This document shows positions 1 through 64,000 of a DNA stretch of 64,000 bases, piece by piece. The notes beneath the pieces were generated by a model that made no database searches, was not told where the DNA came from, and saw nothing but the letters and a program-made list of their open reading frames with translations. Source of the DNA: Histomonas meleagridis 2922-C6/04-290x (lineage: Eukaryota > Protista > Parabasalia); NCBI GenBank assembly GCA_020184695.1, contig JAANOX010000190.1, positions 124,001-188,000 on the forward strand. The letters run 5' to 3'. Position numbers and translations under genes: made by a program. The stretch's first letter is position 1. Every line of letters begins with the position of its first letter.

Positions 1-630
1 CAAAAATATACTGACGCGATAAGTTCATTCAATAGAACATTTATTCGATATAAAAGAAATATTCTTTCGAACGTCGGTAATGAGAATTCACATGTCGCAA
101 GACTCGATTGGAAGAATTTTAATGAATTAATGAAAAAGTTTCGAACTGATTTAAAAGATAATGATATTATAAAAATGTATTTTAATTGTTTAATATATTC
201 TGATTCGATCGGAAGTATCACGTTGGATGCTTTTGATACTTTATGTTTATCAAAACAAATTCACGTCGACTTAATTGATGTTCCTGGGTATAAGTTCCGG
301 AATACAATAAAAAATGATATACCGCAAAATATGGTCGCGAAAATAGAAAATGAATGGAATGATAACTTAAAAATAAAAATAAATAACTCGATGACTGAGT
401 TAAATAAGAATGATATAATGCAAAATAAAGTTTTATTGTTATCGAATATTATTAATATAATAGAAAGCTATTTAAATAATAAAGACGCAGGTCCTCTTTT
501 ATTAATGATGCTAAAAGAGGCAGCATATATTATAGAAAAGGAAACAATTCCATTTGCGTCTGATTTATCATTTGATAATTGTCTTTCGATTCTTGGAAAT
601 CAATTTTCAGTTTTAAATTTAAGGAATTGA
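1..630 (+). CDS. Hypothetical protein, 5' end outside the window; possibly the start of a decaying gene
   Basis: Frame 1 is open from base 1 (QKYTDAISSF...) to TGA at 628-630. No recognisable domain. Confidence 0.45.
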   Translation, partial: QKYTDAISSFNRTFIRYKRNILSNVGNENSHVARLDWKNFNELMKKFRTDLKDNDIIKMYFNCLIYSDSIGSITLDAFDTLCLSKQIHVDLIDVPGYKFRNTIKNDIPQNMVAKIENEWNDNLKIKINNSMTELNKNDIMQNKVLLLSNIINIIESYLNNKDAGPLLLMMLKEAAYIIEKETIPFASDLSFDNCLSILGNQFSVLNLRN

Positions 631-1589
631 ACAAAAGAAAATTAGCATTCAAGAAATTCATATATTCTTGAGCTTAGCAATTTCGTCGGTGAGACATATG
701 GAAAGATTGGATAGATTGGCGGTGAAGGCGTATGCTATTGATGATGTGATTAATACAATTTCTAATGAATAAATAAATAAAAATTTGGTCAATAAATATT
801 ATAAATATATCAAAATAAAGTGTTAAGTAGTATACAATTACAATATATTTAATTTTCCATTTGATGTAATTGTTCGGAACAAACGTCGAATCAATGAACT
901 CAATCGCATGACCATTTTTAGTGATTTTTATATACCTTTTTCGCCTAATTTTGTTTTCAATATTGGATTTCAATATGACCAATTCATGATATAACAACAT
1001 AATTGAAGAGATATCTCAATTAATTGTTAAGTATTAAACAATTACCATAAATTTAATTTTCTATAATTAAACAGATTTAGGGAAACACTTCTATCAATAA
1101 ATCAAGCAATTTTTAGTTTGAATGAAGAAAATTTCTCTAGATCTTTGGGCTTAATAATCAACAAATTTGATGAAATCTATCCTTTATCTTATGATTTAAT
1201 CATTATTCAAATGATATATTATTCCTTTGTAATTAAAAACAATAAAGTAAATTTATTTTTGAATATTATACAAGAAATAAGAAAATTTGAAGAGTGTAAT
1301 AAAATCAATTCGAATATATTTGATGTTTTTGGTCGATTTCTTAATGGTAAACATCATTTGAATATAAAAATATATTATTAGGTATTTGACTAATATTTAC
1401 AATTCCATTTTATTGGTACTTAAATTAATAACACAATTCTAATTAACTATATAGTTCTATGTAATCTGATCGGTATATGAATTGTTTTCATTTTGCTTCA
1501 TTTTGCTTCATTTTTAAATCCTTAAAAACAACTTTAAGTACTGTTGTACTTGGGGATACTATCTGTAAATATTCTTTGATAATAAATCA

Positions 1590-1885
1590 AAAGAATTTAA
1601 TAAATTAGAAGAATTAGGAAAGCTTTGTATTTTGTATCATAATGATGAAATATTTTCATTTTTACTTAAAGAAGGAATGAAAATCAATGATGATATTAAT
1701 AATGAAGCAGCAAATATTGGAATATTTTCTGAATTATCATTCAAATCCGCATGATATTTTGGTGCTTTCAGCAGGATCAAGAAATATTTGGAAATAATAC
1801 AAATTGTTTAATACTGCACTTATCTATGCATCTGAAAAAGGTTATACAGAAATAGTTAAATTACTTCTTGAGCAAGAATTCAAAA
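1590..1885 (+). pseudogene. DUF3447/ankyrin-repeat gene remnant
   Basis: LEELGKLCILYHNDEIFSFLLKEGMKIND (DUF3447-like), then one ankyrin unit TALIYASEKGYTEIVKLLLEQE starting at 1813, preceded by the ATTTGGAAA spacer motif with an in-frame TAA. Confidence 0.7.
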
Positions 1886-2709
1886 TAATGGATCAATTCC
1901 AATAATATTCAAATTACATGTAATTCCAAACATTCGTACACAAATCACCAAATTTCTGTATTTTTGTTGACGTGGGTTTTGATTCAGGCTGTTATTATCA
2001 AAATATATAAATAAAAAATTACATAAAAATCAAATATTCTAAAATACATCAGAAGCCATATTTGAATGATTTGGTAATCTTTCTTTATTTACAAATTATT
2101 TTATATTTCGATAATTCTTCTGAGATAAATATGTAATTGTTGAATGCAATTTCATAAAATTGGAAAAAAAGATAGTACAAGATATAATGAAAGACTTAAA
2201 ATTTGTTGATCTCAACAATGTTTCATATTTTATGAGAAGCACCGAGAAGCTAAAGTTGAGTATAGTAGAGAATGATATGTGTGGCATATATGTTCGCAAT
2301 GAACTTTCTGGATGGGCGTTAGACAAATGTTGCTAGAAGAGATTTAACAATTTCGAAAGAAGCATTATATACAAATCAATTTATTTTCTAAGAAAATAAA
2401 CATCATTTATCGAAACTTCTTCTCATCTTACAACATATTTATTTTATTTTGTTCGAAATTGGTATAAATAAAAAAATTGTTTCGAAGATTTTGTGGTTTT
2501 CTTTATCCAATTTGCTTCAAACATTTTTGTCAGAATTTTCAAAGTGTGAAAAGTCAAAACCGATTTTTGAACTGAAACCGAAATACTAAATTTTTTTGTG
2601 AAAATTGTAACTAAATTATAATGTTTCCAATCAATTTATTCCACGTTTTTGATTGTACCACATATTGTAATATTTATTCTTTATTATGCTATCTAATGTT
2701 CTAATTTTA

Positions 2710-3828
2710 TTAATGTCTCAATTTCTGGAAACTGTTCCGATGCGGAAGTCCGCTTGACTCTCTCACGATGTTTCCACCGAATCTCATTAACTCGTTTGTT
2801 ATTGGTGATGGAGTCTTAGCACCGAATGAGAACGATCCCTTCAATACAGTACTTCCTGGTCTAGCCCTCATCCTTGTTCCCATTTGCTTTAATAATGTCC
2901 TTGGACTTGCAATTGGTGTATTACTCTGTTGTTCTGAAGAATGATTTAAAATCCTCATAAACGTTCTCTCGGTTATCGACGGTTTTATAACCGCTATCCC
3001 TTCAGAACCCCATTGCACTTTTACCCCCTCGAGCCAGGGGTGGTCCATTGCTTCCTTCGCCGATAGCCTTGATGCGGAATCCGGATTGAGGAGCTTCGTG
3101 ATAAGGTCGCTACAAAACATGGAAACATGCTCCGGTATGTCGAAAACACCGCTCTTGATCTGTTTGAATATGATAACTTGGTTGGATCCACGCCATGGCA
3201 ATTCACCTGTTACCATGATATATAAAATAACACCACAACTCCACATATCTGCCGCACGACCATCATAAGATTGGCCATCAATGATCTCTGGTGCGGCATA
3301 TGCTGGTGAGCCACATGGTGTAGCACACATTTGCCCTGGATTTGCAAATCGTGAGAAACCAAAATCAATGATTTTGATGTTCCCATTTGGATCCATAAGT
3401 ATGTTTTCGGGTTTGAGATCTCTGTGTGCAATTCCTTGATCATGGATATACTTGACTGTTTCAAGAATCTGTTTGAAAATACACTTGGATGATTCTTCAC
3501 TAATTAAACTTGATTCAGATATTTTGTTCATTAATGTGTCACCTTTACATAATTCCATTATTAAATAAAAAAATGATGAATCAACAAGGAAATCATATAT
3601 CTTTATGATTCCAGGATGATCCATATTGAGTACTACGCGAACTTCACGTTCAAATCGTTCGATATCTGCTTGAGTATTCATGTTTGCTTTGGGAATTATT
3701 TTGACTGCATACTTATTATGGGTTTCTATATCTTGTCCTTCTTTTACGAGGCTAAATGAACCCTTCCCTAAAGTATGACCAAGATTATACTTGCCAATGA
3801 ATGGTGGAAGGCATGCCCACGATGACAT
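2710..3828 (-). CDS. CAMK-group (SNF1/AMPK/MARK-like) Ser/Thr protein kinase
   Basis: GKGSFS, AVK, HRDLKPEN, DFG, CGSPAYAAPE and DMWSCGV motifs all intact; 372 aa. Confidence 0.95.
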   Translation of the reverse strand: MSSWACLPPFIGKYNLGHTLGKGSFSLVKEGQDIETHNKYAVKIIPKANMNTQADIERFEREVRVVLNMDHPGIIKIYDFLVDSSFFYLIMELCKGDTLMNKISESSLISEESSKCIFKQILETVKYIHDQGIAHRDLKPENILMDPNGNIKIIDFGFSRFANPGQMCATPCGSPAYAAPEIIDGQSYDGRAADMWSCGVILYIMVTGELPWRGSNQVIIFKQIKSGVFDIPEHVSMFCSDLITKLLNPDSASRLSAKEAMDHPWLEGVKVQWGSEGIAVIKPSITERTFMRILNHSSEQQSNTPIASPRTLLKQMGTRMRARPGSTVLKGSFSFGAKTPSPITNELMRFGGNIVRESSGLPHRNSFQKLRH

Positions 3829-4431
3829 TAAATTAATCGGTTTTTTCAGTTTAAACTTTCATAACGTCCGTTTCAAAACGCATACAAAAAGTTGTTATAA
3901 TGCCAAAAATCAGGACACTATACAAATGAAAATTTCTTGTAATAAAAGATATTAAAATTTATATTTTATGAATTTTAAGGAGGCCAATAATTCATTCAAT
4001 TTTATTTTATTTTCATTTATATGTATATCAAGTTATTTAGCTGAAATTTAACAAAATTTCGTCTGTTGTTTGGCAAAGCCGGTAAATTTTGGTTGAAAAT
4101 TGAATCGAAAACAACGTTGCCGTTACATATAAAAACTGCATACAAAAAATCTAACAACTAACATCCCGTTCACGACCAAATTATTCAAAATACTGATTTA
4201 GCATACCTATCTCATGCCTTTCTAGAGTAAAATCAGAAAATGAGCAATTGCCACATGACATATGTCTCTTAATATTTTTTCCAAATCACTTCTCAAGATT
4301 TAAGTTATAACATTTTTATTAATTCGAATTTATAACACGAGAAATAGAAATGTACCTCAAAGGGAACACGAAACTTCATCATTAAAAGGAAAGAAAACCT
4401 GATATTCATATATATTTTTAACATAATATAA

Positions 4432-5016
4432 CTAACATTTACATCGCTTGTCCTCCATAGGTTTTGGTATATCTTTTTTATATGGATCAATTTTCCCTTC
4501 TTCAATCTTCTTTTGGATTTGCATAATGCATGAATCAATGGCTTGAGAAACGTTTTCGCCTGTTTTTGCAGAAGCTTCGAAGTAAGTCATGTTTTTTGTT
4601 CTTGCGTAGTTCTCTGCCTCTTCTTTTGAGACTTTGCGTTCAAGATCTGATTTATTTCCGATTAAAACAAGTGTAACGTCAGAACCTTCTACTTCTTTGA
4701 TTTCATTTATCCATTTTTCTGTGTTGTTTAATGAATCTACTGATGTTAAATCGAACAATATCAATGCACCTAATGAATTTCTGAAATAAGATCGCGTTAA
4801 AGCAAGAAAAACCTCTTGCCCTGAAGTGTCCCATATTTGAAGATTTGCTCTTTGATTTTTTATTGTTAATTCTTTTGAAAAGAATTCAACACCTTCAGTT
4901 GGTCTTAAAGAATCTCTATATTCATCCTGAAAAAACCTCACCAGAAAAGATGTTTTTCCTACCCCACTGTCTCCAAGAACAATAATCTTGATTATAAATT
5001 CGGAATTCCCAAGCAT
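4432..5016 (-). CDS. Rab family small GTPase
   Basis: GDSGVGKT, WDTSGQE, GNKSD and EASAK motifs; C-terminal CKC prenylation motif. Confidence 0.95.
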   Translation of the reverse strand: MLGNSEFIIKIIVLGDSGVGKTSFLVRFFQDEYRDSLRPTEGVEFFSKELTIKNQRANLQIWDTSGQEVFLALTRSYFRNSLGALILFDLTSVDSLNNTEKWINEIKEVEGSDVTLVLIGNKSDLERKVSKEEAENYARTKNMTYFEASAKTGENVSQAIDSCIMQIQKKIEEGKIDPYKKDIPKPMEDKRCKC

Positions 5017-5249
5017 TAATGTGAACGGTTAATTATGCATTGAAATTATTCGATCGAATAAATGCCACTTTTTAGTAGATGGCAGAATATTTGTTACGGC
5101 GATTTTATGTAAACCTATGTAAAAGTTGAGTCAAAATGGACTTCGGAGCGAAACCCGATGCTTAGATATACTAGGTATCTAAAATAATGATGAGAATGGT
5201 TTCTGTTGAAGCTTTAAAGAACTTGCTCAAAAATATATGTTTATAATCA

Positions 5250-5302
5250 AGAGATATATCAATTTTTTTATTTTTGTTATCGATAGAAAAAGTGTCATTT
5301 TG
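5250..5302 (+). repeat. Direct repeat copy 1 (partner at 7734-7789)
   Basis: 25-nt exact match TATCGATAGAAAAAGTGTCATTTTG (5278-5302 = 7765-7789) plus similar upstream AGAGATAWATCAATTTTTT. Confidence 0.75.
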
Positions 5303-5489
5303 CACGATAGTTTTATTGAAGAACTGTTTTTTAATTTTAACATGATTTTTAAAGACACACTGTGTCAAAATTAATTTCAATTCTTTTGATTTTAAAACAT
5401 TCCAAATACAAAATCAACAAATTTTTATTTGAATTATAACTGCGTTTCCAATTTTTTGTTTTTTTAAAGGTTTAATTGGTTTTTTTATT

Positions 5490-5865
5490 TCATTTTTTTC
5501 CAATTTTTGCTCTTCCGCAAATCAATTCTTTTCTTTTTTCCATTTCCTCAAAATTAATTACTTGTAATTGTCCTATTTCATTCTCATTTTTATTTAACTT
5601 TTTATTTTCCATAATTTTTGCATTACAAATATTACACACACCATCAATTACACAATTCACATGAAACACATTCCCACAACCAAAAGCAATTATATCACTT
5701 TGTCCAAGTAATTTATTACAATTCATACATTTTATTATTATATTCCAAACCCATACATAACTCATTAATTTTTAAAAGTTGTTTATTTGCAGCCTCATTT
5801 TTTTTAATTTCCAACAAACCCATTTCAAACTCATTTTTCTCACGAATTGATCTAAAGAAATGAAT
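5490..5865 (-). pseudogene. 3' fragment of a gene ending in a RING-H2-like Cys/His cluster (Vps8/11/41-like tail)
   Basis: CMNC...IIAFGCGNVFHVNC...CNIC; the upstream frame FFRSIREKNEFEMG...LEYNNK joins it across a frameshift. No 5' part of the gene is present. Confidence 0.5.
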
Positions 5866-5883
5866 TACAATTGATCCCACAAC

Positions 5884-6243
5884 ATCAACGGTTTACCATT
5901 ATTGGCTTTAGCTTTCATTAGCAACACTGCTTTGGTTGGAGCTGGTCTCGACTGAGCACCACGTCTTTACGTCTTAAATGGCGATGATTGGGAAGACCTT
6001 GGTTTAATTGATATCGCCGAAATTCGTGAAAAGGTAGCTGGTGGTTCCTCATCCTCATTTACTTCAAGAGCCGCTGCTTTTGGTGGTAAGGATGTTACCA
6101 AGAGTGAAGGAATCCATAACAACATTATCCTTGGAATTCGCGTTACCAAGAATGCTTTCACCACATGCGCAAATGATGGCAAACTTGGTATTTGGCCATT
6201 TGATGCCCTTAAGAATCACTTCAAAGGTAAAAATCTCTTCTGA
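5884..6243 (+). pseudogene. ARPC1: 5'-truncated Arp2/3 complex subunit p41 (ARPC1) fragment with an in-frame TGA
   Basis: INGLPLLALAFISNTALVGAGLD*APRLY...HNNIILGI...FTTCANDGKLGIW follows the ARPC1 C-terminus (LPLL...AGHDCxP...H.N...F.T.G.DG...IW). TGA at 5953-5955 sits at the conserved Cys. Confidence 0.7.
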
Positions 6244-6463
6244 GTAAAATAGGCATCCTATAGATGGTTTTATGAGGGAATTCCTTGTTGAAAAAAATTC
6301 GAAGAATATAGATGAGTTTGTGATGAAGTTTAAAATGTTATTTTCCGTTGAGTTCCTTGATGGTCACATAGTTCCCCATTTTTTGTGAGAATAATTAGTC
6401 AAAAATCCTCTTCTTCTGGATGAATTTGTCTTTTTATTCACTTTTTTCTTTTTAGGCTAAACC

Positions 6464-7343
6464 TTACTTCCCAACTTCAGTCAAGGAATTGACTTTCATA
6501 TCTGTTTCACCGTCTGTGCTGAAAGACATTTCCTTGTTACGTTCTGCTTCCGAACGCAAATTCTCGGCTTTTTCAATTACACATTTGTAAGCATCTGTTC
6601 CTGTTGCAAGTCTGACTGGAGGATCCTCCATTTCGGACAGTTTCACAATCAAACTTCCTAGCTTAGCCGGGTCACCTGCTTGTTTGTGGTTCATGCTTTC
6701 ATGCCATTTCCGGAATGTTTCAAACTGAGGAGCATAGTCAGGGATATTCCTTTCCGAATATTTCACTGAACTGCCATCCAAAAAGTCGGTCTTGAAAAAT
6801 CCAGGTTCGATGATGGTAGAACGAATGCCCAAAGGTTTTACTTCTTGAGCCAAACCTTCCATCAAACCTTCCACAGCGAACTTTGATGAAGCATAAATCG
6901 CTCCACCTGCCACCGAAAAACACTCCTGATACTGACGTGATGGTAAAAAAATACGTCCTGAATGTTTTTGCTCGCATATATGGAAGAACAGCACGTGTCA
7001 TGTTCATTACACCAAATACATTAGTTTCAAACTGGCTACGAATTTGCTCATCGGTGGTGTTCTCAAACCATCCCAACTGTCCGTATCCAGCATTATTCAC
7101 CAGTATGTCAATCTGGCCAAATTGTTTGATTGTAGCTTCAACGGCCGCTGATACGCTCGCTTTGTCTGTTACGTCCAATGAAAGTGTAAGCACTTTTGGA
7201 TTTGTTCCAAATTCTTTTTCAACTTTCTCCTTATTGCGAGAAGTTGCCACAACACGGCCACCTGCCCAAGGCAGCTTTGGCAATGGCTAAGCCAAGCCCG
7301 CGTCCTGCTCCTGTTATAGCAATATCAACCAAACCCTTTCCAT
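6464..7343 (-). pseudogene. Bacterial-type classical short-chain dehydrogenase/reductase (SDR), multiply frameshifted
   Basis: Reconstructable MERVWLITGAGRGLG (TGxxxGxG), NNAG, YASSK (YxxxK), IEPGFFKTDF. The gene is split over three frames by about five small insertions. Confidence 0.88.
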
Positions 7344-7572
7344 ATTTTTTGAAACACTTCACATTTGGCCCAAAAAGTTGGTTATCAAATGGGATATTAA
7401 TAGTATAGAAAAAGTGAAATTTTGAAAGCATTTCCATCGGTGTAATGTTTTAAGGTTCTATCGTCAGATTTTTTCTGTGTTTTTTGATCTGTCGAATTTT
7501 TTTGTTTGTTTAACAATATAAATCCTGTCTCCGATTTTATCTTCGCAGGAGGAGCCTCCTTGATATGGAGTC

Positions 7573-7618
7573 TTTTAGGGGGTAACGGCAAAAGGCCTTC
7601 TGCCGTTACCCCCTAAAA
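7573..7618. repeat. GC-rich near-perfect palindrome/hairpin
   Basis: TTTTAGGGGGTAACGGCA-AAAGGCCTTC-TGCCGTTACCCCCTAAAA: perfect 18-bp arms; the centre is itself the palindrome AAGGCCTT. Confidence 0.9.
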
Positions 7619-7733
7619 AACCATATAAAGGTACCCCTTCGAACAAAAATCGCGTCTATCAAATAATGGAGAAATCTCTTCAGATTTATGTTTTAGCAAA
7701 AATTATAATTTCCATTTTGAATATTTTTCTAAT

Positions 7734-7789
7734 AGAGATAAATCAATTTTTTCATTTAACTATCTATCGATAGAAAAAGTGTCATTTTG
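7734..7789 (+). repeat. Direct repeat copy 2 (partner at 5250-5302)
   Basis: See copy 1. Confidence 0.75.
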
Positions 7790-7855
7790 GGGTTATTATT
7801 TGATGTACAAGTGTAAAGAAATATGAATAAAACCCATAATATGATGAATAAACTA

Positions 7856-9271
7856 TTATAGTATAATCATAATAAACAACAACAGTATCAGTGAAAACAT
7901 ATTTCGAATGTTTAAATATGTTTTCGTTTCATGCACTAAATAAGATATAGTTTCTGTTAATGAAATTGACAATGTATAAGTAAATGAAATTGTTAATGAT
8001 AAATTTGTATCATATGATAGTGATGATGGAAATGTATTTGATTGTGAATATGTATTCGACTGTGTGAATGTTAATGTTGCTGGAAGACATTTATCAATTG
8101 TTGTATATTTAGCAACATCAAAATTATAAAATTTTTCATCTTTATATGTGTTTTGTACCATTACTGTAGTCGAAATATTATAATAAAATACATTTGAGCC
8201 AAAATTTGGTCTTGATTACCATAAAAATATATACATTTAATGTTTGGACATTGATCGAATGCACATTCATTAATACTTGTTGTCAAATCAGTACAATAAC
8301 AAAATGCATAATAACTAATTAACGTAGTTGAGTCAGGAATTATTACGTTGTTCAAACGAGAACATACCATAAATGATGATTCACCAATTGTATTAACATT
8401 ATTCATTATCAGATATACCAATTGTTAAATCATTTCCTTCAATTATTACTGTGTTTAATTGTGGACATAATTGAAATGAATATTCACCAATGGATGTAAC
8501 TGATTTAGGAATTGTAATATTTTTCAAATTATTGCAAATAGAAAATGAATATTGTTCAATTTCAATAACATTTTCACTAAAAATTACTGTTTCTAAATTA
8601 GATGAATTATAAAATGAATAACTTCCAATTGTTGTAATAGTATTTGGAACATAAAAAATTTTAATTGTTTTTTTTGATGAATAACAAATAATAGTATTTA
8701 ATGATTTATCATAAAGATTTCCATAATTATCATAATTTTTATAATTCGAATTATTTGATGATACTTGAATAGACTGAAGATTTCCACAATATGAAAATGC
8801 TGTATTAGAAATTGATGTAACTGAAGTTGGAATTATTATATTTGTTAACTTATAACATGATTGAAATGCAAAGTTTCCAATATATTGAACATTATCACCA
8901 ATCATTACTTCTTCTAAATTATTACAATAACGAAATGCATAATTACCAATGGATGTTATAGCATTATGGATTGTTATCTTTTGTAAGTTTTTACATGATT
9001 GAAATGCTGAATTATCAATTATTTTAACTTGTTCAGGGATATCATAAGTTTCCATAGTATTTGCTGGTGGATAACAAATGATTTTAGTAATATATTTATC
9101 ATAAAGAACACCATCATTATCATAATTAGAATATGCCGAATTATCATTTGATACTTGAATAAATTGAAGATTTTCACATTCTTGAAAGACATTATTACCA
9201 ATTGAAGTTATTGATGGTTGAACATAAAAATTGGTTAAATTGGTACATGAACGGAATGCATTATCACACAT
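7856..9271 (-). pseudogene. BspA-like TpLRR (LRR_5) surface protein gene, frameshifted and apparently 5'-truncated
   Basis: IPxSVTSIGxxAFxxC repeats in 8399-9271 continue in other frames (8161-8421 CIYFYGN; 7856-8161 FTQSNTYSQSNTF). No signal peptide seen. Confidence 0.8.
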
Positions 9272-9389
9272 TTGGATTCCATAAGTGCGTGGAATACTAA
9301 AAAAGATTTTTCATTCGCAATCTTATGAATATTTGATATTTTTAGGTTTTATAGTTTATTAAAGACACATACAAATAAATTTATATAAA

Positions 9390-9992
9390 TTAGCAATTAC
9401 ACTTTTTTTTCTCTACCGCAGGTGAATAATCAAGTTTGTTTCTTTCGTAATGTGGAATAAAAGTTCTATTTTCAATTCGATGTTCGATTAGAGAAATACA
9501 TTCGTTAACTGCTTTTTCAACATTTTCCCCTGTCTTTGCTGATGTTTCAAAGTATTTAATCCCCATAGATAATGCAAATTCCTCTGCTGCTTCTTTTGGA
9601 ACAGTTCGTTTAGCTTTGTCATCAGATTTATTTCCTATCAAAACAATTGAAACATCACTTCCCGCCTCTTCCTTAGCAGTTTGAATCAGATCACCAACAG
9701 ATTTAAACGAATCCGAGAAAGTTAAATCAAAGATAACTAATATACCTGCTGAATTTTTATAGTAAGCCCGCGTTAAAGAATCGAAAACCTCATGTCCTGC
9801 AGTATCCCACAATTGAACCTGAATTTTGTGTTGTTTTGTTATTATCTCTTTTTTTATAAATTCCACTCCATGTGTGGGCATTGTTTTGTTCAGCCATATA
9901 TTTTTTGTGTACCTTTCCAAGAAGCATGTTTTCCCTACACCAGCTTTTCCAATAACAATAATCTTCACAGAGAAATCATATTGACACAACAT
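9390..9992 (-). CDS. Rab family small GTPase (paralogue of 4432-5016; G3 reads DTAGH)
   Basis: GKAGVGKT, WDTAGHE, GNKSD, ETSAK; C-terminal CNC. Confidence 0.95.
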   Translation of the reverse strand: MLCQYDFSVKIIVIGKAGVGKTCFLERYTKNIWLNKTMPTHGVEFIKKEIITKQHKIQVQLWDTAGHEVFDSLTRAYYKNSAGILVIFDLTFSDSFKSVGDLIQTAKEEAGSDVSIVLIGNKSDDKAKRTVPKEAAEEFALSMGIKYFETSAKTGENVEKAVNECISLIEHRIENRTFIPHYERNKLDYSPAVEKKKCNC

Positions 9993-10155
9993 TCATAATG
10001 TCAATTTGGTCAAACTTATGTCGACATAAATCAAAAAGTCGTTTTCTGGAATAAACGTTTAAAATCAAAACAATTTTTGAAAGAATAACGACAAAAATAT
10101 CTGAACTTTATTTTCAAGTGTGCAACTTATTTTTAATTGTAAATATTTAGAGCAA

Positions 10156-11748
10156 TTATTTATTTTTTCGAATTAAAAGCTCATGGAGCTTCAAAATAGT
10201 TCTTTGGAGATGTTCAATATCTGCAGGAAGAACCCAATTTCCTCTATCTTCTTGTGTTGCTATATCCTCTGTTGATAAAATTGGATATTTTGCAATCACT
10301 GATGCAATTCTATGATACATCGATGCAATTCTTGAAAATCTATTTAACAAAATTCGTAATTCTTTATTTTCTATTTGAAAACATTTTAATTTTGCGAAAA
10401 TTGTTTGAATTAAGTTTGCTTCTGTTTCACAAATATCATTAAAATCAAATTCGAAATCAATTGATTCTTCAATTGGAACAGAATTCATTAATTCGACAAA
10501 TTCATTTTCGATTGTTATTGCTTCAATTTTTAAGTCATTTAATAAATTAATTAATGGTTCTGTATCTTGACCTTTTAACTCATTATATTTTTCTTTTGCA
10601 AGAATAACTTCTTTCTTAAGTGATTCCATGTTTTCTTTTAGATTAAATAATTCATTTTCAGCATCAATTTTCTTTTCAATTTCTTTGCGAAGTTGTATTT
10701 TCATTTCTTTATACTTTAATTCTTTATCATTTTCTTTTTGTTTGTTTTGGATTTGTGTTCGAACTATTCGCGTCTTTTTATTCGCTTGTTCTTTAAGTTT
10801 ATTATTTAATTCTTGAATTTGTAGTTTGAATCGTTTAATTTTTTCTTTTTTCGACTTTAATTTATTATTCGCGTTTTTCTCGTTTTCAATCGATTTGGAT
10901 ATTCGTGTTAATAGTTCATGATTTTTTGCTTGTTGTGTCTTTAATAGATTTTGTAATGTTAAATTTTGCTCAACTGCTCCATTAATACTTTCTTTAAGAT
11001 TATTAATTTCATCATTTTTCTCTGTGATTTCATGTCGTTGTTGAATAATAATATTTTTGAAATTCGTTTTCTGTTTTTCCACTTTACGAATAGTTTGTGT
11101 TTTCTTATCAAGATCAAGTTGAAGTTCATCAATTTTAAGTTGTTCTTGTCGATTAGTTTTTGCATAAAAAAGATTTCGTTTTAAGTTTTCGATTTCATAA
11201 ACATTTTCTTCATTTTCTTTTCGAAGAAGATCAATTTCAATATTTTTATTATTAATATCTTTATTCATTGTTTCATATTGATTAGACAATGAGTTTAAAT
11301 TTTCTTGTAATTCTTTTATTTGTGCATCTCTTTTTTCTAGTAGATCATTCATATTTTGAAATGCTTCATCTGTTGGATTTTCAGTTTGATGTAGATTATT
11401 AAGCATTTCGATAAATTCTATCCGTTCCTTGTCAATATCATTTTTAACTTGTTCTGATACATTTATGTAATCTTTTATTTGTTGATTTTTTTCTTTCCTT
11501 AACTCATCAATTACTGCTTGTAATTCTTTAATGATTTCATTTCGCTCATAAACAAATGATGCTTGTTTATTTGCTGATTCTTGTGCTTGATAAAATTGAT
11601 TTTGTAAATTTGAGTACATATTTGACCATTCCTTTATTTGTTGATTTCTTTTTTCAAGAGCTTCTGCAAGTTGTTTTATCTTTTGCTCATTTGTTGTGAT
11701 TCTTTGACGAAGAACAGCATTTTCTTCGTAAATTTCATGATATTCCAT
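10156..11748 (-). CDS. Coiled-coil hypothetical protein
   Basis: 530-aa ORF rich in E/K/N/Q/L with heptad character. Confidence 0.8.
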   Translation of the reverse strand: MEYHEIYEENAVLRQRITTNEQKIKQLAEALEKRNQQIKEWSNMYSNLQNQFYQAQESANKQASFVYERNEIIKELQAVIDELRKEKNQQIKDYINVSEQVKNDIDKERIEFIEMLNNLHQTENPTDEAFQNMNDLLEKRDAQIKELQENLNSLSNQYETMNKDINNKNIEIDLLRKENEENVYEIENLKRNLFYAKTNRQEQLKIDELQLDLDKKTQTIRKVEKQKTNFKNIIIQQRHEITEKNDEINNLKESINGAVEQNLTLQNLLKTQQAKNHELLTRISKSIENEKNANNKLKSKKEKIKRFKLQIQELNNKLKEQANKKTRIVRTQIQNKQKENDKELKYKEMKIQLRKEIEKKIDAENELFNLKENMESLKKEVILAKEKYNELKGQDTEPLINLLNDLKIEAITIENEFVELMNSVPIEESIDFEFDFNDICETEANLIQTIFAKLKCFQIENKELRILLNRFSRIASMYHRIASVIAKYPILSTEDIATQEDRGNWVLPADIEHLQRTILKLHELLIRKNK

Positions 11749-11770
11749 TTAGATTTCAAACGTACAAAAG

Positions 11771-11782
11771 CGGGGCGCCCCG
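11771..11782. promoter_or_regulatory. Candidate GC quasi-palindromic promoter element CGGGGCGCCCCG
   Basis: Perfect 12-bp palindrome 23 nt upstream of the ATG at 11748. Related GGGC-N2-CCC sites occur before other genes. Confidence 0.4.
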
Positions 11783-12234
11783 TACCAGAAGTAAAAAAAA
11801 CCTAAATCATACATCAAAAACATTATTTAATGAAACAAACTTCATGACAATGATAAGGGATCTCAAAAATACTGAGCAAATTTAAATTTTAGTTATTTTT
11901 CAAATATGCAAAAAAGTTATAATTTTTTGTGTTTCAGATATCAATGTATAAAGCGAGAGCTATTCATCCACCCATTTTACTGATAAGCAAATTTTATTAT
12001 TTGAAAAAAAATATTAATATGGAAACCAATTTTTCTTTTTTCTTTGAAATTATAATATCCAATGAAAAAATAAAAAATAAACTCACATTCACTTCAATTC
12101 CAATCGAATTTTATTTTGTTTGTTTGTTATAAATGAGTTTATTATTTTTGTGGTTCATAGAAAAAATGAATCATTTTGTTCCATAACCGTTTTTCTCATT
12201 GAAATTTCGTACAAAACCGTTATATTTTTATTAG

Positions 12235-15114
12235 ATGGATGATTATCACAAGAACCAGTACCTTCAAGACGTAATCAAATTCTTAGAAAATGAAAAAAGC
12301 ACGCGCATTCATGACGTTATTAAAAGCATCGAAAAATCATCTATTTCAGAAAAGATTTCAATGTATCAATTTTTATTTCAATATTTTTCTAAAGGATGTC
12401 CTCAACTAGAATGTCTTACTAAGTCAAAAAAAAGCACATTAATGTCTTTATTTAGTTATGTAATTTCCAAAATTCCACCATATTACTTTTATCCACAAAC
12501 ATTTGGTTTAGAGATTGGTTCCTGTCAGCAAAACTATTCCCTATATAGATGTTTTAAACCCACCATCCAACGCATTAAAAGAATCGAAAAAATGATACAA
12601 TCAATTTTTATTGATTCAGATTTATCACCATTTTCACCTGATTTTAAATTTTCCTTTACTGATCCTCAAATCCTCTTTGCCAAATCATCAGCTGATCTTA
12701 GTAATAATCTAATTTATCAAACACCAATAATCCAAGCCTTCAAGAAACATTTATTAAATTTATCAACCACCACTTCATTTCATCATCTATTAAAAACCCA
12801 AAATGGAAAAATGAATCTCACTTTAGCGATAATTGAAATTCTATCAGATCTTAATAAGGAACAAAATGCCACACAATGTCAACTTTTATTTTGTTTTTCC
12901 ATAGTTTTTTTATATGTCAACTCCTTTGCAACCACAAATGATATTGATGGCCAGACGCTTTGTTCGTACATCACATCTCAACCATTTATCTCACCATTTT
13001 GTTTATTTTCAATGATTAATCATATCTCTATCTTTATCCATTTGTTTAACTTGCTTATCCCGACCGAAATCTCCCAAAACTTGGAGCAACAAGCGGAAGT
13101 TCACCCGTCGCAATATGAACTTGTCGATCTATCGGTCGATTCACATTTTGATCCGTTTCTTAAACGTATCCCGACGATAGCGTCAAATTTTTTCCTGTCA
13201 AAAAATGCCACCAACAACGATGAAGAATTTGATTGTGCAGATGATAATGGGTTATTTTGTTTCTTGAATTTATCATCTACGCAATTATTAGGTAAAATGA
13301 AAGCAGTGTTAAGTTTAGCAAGAGAAATTAAACTTGGCCCAATTCATGTATCAGGAATGAACATAGCATTATTACGAATTATACGATTTTCTTTACAAAG
13401 AGCTATCATAGATTGTGAAGAATCCAAAATTGTCACACCGAAATTTTGTTATTTTTTGCAAAATATATTTTCAATATTATCAGTAAGTTTTTCCGAACAA
13501 ATATCACGGAAATTCTTTTCGTTACAAGAAATCAAATGGAATTCCTGTGTTTTAATTATTCGCTTAACATTATCAAATTTAATATTATGTGTATTACATC
13601 AAATTCCAGACCATAACTTTGTCTTATTTTGCTTAAAATGTTCCAACATGGTTGAAACTCAAGGGTATGCCAACTTATTAATTTTAAAGATATTTCCATA
13701 TACCAAATTTTATTTAATCCCAAATGTCATTGAAACTTTACCGGATAGTTTAGACTCATTTACAGAGCTTTTATTTCTCGAAGAATTCCGTAACATTAAG
13801 CAAGTATATTCATTTGAAGAATATCAAAAACTCAAGAACATTTACACCGAAATTCTCAAAAGAGGAAATTACAAAACAGACAACAAAGAGAAAGTATTAT
13901 TTCTTAGTAAAATGAAGCAAAACAAACCACTTCAACCAAACGAAGAGTTAAACAACACGATCAACTTAGCGTTAGAAGCTCAAACCATTCAAGAAGCATT
14001 TGATTTAATTCGAACGTGTAAAGTTTTTCATCAAGCAATGCATTTAATATATGGGTTATCATTAACACCATTTTTTAAAGATTATAACTTTGCCACGTTT
14101 TTAAACTCTGCGATCTTAAACTTTGTTAAATATACTCAGCCGACTGATCGCGAAGTCAAATTCTTTGAAATCAGTGAAAGTCAATACTCATTACCATTTG
14201 CGCAATTTCTTCTTAAGCGATTATTATTACAAGGGTATATTGATTTAGCGGACAAATTATTTAATGAGTTAATTGAGTCCATTAAAAATGATAAATGTGT
14301 ATTACATTGGATCACATTATTTCTAATTGATCATTTCCATTTAATTACAGATAACATAACGATTGGATTAAAGAATATATTAAAGTCATTACCATTATCA
14401 GATAAGTTTTATTTCCAAGATGATAATTTCATATATAATATATCACAATTATTAATCGAAAAAGAATTGCCATTAATTCGTGGGCCTTCTTTATTAGAAC
14501 GTGAATATATCTCTGAATATGAACATGTATATTCATTTGGTATATGTTCAATAACGTTATACTCAAAAGATCCCGAAAGAATTGCAAATTTATTAATAAG
14601 TCCAATTAATAATATTCGTTTTTCATGGAATAATAGAGATAAATCATTATATACTTTTGCAAAAATTGCTGCTGATTTACATCCAACTATTGGTATAATA
14701 TTCTTTAGAAAGTTATTAATGAAAAATATGGAAGTGACGATAACAAGCGGGAAAATATTTTTGATGTTTTGTGGATTTAAAACTTTCGCTGGTATTTGTG
14801 AGAAAATTGAGATGTTGACCGAGAAAAATAACACAAAAATTATTATGTTCTTGAAAATGATTTGTCCGTGCTATAAAAGATTGGTCGGAGATAAACAATT
14901 CGCAACAAAGTTTTTGTGTAACGTAATTAACTTGTCGAAATTCGTGGATGATAAAATCGAGTTGGAAACTGTGGTAGACGTCGTCTGTTTGCTGTGCGCA
15001 AAGCTGAAATTGGCCGAATTTAAAAACGAATTACTAAAAGCTGCAATGATCTTGCCGAATAAGGAAAAAGAACTCTTCGAGGCGGCAATGGAAATAGAAG
15101 CTGAATCATATTAA
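12235..15114 (+). CDS. Large helical hypothetical protein; C-terminal part resembles Mediator subunit MED23
   Basis: 959-aa intact ORF. LPFAQFLLKRLL and EREYISEYEHVYSFGICSITL...IANLL recall MED23 motifs (LPVFDIVIHRFLE; NEFPNPAAHALHVTCVELM...VGNALL). Judged by eye only. Confidence 0.4.
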   Translation: MDDYHKNQYLQDVIKFLENEKSTRIHDVIKSIEKSSISEKISMYQFLFQYFSKGCPQLECLTKSKKSTLMSLFSYVISKIPPYYFYPQTFGLEIGSCQQNYSLYRCFKPTIQRIKRIEKMIQSIFIDSDLSPFSPDFKFSFTDPQILFAKSSADLSNNLIYQTPIIQAFKKHLLNLSTTTSFHHLLKTQNGKMNLTLAIIEILSDLNKEQNATQCQLLFCFSIVFLYVNSFATTNDIDGQTLCSYITSQPFISPFCLFSMINHISIFIHLFNLLIPTEISQNLEQQAEVHPSQYELVDLSVDSHFDPFLKRIPTIASNFFLSKNATNNDEEFDCADDNGLFCFLNLSSTQLLGKMKAVLSLAREIKLGPIHVSGMNIALLRIIRFSLQRAIIDCEESKIVTPKFCYFLQNIFSILSVSFSEQISRKFFSLQEIKWNSCVLIIRLTLSNLILCVLHQIPDHNFVLFCLKCSNMVETQGYANLLILKIFPYTKFYLIPNVIETLPDSLDSFTELLFLEEFRNIKQVYSFEEYQKLKNIYTEILKRGNYKTDNKEKVLFLSKMKQNKPLQPNEELNNTINLALEAQTIQEAFDLIRTCKVFHQAMHLIYGLSLTPFFKDYNFATFLNSAILNFVKYTQPTDREVKFFEISESQYSLPFAQFLLKRLLLQGYIDLADKLFNELIESIKNDKCVLHWITLFLIDHFHLITDNITIGLKNILKSLPLSDKFYFQDDNFIYNISQLLIEKELPLIRGPSLLEREYISEYEHVYSFGICSITLYSKDPERIANLLISPINNIRFSWNNRDKSLYTFAKIAADLHPTIGIIFFRKLLMKNMEVTITSGKIFLMFCGFKTFAGICEKIEMLTEKNNTKIIMFLKMICPCYKRLVGDKQFATKFLCNVINLSKFVDDKIELETVVDVVCLLCAKLKLAEFKNELLKAAMILPNKEKELFEAAMEIEAESY

Positions 15115-15565
15115 TAAAATGTTTTGATTTGTTTTCTGTTGTTTTTAACTTGCAGAAATTCGTTGATGATAAAAATGAGTTAGAAATTGTTGTTAGCAAT
15201 GTTTGATGAAATGTTCAAAGTTAAAACTAATGACTTTAAAGACGAAATACTAAGTGCGGCAATAACTTTATCTTAAAAAAAGAAAAAAAATTGTTTGAAA
15301 CAGCTCTAAAAATAGAAGCTGAATCATATTAATAAAATGTTTTGAATTGTTTTCTGTTGTTTTTAACTTGCAGAAATTCGTTGGTGATAAAAATGAGTTT
15401 GAAAGTGTTATTGACGTTGTTTGTTTATTATGTTTCAAGTTGAAATAGCTAAGTTTAAAAACGAATTAGAAAATGAAACAAAAAATATACCTAAAAATTG
15501 AAAAAGAGTTGTTCGAAACAGCTCTGGAAATAGAATCTGAAATATATAACAAAATGTTTTTTATT
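14929..15565 (+). repeat. Three tandem ~218-bp copies of the gene's 3' end plus 3' flank
   Basis: AACTTG...GAAATTCGT unit starts at 14929, 15147 and 15365. Copies 2 and 3 are degenerate, with stops. Confidence 0.9.
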
Positions 15566-15713
15566 ACACTTAAAAGTTTATTGTTGAAATGAACGAATTT
15601 GAGGTGAAATATCAGCTCGGTGATATGGCAAAAAACAATTCTGAATTTTTTGATCAGCCCTCAAAAATTCACTAAAACCGTCATCTAATCCGACCTCTCA
15701 AAAATAATTTTTC

Positions 15714-16703
15714 ATGGAAGACATACAAAATTATTCAAAGGCATTCCACGATCTCCCAATAGAAATCAAGACAACACTTCGACGTAAAAGCAGTCGTGAT
15801 CCTTCATCTCGATTTCCAACAAAATTACACTTATTATTAACTTATGTAACAGAAAACCCTTCTTTGGAAGAAAAAATTGGACTTGGATGGATAAGCGATA
15901 CTGAATTTCGTATGAATAAGAAAACTCTTGGTTCTATTATGGGTATAAAACTTAATACAATAAACGTTAACCTTAAAGATCTAGGTTTTGAACAAACTCA
16001 ACGTGACAGAAATGGTTGGACTCATTGGAAACGTGAAGGTTTTACCAAAAGTAACGCAGGACTTATTACAACTAATCCAAAGCCACAGAGTGCAATACCA
16101 GATAATAGTGAAGTTTTAATTCGTTTTCCAACACCCGATGTTTCTGAGATTTCCGTTACCATAGACTTCAACCGTATAGCACAAAATGCATGGCAATCGA
16201 TTGTTGGCGGAAATTATAATTCATTTCAATCTTCACGTTTCATTGAAATGGCAGCTCAATACCTTAAACATAATGAACAACCACAAGACAATGCAGAAAA
16301 TGTGCTTCGTGCACTTATTGCTCCATGTAGAATTGGATTACCAACAGTCACAAAAACTGATTTCTTTCGATTTCTTGCAATGTTTGGCCCACCCTCGAGC
16401 TCAATGGTAAAGATTGCAGGCTTATTAGAGCATTCTAATAACACTGGTAATTGGTTATCTTTTACACCTGAAGCTCAAGAGCCAAACACATTTTATGCAG
16501 CATTCGACAACATTGTTCCAAATTGTTTAGTGTTTCATAAGGCAAATGTTACAAATGAAACTTTTAGAGTGTATAATATTCCGACAGTTGAAGTTAGCCA
16601 AGGAAGTTATTTGGTCGACCAGAACGGAAGGTTTTATGACTCATGGGCTAACTTCTTTAGCGCAAACCCTGGAATTATCGAAACAATGTCCATAAACTTA
16701 TGA
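15714..16703 (+). CDS. IBP39: Initiator-binding protein IBP39 homologue (IBD plus C-terminal domain)
   Basis: RKSSRDPSSRFPTKLHLLLTY...IGLGWISDTEF...MGIKLNTINVNL...GWTHWKREGFT closely follows Trichomonas IBP39. Confidence 0.9.
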   Translation: MEDIQNYSKAFHDLPIEIKTTLRRKSSRDPSSRFPTKLHLLLTYVTENPSLEEKIGLGWISDTEFRMNKKTLGSIMGIKLNTINVNLKDLGFEQTQRDRNGWTHWKREGFTKSNAGLITTNPKPQSAIPDNSEVLIRFPTPDVSEISVTIDFNRIAQNAWQSIVGGNYNSFQSSRFIEMAAQYLKHNEQPQDNAENVLRALIAPCRIGLPTVTKTDFFRFLAMFGPPSSSMVKIAGLLEHSNNTGNWLSFTPEAQEPNTFYAAFDNIVPNCLVFHKANVTNETFRVYNIPTVEVSQGSYLVDQNGRFYDSWANFFSANPGIIETMSINL

Positions 16704-17188
16704 GGAATTATCTTTAATTCAAATTTAAAATTGAATGATCTCATAGAAAATATTGAACATATTTATAACGAATGGAAATAATGAAGTTCATTCGTTATAG
16801 TATACATTTTTTTTTTATAAAAAGACCTTTGTTATATATTAAATGGAAACTCTATAAGAATTCCAATATATAAATTCAATTTAACAATTTCAGAAATAAT
16901 AAAAAATTTTAGTAAGTATTTGTTTTTAATGAACAAATAAAATTTTACTCACGTTGTGTCTATATTTAACTTAGTGATTAATTGTTGACAAGAAATTTAT
17001 GAAAATGATTTTCATCTGAAAATAACAAATGTGAATTCATGGATGGTAATGTCATGAATCAAATTAAAAGTTATAAAATTTGTCTTCTTTTGAGAATAAT
17101 TCTACTTGAAAAAAAATTAACAATTTTAATTTTGGACAAATGGAAAAGTATATTATATTTCTGCAAAAAGAATAAACAAAAAACGGTG

Positions 17189-17734
17189 TTAATATTTATA
17201 TAGAGGATTATCTGTTTGAAGGGGATATTGATTATTGATATCAATTTTATGTAAATGATATTTTTCATGAATTTGTTCAAGCAAAAGCTTGTCTCTTTGT
17301 TCTGGTGGGAGTTGTGGCTTTAGTATTTGATAATTCTTTTTAACACGATTTTGAATTAATTGAGAACGCTTTTGGAATGAGATCCAATCTGGATCTGGGA
17401 TTGGCGCTTCATCTACTTGCGGAGCTACAATGTCAACCGACCATGGTTTTTGTGGTCGTGAGCTATGGTATTGGTCAACTTCTGAATATTGAAAGCGAAA
17501 TGGTAAAATAGTAACATTTCCATATCTGTCATTCTCTGTTTGAGGTGGGTTGGCTTCTGCTAATAATGGTGGAGTCCAATTGTCATTTGGATCGATTCTT
17601 TCAGCAGTTGGTTTTAATGGGTCTGGATGTGGTGGAAAATGAAGAAAATTCGGAAGGTGTGCATAAAAATGATCCATTGAAGTCAATGTTTCGTCTGCAA
17701 CACTAAAACATTCACTTAATTTTTCTTCTTCCAT
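17189..17734 (-). CDS. Hypothetical Pro-rich protein
   Basis: 181-aa ORF with coding-like composition; no domain recognised. Confidence 0.7.
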   Translation of the reverse strand: MEEEKLSECFSVADETLTSMDHFYAHLPNFLHFPPHPDPLKPTAERIDPNDNWTPPLLAEANPPQTENDRYGNVTILPFRFQYSEVDQYHSSRPQKPWSVDIVAPQVDEAPIPDPDWISFQKRSQLIQNRVKKNYQILKPQLPPEQRDKLLLEQIHEKYHLHKIDINNQYPLQTDNPLYKY

Positions 17735-18529
17735 TTGTTCGATGTCATGTGATATGAAATTAAATATGTTTTTATTTGCAAACTACAGACATTAGCTGTG
17801 CTTCTATATATGTTGTGTGTACTATTGATAAAATTGCCAGCACCTTGTTTTATTGCTTTTGGTGTAATGAGTCGATTTTTCATTTAAAAGAAAAATTGTA
17901 AGTACTTCTAAAATTTTAGGTTTGTTGTTATTCTCTTCATATTGTTCAATTTTTTTTATGATTTCATAACAATTTATTCGCATACTAAAAAGTATATATA
18001 TCATTTGACTAATAACAAGGTTAAATGAGTAAAAATGGTTTCCATCAAATTATGATTAACGAATTAAAAGATTGAAGAATATTTTTTTCATTCAAATTGA
18101 AAATTATTTGTTTGGTGAAAACAAGGAATTCCCATTTGTTGTGAATTATTTGTTTCGACTTTTTTTCTTCCCTTTCATAGTTCGTTTCGTTTTCAATCAT
18201 TTCAATTTTCAGAATAAACCATTAAAACTCAAATGAATTTTTGTGGAAATTCTATACTTTATGAAAAGCGATATATTGGCGAACGTTATGAAAAGATTCA
18301 AACCAAAATAGATTCTTATATTCTTATATTAATTGTGATTAATTTTTGTTACTCGAGTTGAATTGTATAAAATGAGAACAATCAAAATTTTCACGTTAAC
18401 AATCTCTCTTCTAGAAATTATTCTCATTTTTATTCTATACATATCTGTTTTAGACGAATGGAATGTCTAAAAATTCTAATAAAGGGCTTTGTGCCAAAAA
18501 AATTTCAATAATTTTATTTCGACCAAAAA

Positions 18530-19324
18530 ATGGGCTTTTTTCTGGTTTTTGTTTCAACCTTGTTGGCAGTCTTTGGCCACTTTGCAATTATTGCAATATT
18601 TCATTTTTCAACAAAATTTAGTGCTGATATTATTCCAGGAAAAACCCTTTTTGTAATAGCACATCCAGATGATGAAGTAATGTTTTTCGGTCCATCAATT
18701 TTGCGCTCAGAGTCGCCATATATATTATGCATATCAAAAGGAGTTTCAGTTGGAAATATTTCAAGATCACAAGAATTACAAAATTCATGCAAAGCTCTTG
18801 GAATCGAAGGTAAATGTTTTATTGATGAGGAGCAAAACCTACCAGACGGGTTTGAGTATATGTGGGAACGTAGCGAAGTTCGCTCAATTATCAACAAATA
18901 TGTAAATATGTTAAAACCTGATCGAATCGTCACATTTGATCAATTTGGTGTAAGTGGCCATCCAAATCATGTTGCGGTTTCATTAGCTCTAACTCGTCAA
19001 AAAGTTTTTGATACAGATGCTTCCAAAAATTACAACCATAGTATTTCTGAAGATCCTATTGACCAAATACCAATTTACAAATTAAATTCGAAACCATCGC
19101 TTGTGAAATATATGGGGCCTTATAGTATTATTATTTATTTGATGTTCTACAAATCATCGAATGGGTATTTCATAGTTACGCCACCGAAAGACCACTTTGG
19201 AATGAAGATAGAAAATGCGTTTTTGCAACATAGTTCACAAATTGTTTGGTATCGATTTTTGTGGTTAGCATTTAGTAGGTTTTTGATATTTAACCAATTG
19301 GTTCCTGATGTAGCTTCAGAATAA
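18530..19324 (+). CDS. PIGL: N-acetylglucosaminyl-phosphatidylinositol de-N-acetylase (PIG-L family)
   Basis: N-terminal TM anchor, AHPDDEVMFFGP, VTFDQFGVSGHPNH and the C-terminal HSSQIVWYRFLW motif. Confidence 0.88.
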   Translation: MGFFLVFVSTLLAVFGHFAIIAIFHFSTKFSADIIPGKTLFVIAHPDDEVMFFGPSILRSESPYILCISKGVSVGNISRSQELQNSCKALGIEGKCFIDEEQNLPDGFEYMWERSEVRSIINKYVNMLKPDRIVTFDQFGVSGHPNHVAVSLALTRQKVFDTDASKNYNHSISEDPIDQIPIYKLNSKPSLVKYMGPYSIIIYLMFYKSSNGYFIVTPPKDHFGMKIENAFLQHSSQIVWYRFLWLAFSRFLIFNQLVPDVASE

Positions 19325-19697
19325 ATGTTTTTTATTTTGTTATTTTTTTTTTTGATCAAAGAAATTTGTTAATTTGTTAATGATATCTTTTTAATGGCCA
19401 AAATATTTTAAGCATATACATATCGAGTATGTCAAAATAATGTTAAAATGCTCCCAAAAATTCAAATTGATGACAAATTTCTCGACATATCCAAAAGTAT
19501 GTTGATTTCAATTTTCATCTTAAGTCATATGCTATATTTTTGTAGCCATAATAATTGTCATTTATAATAATGTTTAAACATATATAATATATTGAATTGA
19601 TCTATTTTTAAATTACATCTTTAAAAACACAATAAATGAAACGCCGTAGCTGTTGTTTTTAATTTTTGGCTATCTATTCAAAAATTGATATTTTTCG

Positions 19698-20663
19698 ATG
19701 CAATCAGAAAACATTGCAGAACTTGAAAAAATTCTTATGAACCAAAGCCACTTCGAAGAGCTTGTTTTTCATCTTAACGCAAGTAGCTTTGATGAAGCAA
19801 AGTCACTTCTTAATCAATATGATAAAATGTGGGTACAACAACTTATTGTCAAAGCACAAAATCCTCTTAATTACAAAGTCCTTGGTGACTTATTCGAACT
19901 TACAGGCAAGGCACAAATCAAATTTTCTTCAGATACTTCTTTCCATCAATATCTTTATGTTCGAGGTTTAATTACCCCCGATGACTTTCGCGACAAAGAA
20001 CTTCTACTTAGCAAAAGTCAATTGCCACCTGTTTCAACATTTGAAAATCCTATTATGAATGGTGAAATCGAGGACTACATTCAAAAGGATGACCTTCAAG
20101 GCTTTGTTGACTATGTTATTGCCAATAATGTTGATCTTCATGAAGAAGGTTTTCTACTTAATGATAGTTTGTTGGGCCTAATTGATTTTTGTTGTTATTG
20201 CAATTCAATTAATATTCTTAAATTTTTACTGGAAAACGATGTTGAAATTTATCCTGAAACCATTAATAGTGCAGTTGATGGTGGTTCTGAAGAAGTTATT
20301 TCATATCTTGAATCAATTGGAATTTCGTTTGATCAGACTATTATTCATGCAATTGCATTCCATCATAATAATATTGCTAAAACTCTTTTTAAGAAATATG
20401 AAAATAAAGGATTTAAGTTGTCGAGATGTGTTCAATGGTTTAACACTGAAATGTTAATTTACTTTATTAATGAATGTGATCTTGATGTGAATCAAGAAGA
20501 TAATGGAAAAAGAACATGTTTGCATTATGCTGTTTATAATAATGATCTGAATGTGGTTAATTATTTGCTGATAAAAGGAGCTGATAAAAATCTGGTGGAT
20601 GACAATGGGAATTCAGCGATGGATTTTGCAAGAACTGAAAAAATGAAGAATTTAATTAAGTAA
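19698..20663 (+). CDS. DUF3447-type ankyrin repeat protein
   Basis: LIDFCCYCNSINILKFL, AIAFHHNNI and an uninterrupted terminal ankyrin repeat DVNQEDNGKRTCLHYAV. Confidence 0.85.
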   Translation: MQSENIAELEKILMNQSHFEELVFHLNASSFDEAKSLLNQYDKMWVQQLIVKAQNPLNYKVLGDLFELTGKAQIKFSSDTSFHQYLYVRGLITPDDFRDKELLLSKSQLPPVSTFENPIMNGEIEDYIQKDDLQGFVDYVIANNVDLHEEGFLLNDSLLGLIDFCCYCNSINILKFLLENDVEIYPETINSAVDGGSEEVISYLESIGISFDQTIIHAIAFHHNNIAKTLFKKYENKGFKLSRCVQWFNTEMLIYFINECDLDVNQEDNGKRTCLHYAVYNNDLNVVNYLLIKGADKNLVDDNGNSAMDFARTEKMKNLIK

Positions 20664-20892
20664 AAAATTAATTAAGCTTCAAACTGTATTTTCTTTCTAA
20701 ATATTGGATTTTAAATATATTAATAATAACTTTACATAAAATGATAAATAAAAAAAGATATTAAAAAGAGAAAACATGCAAAAGAAAAAATTCTTTATAT
20801 AATAATTTCAAAGAAACAATTATAATATAATGAAAATATTTAATTCTTTATTTAAGATTTACTGTTTTATAATGTTTTTAGAAAGCTTTATT

Positions 20893-22350
20893 TTAATATC
20901 TAAATATCATCATCTGGATATTATCTTTCACCATTTGATCAACTTTTTCTTCTTCTGACATCGAACTGCTTTCTCTCTTTTTTCGAATCTGAATAGCAAT
21001 AACTATTATCACTACAATCAAAATAATTACAATTGGAACACACGCACCTATAGCAATTCCTATTATGTTTGATTGTGTAAATGTATTTGATTGAGCAAAT
21101 GAATTTGATTGTGTAAATGTATTTGATTGTGTAAATGTATTTGATTGTGTAAATGTATTTGATTTCGGTATTGTGCTTGATTTAGTAAATATATCAGACT
21201 TCGAAAATGTATTTGAACTGGAAAAAGATTTTGATTGTAAAAATGTTCTTGTATTTGAAATCGTATTTGATTGAGTAAAAGTAAGTGATGTTATGAATGA
21301 CCTTGTTGACCAAGGATCACAATCTTCAATTGTTGTTCCAATAGATACATTAAGCATACCGAATGATGTTGAATTATATGAATATAATGTCATAACATAT
21401 TGTGCAAAAATGCCAACAAATGCTGAGTAATGAATTATTGGCTCAGTCTGTCCATAAAAATAAATACATTTAAGAGAAACACATTCATAAAATGCATTTA
21501 TTCCAATTCTTTCTAAATTTTCTTCAAATATAACTTCTGATAGATTTAAACATTGCATGAAAGCAGAATCATAAATTGATGTTAACGCATAAGGAAATTT
21601 AATATTAAAAAGTGATTTACATTGAAAAAAACAATGTCCTCCAACTGTCGTAATATTTGTACCAAAAATAACATCTGATAATTTATAACACCCTTGAAAT
21701 GTTCTTTCATAAAGAGAAGTTATTAAATTTGGAATTCTTATTTTTTCGAGAGAAATACAAAAAATAAATGCGTAACTACCAATTGAAATTACATTTTCTC
21801 CTAGAATAATCTCAAATAATTTAGAACATCTTCCAAACGCTACTTCATTAATAGAGATTACTGAATTTGGAATTTTAATTTTTTCAATAAGCACACAAAC
21901 AGAAAATGCATATTCACCAATAGTTTTAACATTCTCACCAAAAATTATTTCAGTTAATTTGTTGCATCTTCCAAATGCTAAATCATCAATTAAAGTTACT
22001 GAATCTGGAATAACAATTTTTTCAAGAGATATGCAATTAAAAAATGAATAACTTCCAATAACTCTAAGATTTTTTCCAAAAATTACTTCTGTTAAGTTGA
22101 AACATTTCATAAATGCTGATTTATTAATGGAAATCACTGAATTACCAATTTCAGCAGAAAATAATTTTGGCCATTGATAGAAAGCTCGAAGTGGAATAAC
22201 AGTTATCCCATTTTCAATGATAACATATAATGTATCATTTGCATATTCTCTCGTAAATTCTTTAGGATCTCTTATTGTTAACCTTTTTGTTTCATCATTG
22301 AATTCTTCATGTGTATGTGTTAAAAATATCAACAACAAACAAACATTCAT
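20893..22350 (-). CDS. BspA-like TpLRR surface protein (signal peptide, LRR_5, (S/T)NTFTQ stalk, TM, short tail)
   Basis: IPxSVxxIxxxAFxxC repeats, a tandem 18-nt TQSNTF repeat at ~21065-21155 and a hydrophobic TM followed by RKKR. Confidence 0.92.
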   Translation of the reverse strand: MNVCLLLIFLTHTHEEFNDETKRLTIRDPKEFTREYANDTLYVIIENGITVIPLRAFYQWPKLFSAEIGNSVISINKSAFMKCFNLTEVIFGKNLRVIGSYSFFNCISLEKIVIPDSVTLIDDLAFGRCNKLTEIIFGENVKTIGEYAFSVCVLIEKIKIPNSVISINEVAFGRCSKLFEIILGENVISIGSYAFIFCISLEKIRIPNLITSLYERTFQGCYKLSDVIFGTNITTVGGHCFFQCKSLFNIKFPYALTSIYDSAFMQCLNLSEVIFEENLERIGINAFYECVSLKCIYFYGQTEPIIHYSAFVGIFAQYVMTLYSYNSTSFGMLNVSIGTTIEDCDPWSTRSFITSLTFTQSNTISNTRTFLQSKSFSSSNTFSKSDIFTKSSTIPKSNTFTQSNTFTQSNTFTQSNSFAQSNTFTQSNIIGIAIGACVPIVIILIVVIIVIAIQIRKKRESSSMSEEEKVDQMVKDNIQMMIFRY

Positions 22351-23119
22351 TTTTATGACAAAAAAATGATGTGAAGGATGATGAAAGTATTCAAATTTTG
22401 AAAGTCATAACAAAATTTGAGAGCATTTGTTCGAACAAATAGGATAAGAAAAAGTGAATGAGTAAATCATTAAATTTCGGGGCGTCCCATTAAATGATAA
22501 AGTTTTCAATATTGAATGACAATATAATAAACCATCAAAAAATTCTAGGAATGCATTCAGTGTTGTCATGATTGCCATTAATTGGTTTGAAATCAATTTT
22601 ACCATGATTAAAAATTATTTAAACTTTTCACTTCAACTTTGGATACATACTAGTCCACATAAAATAAAAATAATTATTCAAATGATGAAAAATGAATTCT
22701 TTCGAATGAATTCATTTGGACTTCATGCATAAAAAAGTTGATCAACAGGATATTAAACTCAATGGTTTCCATTACTTCTACGTAAAAACTTTTCGTATAA
22801 AAATTTGGAGTAAACATCTCTTTTTGACAGAAATTCAAAGCAAGGGCACCCTAATTCTACTTTTTCTTGTAAAATAAAGTTATCAATAAATTTGTAAATC
22901 AAACAAATTTCACTTATCCTGATCGTTTAGAAATTGATGTTTTGGTTTTGGAAATTTTTCTGTGTTGTTAAAATCAATTGTTTCTATCTTAATTTATCTC
23001 CAAAAATTTTTTTCTGAAATATTTATCATAAAAATAAGTAAAATATATATTTGAAAAATACATTTTTTTATTATTCAAAAATTCTTTTCGCGGGCTTTAT
23101 TAAACGGTTTCATTTGACA

Positions 23120-25237
23120 ATGAGTGAAGGGCAAATTTCTCTTTCTGATTACGAGACAGTCGAAGACGTTCCACATGTTCCAGGGAGCCATGGTCAATGT
23201 AGAATTGTTAAAAATGCCGACGGTGAATTATTTGTTGCCAAACAATTTACAATATTTGATCCCCTCATTGACGAAAATGATTATGAGCCTTTAATGAGAA
23301 AAATAATGAGCATTGACCATCCTTCACTTGTTAAGACCATTGGATATTCTTTAGAAAATCCTGATCCTTCCGATTTTTCTCCTCAACTTACTGTTATAAC
23401 CAAATATTATCCCAACGGATCCCTCGAAGCGATTTTAAATCGTGCTGCTAATGGTGAAAATGTTGAAAAATGGAATAATACAACAAAAGATAAAATAATC
23501 GTTGGCCTTTCCAAAGCATTAAAGTTCTTACATAGCCGTGACATAATACATGGCTGTCTTAAGCCAACCAATGTTCTTTTTAACGAAAACTTCGAACCCG
23601 TAATATCAGATTATGGTTATTCGAGCTATTTCCCAAACAATTTCTCTACAGCTGATCTAGAGTCCATTGGTAACAGTATAAACTATCTTCCAAGAGACAT
23701 TTTTAGTGGAGAATTCTTTGATAATCAAAAAGCTGTGGATATATATGCACTTGGTCTAATTATACATGAAATTGTCACAGGAAATCGTCTCTTTGAAGGT
23801 AGTAGCCTTACACTTAAGCTTCCAAAGATCAAAGAAGGATTTGATCTTGATTTAAATTCATGTCCCGAAACACTCAAGCCATTAATTTCCACTTGTATCA
23901 AATCCGAAAATGAGCGGCCAGCTATTGAACAAATAGACAAGAAACTTACTGAATCATCCAATGCACTTTTACCTGATATTGATCAATCAATAATTTCCGA
24001 ATATGTTAATTCAATTACAACGTATGAAAATAATCTTATTCAAGCGCAAATTTTATCGCCGAAGAAACTATCGCCAGAGCGCACGCAGCCATTCAAGAAC
24101 ATCAAAGCCGGAATTTCTGACACATCAAATATTGAACGAAGTAAACATTACAATTCTCTATCGGAGGAAGCACGTCAACTTTTAGATGCAAGTTCAAGCG
24201 GCGACACCAAACTATATAACCTTATCTCACTCTTATTTTATAAAGGTAATGAAGGTTTTCCACAAGATTATGAAGAAGCCCTTCGTTACGCCAAATTATC
24301 CGCATATAATAATGACTCAACAGGAATGCATATTTATGCATGTTATTTAAGTAATGGTATAGGAGGACCACGAAACATGAAAGTTGCAAGCGATATGTTT
24401 AAGAAATCTGCAGATTCATCAACATCTAATATAAATTCAATATTAGCATATGCTTATATGCGAGAAAAAGGTTATGGAAGCGAATTTCCAAATTATTCAC
24501 AAGCACAAGAATATTATAAACGCGCTGCAGATATGGGTAATGTTGAAGCTAAATTCCATTACTTTAGGATTCAACGTAGAAGCCAATTAACAAAAGAAGA
24601 TGTATTAAACATTAAAGAAGCCGCAGACAATGGAATTATTGATGCACAAGTACAATATGGTTATTGTTTAATGAAAGGCATTGGTGTGGATAAAGATGAA
24701 ACAGAGTCAGTGAAATATTATCAAATGGCAATAGAAGGAAATTCACCTTCAAGTGATGCGTTTTGTAATTTAGGTTATTTCTATCAAAATGGTATCGGCG
24801 GCTTAGAAAAAGATTATGAAAAAGCCGTTGAATACTATAAAAAAGCCGCTGAAATGAATAACCCTATCGGCGTTGTAAACTATGGAATTATGCTGCGGTT
24901 AGGATTGGGCGTGGAGAAAAATGAAGAAGATTCAACCGAGTTGTTCAAGAAGGCTGCTGACATGAAAAACACAGCTGGAATGTACTACTATGGTTATGCT
25001 TTATGCAAAGGTATTGGAGTCAAAGTTGATCAAAGAGTTGGTGTGGAATATTTTAGACAAGCTGCAGATGACAAGAATCCTTTTGTTAAAGCAGTGTACG
25101 CATATGGTTATGTACTCGAAAATGGTATTGGTGGAGTGAAAAAGGATATTAAAGAAGCTGATAGATATTATGGAAGAGCGGTAAAAATGGGTTATGAATT
25201 GGCTAACGAAGCACTCAAAAGAATTAGAGGGAAATAA
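23120..25237 (+). CDS. TKL-like (pseudo)kinase fused to SEL1/TPR repeats
   Basis: ATG at 23120 after Inr-like TCATTT. Kinase fold with HGCLKPTN (no catalytic Asp) and SDYG; multiple YYxxAAxxG SEL1 repeats. Confidence 0.9.
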   Translation: MSEGQISLSDYETVEDVPHVPGSHGQCRIVKNADGELFVAKQFTIFDPLIDENDYEPLMRKIMSIDHPSLVKTIGYSLENPDPSDFSPQLTVITKYYPNGSLEAILNRAANGENVEKWNNTTKDKIIVGLSKALKFLHSRDIIHGCLKPTNVLFNENFEPVISDYGYSSYFPNNFSTADLESIGNSINYLPRDIFSGEFFDNQKAVDIYALGLIIHEIVTGNRLFEGSSLTLKLPKIKEGFDLDLNSCPETLKPLISTCIKSENERPAIEQIDKKLTESSNALLPDIDQSIISEYVNSITTYENNLIQAQILSPKKLSPERTQPFKNIKAGISDTSNIERSKHYNSLSEEARQLLDASSSGDTKLYNLISLLFYKGNEGFPQDYEEALRYAKLSAYNNDSTGMHIYACYLSNGIGGPRNMKVASDMFKKSADSSTSNINSILAYAYMREKGYGSEFPNYSQAQEYYKRAADMGNVEAKFHYFRIQRRSQLTKEDVLNIKEAADNGIIDAQVQYGYCLMKGIGVDKDETESVKYYQMAIEGNSPSSDAFCNLGYFYQNGIGGLEKDYEKAVEYYKKAAEMNNPIGVVNYGIMLRLGLGVEKNEEDSTELFKKAADMKNTAGMYYYGYALCKGIGVKVDQRVGVEYFRQAADDKNPFVKAVYAYGYVLENGIGGVKKDIKEADRYYGRAVKMGYELANEALKRIRGK

Positions 25238-25499
25238 GTCTAAAAAATGATTTATGTAACTGTTTTTTGTACTTGGGTTTGCGATTCAATGTAACTGTTT
25301 TTTGAATTCGATTTAATCGTCATAAATTCTATCGTACTATGATTTTTGTGAACAAAATCATTCATCATTGAAAGATGCATATGAAACAGCAATACAATTT
25401 CATAGAAATGATATTTTTATATATCTTTATGAAAACAAAATTGGAAAAATTAATAATTTAACTGGATTAGGAATTAAATGTATTTTATATTATAATTAT

Positions 25500-25978
25500 G
25501 ATTTTTAAAATTAGTATTTGGAAATTATTTTAAATTTTTAAAACAGCACTTATGAATGCTGTTAAAAATGGTAATATCGAAATAGTTAAATTACTTCTTA
25601 AACAAAATAGAATCAATATCAATATTAAAGATATCTATTTGTCTTATTTAATATTTTTATCATTAACTTAATGTTTTAATTTAATATTTGGTGAATATTT
25701 AAATTATGTCATACGGCACTAACATGTGCATCTTTAAATGGTAATACAGAAATAGTTAAATTGCTTTTTAAACAAGAAGGAATTAATATCAATGCCAAAG
25801 ACATTTGTTTGTTTTATTTAATATTTATTCGAATAATTTAATGTTTTATAGTAATATTTGGAAATTATTCAAAATATTTGAGACGGCACTGATGTTTGCA
25901 TCAGAAAAAGGTTATACAGATATAGTTCAATTGCTTCTTGAACAAAAAGGAACTGATATTAATATTCAAAATATTTAA
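25500..25978 (+). repeat. Three ankyrin-repeat units with exact 170-nt period, separated by 77-nt frame-breaking spacers
   Basis: TAL codons start at 25543, 25713 and 25883. Each unit is 31 open codons (e.g. TALMFASEKGYTDIVQLLLEQKGTDINIQNI). Confidence 0.9.
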
Positions 25979-26722
25979 TTTTTTTGTTTAAAATTTATAT
26001 AAAAATCTTGGATTTAAAAATTAAATTTGGAATATATATATATAAATTATTTAAAATAGTAAAATATTACTTGTGAAAATGTTCAGATATTATCATTTGC
26101 TTCATATCGTATAATTAATAAAAATGGTCAGAGCTAGGTCTGATTTTTACATTTTTTAAATGATTATTTGAATATTTTAGAATCATACTTTTCTTGTTTA
26201 CGAATGTTTGGCTCTTAATATCTAAATCATATACCAAAAAATAAAATAATTTATAATACATCGTTTTTCCAAATCAATCAATTGTTGGATCTTTATTTGA
26301 GCTCAAAGGATTCTTGTTATATAAATATAATAGGAATTTTAGCGAATTCTATATTCTTTAATGAAAAACTTTTTTATAGGAAAATAACACTCATTTTGAA
26401 AATATGATTTTTTTCGAAAAACAGAATCCATTCGGAAATTCATATAAAAATATTTTTTCGGCATTAATTCTCCAAAAAAAAAAAAAAATTAAATTCTGTT
26501 GGGAAATTCTTTTGTTTACGGGAAAAAATTCATTCCAAATCGCTTATAGCTTTCGAAAATCGTATATCGTTCGCAATTTGGATAACAATATTAATATTCA
26601 ATTTATTAAAAATGTTGTGACTAGCACTTTAATATTTCTTCAACAAGTGGCTGTGTATTTATATTTTCGAGTAATGAAACTTCAAATATTTTGTATTCAC
26701 AACCTTACAAATGCAATTTACA

Positions 26723-27075
26723 TTACTCTTTTACATCATCTAATGTAAAAAATTTTCCATACGTTTTATCGCATTTGTTATTGTATACAACAATAAATTG
26801 AGGTCTTTCACCAGTTTTAAGATGTTCATCGACTAACTCAAATGTTTTGAAACAATTTGATTGGTTAGGACTGAGAACAATAATTATCTTATCCGCACCA
26901 CGGAGATACAAAACATAAAGCATAAAACACTTTTCATCTGCTGATATGTCCCATAAGTCAAGATGTTTTAATAATGTTAAGCAAAACTCTATTGGTTGGA
27001 GTATAATCACCATGCTTAGTGCCTAATAAAATTTCATTAAGGGTTGTTTTACCTGTGATGCCAGCATTTGATATT
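26723..27075 (-). pseudogene. Ras-superfamily small GTPase relic
   Basis: Degenerate AGITGKTT, YTPT, LWDISA, YLRGAD and NKCD across frameshifts. Confidence 0.65.
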
Positions 27076-27361
27076 TTTCTTGTGTTCAATTTTTTCTTCT
27101 GAATAACTGGCTAATCCTGTGTGGCCCATATACTTTCCTCAACGGCCTCTTACAACGTAGGGCCCATCACGTGAGAACGAATTTTATGTACGATTGATTT
27201 TGACTAAAAATTCGGCAATTGTTAGACGATCAAAAAGCACCGAAAAAGCCATTTCATCATGGTTAATAATATGAAAAAGTAAATCTTTTTGAAATGAAAA
27301 AGTCGGCTCCTCTCAAAATGTTTAGTTGAACTGTCAATTGACAGTTCGATTGTATTTTCAA

Positions 27362-28501
27362 ATGTTTTTTCTCCTTATTGTTTGTTCTTTATCAGATTTC
27401 CAACGTATTGATTTCATAAGAGGTCATGATGATGAATGCAAACCTGAAATACACGAAGAAGAATTGAAGAAAGAATGCACAAGGAAATCATCTGAAGTTT
27501 TTTGTGATAATTATATCAAATATTATGAAGTATTAAACGAAAATACTGTTTGCGAAATTGATTATTCAAAGCTCTCAAAGATTGAGAGTTTGGTAAAATC
27601 GGATTTTGTTTCAATATTTCCAGTGAGCTCATATTCGGAGGAAATTGGTAACTTTTCAAGTATATCTGGAAAGCATCGTGTGTGGATTGGATCTTCTAAT
27701 GGTTTCTTTGCCAGTGCTGATGTTTCAAATTCAATTCCACTTCTTGTTTTTGAAGGGTCAGGCTATAACTTTAAAGGGAAATTCAAGGGCGATCACATAG
27801 TATTTTATGATCCTTATTCTTATTCATTTGACATAAGTGATATTGAAGCAAATCATATTTATAGCAATGATCTTTCTCTAGTTAAAGCATCTAATGCAAA
27901 AGAAAAAACATACATTGTACAATCGCTCAAAAAGATTGTAGTTAGCGACGATACTTATACAATACACACTTCAGGAGGACCCACGGATACATTATCATCA
28001 GATATTTCGATTATGGTAAGTCCATATGCCGAATCATCATATAACATTGAAATTGAACAAGAAAAAGGAATAAATTCTGCGAAAACACTTAAAATATTAT
28101 TTGAAGAACCAGAAATCGCATTTAATTCTAATCTTTATGGTAATTCATATATAGTTTTTAAAGGAGGAAAAGTTAAAGATATTGACAAACTCATTGAAGC
28201 AAAAGTTGGATTTGATTTTAAAGGTGATTGGGATAATTTAAAGGATTTTAAGTTGGATTTAACAACTTATACATCAAGTAAAGATAAAATCGATACTTCT
28301 GGCATTCCGAATTCTGTTTCATATGAAATAAAAGAAGATGAAACATTTGGGAAAGCGGCTGATGATGGCGATGGATTATCGAAAGGTATGATAGCTGTCA
28401 TTGTCGTAGTCGTTGTTGTTGTTGTAATTATTGTTGTTGTCATTATTATCGTTGTCATTAAAAAGAAGAAGAAGAATGCTCAAGTTAAAAACCTTGAATA
28501 A
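27362..28501 (+). CDS. Type I membrane protein of unknown function
   Basis: Signal-like MFFLLIVCSLS, a Val/Ile TM and a KKKKK stop-transfer at the C-terminus. Confidence 0.85.
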   Translation: MFFLLIVCSLSDFQRIDFIRGHDDECKPEIHEEELKKECTRKSSEVFCDNYIKYYEVLNENTVCEIDYSKLSKIESLVKSDFVSIFPVSSYSEEIGNFSSISGKHRVWIGSSNGFFASADVSNSIPLLVFEGSGYNFKGKFKGDHIVFYDPYSYSFDISDIEANHIYSNDLSLVKASNAKEKTYIVQSLKKIVVSDDTYTIHTSGGPTDTLSSDISIMVSPYAESSYNIEIEQEKGINSAKTLKILFEEPEIAFNSNLYGNSYIVFKGGKVKDIDKLIEAKVGFDFKGDWDNLKDFKLDLTTYTSSKDKIDTSGIPNSVSYEIKEDETFGKAADDGDGLSKGMIAVIVVVVVVVVIIVVVIIIVVIKKKKKNAQVKNLE

Positions 28502-28734
28502 AAACTGTTTCATTTTAATTGTTAAGAAAAAAGATAGTAAATTCTAAATTGTACATCAAGTAAATGGAAAATGTCTTAAAATTCGGATATTTTTGATAGA
28601 ATTGTATATGTCCCGAATAATAAGTTCGAATGGAAAAAAATGTGTTGGGTAAAACACGATTCACAAATTGTTGATTCTTTGAAATTTATTTTAAATGTTT
28701 TTTATTGATTGAAGTGATGTAATAAATGTTTTAA

Positions 28735-28865
28735 ATTTTTAATTATTTCTATGTTTCCATTTAAAGATGCAAACATAAGTACTGTCATAAATAAAGCAAA
28801 TGTTTCCCAGATATTATTTTGAAATATCAAATGATTAAAGGTGGAGTTCAAACTGTTTGTTGCCA
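28735..28865 (-). pseudogene. Solitary ankyrin/spacer unit
   Basis: Minus strand LIFQNNIWETFALFMTVLMFASLNGNIEII belongs to the same family as 25500-25978. Confidence 0.7.
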
Positions 28866-28929
28866 CAAAATTTTTATTAATTCTTAATAATGATGCTAGT
28901 TTTTCCAATTCTACAGGGATAATGGAAAC

Positions 28930-29170
28930 ACAACGATAGCCCAACTTAAAAGCGGTTTTACCCATATCGTACATGATTTTCTGAATATAACCGTTTTGGG
29001 CAACGATACGGGCAACTTTGGTAACGATATGGACTAATTGAGTGATTTTTGATCGTGTTGTTATTCAAATTTGAATACAGCCGCTTGGGTAACGATATGG
29101 GCAACGATACGGGCTAATTGAATGATATTATTATTTACCATCGTACCATCAAACGAATTACCTGTAACAC
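28930..29170. repeat. Cluster of AACGATA(C/T)GG motifs; probable transposon-end or dispersed-repeat remnant
   Basis: Four direct copies at ~29002, 29023, 29090 and 29103, plus an inverted CCCATATCGT at 28961. Related sequence at ~57665-57720. Confidence 0.6.
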
Positions 29171-29671
29171 TCAACTTATTATACTAATTAATTCCATCAA
29201 AACATATGACATATGACAATCATGCCAAAATTAGTATGTTTAATTCAATAATGGCACTAAAAAAATTGCAAATTTCATCATTATATTATTATAAATTTTG
29301 GATTTGGCAATCTAAAAATTTAAAGGTCAACCCATAATTTCAAAATTTCATTACTCGAAATTATAGTAATCAAAATTGAAGAAATTGAAACATATTCTTA
29401 TAAGATAGATATTAACAGATGTATTTGAAAAAAGTCGATCATTTTACACTCAAAAATTACATAAACTATTTAATTAAAAATCAAAAAAAATTCAAAATAT
29501 CTTAATATATAATATATTCAAACATAATAAAACAATGTTTTTAAATATTACATATCTAGTGTTATATACTCATATAATATTTAAACTTTTTATTGAGGAA
29601 ATATTCGTCAGGTACCATTAACGTTTTTTGACACACCACATTTTTTGTTTACAGAAATCTCAAATGATTTT

Positions 29672-29708
29672 GGGATATTTTTTTTGCCCAGGGCAAAAAA
29701 AATATCCC
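29672..29708. repeat. Perfect 18-bp inverted repeat with a 1-nt spacer
   Basis: GGGATATTTTTTTTGCCC-A-GGGCAAAAAAAATATCCC. Confidence 0.92.
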
Positions 29709-30368
29709 GAATTAGCAACATTATTCTTAATTATCAAAAAATCTTCAAACTAAATATCTATTTTTTGTAAATAAATGGGATTTCTTACACGAATATTATG
29801 TTTTTGAAAATTATATGAATATTTTCTGAATTGATGAATAATAATTTATCAATTTTAAGATATTAAAAAAACGCTCTATTACATTGAAGGAAATTGTTCA
29901 TCGTTATGTTTATTACGTAAATTTTATTACAACAAAATATATTTTAAATTTATGAATGAATTCATAATGTTAAAATGGAAATATCTCGAAATTGTCAGGA
30001 TGCTTTCCAAAAATAGAATTTTTAGAAAAGAAATCTTGAATATAATATTATATTTTATTTGTTAACTATAAGGTCAAAATATCATTCAACGAAAGCACCG
30101 TACCTCTTTTTTGTTGGCATAATGATTTTTCTATGTGTTTTCTTTTGATGTATTGTGATTATCTCCATATAGATCTATATCATGCTTAGATGAAAAGGTA
30201 CCTAAATTACTACTATAATAAAATAAAGAAAACCTTTTTGTTAAAGCACAATTTTCATAAAATTATTCAGTATCAGTCTTTTTACTCATGAAGTTTGTAC
30301 AAAATTTTATGCAGTCATTTTTCGGTTTCAGAAAAAGTTCAATAGTTTATTGCATTAAAACTTTCGTT

Positions 30369-31652
30369 ATGCTTTGCTTTTTGCTGCCATTGGCTTATTC
30401 TTTTGAAGTCAATTATTCACTAGCGCCACCAATGACAAAAACAGATGTTCATGAAATGGGCCAGTGGTCTATGCAGGGTGTTGCTGTAAATATGAAAAAA
30501 TTTATCAGATTGACTTCTAACATAAATAATGCAAAATCCCCTGCTGATTATGGCGCAATTTGCAACAGGGTTCCAACAACATTCAGAGATTGGTTAGTTG
30601 AATTCGAAATCTCTGCAAAAAATGGTGGATTAACTGGTGGCGAAGATTTCTTCATTTTTTACACAGAGGAGGTATGCCCGATTTATTCTGAAACATCACA
30701 TGGCATTATACTTGATTTTAAGACTTCACAAACAGATGTTGATAATTTGACTCCAATTTACCTTATTTCAAATTTAAACACAACAATAGCTCCACAAACC
30801 AGAACCGAGTTAAGAAATAAAAATGTCCCAACACGTTTCAGGCTCACTAAAAGAGGTGAAAAAATAACACTAGAACAATTTCAAGATTACAAATTCCGTA
30901 TGCTTATATCTGAAGACGTTCCTGGGTTACCACCATTTGGTTACTTTTCCGTAATGGCTGTTTCCGATGAATTTTCTGATGATAATGATCTTCATTCATT
31001 TATGACATTAGCCTTAAGTTCTGTCATAGAGAAAGAATATGACCCATCACTTTCCAACAAGAACCGTAAAATCATTGACTATGATTTCCAAGAGCGTAAA
31101 AAGAAAAAGTATGAAAGAAGATTAAACATGCCTACAGTTCGAAAATACATAACAGAAGCAACTGAAAAAAACAACAAACTATTTGACGGCCAATATAACT
31201 TGATAGATGCCTTTCGAATCATCAACGAAACCATATCAAGGCTTGATTCGTCTGTATCGTTGGAGTCTCTGAAAAAGTTCGTGGAGACCGTTATAAAGGA
31301 CTCAATTTTGGAAGCCGCTAAAACGATCAGTTTCGGGTTTGAGCAATTTTCCGAGATTAGATCCGAAACTCAAGAATTATGGAGCGGCCTTAGATCAAAC
31401 CTTCTGGAAATGAACTTGGAAACAAAACAAGAAATGGAAAAAATTAAATCTGATTTTAAGGACTTGGCGGAATTGATGCTGATAGATGACAATGGAATAG
31501 ATATAAGAGATTTGGATATTCCAAAGGCAAGGGAAAATCAGTCTACTGTCTCGAAGGTGCTAATAGTGATTATGATTATCGAGGTTTTGTCGTATGTTTT
31601 GTTCTTTGTCGTAAAACATAGACGAACAAGCGGCTTCAAGAAGATAGATTAA
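30369..31652 (+). CDS. L-type (legume-like) lectin, ERGIC-53/VIP36-like cargo receptor
   Basis: Signal peptide MLCFLLPLAYS, IRLT...GAICNRVP...W.VEFEI beta-sandwich motifs, coiled stalk, TM and a C-terminal KKID (KKxx) motif. Confidence 0.8.
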   Translation: MLCFLLPLAYSFEVNYSLAPPMTKTDVHEMGQWSMQGVAVNMKKFIRLTSNINNAKSPADYGAICNRVPTTFRDWLVEFEISAKNGGLTGGEDFFIFYTEEVCPIYSETSHGIILDFKTSQTDVDNLTPIYLISNLNTTIAPQTRTELRNKNVPTRFRLTKRGEKITLEQFQDYKFRMLISEDVPGLPPFGYFSVMAVSDEFSDDNDLHSFMTLALSSVIEKEYDPSLSNKNRKIIDYDFQERKKKKYERRLNMPTVRKYITEATEKNNKLFDGQYNLIDAFRIINETISRLDSSVSLESLKKFVETVIKDSILEAAKTISFGFEQFSEIRSETQELWSGLRSNLLEMNLETKQEMEKIKSDFKDLAELMLIDDNGIDIRDLDIPKARENQSTVSKVLIVIMIIEVLSYVLFFVVKHRRTSGFKKID

Positions 31653-32063
31653 AGTGAGTGTTAAATATAAACCATAAATTTTTTGTTCTTTAAGAATTTT
31701 TTTTGAATTTAAGCTAATTAAGCATAAAACTGTTAGAAAATTTTTAAGCATTTCCAACATTTCTTGTGATTTTGTTTAAATAAATGTTTCACATCATAAT
31801 TAAATTATTTTTTTTAATGATTTTCGGATAAAGATTCACTTAGACCAAACAAAATTAGACTATTTTAGCACATACTTGTATAGTTCATTAAGAAGTTTTT
31901 TTGAAATTTCAATTGATTCAACAATGTAAAGACCTATTATTTGAGATTTGATATATTCACCACAAATAATCACCATAAGGACTATAGTTGTCCATTCAAA
32001 TAAGGAACAAAAACGAAATTTTAAAAATAATATTTAGAACAAACAATAAAACATAAAGGTCGA

Positions 32064-32648
32064 TCACCAAATCATAGGGAGAACTTCTGACGAAGGTGCA
32101 CTGTGGTTTTCAGTTGTTTTGACACGTGACTGCTTAAATATTGTTGCATTCATTATATTTTGTCTGTGATCAAGGTTTTTGTCTGTTGTTTCAAAAATGT
32201 CTGTTACCTTTCCTGATATTTCATTTCGAAGGTTGCTTAAGTCAAGTAAACGAGCAGCTTCAATAATTGTAGATCTTCTTGGAATATTGTCCATGAGCTC
32301 ATTAACCATGTTTTCTTGTACCCTATATGTTGGGGTAATGGGCCGTGATTGCTTTAAATTTCTGTGCTTCATTTTAAAGTTGTGATCAAAGTATGATTGT
32401 GCTGAAGGTGCTTTTATGTGTTTTTTCATTATCACTGTTCTTATATGACTTCCGTCACCAATTTTGAAGAAAGAAAACGTGAATGAACCCATCAATAAAG
32501 TCCCATTATAGACAAAGTATCTATTATGAGAAGCATCAATTTCAGTCAAATATTCTTCTAAAATTTTTACTGGATCAAGTGCACTTACTGTTAGATCAAT
32601 GCAGTTTGAGTCTAAGTCATGTAAATGTATTGTAATCAATGTGGACAT
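32064..32648 (-). CDS. Protein with an N-terminal ubiquitin-like domain
   Basis: ITIHL...YFVYNGTLLMGSFTFSFFKIGDGSHI pattern typical of trichomonad UBL proteins. Confidence 0.75.
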   Translation of the reverse strand: MSTLITIHLHDLDSNCIDLTVSALDPVKILEEYLTEIDASHNRYFVYNGTLLMGSFTFSFFKIGDGSHIRTVIMKKHIKAPSAQSYFDHNFKMKHRNLKQSRPITPTYRVQENMVNELMDNIPRRSTIIEAARLLDLSNLRNEISGKVTDIFETTDKNLDHRQNIMNATIFKQSRVKTTENHSAPSSEVLPMIW

Positions 32649-33946
32649 TTAGATGTGAATTAAAAAATTTTCAATATTGAAAGCACTTGACCAGTTTTTA
32701 GGAAACGACAAAACATTGTTTCTATGTCACAAGCCATGAATTTTTCAAATATTTTTTGTGTTGATAAAAGACATTATGAAGTGGATTTAAAGAAGGATGA
32801 ATTATGATGAAAAACAAAGAATATGATGAAAAATTCTTTTTTGAAATATTCGATATTTCCCAGTTTTTGAGAGATTTGCAAAATCTTTATCACAAAGAAC
32901 GGTTTTGCCTGACAAAAGAAAGGAACCAAAAACGAAAAAAGAAATGATTTAGGTGTTAGCACAATCTAGCAAAAGAGCTTTTGCCTGGTTCCACAATGGG
33001 ATGTTTACAGCAAAAAATTCTAAGAAGTTAAAAGCATCAATGATGTAATATATTTTTATTTACTTCCATCAATTATGTTTTGTTGGTGCAAGGTGCCGTA
33101 TGCATTTAGGAATTTTCATAAAAGTTATTTTGAATGAACAAATAGATTATTTATTAATATTGTATTCAATAAGAATGTATTTGTTACCATCTATCATTAC
33201 ACCATATATTCAATCATGTATTGTGTACTGTTGTTAATATGTAAAAGCAAATTCTGTTACAAGAACAGACCCAAGAAATTATCTCATCCCAATCACACAA
33301 TTTTCTTTCGAAATTTCGTTTTTCATTCAATTTTCATGTTCAATTGTGTAATCAAAAGTTGAGCTTTGTGGGGTATAAACCATTTAAATTCAATCTTAAA
33401 ACTGTGTCAATTTTCCACACCAGCAGTTGGTCGCAAATACTACCAATTACTAATTATTACTTAATAATTTTTGAAAAAAATTCACAGAAATAGCTGTTTC
33501 GATGCTTTGATGTGTTCAAATTAAAAAATTAATTTTATGTATTTTCTTCAATACGCGATTTAACTATAAAAATGTGTAATTGAATACTGTGAAGCAAGAA
33601 AAAATCTATGGGTGATATCGCAGAGATAAAAGAATTCACACTAAAATTATCATTTTTAAAAAAATTTACATAAGGATTTTTATCTTTAGACACTCATTTT
33701 TCAGGTTGATATTTTATCAAATACAAATAATGCTATAACTTCAGCATTTCCTATTCTTCACTTTTTTGGTATACCAAAACAAAAAAAATCACTTTTTCAC
33801 TGAAATTTCGACAGTTTAAGTTGCAAAATTTCTTCTTGCGAATTTTGGCAATTTTAGTTCTCATGCTTCCTAAAACATGGCAAATTTAAGTCTCTATACT
33901 TTTATTCTTTTACTTATAAAAATTATATAAATATTCACAAATATGT

Positions 33947-34678
33947 TTAAAATCCAATTGTGGACGATTCGTCATAAAATTGTATTTGTTGACTTTTGCC
34001 ATCATCATACGACAGCTTTGTGTCATTAAAAATACTAGATGGAATTAAGAAATCATCATTGAGGAAATCATCATAAGATATGGTATTGTCTTTTTGTGCT
34101 TCGATTGCAGGATCAGCGAATTCATCGAAATCGTATGGAGTGAAATCAAATTGGAATATGTCTGATATTTGATTCTTTGGATTTTCATTCATAACTGGGG
34201 CAGGTGTTGGAACTTGAACTTCAGGTGTTGGCGTCATAAAAGTAGCACTTCTTCGGATTGTCCACTGTCTCAGCTCGGAGAAATGACCCTTTAAATAAGG
34301 GATAATGTTCAATAATTGTGTAGCATCATCACCTTTTGTTGGAACTGTTGTATATCCCATTTTAGCAATCGCACCATTAATTGTTGACTTGCTCTTAGCT
34401 ATCAAAACTCTTAACTGACGAGTGTTAATAGCGATTCCATTTGGGAACCAACAAATTCCACATACAAGATAACGCTTCCAATCATCTTCATCTCCTCTGG
34501 CACAGAACTGGCGGATCAGATCAAAAGATTCATTCAAAGTTGCTAATCTCTTATTCCTATTATATCTATTTTCAGGAGAACCAACATGTTTCTGAAGTTC
34601 TTCGAATTCTGCTTGGTCTTCTGGTGAGAGCATTTCAATGTAAGATTGAGTTTGATGAGGGATTATTAGGTCAGGCAT
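33947..34678 (-). CDS. IBD (initiator-binding domain) family transcription factor
   Basis: DDWKRYLVCGICW...IAINTRQLRVLIAKSKSTINGAIAKMGY signature of the parabasalid IBD family. Confidence 0.88.
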   Translation of the reverse strand: MPDLIIPHQTQSYIEMLSPEDQAEFEELQKHVGSPENRYNRNKRLATLNESFDLIRQFCARGDEDDWKRYLVCGICWFPNGIAINTRQLRVLIAKSKSTINGAIAKMGYTTVPTKGDDATQLLNIIPYLKGHFSELRQWTIRRSATFMTPTPEVQVPTPAPVMNENPKNQISDIFQFDFTPYDFDEFADPAIEAQKDNTISYDDFLNDDFLIPSSIFNDTKLSYDDGKSQQIQFYDESSTIGF

Positions 34679-35352
34679 TTATGAAAATAAAAAATGTGAA
34701 AATTTCACCAAATTTGTTCGGCTATTTATCTTCACAATGCCCACATTGAAAAACCGATTTTTGAATCGAAAATGAACGTTGCTTTGGACAGAAATTATTG
34801 TTGTCTATAAATAAACTACTCAAAATTATTGTGTCCTCCTCAAAAAGTCGTCTAACCGAACCGATCGGATGGCATGTTTCGGCTTTTTATGACGGTGATG
34901 AAGTCAAAAATATCGAAAATTTTGGAAAATTTTTGCCAAAATTTTAAAGCTTAAAACAATGAGAAACAGAAGTTTTGAGCAACTTTAGCTTTAAACATTA
35001 CTAATCTTTGATGTTTCTTCCAACTTTAATTTTCAATATTTTATTATTGTCCATTTGATGAAGTACAAATTCTGGTGGGTGAAGAGTAAAGAGAATTGAC
35101 TTAAAGTTTTAGCATTGCATCATTACAATAATTTTTGAAAATTAATGTGATCAATCAGTAATGTTTAAAAATAAATTTTCAATTTGAATGCAAGAAAAAA
35201 ATTAATCAAAGATTGAATTTTTTTTAATAATTGCAAGCTGAAATCTTCATCGCATTGCATTCGCTCGACCAAAAATAAACGCCATTTATTCAATTAGTAT
35301 TTTTGTGTGTTTATTTCGGTTTTTCCGCGGTTTTTGGATACGACCACAATTG

Positions 35353-35865
35353 ATGCCTCCACAAACCATCGAAGTGAGGCAAATAAATGACAATCACCAG
35401 TACATGATGCAACTCTGTACTAGCATTCGTAATTATAAAAAAGTTGTTAAAGTATACAACCCACAAATGTATCGAATGTTAAAAGTTCCAAATGAATGGG
35501 TCAATTATTTAATATCTTCTTTCTTTTCCATTATCTTTATCACATGTATGTTAAGATTAGTAAGTGTAATTCCAAAAGATATTGATAAAGAGAGTAAACG
35601 ATTGACATTCTATAATAACCAAAAGATTCGAAAATGTAAGAACAACTATATTAACAATTATTGTAACACAACTACAGCCCCAGCGCTCATTGAAAAATGT
35701 GAGAGTTGGAAGAATTGTTTTGAAAATCACAAACCTCAAACAATTACGAAGCTTTCTTATATGTTAGAAATAGTTGACAATTTCTTTGTTTTCTTGACGC
35801 CAAAGTCAGCAGCGCTATTAGGTGTTGTTAGTGCTGTTTTTATGTTTTGTAATTTATTTCATTAA
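35353..35865 (+). CDS. Brr6/Brl1-like nuclear envelope membrane protein
   Basis: Two TMs flanking a four-Cys luminal domain CKNNYINNYC...APALIEKCESWKNC. Confidence 0.8.
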   Translation: MPPQTIEVRQINDNHQYMMQLCTSIRNYKKVVKVYNPQMYRMLKVPNEWVNYLISSFFSIIFITCMLRLVSVIPKDIDKESKRLTFYNNQKIRKCKNNYINNYCNTTTAPALIEKCESWKNCFENHKPQTITKLSYMLEIVDNFFVFLTPKSAALLGVVSAVFMFCNLFH

Positions 35866-36179
35866 AAATTTATTTTTTTAATTTTTACTTTTTATCTTAT
35901 TCGATGTACTGAATAAACTCTAAATTTTGTTTTAAATTTTTTAATAATAAGTTTTAAATTATTAATAGATTAAGTGGAACACAAAAAAAAAATTATTTTA
36001 AAGAGAATTTATAAAATTTATTGAGTAGAGTTGATTGCTTGCTAAATTCAAGATATTATTATTAAGCAATTAGATTTGTCTTATGAGTGATGATGTTGGT
36101 TTCGTTGGGGTGCCCTTCGCTCATGAAAGGAGGTTGAAACGGCTTATTGGAAGCTGGATGGTCATCCGTTTAATTTTTT

Positions 36180-36476
36180 ATGAACAGCGCAAGCCAAACT
36201 CCTTCAAGCAGAGACTCTAGAACACCTTCGTGCACACAAAGAAATGCATTTGATGATAGACGCAAGAAAATTATTGGCTTTCTTACAAGTTCGAAAGGTG
36301 CATTAGCACTGGTTTTTGCGTCATCACTCATTTTTGCTATTTGTATTATTTTGCATAATCATGTTTCTAATAATGGACCTCTTTTCTTTGGAGCAGGTTT
36401 AATGATTTTGCTTTTCAGTGTTTTTTATTATTTAGGAACCAGAACAAGAGAAAGAAAATCTAAGCAAAACAAATAA
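36180..36476 (+). CDS. Small two-TM membrane protein
   Basis: Two hydrophobic segments and a basic C-tail; start uncertain. Confidence 0.65.
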   Translation: MNSASQTPSSRDSRTPSCTQRNAFDDRRKKIIGFLTSSKGALALVFASSLIFAICIILHNHVSNNGPLFFGAGLMILLFSVFYYLGTRTRERKSKQNK

Positions 36477-36756
36477 AGGTGCCTTTTTACTCTCACATTT
36501 TAAATTAATAAAGATACTTAACGATATATTTTTTTTTTTTAAATTATCAAACAATCACATATTAAAAACATGTTGGCAAGAGGTTATAATTTGAAATGAT
36601 GCATTCTTGAAAATTCGAAATCCATTAATATATTTTAATAATATATTTTAAGATAAAAATTAAATTTCAGAAACATTTTTATGCTAAAAAGCAATCAAAT
36701 AAATTTGAGTTTTATATGAATTGCTTTTTGTAAATGTATAATAATTTTTATTTGAT

Positions 36757-37370
36757 TGTTTGAATGCGTGTTTTAATGGAATACATTCAAAAATTTCTGC
36801 ATATCACACAGAAATAGTTAAATTACTTAATGATCAAAAAAGAATTGATATTAATGCTAAAAATATTCATTTTTTTTTATTTAATATTTATTTTAATAAT
36901 TTGATGTTTCAAAATAATATTCGGAATTTATTTAAATTATTTAATACAGCACTTATTTATGCATCTAAAAGAGGGAATATAGAAATATTTAAATTACTCC
37001 TTAAACATAAAGGAATTGATATTAATTTTAAAAATATTTTTTTGTTTTATTTATTATTTATTTTAATAATTTGATTTTTCAAAATAATATTTGGAAATTA
37101 CTTAAATCATTAAAAACAGCACTTATGATTGCAGCTGAAAATTATAAAACAGAAATGGTTTAATATTACTTATTGAGCAAAAAGGAATTAATATTAATTT
37201 TAAAGATATTTATTTGTTTTATTTAATACCTATTTTAATAATTAAAAACTTCCAAAATCGTCTTTGGAAAATATTCAAATTATTTGAAACACATCTTACA
37301 ATTGCATCTAAACGAGGTCATACAAAAATAATTAAAATGCTTATTAAACAAAAAAAGATTCAAAATTAAT
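36757..37370 (+). repeat. Four degenerate ankyrin/spacer units (170-173-nt period)
   Basis: TAL/THL codons at 36946, 37116 and 37289 with the same spacer family. One spacer was shifted into frame by a T-run change, giving the 104-aa ORF 36760-37074. Confidence 0.85.
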
Positions 37371-37622
37371 TTTTCAAGGAGATAATGCTAATCCAAAAAT
37401 ATTTATTTATTTTAATAATTTGATATTTCAAGCATTACTTCAAATGGAATTTCGAAATAAGCACATTAATCTACTTCTTAAAAAAGGTGTTGAATTTCAT
37501 GAATAAACTTTTCAACTAATCTAAATTTTTATAAAATCAAAAGGTTAACATGATATTTTTAGGGATTTCAAGCAATAACATTAGCACGAAAATTAAACGT
37601 ATTCGGGCTGCCCTGTAAATTG

Positions 37623-38786
37623 ATGAACCAAGAACAGATAAATCCAACATCAAATCTCAGATTTTCTCGAAGAAATAGAACAACACCAAGGCTACTTGGT
37701 GGATGGGATACAACAGAAGAAGAGTATAAAGCATTAAGTTTTACGATTGGACTCCCTCCAGGTTATTATATTGAACCTAGTCCAGAAACAGAAAAAATTT
37801 CAACAGCAATCGAATCATTTTGGAGAGATATGATAACTGGTCCTTCTTCTTGCTCTGATCATTCACTGGTTGACACGCGCCAAAATACTGTTAATGTCAT
37901 TATCTATAAAGATATATTCACGAACGAACAGCTTGCAGCAATCCTTGAAAAACAAATGCGGGATTGCATTCCTGAATATCCTGGAAATGGGATTGTTTCT
38001 GTTAAAATCCAATATCCAGATAAAAAAAATGTTAAAATCAAATTTGCCAACGAAGAAATCATGCGAATGTTTCGAGAAAACTATGATATTATTGAATTTG
38101 ATGGATGTATTCCTATTATTACCAGTTTTTATTATTCAGGAAATGAAACTCAATTCATTAATTTTGGAAGAACTCTTCGTACAAACCTTACTAATGTAGT
38201 TGTTAATAGTGACAAAGACCTAACACAATACAAAGCTCAATTTCAATTTGAGATTAATCGTCAACCTAACTCACCACTTCAATTTTTAGTTTTTAATACC
38301 ATCGAAGATGCCAAAGACTTTGTGTTTGCCATGAAAGATGACCTTGATTGTTCTCTTCTTAATTTTCCTGGTCCGTCTCCACCATCAAAAGCGGTAATTT
38401 TACCCTCAAATGCGGTTATGACGATAAAGAACGATACGCTTCAACTTTCGGATGTTTTAAATCAAGACAAAATTCTCACGAAATTTATTGATTCCGAAAT
38501 GATCCCTAGTGGTGGCCTTAAGACTCTTATATTATATAATATAATACATAAGAATGTTTATAAAGATGATTCGGTGTTTCAAATGGTTTCTAATGAATTA
38601 ATTGAATTTGCACAAAAATTCGGAAAAGTTGTTTCAACAGGTGTAAAACTAGAAAAGAATAGCAACGTAAGATATATTCCGTTTTGTATTCATTTTGATT
38701 CCTCGCGAAGTGCAAAAATGTGTCAAACGGAAATTGCAGGCAAAATATACTTAGGAAGAATCGTAATAACGCAACTGGCCGAATGA
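37623..38786 (+). CDS. Divergent U2AF large subunit (U2AF65)-like RRM/UHM protein
   Basis: N-terminal basic ...GGWD ULM-like motif, degenerate RRMs and a C-terminal UHM-like segment (LILYNII...EFAQKFGKV...IHF...IAGKIYLGRIV). Confidence 0.6.
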   Translation: MNQEQINPTSNLRFSRRNRTTPRLLGGWDTTEEEYKALSFTIGLPPGYYIEPSPETEKISTAIESFWRDMITGPSSCSDHSLVDTRQNTVNVIIYKDIFTNEQLAAILEKQMRDCIPEYPGNGIVSVKIQYPDKKNVKIKFANEEIMRMFRENYDIIEFDGCIPIITSFYYSGNETQFINFGRTLRTNLTNVVVNSDKDLTQYKAQFQFEINRQPNSPLQFLVFNTIEDAKDFVFAMKDDLDCSLLNFPGPSPPSKAVILPSNAVMTIKNDTLQLSDVLNQDKILTKFIDSEMIPSGGLKTLILYNIIHKNVYKDDSVFQMVSNELIEFAQKFGKVVSTGVKLEKNSNVRYIPFCIHFDSSRSAKMCQTEIAGKIYLGRIVITQLAE

Positions 38787-39528
38787 GCAATACGAAAATG
38801 TTAATAAATAATATTAAATTATGAGCTGATGATATTTTTGAAAAAGGTGTTTTACAAATTATAAAGTGAATATAATAAACGTCGGGAAAAAAAAGGAAAT
38901 TGTTAAATATTTATCGATAAAGTTTCTTATGCTTTATTTTTAAAGATTATTTGTTTATGTTGTTGTTTTCCTTAAGAAACAAAAGATATCTAATTTAATG
39001 AAAACGTCTTAACATTGTAATTTTGGATATAACGCGAAAAAGGTAAGAATACATAGAGAAGATATGTAATATCGAAATTGGAACCAATGATTTTTAATTA
39101 AATTTTGTTTTATATGAAGGAAAAGGCCACATAAAGATATATTATATTATTTGATTTATTATTAATACAAATTATAAATTTTAGATTTATTGTCTCCTCT
39201 AATTAATGAAGAAATTGTTCAAATGAATTGGATAAAATGTGTTTAATGGAGATCTATAGATAAAATTGAAGAAAAAGAATAGAACTGTTCGTGTATTCAA
39301 ATGAAAATCTAAACATTTATTCAATATACAATTACAAAGAGATATTCCTCATATATTTATATAAGTTCCGCCATGTTTAACGATTTTTACGAATCAAAAA
39401 ATTCAAAATCATTTTCATTCCCTTTGTTGATTATTATTTTCTCTTCATGACAAGATAATAAATATAAGAAAAAAATTAATAAAAATTCTATTTAAAAAAA
39501 ATAAATATGGATATATTAAAAAAATTTA

Positions 39529-40119
39529 TTAATTTTGTTCGTTTCGTCCATAGCCCATATAATTTGGAGGTGGTTGTGGTGGATAACCTGCATATTCTTG
39601 TTGTTGATACATTGGTCGATATGCATTATATGGCATTTGTTGTTGCTGTTGATAGCCCTGATAATCGGGCTGACTTCCGTAATTTGGTTGATATTCATTA
39701 TAAGGTGGATATCCTTGTGGTGGATAATTAGGCGGATAATTGTTTGGAGGATAGTTTTGTTGAAAATCATTGTACATAGGATATTGAGAATACATTTGTG
39801 TTTGTGTCTGATCTGCATTTTGGTAATCATAAAATTGACCTTGCATGGCTTGATTTCGATATGAACCTGTATTTGGATGCTTTTGTTGTCTGTTATTCTG
39901 AGGAAGCTCGAGCTTTCCTGATCGTATGTCTTTGTAGCGATCTTCTAAAATCCTTGGTATGTGGAATAAGGCATATCTGAGTTGAGGATTATCAATTAAC
40001 TCATCATGCGCTTGTTGTGGGTTTGATTGAACCCATTGTTGTGCTTCTTTCATTATATCTAATAGTTTATATATATCCATTTCTTCAAGGATTTTTAAGA
40101 TTTGTTCGGAGCCACTCAT
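39529..40119 (-). CDS. CstF-64/Rna15 hinge-domain protein with a P/Y/Q-rich tail and no RRM
   Basis: MKEAQQWVQSNPQQAHDELIDNPQLRYALFHI resembles the CSTF2 hinge (NSPQEARNMLLQNPQLAYALLQ). ATG at 40119. Confidence 0.65.
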   Translation of the reverse strand: MSGSEQILKILEEMDIYKLLDIMKEAQQWVQSNPQQAHDELIDNPQLRYALFHIPRILEDRYKDIRSGKLELPQNNRQQKHPNTGSYRNQAMQGQFYDYQNADQTQTQMYSQYPMYNDFQQNYPPNNYPPNYPPQGYPPYNEYQPNYGSQPDYQGYQQQQQMPYNAYRPMYQQQEYAGYPPQPPPNYMGYGRNEQN

Positions 40120-40602
40120 TTTGGGGATATTGACTATGTTTGTTAGAGAAAAAAGTTTGCTCAAGTTATGCAGAATATATATCAACAACATATAGTTAAT
40201 GTCATGCCTAATTTTTATGCTCAATAGTAAGGGAAAAATATTGTTTTATTGTCTTTAACAAAAAAAAAAAAAAATCTGAAAAGCAAGAGCTTATTAAGAA
40301 TTATTACTTGTAAAATATGAACGGTTTCTATTGCTATCGTTATGGGGCATCCCAATGTCACTTTTCTTTAAGGTAAAATGACAAGCTACATCACATGGAA
40401 TATAATATTAATCATAGATTTCACTAAAATAGTATAATATTTTTTATCACATGTTTATCAACATCATATAATCCTCGTTATTTAAAAAAAAAAATGCCAA
40501 CCAATTTTGGAATGTAAAAATCAAATGTTAGATCATAGTTTAAACGTAACGTTTTATTTGTATGTGTTTTAATCGGTAACAATACAAAAAGTTTCAAGTC
40601 AC

Positions 40603-43053
40603 ATGGGCGAATGCGAAAACTTTACGTTTTGTGGGATAAATGTTTCCTTTCCATATAAAACTCCATACCCAGCACAAAGATCAATAATGGCTAAATCAAT
40701 GACAGCATTCACTCACCAACAAAATGCTTTGCTTGAATCTCCAACTGGTACAGGTAAATCACTATCTTTGCTTGCATCAGCTCTAGCTTACCAAAATCAC
40801 ATAATAGCCACAACTTCAGAAAGTGTTAAAATATACTATTTAAGTCGAACTCATAGCCAACTCAAACAAGTAGTTAAAGAAATCAAGAAGCTTCCTTACA
40901 GACCACAAATAGGAATTCTTGCATCTCGTAAGCGCACATGTATTTTTGATCAAGTCCGTAATTCAAAAAACATTGATTCAAATTGCATCGCTGAACGTCA
41001 CAATTGTCCTTTCTCAAAAAACAACAATGTTATACCCGACGAATTTTTACACCAAGTTTATGACATTGAAGATTTAGTAAATTATTGTGTTGATAATAAT
41101 CGTTGTCCATATCTCATCACTCGCGAAATAATTAAGCAATCAGATCTTATATTATGCCCCTACAATTACATTCTTGACCCTTCAATCATGGCTCGTCTTC
41201 ATCTTGATATTTTTGGTTCGATTCTTATCATTGATGAAGCGCATAATATTGAAAATTCGTGTCGTGATTCCATGAATGTAAAGCTATCGCTTCATCAATT
41301 CAAGGAAGCAAGACAAGAAGCAGCCCTGGCAACCACAACCAACGCTGAAGAGGGAACTTGGCTATTTAACATGCAACCGCATCTGCAGAACGTTAACGAT
41401 TTTCTGTACCATTTAATTGAATGGTTTACAACACGTAAACAGTTTCGGGAGAACGACAACGAATTCATACCCGAAAAGGATGTCAACACGACTTTAGGCT
41501 CATGGCATCTAAGTTCAAAGACTTGGGTAACTATTAGCGAGAGCTTAAAAGTTCTTTTGACGCCAGACAAAGAAACCGGAAGTCGCATGCCTGATAAATT
41601 TGTTCTTCCATTACAAAAATTATATTATGTCCTGAACGAGATGTTCAAAAACAATTCATCACAAATGAGAAAGTTCCATATCTTATACAAATATGGGAAG
41701 GATGAGAAGAACGAACTTATGATGATCTTATGTATGGATCCTTCCATTGTCTTTTCTCCAATTGCAAATATGGCGCATTCAGTAATTCTTGCGTCAGGAA
41801 CTTTAAGCCCATTAAACTCATTCTCGTCAGAACTCGGCGTAGATTTCGAAATCAAACTCTCTGCTCAACACATCATTGACCAGTCACAAGTTGCCGCATT
41901 TACAATTCCTTCATATGAAGGTGTTCAATTAACATCATCTTACAAGTCATTGAAAAGTAACTTTGATAAAATGGCAAAAGCATTAGGAACAATAACAATA
42001 AAGTTAATGAGAGTGATTCCAGACGGAGTTTTGTTCTTTGTTCCATCTCATCACTTTTTGAATGAGCTCATAGAAAAATGGAAAAGCACAAAAGTGTATC
42101 AAAAAATTAACGATATAAAACCGATTTTTGTGGAAGATCAAAGTAACGATAGCGACATGTTAATTGAAAAATATAAAGAGTCTATCGAATACGGTTTGGG
42201 CGGTTTGATGATTGGGGTATGTAGAGGAAAAATGAGTGAAGGTATCGATTTTGCTGATTCGCAAGCAAGAGCTGTCTTAATGTTCGGAATACCATATCCA
42301 AATTATAACGATATTAATATTCAACTCAAGATGAATTATAATGATAAACATTCAAGCGCTTTCACAAATAACGTAAGGCAATTGATGAACGGAAATGAAT
42401 GGTATGATGCACAAGCTTTTAGGTCCTTGTTCCAGGCAATTGGAAGATGTATTCGACATAAAAATGATTACGGAGCAATCATCCTAATGGACGAACGTTT
42501 CCAGAAACAATTAAACTGCTTCCCGAACTGGGTCCAAAAGAGCTATAACAAGGCGCAGAACATTGACGCAATTGTCAACAATCTTTCCATCTTCTATAAC
42601 CACATGAAAACGGTCTTTCCACAAGTTTTGCACACAGCGCTCAACTTCAGGTTCCCTCTGTCGATTGTTTGTCTCGGCTGTGATGCCGATTTGTTGAACT
42701 TGTACAAATTCGAACAAGTATCATTCATGAAAATCGATCGAAAAGGATTTATGGGCCTTATGAACATTGAAGAGAGCTCAAATGAATGTGCGTTTGTCCC
42801 TAAGGAAGCTGTGAAAGCTTCGACGATTTCATTTGATGATTCATATTGGTCACCAGATGATGAGATCTGTTATAAAAAAGCTTTGTGCTCCAACTGTGGA
42901 GCCGAGGTTGGCGTATTAGTGTTTGCAACGCCTTTAAAAGATATGAAATTTTGTGATGGATTTTGGATTCTCACAGAAAGGGCAGCAATACGCCAAGGGA
43001 ACAGCTACGTGAAGATGAATGAGCTTGCAGCAGCTATTGAGGAGAAGAAATGA
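40603..43053 (+). CDS. XPD-family Fe-S DNA helicase, FANCJ/RTEL1-like
   Basis: ESPTGTGKS, SRTHSQL, Cys cluster, DEAH, SGTLSP, CRGKMSEGIDF and QAIGRCIRH. Confidence 0.93.
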   Translation: MGECENFTFCGINVSFPYKTPYPAQRSIMAKSMTAFTHQQNALLESPTGTGKSLSLLASALAYQNHIIATTSESVKIYYLSRTHSQLKQVVKEIKKLPYRPQIGILASRKRTCIFDQVRNSKNIDSNCIAERHNCPFSKNNNVIPDEFLHQVYDIEDLVNYCVDNNRCPYLITREIIKQSDLILCPYNYILDPSIMARLHLDIFGSILIIDEAHNIENSCRDSMNVKLSLHQFKEARQEAALATTTNAEEGTWLFNMQPHLQNVNDFLYHLIEWFTTRKQFRENDNEFIPEKDVNTTLGSWHLSSKTWVTISESLKVLLTPDKETGSRMPDKFVLPLQKLYYVLNEMFKNNSSQMRKFHILYKYGKDEKNELMMILCMDPSIVFSPIANMAHSVILASGTLSPLNSFSSELGVDFEIKLSAQHIIDQSQVAAFTIPSYEGVQLTSSYKSLKSNFDKMAKALGTITIKLMRVIPDGVLFFVPSHHFLNELIEKWKSTKVYQKINDIKPIFVEDQSNDSDMLIEKYKESIEYGLGGLMIGVCRGKMSEGIDFADSQARAVLMFGIPYPNYNDINIQLKMNYNDKHSSAFTNNVRQLMNGNEWYDAQAFRSLFQAIGRCIRHKNDYGAIILMDERFQKQLNCFPNWVQKSYNKAQNIDAIVNNLSIFYNHMKTVFPQVLHTALNFRFPLSIVCLGCDADLLNLYKFEQVSFMKIDRKGFMGLMNIEESSNECAFVPKEAVKASTISFDDSYWSPDDEICYKKALCSNCGAEVGVLVFATPLKDMKFCDGFWILTERAAIRQGNSYVKMNELAAAIEEKK

Positions 43054-43289
43054 TTTTGTGGCGAACTCAAGTTTGAATTAATTTTGATCGTTATTATTTG
43101 AAAAATTTTTAGTTAAAATTGTCTTTACTTTCTTAAACTCAATTATTCCTTCTTTGTAGATCATGTGCTGCTTGTAAGTGCATAACAAATTATGACATCT
43201 TATAAATTTTCGCAATTCTTTTATTGGTGAATTTACATTCTTTTTTTTTTCATTTTTCTTCGATAGGTAACAGCTTCTTTTTCCTTTAA

Positions 43290-43600
43290 AAGTTCATAGT
43301 ATTTTTAGCTAATATTTTCAAATAGTTTGTTGAATCCGATGCAAGGTGTTATGGCAGTTATCAGTGATAACTTATCACACTAATTGGTGCACAGAAAATT
43401 GTTTGCGTTTTTCACTGCTTCTATTATTTCATTAGAAATATATCTGGTTCTTTTAAATTCATTAGGGGAATCAATGGAATAAACAATAACAAACACACCG
43501 TCATTACAAAAACTAGAAACTATAAATGTACCATATCTTCCCAATCCATTGGAATCCCAAATATCCAGAATAATTAAACATGTTTAATTACTTTCTACCA
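43290..43600 (-). pseudogene. Ras-like small GTPase relic
   Basis: ILDIWDSNG...FVIVYSIDS...N*CD with in-frame stops. Confidence 0.5.
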
Positions 43601-44125
43601 TAGCGTGTACAACCAAGTGAATGTTCTGGATTTGAACAATATCTTTCAAAATAAAATCTGATGATAGTAGTTTCCTCAACATGTTAATACGATATATTAA
43701 ACTCAACTTGCGATTTTACTATAAAACGTTAAATGTCATTGTGGAGAGTCAGTCCCACCTGTTGTTTTTGCTGCTTTCCATGGATTAACTGCAGTTGTTT
43801 CCGAAGCAACTATATTTGGACATAGAAGATAATTCAACAACAACGAATTTGTGATTAAATATTGATTTCAATTTTGAGGCACAATTTATGCATAAAAATC
43901 AGATAAACAGAAAAACACTTAAATTTTTTTGATATTGCTTTTCATTGTAACACCACATGTTCAACACAGTGAATGGTATCACTGATGAAGCATATAATGA
44001 TAATAAATATTATTTTAACGAGTTTCTTCTAAAAGAATATAAACAAATTTATTTTACTGAAAGACGTGTAATTTCATAAATTGATAAAAATAAATTTAAT
44101 GTCACACTATTGGTTTACATATTAT

Positions 44126-45286
44126 TTAATTCGGGATATTTTGTACTACTTGGCATTGACCAGATTTTTTCAGAATAGTTTCGAAATCGTCAACGACCGA
44201 TCCGACCTGTGCATCAGTGTCATGGTACTTACATCCGAGAATGATTTTTTTCTCATCCAACACATCCCTCAAAGGCGCAGGAAACATTATAGCTAATTTA
44301 TCTGATTTTATAATTGTTATATCGAAATTTGCATTGCAAATATATATTTTATCATTTTCACCTTCGGCTGATAAAAAACTCCTAAACAATTCACGATGAG
44401 TTTTAATCTCATTTTCAGTGGTTGCTATACTTATAGATCCATCTTGAAATGGAATAGACTCGAAAATGTTCAGCAAACGCGAGTACATCAAACTTTCGGT
44501 TTGGTCTGAAAAAGTTTCGGGCAAAAAGTGCTGCGCGAAAAGATATTTTTTGGAGCTAATAAAATTGGAATGATTAAATAGAATGGCACTATTGTTGTTT
44601 CTATCAACAGGGAATTGGGATGTGGGGCTAAGAAGAAATTCCCATTGATCTATGGTATGTGTTTGTGGGAATAAATGATTTGGAATCCATCGATATTTTT
44701 GAACAATGGACGGTCCATTACTTGGACGTTCCCAAAAGAGTTCAAATAGCATAGAAAGGTCTTTTGCAATTGGGTCACAATTGGAAAATTTTGCAAGATA
44801 TGATAATGAATTGCCGGATTTAATATTAAAAAAGGCTGATGGAAAATATGAACTGCGGTCATCAGCAACTGCAAAATTAACATGTAATTCGTAACGGGAA
44901 TCTGTGAAATAACGAACAGAAACACCAGGCGGTAAAGTTAAGGATTTACTGTTGGTATAAACACGAACTGTCACACCACGATGAATTGTTTCATTAAGAA
45001 TATTGAACCATTGGACGGGAGTAGATGTAAAATTATCTGGTAAAGATATAACAATGTCAATATTGTTTTGAACAGACCCTATAAATGTACTAAATAATTC
45101 AATCGTTCTTGATGATGATAAAAATATATTTGCTTGCGGTGCGTCACACTTATCATCAATTTCATATTTTTTCTCTTTCTGAAGAAATATCATAAGGGCC
45201 ACCATCACGAGACTGATGAAAAGTAATATTGCTTCAAATATATCGAAAAAAGATAATTTCTTAAGAAATCTTAAAACTTTGTTCAT
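44126..45286 (-). CDS. PLD3/PLD4-like type II membrane protein with degenerate HKD motifs
   Basis: N-terminal TM, RGVTVRV, LHVNFAVAD (vs HxKxxxxD) and CDPIAKDLSMLFELFW. Confidence 0.7.
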   Translation of the reverse strand: MNKVLRFLKKLSFFDIFEAILLFISLVMVALMIFLQKEKKYEIDDKCDAPQANIFLSSSRTIELFSTFIGSVQNNIDIVISLPDNFTSTPVQWFNILNETIHRGVTVRVYTNSKSLTLPPGVSVRYFTDSRYELHVNFAVADDRSSYFPSAFFNIKSGNSLSYLAKFSNCDPIAKDLSMLFELFWERPSNGPSIVQKYRWIPNHLFPQTHTIDQWEFLLSPTSQFPVDRNNNSAILFNHSNFISSKKYLFAQHFLPETFSDQTESLMYSRLLNIFESIPFQDGSISIATTENEIKTHRELFRSFLSAEGENDKIYICNANFDITIIKSDKLAIMFPAPLRDVLDEKKIILGCKYHDTDAQVGSVVDDFETILKKSGQCQVVQNIPN

Positions 45287-45560
45287 TTTGAATTGGGATG
45301 CCCCGTTTTCGGTTGTAGAAAATCATCTTCAAATTCATTAAAAGCTTTGTTAATAATATTATTGAAGACAAATATGTTTACATTAATTCAACATTACGCG
45401 TTTATATTTTACGAAAAGTATGACTTGTTTCACAAATTTTCAATTTTTAAAAATAAATTTATAGCTTTATTTTTGTTTAATTCCAATTCAATCAATACAA
45501 TTAAGCAAGCAAATTTAAGCAATTCTAAAAGTCATAGAAGAAATTTTTTTATTTCTTAAT

Positions 45561-46163
45561 TTATGCAATCAAACCAATATTAAGAAGCATGTTTTCAAAC
45601 CTAATGTGTTGATACTTCTCCATGAATATGAGTGCATATCTGAGGCGATCAAATTTAACAAATCCAAATCTTTTGAATCCAACTTCATCTCGAGGAACTA
45701 CAACACGAACGAAGTAATTGCATGCATTATCCTTCAAGAATTCTTCTAGCTTGTATTTATCAACACCTTCTGGCAAATTATCAACACGAACGGTGAATAA
45801 GTCGTCGTGATAAGAAAATGGGTTGACTGTAGTAATTGGTTCATCAACCCATTTAGTCTTATCTTGAATCAATCCACTTTCTGCCATTGCTTTTTGAACT
45901 TGACTTTGCCAACTTTGATTATCAAATTGTTTCTTGATCAAATCATCAATTGTTAATTCCTTTCCGCTCTCGACGTTACTAGTTGGGATTAAATGAAGGT
46001 TTACTTTAGCTGGAACTGAATCTGGAAATTGGTTTGTTGTAAATTCTGGATTTTTTAGTCTTTCATTAATTTCGTTAGGTATAGACACACTCAAAGTGTG
46101 TGTCTTTGTATCATATTTTTGAATGAAAGGAGCAAGTATTGGAAGAGGCAATTGTTCGGCCAT
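45561..46163 (-). CDS. C-terminal RRM protein, eIF3g-like
   Basis: DDLFTVRVDNLPE...RFGFVKF...MLLNI resembles the eIF3g RRM. ATG at 46163. Confidence 0.6.
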   Translation of the reverse strand: MAEQLPLPILAPFIQKYDTKTHTLSVSIPNEINERLKNPEFTTNQFPDSVPAKVNLHLIPTSNVESGKELTIDDLIKKQFDNQSWQSQVQKAMAESGLIQDKTKWVDEPITTVNPFSYHDDLFTVRVDNLPEGVDKYKLEEFLKDNACNYFVRVVVPRDEVGFKRFGFVKFDRLRYALIFMEKYQHIRFENMLLNIGLIA

Positions 46164-46288
46164 GTTGATTTGGAATAACCGTTTATTCCATTGTCGACCG
46201 TTTACGCTTTTTTTTTTTTGGTCGTGCAACTTTTTGAATTGATTTCTGAAGATTAAGATTTTACGTCTCGAACAACCGATTCGGCACA

Positions 46289-47845
46289 ATGAATGGATCA
46301 GGGCCGATGCTTGGCCCATATGCACTCATTGGGAAATTGGGCCAAGGAACAAGTGGGCAAGTTAGACTTGCAGTTAATGTAGAAACTAAACAAAAAGTTG
46401 CAATTAAGATTATTAACAAAGAAATTTTCGCATCAAAGCCAAATTTACAAGTAAAAGTTCAGAGAGAAATTGCATTGATGAATCTTGCAGATCACCCACA
46501 TTTGTTAAAACTACTAGACGTTTTGGAATCTCCTCGACATCTTTACATTGTCGTTGAATACGCAGCTAAAGGTGAATTATTCAACTTTTTAGTAGAACAC
46601 AAGTCGCTTGATGAAGGAATGGCAATGAAATTTTTCAGACAAATCATTTATGGATTAGAATACCTTCACTCTCTTGGAATTTGCCACCGAGACTTAAAAC
46701 CAGAAAATATTCTTTTAGATGAAAATCTAAACATAAAAATTGCTGATTTCGGTTTTGCCAGATTTGTGAAATATAGCATTGCCGAAACATCATGTGGTTC
46801 ACCACATTATGCAGCACCAGAAGTCATTGCAGGTCATCCATATGATGGACGAATGGCTGATGTCTGGAGTTGTGGTGTAATTTTATATGCATTATTAGCA
46901 GTATGTTTTTCCAAGTGCCAGCAAAATTGCGGCGCTTGTATTCAGGATTCTAACACATAGGGTTATCTTCCATTTGATGATAAGTCCATTCGTGGTCTTC
47001 TCACCAAAGTTAAAAGAGGTGTATATCAAATGCCTAATTTCTCGGAACCAGCCAAAGACTTTATTTCGAAGATCCTCGTCCTTGACCCATCTAAGCGCCT
47101 TACGATTCCTGGCATGAAGATGCATCCATTTTTCAGAATTAACCTCCCATCGGAGTACGTTATCCCGACACCGTTACCGATTCCGTCACTTTTGGCGCCG
47201 ATAGACCTGTCGACGGTTAATCCCGGGGTTCTTGATGTGCTTCGAAAAATCGGCTGTTCCAATGATGAAGAGCTTTTTGCAGATCTCACATCTAACCAGC
47301 ACACTATGGCTAAAGTTTTTTGTTATATGCTTGCATCAAAACTCTCATTAGAACAAATAGATTGGAGTCAATCTATGAGTAACTCATTTAACGCACAGAC
47401 AGAAAACGAAGATGTTTATACTTTAAATGCATTGAACTCATATTCTGGATCGTATAATGATCCATTTCAATTCCAAAACCAATCAGTCGATTTTGCAACA
47501 TCAGTGGCACATAGAGCAGATTGGGTTCTTGGATCGTCAGAAGAACAAGTTGAAGACATACAAAAGTTCAGCATTATTGCAAATATGTCACGCGTTTATG
47601 CTCTTTTAGCAATGCAAAGATTAATGCGCCAGCTTGACATGCAGTGGTTCCACTCAGATGATTTTGTGATAATTGCGCGAAGAGAGCCCACGTACATCCT
47701 CATCCGCTGTATTGACATGGATGATGAAAAAGTGACAGTTTACATTCAGTGCATTAACGGTCCCGGCGAATTCTTCTCTCACATTTGTCATGCGGCAGAT
47801 GATATTATTAACCAGATGAATATGAGCAATTGGTATTGCAATTAA
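46289..47845 (+). CDS. CAMK-group kinase (BRSK/SAD/Gin4-like), two exons: 46289-46900 and 46961-47845
   Basis: Splicing 46901-46960 restores ...YALLA|GYLPFDD... and joins the two annotated ORFs. Confidence 0.93.
46901..46960 (+). other. 60-nt spliceosomal intron (trichomonad type)
   Basis: 5' GTATGT; fused branch point/3' site TTCTAACACATAG matches the trichomonad RCTAACACACAG consensus. Phase 0; the terminal TAG is an in-frame stop if the intron is retained. Confidence 0.92.
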
Positions 47846-48309
47846 AGTAGACTTTTTTATTCATTTGATTTTTGATGTTTTAAAAATTTTCTAATTAATT
47901 TTCATTTTTATAAATGATTTGATTACTTATGTTCATTAATGCATTTGCTTTGTCTTTATAAAAATGTGAATATATCAAAATAAAATGCTTTAAAAATATA
48001 TAATAGTAAATTATCACATAGTTACACATGTACTTTCGCTAAGTGATACACCCTATATTACATGTTTTTACTTGAATCATCCATCTGTTTTTTTTACATG
48101 TTTATTTATTTTTACAAGCAATACTTTCATTTTATTCTCAACTTTTATCTCTGATAATAGCTATTTGAACTAATGGAAAAGTGACAATCAGACCCATTGC
48201 ATTCAATTTCAGCGAAATTATTCAGAGAAAATGGCGGCTAAATCTCAAATAACCGTTTACACCGCCATTTGGCCTTTTGACTTTTTGAACAAATTTTGAT
48301 CGCCATTCG

Positions 48310-49932
48310 ATGGGAAACAAAAGATCCGGAAGGCGCAGCATTGTTGCACCTCCTCTTTCCCGAGCTAAGAGCATACCAACACGTTGGCTTTCGTGCCCAG
48401 AATTTGGCCAACCGATAACAATTCCACAAAATACTAATCTAATATTTATACCAATGAAGACACCACTACCTGAATCATATTCTGAAGCACTTGGTCCCAG
48501 GTACGAATGGACTGTACCAAAAGCTATTGAAAAAGTCCAATCACTTGTTTCACCACCAAATCCACATTTTCATGCAATCAATGTATCACATAAAAACGAA
48601 ATAATCACAGAAGATGATTGGTCCGCACATAATATCACATATTCAAGGGTTTCAATTTCTAAAGAGTATAAACCAGAATCTATTGATGTTTTTTGCCAAA
48701 TCATTGGTGATAAACTAAACGAAACTACCGACGGAACTCTTTTATGTTTACTTTATTGCGGGTCAGGTCTTAATCGCATTGGATTTTGCCTATCAGCCAT
48801 CCTTACAAAAGAATATGGTTTTTCTTTAAAAGACTCTCTACAAATTTGTGATGAATCATCACCTCGCTTAATCTATAAGCAAAGGCCTTTAGATGTTTTG
48901 TGTGAATATTTTCGAGAGGGAATTATTTCTCATGGGCCAGCACCAGAATGGGTCAAAACAGACACCAGACCTGGTCCTATTGGAGACATTCCTTTACCTC
49001 TTGAAAAGTTCAATACTCTTTCGAAAATTTCCAAGAAAAATTTCACTCTTGATGAAAAATATGAAGTTTTGAAAATTCTTGCATCCGCAACCACTGTAAA
49101 TTGGCTTAAAACAAGTGAGTCATTCCCCGTTATGAACACAACAGTTTGGAACCCACAGAGTCTTATCGAGATTCAAACGAACGTTCATTTGTGCACTTTT
49201 GAGCCAAGAGGAGAACGTTTATTTTTGATCGTAACCGGAGATTCAAATGTTTACGTCGTCGAACCGTCGATGATTGTCACTCCGATACGTGTCAGATCCA
49301 AATGTGAAGTTCCCGCAGTCGTTAGTTGTGTTCTCATTGAGGAAAAGAAGAGCCGTCCTGTGTTTCTTTTGACTGACATTCTTCTCTATGGGTCTCTTCA
49401 AACGTATAAGCTTCCATTAAAAGATCGTCTTTCATATTTAGCAAACGAATTTGCATTGGACACCTCTGATATAAAAGATTCAGGCGTACAATTCATATTT
49501 AGGCCTATGGCTGAGGTGTCTAACGCGTCTAAGCTTAGGAGAGACTTGAACTCGTTGTTCGTTAAGTCTGATGGCATTTCTTTCTTCAATTGTCACGAGG
49601 AAGCTGGAAAGTCACTTTTTCTGCCGATAAAGCCGTCATTTGTCTTTCAATTTGTTTACAACGGAAACGATAGGGCGGTTTTGTACGCTAGAAATAATAT
49701 TCCAATAGGAATTTATAAGGCACCAAATTCGAAGTATAATGGAATGGATGATAGAACAAATAGATTCATTTTCGATATTGATAAAAATGAATGGTTGCCG
49801 ATAACCGTTGGAAATAACAATTTGCCATCGACGATAGAGGAGGTTAGAGCGGTTTTGACATTCCAACAAAATAATAACAGCGCAATGATAGATAAAATAT
49901 TCTCTCAACTTGATAAGATATCATATGAATAA
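48310..49932 (+). CDS. Bifunctional (metazoan-type) mRNA capping enzyme-like protein: CX5R triphosphatase plus degenerate guanylyltransferase
   Basis: IPTRWLSCPEFGQPI...FIPMKTPL (RNGTT N-terminus) and YCGSGLNRIGF. GTase motif I reads FEPRG instead of KxDG. Confidence 0.8.
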   Translation: MGNKRSGRRSIVAPPLSRAKSIPTRWLSCPEFGQPITIPQNTNLIFIPMKTPLPESYSEALGPRYEWTVPKAIEKVQSLVSPPNPHFHAINVSHKNEIITEDDWSAHNITYSRVSISKEYKPESIDVFCQIIGDKLNETTDGTLLCLLYCGSGLNRIGFCLSAILTKEYGFSLKDSLQICDESSPRLIYKQRPLDVLCEYFREGIISHGPAPEWVKTDTRPGPIGDIPLPLEKFNTLSKISKKNFTLDEKYEVLKILASATTVNWLKTSESFPVMNTTVWNPQSLIEIQTNVHLCTFEPRGERLFLIVTGDSNVYVVEPSMIVTPIRVRSKCEVPAVVSCVLIEEKKSRPVFLLTDILLYGSLQTYKLPLKDRLSYLANEFALDTSDIKDSGVQFIFRPMAEVSNASKLRRDLNSLFVKSDGISFFNCHEEAGKSLFLPIKPSFVFQFVYNGNDRAVLYARNNIPIGIYKAPNSKYNGMDDRTNRFIFDIDKNEWLPITVGNNNLPSTIEEVRAVLTFQQNNNSAMIDKIFSQLDKISYE

Positions 49933-49989
49933 TAAATAAACGAATTTACTGTAATTCTTTGATTTTTTGTGATATAATGAAATTACTTT

Positions 49990-50285
49990 ATAACAAAATT
50001 TGGAGTTTTATATCAATCGAAATCGCTCACTGTGTTCTTACAATATTACCATTAATGAATAATCAAATCTAACAACAAAATAGTTTAATAGCAAAACTTG
50101 CTGAAGTCATCTTCATAACAAAATTTGGAGTTTAATATAAAAGAAGTCGCTCATTATGTTCTTACAATATGAATATTAATGAATAATCAAATCTAACAAC
50201 GCAACAATTTAATAGCAAAACTTGCTGAAGTCATCTTCACAACAAAATTTGGAGTTTAATATAAAAGAAGGCGCTCATTATGTTC
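49990..50285 (+). repeat. ~125-bp tandem repeat, 2.4 copies
   Basis: A(T/C)AACAAAATTTGGAGTTT starts at 49990, 50115 and 50239. Confidence 0.9.
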
Positions 50286-50378
50286 ACTCATATTCAAATC
50301 GCACAGCAGTTCAACATTTTCAACATTTTCTTAATTCTTCATCAAACATAATCTGAATCATAAATTTATTCAAAATAT

Positions 50379-53300
50379 TTATTTTTTATTTCTCATTTTC
50401 CTCTTGTTCGCCTCTGCCCTCTTCTTCATCTCCTCCTGCCTGTGCTTCATGATCATGTCCGCCTGCAGCTTCACGTTCTGCTTGAACATTTCCCTCAGCC
50501 CGAACTCGTGCCTTTCCTCCGGCAGCACGTCGTCGTTGTTCCGCTTGTAGTGCGCGATCCCGTTCAGCACGTCGGCGGCGACCAATCCTTTGCATTTGTG
50601 CTTGTTGCCGAAGGTGAAAACAGTCAAACAGATTTTCTCAGCCACAAAAGACAAAACGAAGTCGAACAATGTCACAATGACCATTTTGTTACGAAACTCA
50701 GAAGTTGGGAACGGAACAAGCTCAAGAAATTGCTGCACAAGTTCATTGTTATTCAAAAGCATCACAACAACAAAAATGATGGAAAATATTATACTAAATG
50801 ATAAAATGCGATTTTCAAAAAATGCTTCCATAAATGGTTTCCCGCGATAATTTGTGATGAACGCTGAGATCTGCATCTCACAGGTGGCTATAAAGATGGC
50901 TGTGTTCATTAGACTTGGATGGAATTTAACTTTATAATCAAATGCTTCATTAGTATAACCTGTATCAAATACCATTCGCTTAATAAAGATAATACAGATT
51001 AAATGAATAGCAAATTGTAATAAAACTGATGTGACTAAATATAAATTAAATTGGGATTCAAACGGTCGCTCGGAGCTTAACGTGCGAAGAGGCTTGGCGA
51101 ACGTTACGGCTATCGTGGCAAACGATAGGGCTAACGAGAAAATTGTCATTTGACGATCACCAAATTTAACGTTCTCTATAAACAAAACTGACACAGTATA
51201 AGCCGATATCATACAATTCAATGAAAGTTGTTTGAAAAGATCTATCGTAGATGATAGGGTGGCCCGACCAAACCTGATAATGTCAATACAAGCACTAATT
51301 GTGGCTCGCTTAGAAACAAATGGTGCTGCAATAGAAGCAGCGCCCAACTTAGGCTTGTACTCAGTTTCATTTAATAAGTCAGGATCATCAATATAATTTT
51401 CAACAAGGCCAATACCAACATCAGCTTGTTTTAATGCACCAACATCATTAGTGCCATCACCACACATCAAAGTTTTGATTCCCATTTCTTTCATTTTAAT
51501 CAATATATTTGCTTTTGATTGTGGAGACATTCTTGCAAATATGTTACATTCTCTAATAACTTTCTTTAGCTCTTCTTCTGACTTAATTTTATTTAATCCT
51601 TTTTCAGTATAACAAATTGAATAATTATCCAGATTTTCATCAGGCTTAACCTCATTACCAAACTCATCATGAATTATTTCATCATAAATCAATGGTGGTT
51701 TTGTAATTATATGAATTCTTGATGCAACATTACATGCTGTTAATGGGTCATCACCAGTAATTATAACCACTCGATGTGTAGAACGTAATAATTCAACAAT
51801 TGTATCTTCTGTTCCACGTTTTAATGGTGATGAAAACACCGAAAATCCGGCGAACGTTAAGTCCTTTTCAACTTCTTCACGAGTGACTTCACTGTCAAAG
51901 TTACCGTTAATTCGTTTATATGCTAATGCGAGTACTCTGCATCCTTGTTTAGTGTAGTTACGATATGTTTCATAGTATTTATTTGGTACTTCTGTAAGAA
52001 GTTGTGCTATAGCTTCAGGAGCTCCTTTTGTTAAGACATAAGTTTTTGTTGAATTATTTGTTGTTATGTTAGTTATTGTTGACATACGTCTTAATTCTGA
52101 TGAGAAATGAAATGTTTTCTTATTGACTATGATTGAATTACGAAATCGTATTTTTCCATCAGAATTCATTTTGAATGAAAGTGACTTAAATGCTGCTGAT
52201 TCAAGTGAATCACCAATTAATTGGCCTTCTTGACCAACCACTAATGAATGACATGATCCTATAACATATAATGATTCTTGTGATAAGTCATTTAAACGGT
52301 TTTTGAGGTTCCCTTTAATTTCTTTTTGAGAGCTATCGGCAGCGTCACTTTTTGTCATATCGTCAACGCCCATAAACTTGTATTCTTCTAATGTTAAAGT
52401 ACCTGTTTTATCAAAACAACACACGGAGATAGATCCTGCATATGGTATACGAAATGGTTCTGTACAAAAAACTGAAAGTTTTGATAATGCTAATAATGAA
52501 CTATTCACAGATAATGTAAGTTCCATTGGTAAATCAGGTGGTATAGTAGATGTAATAATTAGTAATACTTCTACTATAATCCTAAATGTACTAATTGTTG
52601 TGCTTTTGATTCCATAATAAATGACATAAATTGAGGCCATAACCGCAAAAACCGTCAAAAACATCAAAAGTTGAATGGAACCTTTCGACTCGACTGCAAT
52701 TCGTTGTGAAGCAAATAAAATCGTACGTATTAATTTGCCTTGTGCACTACCAAGACCTGTAGATAATACATAAGCAATACAACCTTGATCGGCTTTGTAA
52801 ATTACATTATCTCCTGGTAAAATTTGTTCGATTCTTGTTCCTGCAAATACTATATGACGCTTATCTGTGTTGAGATTTAATGGTCGATTGTTTGGGAGAT
52901 TAGATATTGAGATTTTAGCTTGTGGTGTAGATTCACCAGTAAGCATTGCTTCATTAACAACACATCTACCAGATAAAACAGCCATGTCGGCTGGACATTG
53001 TATTCCAGGCGTCTTAAGGAATACAATGTCCCCTGGTACAAGTTTGAAGCTGCTTATGATTTTCCATTCACCATCTCGGTAAACGGTCACCTTGATGGGT
53101 TTTGTTTCGACTCCTCGAAGTTCGAGAAGATTAGATTGTCGAGTACGGACTGTATTAGCTTCTACAAGGATAAGTGATAAAAGAGATACAAGTGGGAAAG
53201 TGAAATATTCATCAAACATCCAACAAATATTGGAAAATATTTGAAATACAAAAAATGGTGCAAGAATATGTTCTTTAAGAAGTTCTTTGAAAGATGGCAT

Positions 53301-53867
53301 TGGAATTTGATAAGAATTAGGGCCATAATATTCAAGTCGTTTTTTGGATTCTGATGTTGTTAATCCTTTTGATGTAAGATATGTTTGAATTATTTCATTA
53401 ACAGGATAAGTAAGTGGCTTAAAGTCATTGTTAACAAATTCTAATTTTTTTTGTTGGAATATTGCATATGGTGTATCTGTGTTACGAATTAATTCAACAA
53501 TATCAGGACTTCCACGATGTTTAGGATAAAATAAAACATGCGTGGCATGTTGTGGATCTGATTTTTTATAAGCAAAAACTTTTTTGAATGTTATTGACCA
53601 ATGAGAAATTAATAAAATTAATATATGAAAAGAAGCGACTATAAATGGTAAAACAACCTTGAATGTATGGGGTTCAAGTTGTGGTACATCAAGATGATCA
53701 ACAATAAATGCAAAAGTTCCATTTGATGGTTCACCAACAATTTCTGGAACCCAATTTTGTTTTAAAAGAATAAATGATGGAACTATTGTAAGAGGATACA
53801 AGATCAAAAAGAATAATGTATCGAAACGTTCCCATCTTTGGCGTTTGGACAAAAGCTCGAACCTCAT
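50379..53867 (-). CDS. P5A-type P-type ATPase (ATP13A1/Spf1 family)
   Basis: LTGES, PPDLPMEL, DKTGTLT, TGDD and GDGTNDVGAL. ATG at 53867 (the ORF track starts at an upstream TTG). Confidence 0.95.
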   Translation of the reverse strand: MRFELLSKRQRWERFDTLFFLILYPLTIVPSFILLKQNWVPEIVGEPSNGTFAFIVDHLDVPQLEPHTFKVVLPFIVASFHILILLISHWSITFKKVFAYKKSDPQHATHVLFYPKHRGSPDIVELIRNTDTPYAIFQQKKLEFVNNDFKPLTYPVNEIIQTYLTSKGLTTSESKKRLEYYGPNSYQIPMPSFKELLKEHILAPFFVFQIFSNICWMFDEYFTFPLVSLLSLILVEANTVRTRQSNLLELRGVETKPIKVTVYRDGEWKIISSFKLVPGDIVFLKTPGIQCPADMAVLSGRCVVNEAMLTGESTPQAKISISNLPNNRPLNLNTDKRHIVFAGTRIEQILPGDNVIYKADQGCIAYVLSTGLGSAQGKLIRTILFASQRIAVESKGSIQLLMFLTVFAVMASIYVIYYGIKSTTISTFRIIVEVLLIITSTIPPDLPMELTLSVNSSLLALSKLSVFCTEPFRIPYAGSISVCCFDKTGTLTLEEYKFMGVDDMTKSDAADSSQKEIKGNLKNRLNDLSQESLYVIGSCHSLVVGQEGQLIGDSLESAAFKSLSFKMNSDGKIRFRNSIIVNKKTFHFSSELRRMSTITNITTNNSTKTYVLTKGAPEAIAQLLTEVPNKYYETYRNYTKQGCRVLALAYKRINGNFDSEVTREEVEKDLTFAGFSVFSSPLKRGTEDTIVELLRSTHRVVIITGDDPLTACNVASRIHIITKPPLIYDEIIHDEFGNEVKPDENLDNYSICYTEKGLNKIKSEEELKKVIRECNIFARMSPQSKANILIKMKEMGIKTLMCGDGTNDVGALKQADVGIGLVENYIDDPDLLNETEYKPKLGAASIAAPFVSKRATISACIDIIRFGRATLSSTIDLFKQLSLNCMISAYTVSVLFIENVKFGDRQMTIFSLALSFATIAVTFAKPLRTLSSERPFESQFNLYLVTSVLLQFAIHLICIIFIKRMVFDTGYTNEAFDYKVKFHPSLMNTAIFIATCEMQISAFITNYRGKPFMEAFFENRILSFSIIFSIIFVVVMLLNNNELVQQFLELVPFPTSEFRNKMVIVTLFDFVLSFVAEKICLTVFTFGNKHKCKGLVAADVLNGIAHYKRNNDDVLPEERHEFGLREMFKQNVKLQADMIMKHRQEEMKKRAEANKRKMRNKK

Positions 53868-54023
53868 TTTTCGTTTGACCAACTTTGCTCGAATAAATTC
53901 AATGTTGTAAATGGCCTCATAGAATATTTTGAAATAGGATCTTTTCTCAAATTTTGAAAAAGCCGTTATGACTTGTGTAGACCGTTTATTTGGGATTTAA
54001 GAAGCTTTGTCTGAACACTTCAT

Positions 54024-54497
54024 ATGTCTGAGCTACCCCATAAAATTACTTTTGGTCCAGTTGATAAATCAAGCATAGGTCTTTTAAAAATAATACATAG
54101 AGAGTTGCTACCAATTCATTATTCAGATGACATTTATGAAATAATCAAACAAAATCTTGGAGTCAAAGGTATTCTTGCTTATTATAATGATGACACAGCC
54201 GTAGGAGAAATTTGTTACCGAAAAGAAAACGTTGATGGTGTTAAAAAATTATACATAATGACAATTGGTGTTCTTCCAACTTATCAAAGACAAGGGATAG
54301 CAACAATGTTAATTAATAAGGCATTAGAAGATGCGAAAGAAGAAACTGAAGTTTATTTACATGTTCTTGTTGATAATGAAGTTGCAATTAAGTTTTACAC
54401 AAAACTTGGATTCACCAAAGTCACCAAAGTCGAAGGCTATTACAAATCTCTTCAAGGCAGCGATGCGTATTTATTTAGGAAAGAAATCACTAAATAA
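54024..54497 (+). CDS. NAA50: N-alpha-acetyltransferase 50 (NatE catalytic subunit)
   Basis: LLPIHYSD, LYIMTIGVLPTYQRQGIA and YLHVLVDNEVAIKFY. Confidence 0.85.
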   Translation: MSELPHKITFGPVDKSSIGLLKIIHRELLPIHYSDDIYEIIKQNLGVKGILAYYNDDTAVGEICYRKENVDGVKKLYIMTIGVLPTYQRQGIATMLINKALEDAKEETEVYLHVLVDNEVAIKFYTKLGFTKVTKVEGYYKSLQGSDAYLFRKEITK

Positions 54498-54678
54498 AAT
54501 TTGATAAATTTGGAAATTGTTTACTCCAAAATTTTAACCTAATTTCTTTTCATTGTTCTAAGTGAAAGTATTATTCGCAATTTTTTTGTGCTACTTAATG
54601 AATAAATTAATTTGATCAGAAAGCACTTTTTCTGAAGTTTATTTACATTTTGACAGGACGATACGAAATATATTTTTT

Positions 54679-56823
54679 TTATATTTTTTCTCCTAAAAAT
54701 TCTTCTAATACACCTTTATAAATTGAAAATACGTCTGTTAGAGATTGATATAATGATTGAGTGAAAAACTGGAAATAGAAATCTCTAAAGAAAATGAATC
54801 TCGAATACATTTGCTTATGTGCGAAGCAAATGAACAAAGTTCTTCCGATTGGAAACAGTTCTTCAGAACCGATTACGTCATTTGGGAAAGCAACAACAAA
54901 ATCTGCTTTAATTTTATCGACCACGTCTATTAATTTATCACCAAACGAATATGGGTCTCCTCTACTGAACGCGTTTTTAATAAAGAAATACTGATTTTCA
55001 TCATTCAAATAATTTGTAATGAATGAATTGTATTTAGTTTTACGTCTAAAGACATCTTCTTCCAAAAGTTTATTAATGTAATAACTTCTGTCATTAGCTT
55101 TAATGTTATTATAAACAATTTCATCTTTTGCTGAAGATTCGGAAGATTTATAGAAGTAAAACTTATCATAAGTAAATAACTGTGTTAGATAAACATGACA
55201 AATGATTTCGTAACATTTAACATTATTATTATATTCGTCAATGATACCTTCTTTAACGAAACTGTTGTTATTTTTAACATATTCAATTAATTGATCATAT
55301 TCCACTTTAATTAAATTTGGATTTGAAATTATTTCTTCGAATTTATGAACATTTACATGCTTATAATAATATTGTTTAATGGTGAAATTAACTAATGATA
55401 TGTTTGCAATTAAATATGTTTGATTTAAGATATGCTTGACATTAAATTCAAGTTCTTTAAGCCTTTCGATCATTGGCGTAAATCCACTTAATTTAATAAT
55501 TTCTGTTTTGTCATCTTCTGTAATAGAATCAAACAATGAAGTAAGCGTTTCTTCAGAGCGTGACTTAATATAATTATATATTCGTGACGCTAATAAGTTT
55601 CGTGAATTAAGACCTTCAAGTGGTCCATTTTTTGCAAGTTTTAAAAGATAATCTTTAGGTTTAATTCGATTAGGACATAATGGTAAAAAGTCAACGGACT
55701 TTAAAAAGTCATAGATTTCTTGTTTGATAAGTTGATTAGATGACTTACGTAATAAATTTTTTTTTGATGAAAGTTTCTTTTCCCAGAAAACGGTTTTGAA
55801 TTCAATTTCATCCATCCCGATAAACGGTTCCCGATACTCCAAAAGTGCCGCCGTATCGTAGTTGGATAAAACTGTCGGTTGGAAAAGTGACGGAACTTCT
55901 TCTCTTGATGTTCCGTTTATATATTTTATTGATGATTTGTCCGAAATATCACAAAAGCACTGACATAACCTGCCATTAAAGTTATTAGTGCCAAATAAAT
56001 TGTTTAAAAACCTATAAAAGAATTTCTTTGGTGTTTGATAAGGTTCAATTATTCCAAGAATTTGGAGAAAAGAAATATCTTTTTTGGATGGATATAACGC
56101 ATACTTAATAAAAGATTCTTGAAAACAAATGTTCATATTGCCGCCAAGTTCAACTTCAAGAAGAAGAATATGATATATATAAACAGGAAAAATTTCTGCA
56201 TATTTATAACATAAATCTAAAATTGATTGTTGGACATCTTGAATATTACCATCAAATTTGCCAATGGATAAAATAGGAGATAATATTGGACAAAAGGTGG
56301 TATAAATAAAGCGAATAAATAAAGGAGAAAAAAATGCTGATCTGTAATATAAAAATCTGATTGTGTTGTTTTTGACGCGACTAAGGTTATCACAAAAGGC
56401 TCTGTTACCAAAGTCAGTCCAAAAATAATGAACATAAGAAGGCCAAATGGAAAATGTGAAAATGTCAATTGGTTCAATTTGTTCAATAATACAGTTGATA
56501 TTGTCAAGAGACACCACTTTCATTGAATTCTCTTTAAATAATTCTTCAATTGTAGTGTTAGGACTTTCTTTTAAATTATACAATGACTCAATTGCAACTT
56601 CCGGCAATGAAGTGTTCATAATAATAGATGTATATAGAATGTAAAGGAGTGTAAAATATTTCTTTTGCGATAAAATTTTTACTATATTTTCATCTTTGAG
56701 TTTTTTATATTGTGCTTCACAAAAAAGAAATTCAAATTCTTGCATGAACTCTTCTGAATCTATTTTATCTTTGCATGCTTGTAAGAGTTCAGATAATTTC
56801 CTTGAACTGATTTGGCATTCCAT
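54679..56823 (-). CDS. Hypothetical protein, possibly divergent RasGAP-like plus VPS9-like
   Basis: 714-aa intact ORF. Only a weak by-eye resemblance (FFSPLFIRFI...ILSPIL; GSEELFPI). Confidence 0.6.
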   Translation of the reverse strand: MECQISSRKLSELLQACKDKIDSEEFMQEFEFLFCEAQYKKLKDENIVKILSQKKYFTLLYILYTSIIMNTSLPEVAIESLYNLKESPNTTIEELFKENSMKVVSLDNINCIIEQIEPIDIFTFSIWPSYVHYFWTDFGNRAFCDNLSRVKNNTIRFLYYRSAFFSPLFIRFIYTTFCPILSPILSIGKFDGNIQDVQQSILDLCYKYAEIFPVYIYHILLLEVELGGNMNICFQESFIKYALYPSKKDISFLQILGIIEPYQTPKKFFYRFLNNLFGTNNFNGRLCQCFCDISDKSSIKYINGTSREEVPSLFQPTVLSNYDTAALLEYREPFIGMDEIEFKTVFWEKKLSSKKNLLRKSSNQLIKQEIYDFLKSVDFLPLCPNRIKPKDYLLKLAKNGPLEGLNSRNLLASRIYNYIKSRSEETLTSLFDSITEDDKTEIIKLSGFTPMIERLKELEFNVKHILNQTYLIANISLVNFTIKQYYYKHVNVHKFEEIISNPNLIKVEYDQLIEYVKNNNSFVKEGIIDEYNNNVKCYEIICHVYLTQLFTYDKFYFYKSSESSAKDEIVYNNIKANDRSYYINKLLEEDVFRRKTKYNSFITNYLNDENQYFFIKNAFSRGDPYSFGDKLIDVVDKIKADFVVAFPNDVIGSEELFPIGRTLFICFAHKQMYSRFIFFRDFYFQFFTQSLYQSLTDVFSIYKGVLEEFLGEKI

Positions 56824-57809
56824 GTTTAAAACGGAGTGCCCTAAAATATTTCAAATATCGGCATTTTTTAGATAACTTTTTAATCTCAATTTAATCGGAC
56901 AAAAATACTCTTTATAAAATGTATAATCTCACGAGACTACAAATATTTTATAGACAGATAATAAGAATCTCCCGCATACATTAACAAATTCACCTTGACA
57001 AGGTTATAATCAGAAAAAAATATGAAAACATATTTTATTCCTGTCATTCAATTACAAATTAAAAAACATTTGGTTTGCACTTTATTGTTATTGCATCGGT
57101 GATCCAGTCTTTTTTGATAAAAATGTGAAACATATACATGTATGCTCATGAATAAATAGATGGAGTCAACCAACGATCCCTCTTATAATTAACAAATAAA
57201 CTTATTTACTAGCACACAATATTTTTGTTTTCTGTTAAAGTTTTAATAATTTTATTTACTCTCAATGAGTTCATTTTTAAAATTTCTTTTCGTTTGCTTT
57301 GCTCATCAAACAACGCGAAGCTTATTCTTTTATAATTCCGATTCTAAATATTCAATTGAAATTGTGAAATTATTAGCGGAAATGAATTTATGATAATATG
57401 TATTTCTTGATTAAATCAGTACGAAAATAATGGCAAATTATTAGTTTATGTATACTTAATCCAGTTAATAAAAAAAACCGCGGCCGTTTAGAGTAGTGCT
57501 CCCCAAAACTTGCATTCAAAATTCGATACGTCATTAACCTATCATTGTTAATTGTGAATAGAAGTGAACTTTTTGAGCGTTTTTCTTTCATAAGTCTAGA
57601 TTAAGAATATTCTTTCTCTGTTAAACATTTGACATTATATGTATTGATGTTGATTTCTTTATTTCTCCGATACGAGCTGATTGAGTGATTTTTATTCGTA
57701 CACTCATTCAAATTTGACTTTGTACAACTTGAACATGTAAAATGGTCTTCGGCATATAAATAAATGCAAACTTTGATAAATTATTAGTTTTGCTGGTACT
57801 GTCCTACAA

Positions 57810-58826
57810 CATTCAAAAATTGGCACTCAATTCGTTTTCAGAAAAAATATTTTGATTCAATTTCATTTTAAATAATTTACAATCTTCGCCATGTTTTTTG
57901 AACAAAAATAAAATTTGGCAAAGATGCTGAAACAGATATTATCAAATAGCAAGTTATCGACATTGCATACATTATACATTGCATCAATTAAAATTAATTA
58001 AAAAAAAACAATTATTATTCATTAAACTATATTACGAATCAAAATATTGTGAAATATTTAATCGTCTCTGTATTACAACACAAATTTTATATTAATGTTA
58101 CATTAAAATTCATTTTTGACTTAATTAATATTTTATGAATTGATCAATAATATCAATTGCTTCGCATATAAATTTTTATGAATTGTCATGTTCTACATGA
58201 TTAATCATGTTATATTAGTTTAAAATTTTATAAAATTTAATCTTTACGACGATCATAGCAATTAAAATAGAAAGAAATAAATATACGATGTAATGTGGAG
58301 GTTGAATGGAAATAATTACATCAATTGCTCATTGAAATAATAATGTAAACATTGATTTGTAAACTTTTTGAATATAATTAATCATGTGAGCTTCATTTCT
58401 GAAACAAGAATAAGTTTGAATTCATCTTTAACTACACCCCATGTTCACTATGTATTATCTATATCAAATGAAAGTCGTTCAAATTATATATATGCCAAAT
58501 CATATTTGAATGATTTGAGCAAATGATGGTACATAAAATGATGAAAAGAAACACATATATGTGAGAATAAGCACATATAAGTGAGAATAAACATATATAA
58601 TAAAAAATTGATGAAAATAAATTAGAATTAGCACATATAAGTGAAAATGAACATAAAACAAGAAGAATCATAAAGCAGAAAATGAAATATTACAACATTC
58701 ATTCCACACCATCTTTGCCGAATTTTATTCTCATTCAAAAACATGGCGAAAATCGTGTAATCATTTAAAATGTGATTGGATTATAATATTCCGTCAGATC
58801 ACGAATTGAGAGCCAATTTTTGAATG
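57810..58826. mobile_element. Candidate non-autonomous element bounded by ~120-bp imperfect inverted repeats
   Basis: 57810-57929 matches the reverse complement of 58707-58826; the outer 26 bp match at 25/26 (CATTCAAAAATTGGC(A/T)CTCAATTCGT). No TSD seen. Confidence 0.6.
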
Positions 58827-59582
58827 CATATCACATTTAATTCAAATTTTCCATAATGATTGAATCAGGCTTTTACTTTTTGATAAGGTATTAAAATTTC
58901 CCACGGTTGTCGAATAGTACCGTTTTGATTTTATATATACCCATTTTTACCTTTTATTCGTACAAACGATACGAAAATTGAAAGTTTTTCGATCGTAAAT
59001 CAAACCGTTACTTTTGTGTAGAAAATTATTCAAAAAAATATTTTCACTTCATTTTATATTTGTTATGACGTTCTTCTTGTTTTCGAAACTCGAAAACAGT
59101 TAGTTGGGGCTCGAATCCCAAATCTCAGTTTGAGATCGAGAACGTTTATGTTCGATAATTTCCAATAATTTCAAAAAATGTCGTTTTTAGGAACTCAAAG
59201 TGCGACAGTAATTAGCTACAAAAGATTCACAATTTTGCGCCAAAGCAGCGATTATCACGAAATTGTCGAATTTTATAGAAATTTTTTTCATTAAAATAAT
59301 TCTATTTTTGGCTTTTTGCATATGAGAATCTGAAATTTTCATTTGTTGAGCTATATTTATCGATAAATATGATTTCTCTAATTTTTAAATTTTTTGTAGT
59401 AATTTTTTCATATTTACATCCAATTGTTGCGAAAGATTTAAATAATGATAACCTTAAATTTGCATTAATTATTAAAAATATTATAAATTTTATTTTCTCT
59501 CATTTTTTTTTATTGATTTTTTTGGCGCCAAAATCACATCCTTTAATGATATTCGACGAAGAACCAACTAACTTTTCAAGAT

Positions 59583-60241
59583 AAGCTTAAATTAATATTT
59601 CAGAAATATCCGAAGGAAAAAATTTTCAACATGGATGAAACATGTTGGAAAATTTCGAACACCCCAGCAAAAGTATGACACAAGATTGGAGTGCCAACGG
59701 TTAAGATCCAATCAATCCAAAACGAGAAATTAACTCTGACGGCCATCGAGACAAATACAATGCAAATGGGTCAAAGTTGCCGCTTTGGATTTTTGCCAAA
59801 GGCAAAACGAATAGGTCCGAGAAGAAATATGGGAAATCAAACGAAAATTTGATTTTCACCCATACTGAACGTGGATGGGCTAATGATGATATTCTGATTT
59901 CCTATATAGAATGGATTCATAATAAAGCCAATGGTGAACCATGTGCCTTAGTTTGGGACATTTTTCCTGCTCAGTAAGCAGAAAATGTTAAGTTGAAAGC
60001 TCAAGAGCTTCAAATTGAGCTATTATTTGTTCCAGCCGGGGGAACATCAAGATATCAACCTCTTGATGTTAAGGTATTTGGGGAACTTAAATCAAGAGCT
60101 CGATAAAAATTTGAGCATTTGGCTTTTAAGAATCAAACGAGAAACATAACATATCAAGAATCAATTGAAATTCTTGTTGAATCATGGCTCAGTATTTCTC
60201 GAAAAAATATCGAGGAATCATGGGAATTAATTAAACAATGA
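59583..60241 (+). mobile_element. Decayed pogo-superfamily (DDE_1, DD35D) transposase
   Basis: FNMDET, LPLWIFAKG, GWAND, LVWD...FVPAGGTSRYQPLDVKVFGELK. Three in-frame stops and one frameshift; DNA-binding N-terminus not recognisable. Confidence 0.88.
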
Positions 60242-62238
60242 AAAATTCAAAAAAATCACAAATGTGAAGTCATAAGTTTGATGTGTTTTTTAAAATTATG
60301 AGCAATTCATCAGAAAAATTCAACTTTTTCAGATAAAATCATCGAATTGATGCAATAAACCTTTGAAAAAATTATTTTTTTTTTTACACTATTATTTGCG
60401 AAAGAATGAATGACAATTATTGTTTACGCTTCATCTCTCAATTATCATGAATCCTAAATCAAAGAAAACATGAACCAGAATAAATTATCAATAACAATAT
60501 GAAATCATTGTCTAATTAAGAGAAAAGATTTAAACAAACATAGTCAAATAAGTTTCCATGCAATTTGTCACTTTTTGGTTTTTTTAAAAATTATAATTCT
60601 ATTTTCCCAGAAACCGAGTGAGTAAATAAATGCAAAAATATTAAAACCCGTACAATACCTATAACATTGTAATAAAACGATTCTGATTTCAATTTGTTAT
60701 TTGTCAGAAAAAAGTCGAAATGATCAATCACTTTTTCACTTTTTTGAAGAATTTCATATTTTCACAATATCAATTGATTGTGCTCATGATGTAGTTTTTA
60801 AAAAATAATTTTCATAAAAAATATTATTGTTTGTGTGTTGAGTTATTCTTAATTTAAATTGAATAAAAAATACGTTAAAAATATGGATCTGAATTTAACA
60901 TGATATTTAACACAGCAGGCATTAGTATATTCTAACTTTTGAATATTGTTCAAAATGCATGTTTCTGTGCGCATAATTTTTTTTTTTATGATTTTTCAAT
61001 ATTTTCAGTGACACATGACATCTAATATCATTTACAAAATATCTGTCTAATTTTTTCCAAATTTTATGCAAAAAAAACATAGATATTAACTCAGCTATAA
61101 TACGACAAAAAACGAATTCAATTATTTCAGTATATTTTAATCTGATTTTTTGGATTTGTGAGAAAATATTCAATGCATTCAATTTTGAATGCATTCAATC
61201 TCCTGCCGATCATTTTATTCACAAATAATAACAAACTATGTTTGATTCAAATTATATCGTGTGTACGAATAAAAAATAAAAATATGTATTTCAATTTTTT
61301 AATTTCTTCTTCATTATATTTTGGATTTCGTTAGATTTTGTATATTCTCATTATTCAAACAATATCATTTAATTTAGAGATTAAAAATTGAAAAAAAAAA
61401 TAAAATAATTCGTGTAAATATCATAAAATTATAATATCATAATTATACTAAATTTATTATGAATAGCTTTTATATAAAATTTCATATGGAAATTTTTTAT
61501 TATCTTATTATTTTACATCATTTAAAAATATTTCACTGATAATTCAAGTACTTCAGGGATACTTGTTTTCTGTCACTTTTCAATAAAAACATTACGTTTT
61601 CAGCTTTGTAAACAGCTTCCGATCGCAAATACAACAAAACATGCATCAACAAAAGTTAAACCAATGAACTGACTAAAACGCGGCGCGGTTGAAACTCTCT
61701 GTATCGTTTTTGACTGATTTATTAGCAAGTTTCCCAAGTTTTCGCGCAAATGTGTTCTTTCTTTCTGGCTTTACCCATGTGTTTCTTTTGCTCATTACAA
61801 ACCTCTCCAAAAAATTCAGGTTCAAAGATTTTTAGTGATCAATTATCTATTTCTCAAAAACTCAAACATTCTCCTTATTTCACTTTAGAATCCAAAGGGC
61901 ATACATATTTACCTATTTCAGCCCATAACAAGGAGTGTGTATCCATTAAATTCACAAAATTTATTATGCTAAAAATGAATGAATCGAATACATTCAATAT
62001 CATCACTGAAGAATATCATCATCATTCTTCTTTATTAAAGTTGCCGATGTCATATGTTAAGCATTATTTCAAATTCTTTTCTTTGACATTTAATCATTTT
62101 TCATTAAAAGCTCATTTACCAATTTCAATGAAAAATAATTTCATGAAGAAAATGTTCAAATTCAATGAAAATTCTCAAGTTCTAATGTATAACTTTTTTG
62201 TTTTGGGTTTTTTTTTATTTTATGAAATCAAATTTTTA

Positions 62239-63427
62239 ATGAATAAATTGAAAGCAAACGAAAAGAAAAAAACTGAAAATATTTTAATTTTTGTTATGTT
62301 TTTCATGAGTACTTATCAAATATATAATGAAGATAATTTAACACTTACAATCATAAATTCAAATGAATTTAATGAAATTTCTCAATATAAAAATATAACG
62401 AAATTTATAATTATCAGTGAAAATATTTATGAAATTCCAAGTGGTTCATTTTCAGAATGGTCTTCAGTTGTTTCAGTTGATTTTGGTAACTCAGTCACAA
62501 ATATTGGGGGTTCTGTGTTTTCGTCATGTTTTAATTTAGAAACGATTATAATTGGAGGAAATGTTACAACAATTGGTGATGGAGCATTTTCAATGTGTTC
62601 ATCAATCAAAAACATTACAATTCCAAATTCAGTTTCAGCAATTGGAAATTATGCATTTTCATCATGTTCTAATTTAACTTTATTAACACTTGGATATGGA
62701 ATAAGAAAAATTGGAGTTTCAGCATTTGGGAATTGTTATCAACTTGAATGCATTTATTATTATGGAGATTCAGAACCAGAAATTAGTGAAAATGCATTTT
62801 ATAATGTTTTAACAAGTGTTATCACATATCCAACATATGTAGGGAGTAAATTTGGAAATTTAGATGTTGCCAAAGAAAACACAGAAGGAACATGCGAACC
62901 ACTTCCAACGCATTCATTTAGTCAATCGAATACATTTACTGCATCATTACAAAGTGATATTTCATTTTCATTATCATTTTCATGTACATTAACAATTACA
63001 TTATCAATTACACATTCATTAACTATTTATGAAACACAAACGAAAACATTTTCATTATATATAAATAATTCGACATTTTCATATATTGAAACAGAATTTA
63101 TTTATTACAGTTATACAGTTGTTATTTATTCGACTTATTATAATTATTATTCCAATTTCTTTACAATGTTTTACACTTCCAATGAAAATTCACCAAATGG
63201 AATTACGACAAATGCTTTGATTGGAATTATTTGCGGATCATTTGCATTTGTTTTTGGTCATTGTTGGAATTGTTATATTATTTTTAGTGAAAAGTAATAA
63301 CAAGAAAGAAAAATCGAAATCAAAGTTACAATTTAAGGACACGACAACGTCAAGTACAAAGCAAATCGAAGAAGTAAATAGTTTAGTTGAAGATATTGTG
63401 AAAGAAGATGAAGACAATTGGCTATGA
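62239..63427 (+). pseudogene. BspA-like TpLRR surface protein with a single frameshift in the TM-coding T-run
   Basis: TpLRR repeats and FSQSNTF stalk. Removing one T near 63250 restores the TM AFVLVIVGIVILFL plus tail. The upstream part of ORF 61750-63297 looks non-coding. Confidence 0.75.
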
Positions 63428-64000
63428 ATAAAATGTGTAATAATAAACATTTTTTGATTCAATTTTTATATAAAAATTATGTGTTGTCATATTAAATAAA
63501 ATGAAATCATATTAACGAAATATCATTTTTACTTTAAAATGTTTTGAATTAGTGTATTTAAATATGTAATTTTGGATTTTATGATTTTTAAATAGTATCA
63601 ATAATTTTGAATACTGATTGTAAATACATTTAATGTTCAAAAGCTTTTGAATGAAATTGGATAAACTTTACTTGAATTCATCATTCTCAAAATCGAAAAA
63701 TATTTTATAAATTAAAGATACAATGTAATTGATTTCGGACATAAAGAACTCCTTATATTTTGTTTATTTCATATAAAATCATTAATATTCAAACAAGAAA
63801 TAGCTGAATTGCCAACGTTTTAAAAAAGTATTAATTTTATGATGATGGAAACATCTTAGATAAATGAACGGCACACCAAATTAAAGCATAAATTCCGTTC
63901 TATAACATATATTCATTGTGTTATTTAAAAGTGAAAATATAATGTTTTAAGGCTGTTTCTTTGATTGTCGTTTTGAAAAATCGATAGAAATATTTAAAAA

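Follow-up and report, generated by a model that had tools for sequence, protein, structure and literature searches.

The array at 25.4-26.0 kb and its copies in the window

Three ankyrin-like units of 31 open codons each were found at 25543, 25713 and 25883 of the window (the whole 64,000-nt stretch of Histomonas meleagridis DNA analysed here, AT-rich with ~30% G+C and holding long intronless ORFs). The units follow an exact 170-nt period and are separated by two AT-rich spacers of 77 nt, at 25636-25712 and 25806-25882. This layout, already described in a first-pass annotation of the same DNA, was borne out both by the sequence and by tandem repeat analysis with TRF (period 170, 2.4 copies, 78% matches, no indels). 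Each unit of this array, called array 1 below, scored above the gathering cut-off of the Pfam Ank profile (PF00023; 28.9-34.0 bits for the exons, cut-off 21.1) and aligned with profile positions 4-32 of 33, so that the residues of the ankyrin hairpin are absent from the units. The x-G-x residues previously reported as missing are thus indeed lacking from the units, but they are encoded inside the spacer. When the spacers are parsed on a grid, each of them is laid out as D or N, 17 nt, codon, 17 nt, codon, 17 nt, GGN, 17 nt and a codon followed by TAL; that is, the 77-nt spacer is composed of four 17-nt inserts and single loop codons, which spell NNGH and NNGE in the window. With the x-G-x before TAL taken from these grid codons, the hallmarks of PF00023 were all found (33 residues, the hairpin G-x-T-[AP]-L and helices of the ...V/I-x-x-L-L... 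type).

The complete array extends over 25362-25978 of the + strand. It starts with an open DUF3447-like N-terminal piece at 25362-25502 (SSLKDAYETAIQFHRNDIF...YNYD), which has no in-frame ATG, has homologous stretches in gene B of another locus (L003) and in the metagenome protein P0275, both described below, and shares the frame of the ankyrin units only once two inserts are taken out. Before unit 1 there are only these two inserts, arranged as D, 17 nt, GGA, 17 nt and AAA-ACA-GCA: the grid parse places a c-type insert at 25503-25519, the single-codon exon GGA (G) at 25520-25522 and a d-type insert at 25523-25539. Ankyrin exon 1 (K plus TALMNAVKNGNIEIVKLLLKQNRININIKD) follows at 25540-25632, with 33.6 bits against Pfam Ank over profile positions 4-32 of 33. 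After the last D of unit 1 comes loop 1->2 (25633-25709), which in the grid parse reads 17 nt, AAT, 17 nt, AAT, 17 nt, GGT, 17 nt and CAT-ACG-GCA (H-T-A), with inserts at 25633-25649, 25653-25669, 25673-25689 and 25693-25709 and single-codon exons AAT at 25650-25652, AAT at 25670-25672 and GGT at 25690-25692. Ankyrin exon 2 (H plus TALTCASLNGNTEIVKLLFKQEGININAKD, 25710-25802), placed by Pfam Ank and the grid, leads into loop 2->3 (25803-25879), in which the same succession ends in GGA, 17 nt and GAG-ACG-GCA; its inserts are at 25803-25819, 25823-25839, 25843-25859 and 25863-25879, and its single-codon exons are AAT at 25820-25822, AAT at 25840-25842 and GGA at 25860-25862. Ankyrin exon 3 (E plus TALMFASEKGYTDIVQLLLEQKGTDINIQNI) occupies 25880-25978 and closes with a TAA stop at 25976-25978; a decayed further loop may begin at 25973.

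When the ten inserts were taken out, the N-terminal piece, the three repeats and the stop at 25976 shared one frame, and the two loops became KD-NNGH-TAL and KD-NNGE-TAL, the standard D-x-x-G-x-T-A-L ankyrin hairpin. No in-frame ATG was found ahead of exon 1 in array 1, the first one lying within exon 1, and the N-terminal piece matches an internal part of full-length genes of the family. Judged by its sequence, array 1 is therefore probably a 5'-truncated family member.

Related sequences recur in the window. A spacer 21-mer, allowing up to 3 mismatches, gave 5 matches where 0.25 were expected, and a spacer 17-mer gave 14 where 5.6 were expected. A second array of the same 170-nt unit lies at 36776-37373 of the + strand (3.3 copies at 36808-37373), with grid loops NDGN, IDGK and NKGE and two inserts of 18 nt, both at T runs. 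Its ankyrin parts contain indels or a frameshift and stops, and because of this frameshift and these stops its sequence is that of a decayed copy of the array 1 repeat unit. A family fragment at ~1783-1880 (+ strand) reads GGA, a 17-nt insert, AAT and TALIYASEKGYTEIVKLLLEQE and then breaks off. Not all ankyrin loops are split, since an uninterrupted DUF3447 plus ankyrin gene is present at 19698-20663. For comparison, the window also holds a canonical parabasalid-type intron in a kinase gene (46900-46960, + strand, GTATGT...TCTAACACATAG, 61 nt, phase 0), which the first-pass annotation had rightly taken as real and across which the joined reading is ...LLA/GYLPFDD.

The grid at other loci

The rule was parsed in a set of 18 junctions, made up of those of the window, of three other H. 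meleagridis loci and of one metagenome DNA scaffold (L006); the junctions are paralogous and hence not independent samples. All loci fetched carried interrupted ankyrin repeats with a period of ~170 nt. The 18 junctions contained 73 inserts, 70 of which were exactly 17 nt long, the other three measuring 18 nt and lying at T runs. Loops with 2, 3, 4, 5 and 7 inserts were found, all of them built of 17-nt modules. None of the 75 retained codons was a stop, as against 7.2% stop triplets within the inserts (P ~0.004 over these paralogous junctions), and in 15 of the 18 loops a G codon stood two codons ahead of the T/S. The retained codons were purine-rich (0.75 versus 0.37 in the inserts) and coded mostly for G, N, K, D and E. 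When six units were aligned without gaps, pairwise identity was 0.75 in the inserts versus 0.60 at exon third positions, and exon conservation fell from the second to the first to the third codon position, which is a coding pattern.

Two of the other H. meleagridis loci extend the pattern. The L003 locus carries two genes whose insert sequences are quite different and mostly start with GT, with the grid unchanged; their loops are DRGK, NDGN, NQGE, NNGN, QHGW and WRGW. Removal of 11 inserts from L003 gene B, which has two micro-exons of 6 nt, gave a 488-aa ORF of DUF3447 and ankyrin repeats that runs to a stop. At the L002 locus, loops with five and seven inserts display 20-nt repeats; in the seven-insert loop, 6 of the 7 inserts are copies of one 17-mer, with variable triplets between them (GGA AAA TAT GGA TAT AAA GAA). 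Loops that depart from the consensus were GKYGYKE in L002 and, at L003:21796, HHFDL, which has no G. L006, an independent metagenome DNA assembly, showed the four insert types of the window, in the same order, and the loops NYGK, NDGK and NWDK; its gene-called protein P0275 stops within the first insert and ends in ...KDV*. The inserts are thus present in the DNA of two genome assemblies and of a separate metagenome assembly, and on this ground they are not an assembly artefact. The kinase-Sel1 protein encoded next to array 1 is also encoded on GCA_020186115.1, contig WSYJ01000149.1. The WSYJ genome of H. meleagridis was assembled from hybrid ONT and Illumina data and has 28.7% G+C (Palmieri et al. 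2021, PMC8529796); the paper reports scarce introns and a repeat-poor genome, and ankyrin is nowhere mentioned in it.

Searches outside these loci were less productive. Insert chains on the 20-nt grid, sought with a position weight matrix in ~130 kb of the 43-Mb genome, were found only at ankyrin loci, and single inserts restoring long ORFs in other genes were no more frequent than segments of the control lengths 14 and 20 nt; we therefore make no claim beyond the ankyrin loops. A degenerate pattern of GGN, d-type insert and TAL had 0 matches in JGI metagenome contigs. The mature protein of the insert-bearing ankyrin genes was not found in protein collections, and the 45-aa read-through ORF at 25841-25975 had no protein match. 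An exhaustive search of a representative protein set, with exon 3 as query, gave nothing but giant generic ankyrin proteins in the order of their number of repeats and was uninformative, and the uninterrupted N-terminal ORF of L003 gene B retrieved no mature transcript-derived protein, only truncated metagenome calls, which led to L006. In Tritrichomonas foetus, the homologue P0276 is encoded by a contiguous gene; as P0276 is not a close orthologue, it says little about the distribution of the inserts.

RNA contigs across loop 2->3 and competing explanations

Parts of both arrays occur in five sequencing runs of one 2023 study, and four of the runs were aligned to 22900-28600. The RNA evidence consists of assembled Logan contigs of depth 9-18 that bear on one junction (2->3) and come from runs labelled 'RNA?'. 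These runs behave like RNA in several respects. Their coverage is bounded by genes: the upstream kinase-Sel1 gene is covered from ~23115-23132 to 25259, ~20 nt beyond its stop, at a depth of ~80, and the downstream gene is also covered by run contigs, while in runs X2 and X3 no contig was found on 26147-26528. Moreover, paralogues are represented in these runs by contigs with an unbroken D-K-D-G-K-T-A-L, D-K-H-G-K-T-A-L or D-E-C-G-Y-T-A-L. The transcript depth of array 1 was ~1/10 to 1/5 of that of the neighbouring gene. For array 2, run X6 contains 0.49 of the sampled sequence words, and this array may be present there in unprocessed form.

Contigs of two runs crossed the junction. In X2, record 9 (170 nt, depth 14) follows the genome over 25737-25803 and then over 25880-25974, with 8 letters between; in X3, record 18 (153 nt, depth 9) does so over 25736-25803 and 25880-25952, again with 8 letters between and with 0 mismatches. 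Record 3 of run X1 (100 nt) covers 25728-25803 and continues with 24 unplaced letters, so that it shares the left end at 25803; the exon 2 segments of these contigs matched without mismatches. At junction 2->3, therefore, 76 genomic bases are replaced by 8 letters in the X2 and X3 contigs, a net loss of 68 nt or 4 x 17, which is one of the removal sizes (68, 71, 74 or 77 nt) that the first-pass annotation had anticipated. The joined form predicted by the grid is GAC, 9 letters and then GAGACGGCA, and the contig break points coincide with it: GAC plus A, then ATAATGGA, then GAG, this GAG being the one at 25880 and following GGA. We infer that the 8 retained letters are ATAATGGA, derived from the loop codons AAT AAT GGA. 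If the grid is regular and its exons measure 3 nt, the 80-nt loop and the 68-nt loss are reconciled only by four inserts of 17 nt (n=4, L=17).

On this evidence we consider it likely that the inserts are undescribed 17-nt mini-introns located in the beta-hairpin loops of ankyrin repeats, each of them removed from the RNA. The modular loops of 2 to 7 inserts, the sole GG position in the spacer and the hairpin consensus of the paralogue RNAs suggest that each 17-nt piece is removed separately and that the codons between are kept. The loop residues would then be written as single codons, D-17-N-17-N-17-G-17-x-TAL, and precise removal of the inserts from the RNA would turn the 170-nt genomic unit into a 102-nt ankyrin repeat of 34 codons. 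The earlier proposal of non-canonical introns at the repeat boundaries is thus the one favoured by the contigs that lack 68 nt, except that the excised matter would be four 17-nt inserts with three codons between them and not one 77-nt spacer.

A related reading would have the spacer cut as one or two larger non-canonical introns, with the 9 retained letters contributed by other spacer positions. The contigs give the net length only (68 nt lost, 8 unplaced letters), and in loop 2->3 an AATAAT at 25832-25837 could supply six of the letters under a 29+22+17 partition. No AATAAT is present in loop 1->2, however, and no modules but those of 17 nt account for the 20-nt repeats of L002 or for the loops that have 2, 3, 5 and 7 inserts. 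A single 68-nt cut adjoining an exon is excluded, because the retained letters abut neither flank of the junction, and the paralogue RNAs need a G two codons before the T, and the sole GG of the spacer stands 17 nt ahead of the exon that follows. We consider such larger introns improbable.

Somewhat harder to credit is the existence of the joined form as DNA, either as a processed retrocopy or through programmed or somatic deletion, from which the contigs would have been transcribed. Only ~130 kb of the 43-Mb genome were inspected, which leaves room for such a copy, but the contigs agree with the array 1 locus at every one of 141 nt, while divergence between paralogous units is 20-28%, the inserts stand in all three DNA assemblies mentioned above, and a retrocopy would itself presuppose removal at the RNA level. 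We know of no nuclear dualism in parabasalids, which also counts against a somatic deletion. The genome, in addition, is reported to be repeat-poor (PMC8529796).

Still less credence is given to a decaying ankyrin-derived tandem repeat, without processing or product, in which the grid codons would be coincidental. Array 2 and the 1.8-kb fragment are degraded, the N-terminal piece of array 1 has no start codon and AAT triplets are common in AT-rich DNA, all of which would suit decay. Against this stand the contigs without inserts, the coding pattern of exon conservation, the lack of stops in the 75 grid codons, the correct placement of GGN in 15 of the 18 loops across families with diverged inserts and the 488-aa ORF restored in L003. 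A non-coding tandem satellite was rejected for array 1, which is transcribed and processed and keeps the conservation order of coding exons; the idea of a satellite without product, put forward in the first-pass annotation, is a fair description of the decayed array 2.

That the junctions are artefacts, either de Bruijn chimeras between paralogues or products of template switching by reverse transcriptase, is very improbable in our judgement. The family is huge in the RNA runs, where thousands of contigs pile up on 25574-25955, and the informative contigs are of low depth (9-18). Nevertheless, the independent runs X2 and X3 gave identical junction ends, the left one being found also in X1, both flanks are identical to the array 1 locus and unlike the paralogues, and the insert borders lack the direct repeats that template switching needs; nor would a chimera or a switch be expected to delete four segments precisely and in frame so as to rebuild a consensus ankyrin hairpin.

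Finally, we give almost no weight to translational recoding with the spacer kept in the mRNA (termination-reinitiation, frameshifting or ribosomal bypassing), for although the stop/ATG overlap TAATG does occur at 25669 and 25839, as annotated, with its ATG 42 nt upstream of TAL and in frame with the next unit, it is explained by an AAT codon running into an insert whose first base is G, it is missing in other families in which the grid persists, and the spacer is absent from the RNA contigs. The ~57-aa peptides proposed on this basis are accordingly not supported, and the MFQNNIWKLF-type reading is a by-product of the insert sequence.

Insert features, known intervening sequences and a possible mechanism

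The inserts have the consensus RTTTNTTTNAANNATTT. Of the 73, 62 start with AT or GT (35 with AT and 27 with GT), and the first base was a purine in 68 of 70; 60 end in TT, one in AG and none in AC. Shifting the borders by 1 nt in either direction, where the sequence permits it, never gave an AG. The body of the insert is U-rich and its 3' end is TTT, with A common at -8/-7 and -4 from the 3' end. CTAAC is absent from the inserts, in which only the preference for A at positions 10-11 (-8/-7) and 14 (-4) was seen; the canonical intron at 46900-46960 has an ACTAAC-type branch motif. RNA folds of four loops with their flanks gave z-scores from -1.25 to +0.82 relative to shuffled sequences, with no common structure, and a model of structure-guided excision was set aside because the folds of these four loops were not significant. 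An Rfam search over the whole window returned no family.

Compared with the U2-type introns of parabasalids, the inserts lack the 3' AG and the branch motif, and they are absent from the mature RNA at junction 25803-25879 according to the X2 and X3 contigs. Other classes were likewise rejected. U12-type AT-AC introns have an ATATCC 5' site, a TCCTTAAC branch and an AC end, to which the insert consensus does not conform. Introns of the tRNA type (bulge-helix-bulge) and the nonconventional introns of euglenids were discarded since no conserved structure pairing the ends was found in the four loops. A translational bypass or recoding element was discarded because the RNA contigs have no inserts, and internal eliminated sequences of the ciliate type because the ends are RT...TT rather than TA and the inserts are present in the assemblies and the metagenome scaffold. 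Lacking AG, CTAAC and a significant fold, the inserts do not fit any known intron class on the features tested. To our knowledge, no known machinery removes 17-nt segments that lack an AG and are flanked by 3-nt exons.

The closest likeness is to ultra-short spliceosomal introns, which measure 15-16 nt in Stentor coeruleus, 18-21 nt in the Bigelowiella natans nucleomorph and 23-25 nt for type B introns of Trichomonas vaginalis (PMC12316389). Like these, the inserts are very short, of near-fixed length, T/U-rich and removed from RNA, and just as the branch A of parabasalid introns keeps a short and constant distance to the 3' end, an A is frequent at -8/-7 and -4 of the inserts, as in ACTAACACACAG. 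They differ from such introns, which are GT...AG and in parabasalids have CTAAC, in their nearly universal lack of an AG end (1/73), their prevailing TT ends (60/73) and their many AT starts (35/73), and none of the known ultra-short classes comes in runs of 2-7 with exons of 3 nt in between.

Non-canonical introns of Fritillaria borealis and Oikopleura and nonconventional introns of euglenids occur in nuclear mRNA without GT-AG and are numerous and lineage-specific; they are of variable and much larger sizes, and those of euglenids depend on their two ends pairing with each other. The inserts resemble them in being removed without GT-AG and differ in their fixed 17 nt, in the single-codon exons and in having no significant fold. 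The known micro-exons of animals and plants, 1-27 nt long, lie between long canonical introns that carry enhancer elements. The 3-nt exons described here are similarly kept in frame, but they are flanked by 17-nt inserts and come several in series. Translational bypass elements (the byps of Magnusiomyces capitatus mitochondria, and T4 gene 60) are 27-55 nt long and stay in the mRNA, where the ribosome skips them; both systems have short inserts in coding sequence that leave no trace in the protein, and here it is the RNA that lacks them. Ciliate internal eliminated sequences are removed from the DNA of the somatic nucleus, are bounded by TA and measure at least 26 nt. The inserts share with them a short AT-rich sequence within coding regions and precise excision, and are unlike them in being present in all DNA assemblies seen and in having no TA...TA ends; we know of no germline/soma split in H. 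meleagridis. In the literature searched, no description of such inserts was found, either in parabasalids or elsewhere. We read them as a hitherto undescribed form of intervening sequence that is excised from RNA, and with considerable probability the mechanism, too, is of a new kind.

Our best guess as to that mechanism is a spliceosome-derived one that acts serially as a ruler: excision would have evolved from the very short, T-rich parabasalid introns with their fixed branch distance and would proceed insert by insert. This is favoured because the inserts begin with purine-T, are rich in U and have A at -8/-7 and -4, all of which recalls the short introns of Trichomonas; a non-spliceosomal cut-and-ligate process is nearly as likely, and the two are perhaps on a par. 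A fuller alternative, which we entertain tentatively and think less likely than not, is that a lineage-specific non-spliceosomal RNA system (length-measuring cut-and-ligate or guide-directed) performs the excision and that optional single-codon exons combinatorially vary the target-binding loops of a large ankyrin family; the cell could choose among single-codon exons because any subset of them keeps the frame, and in L002 the seven nearly identical inserts alternate with variable triplets. Returning to the mini-introns as such, the insert system would belong to the DUF3447 plus ankyrin gene family of H. meleagridis, of which the copy at 25.4-26.0 kb would be a 5'-truncated member with no start codon ahead of exon 1, transcribed at low level and processed. 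Since this truncated array is still transcribed and processed, processing appears to be independent of an intact ORF.

If confirmed at the level of reads, the inserts would be among the shortest known intervening sequences and, as far as we could find, the first without GT-AG or a recognisable structure to occur in series around single-codon exons. With their fixed 17 nt, purine start and UUU end, they would offer a handle on the minimal information needed by an RNA excision machine, and they would bear on the origin and spread of introns within a repeat family. For H. meleagridis itself, gene callers stop in the first insert, as P0275 does, and the genome paper is silent on ankyrin proteins (PMC8529796), so that a large protein family of this important poultry pathogen is probably missing from, or truncated in, the current annotation and the databases used for proteomic searches.

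Seven-insert loops and an unannotated gene elsewhere in H. meleagridis

Heavily divided loops were found on H. meleagridis contig JAANOX010000095.1 (positions 130-270 and 363-500), where seven inserts, the 17-nt intervening segments separated by single codons, interrupt each ankyrin loop. One identical 17-mer, ATATGTTTTAATAATTT, accounted for six of the seven inserts, and the triplets lying between them differed (GGA, AAA, TAT, GGA, TAT, AAA and GAA). Retention of every triplet gives a loop reading GKYGYKE, which exceeds the standard hairpin length; the frame would be preserved if the single-codon exons were used optionally. On contig JAANOX010000253.1, an unannotated gene encoding DUF3447 and ankyrin repeats (20632-22286) runs without interruption through codons 1-388, and 11 inserts, most of them starting with GT, divide its final three repeats. 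Two 6-nt micro-exons, TTTGAC and TGGAGA, were present in this gene, and one of its loops, HHFDL, has no glycine.

RNA-run sequences around the two arrays of the window

Decayed array 2 was represented in run X6, in which a 0.49 share of the words sampled from 36700-37520 was present. This share is greater than the array 2 exons alone could supply, and therefore unprocessed RNA of array 2, or DNA carry-over, may be present in that run. Near array 1, an X1 contig of the kinase-Sel1 gene (23115-25432) extended to 25432, well past the usual end at 25259, with another 445 letters unplaced at this locus. Either read-through that reaches the ankyrin fragment or a join in the assembly graph could account for the extension. 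Contigs from several RNA runs also covered 26082-27290, a region devoid of ORFs of at least 150 aa; an unannotated transcript may lie here, or else a short gene. Two other tandem repeats of the window, at 15092-15560 (218 nt, 2.2 copies, 81% matches) and 49986-50285 (124 nt, 2.4 copies, 90% matches), bore no relation to the ankyrin units.

Split and unsplit family members

An independent DNA assembly, ENA metagenome scaffold ERZ28614869 scaffold_48083 (1557-2098), shares with the window both the a-b-c-d order of the four insert types and the 170-nt grid. The protein called on this scaffold, P0275, terminates within the first insert (...KDV*), indicating that automatic annotation truncates split ankyrin genes of this kind. 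Within the window, a DUF3447 and ankyrin gene whose ankyrin loops are uninterrupted (19698-20663; 321 aa) lies 5 kb upstream of the split ankyrin gene, and thus split and unsplit members of the family coexist.
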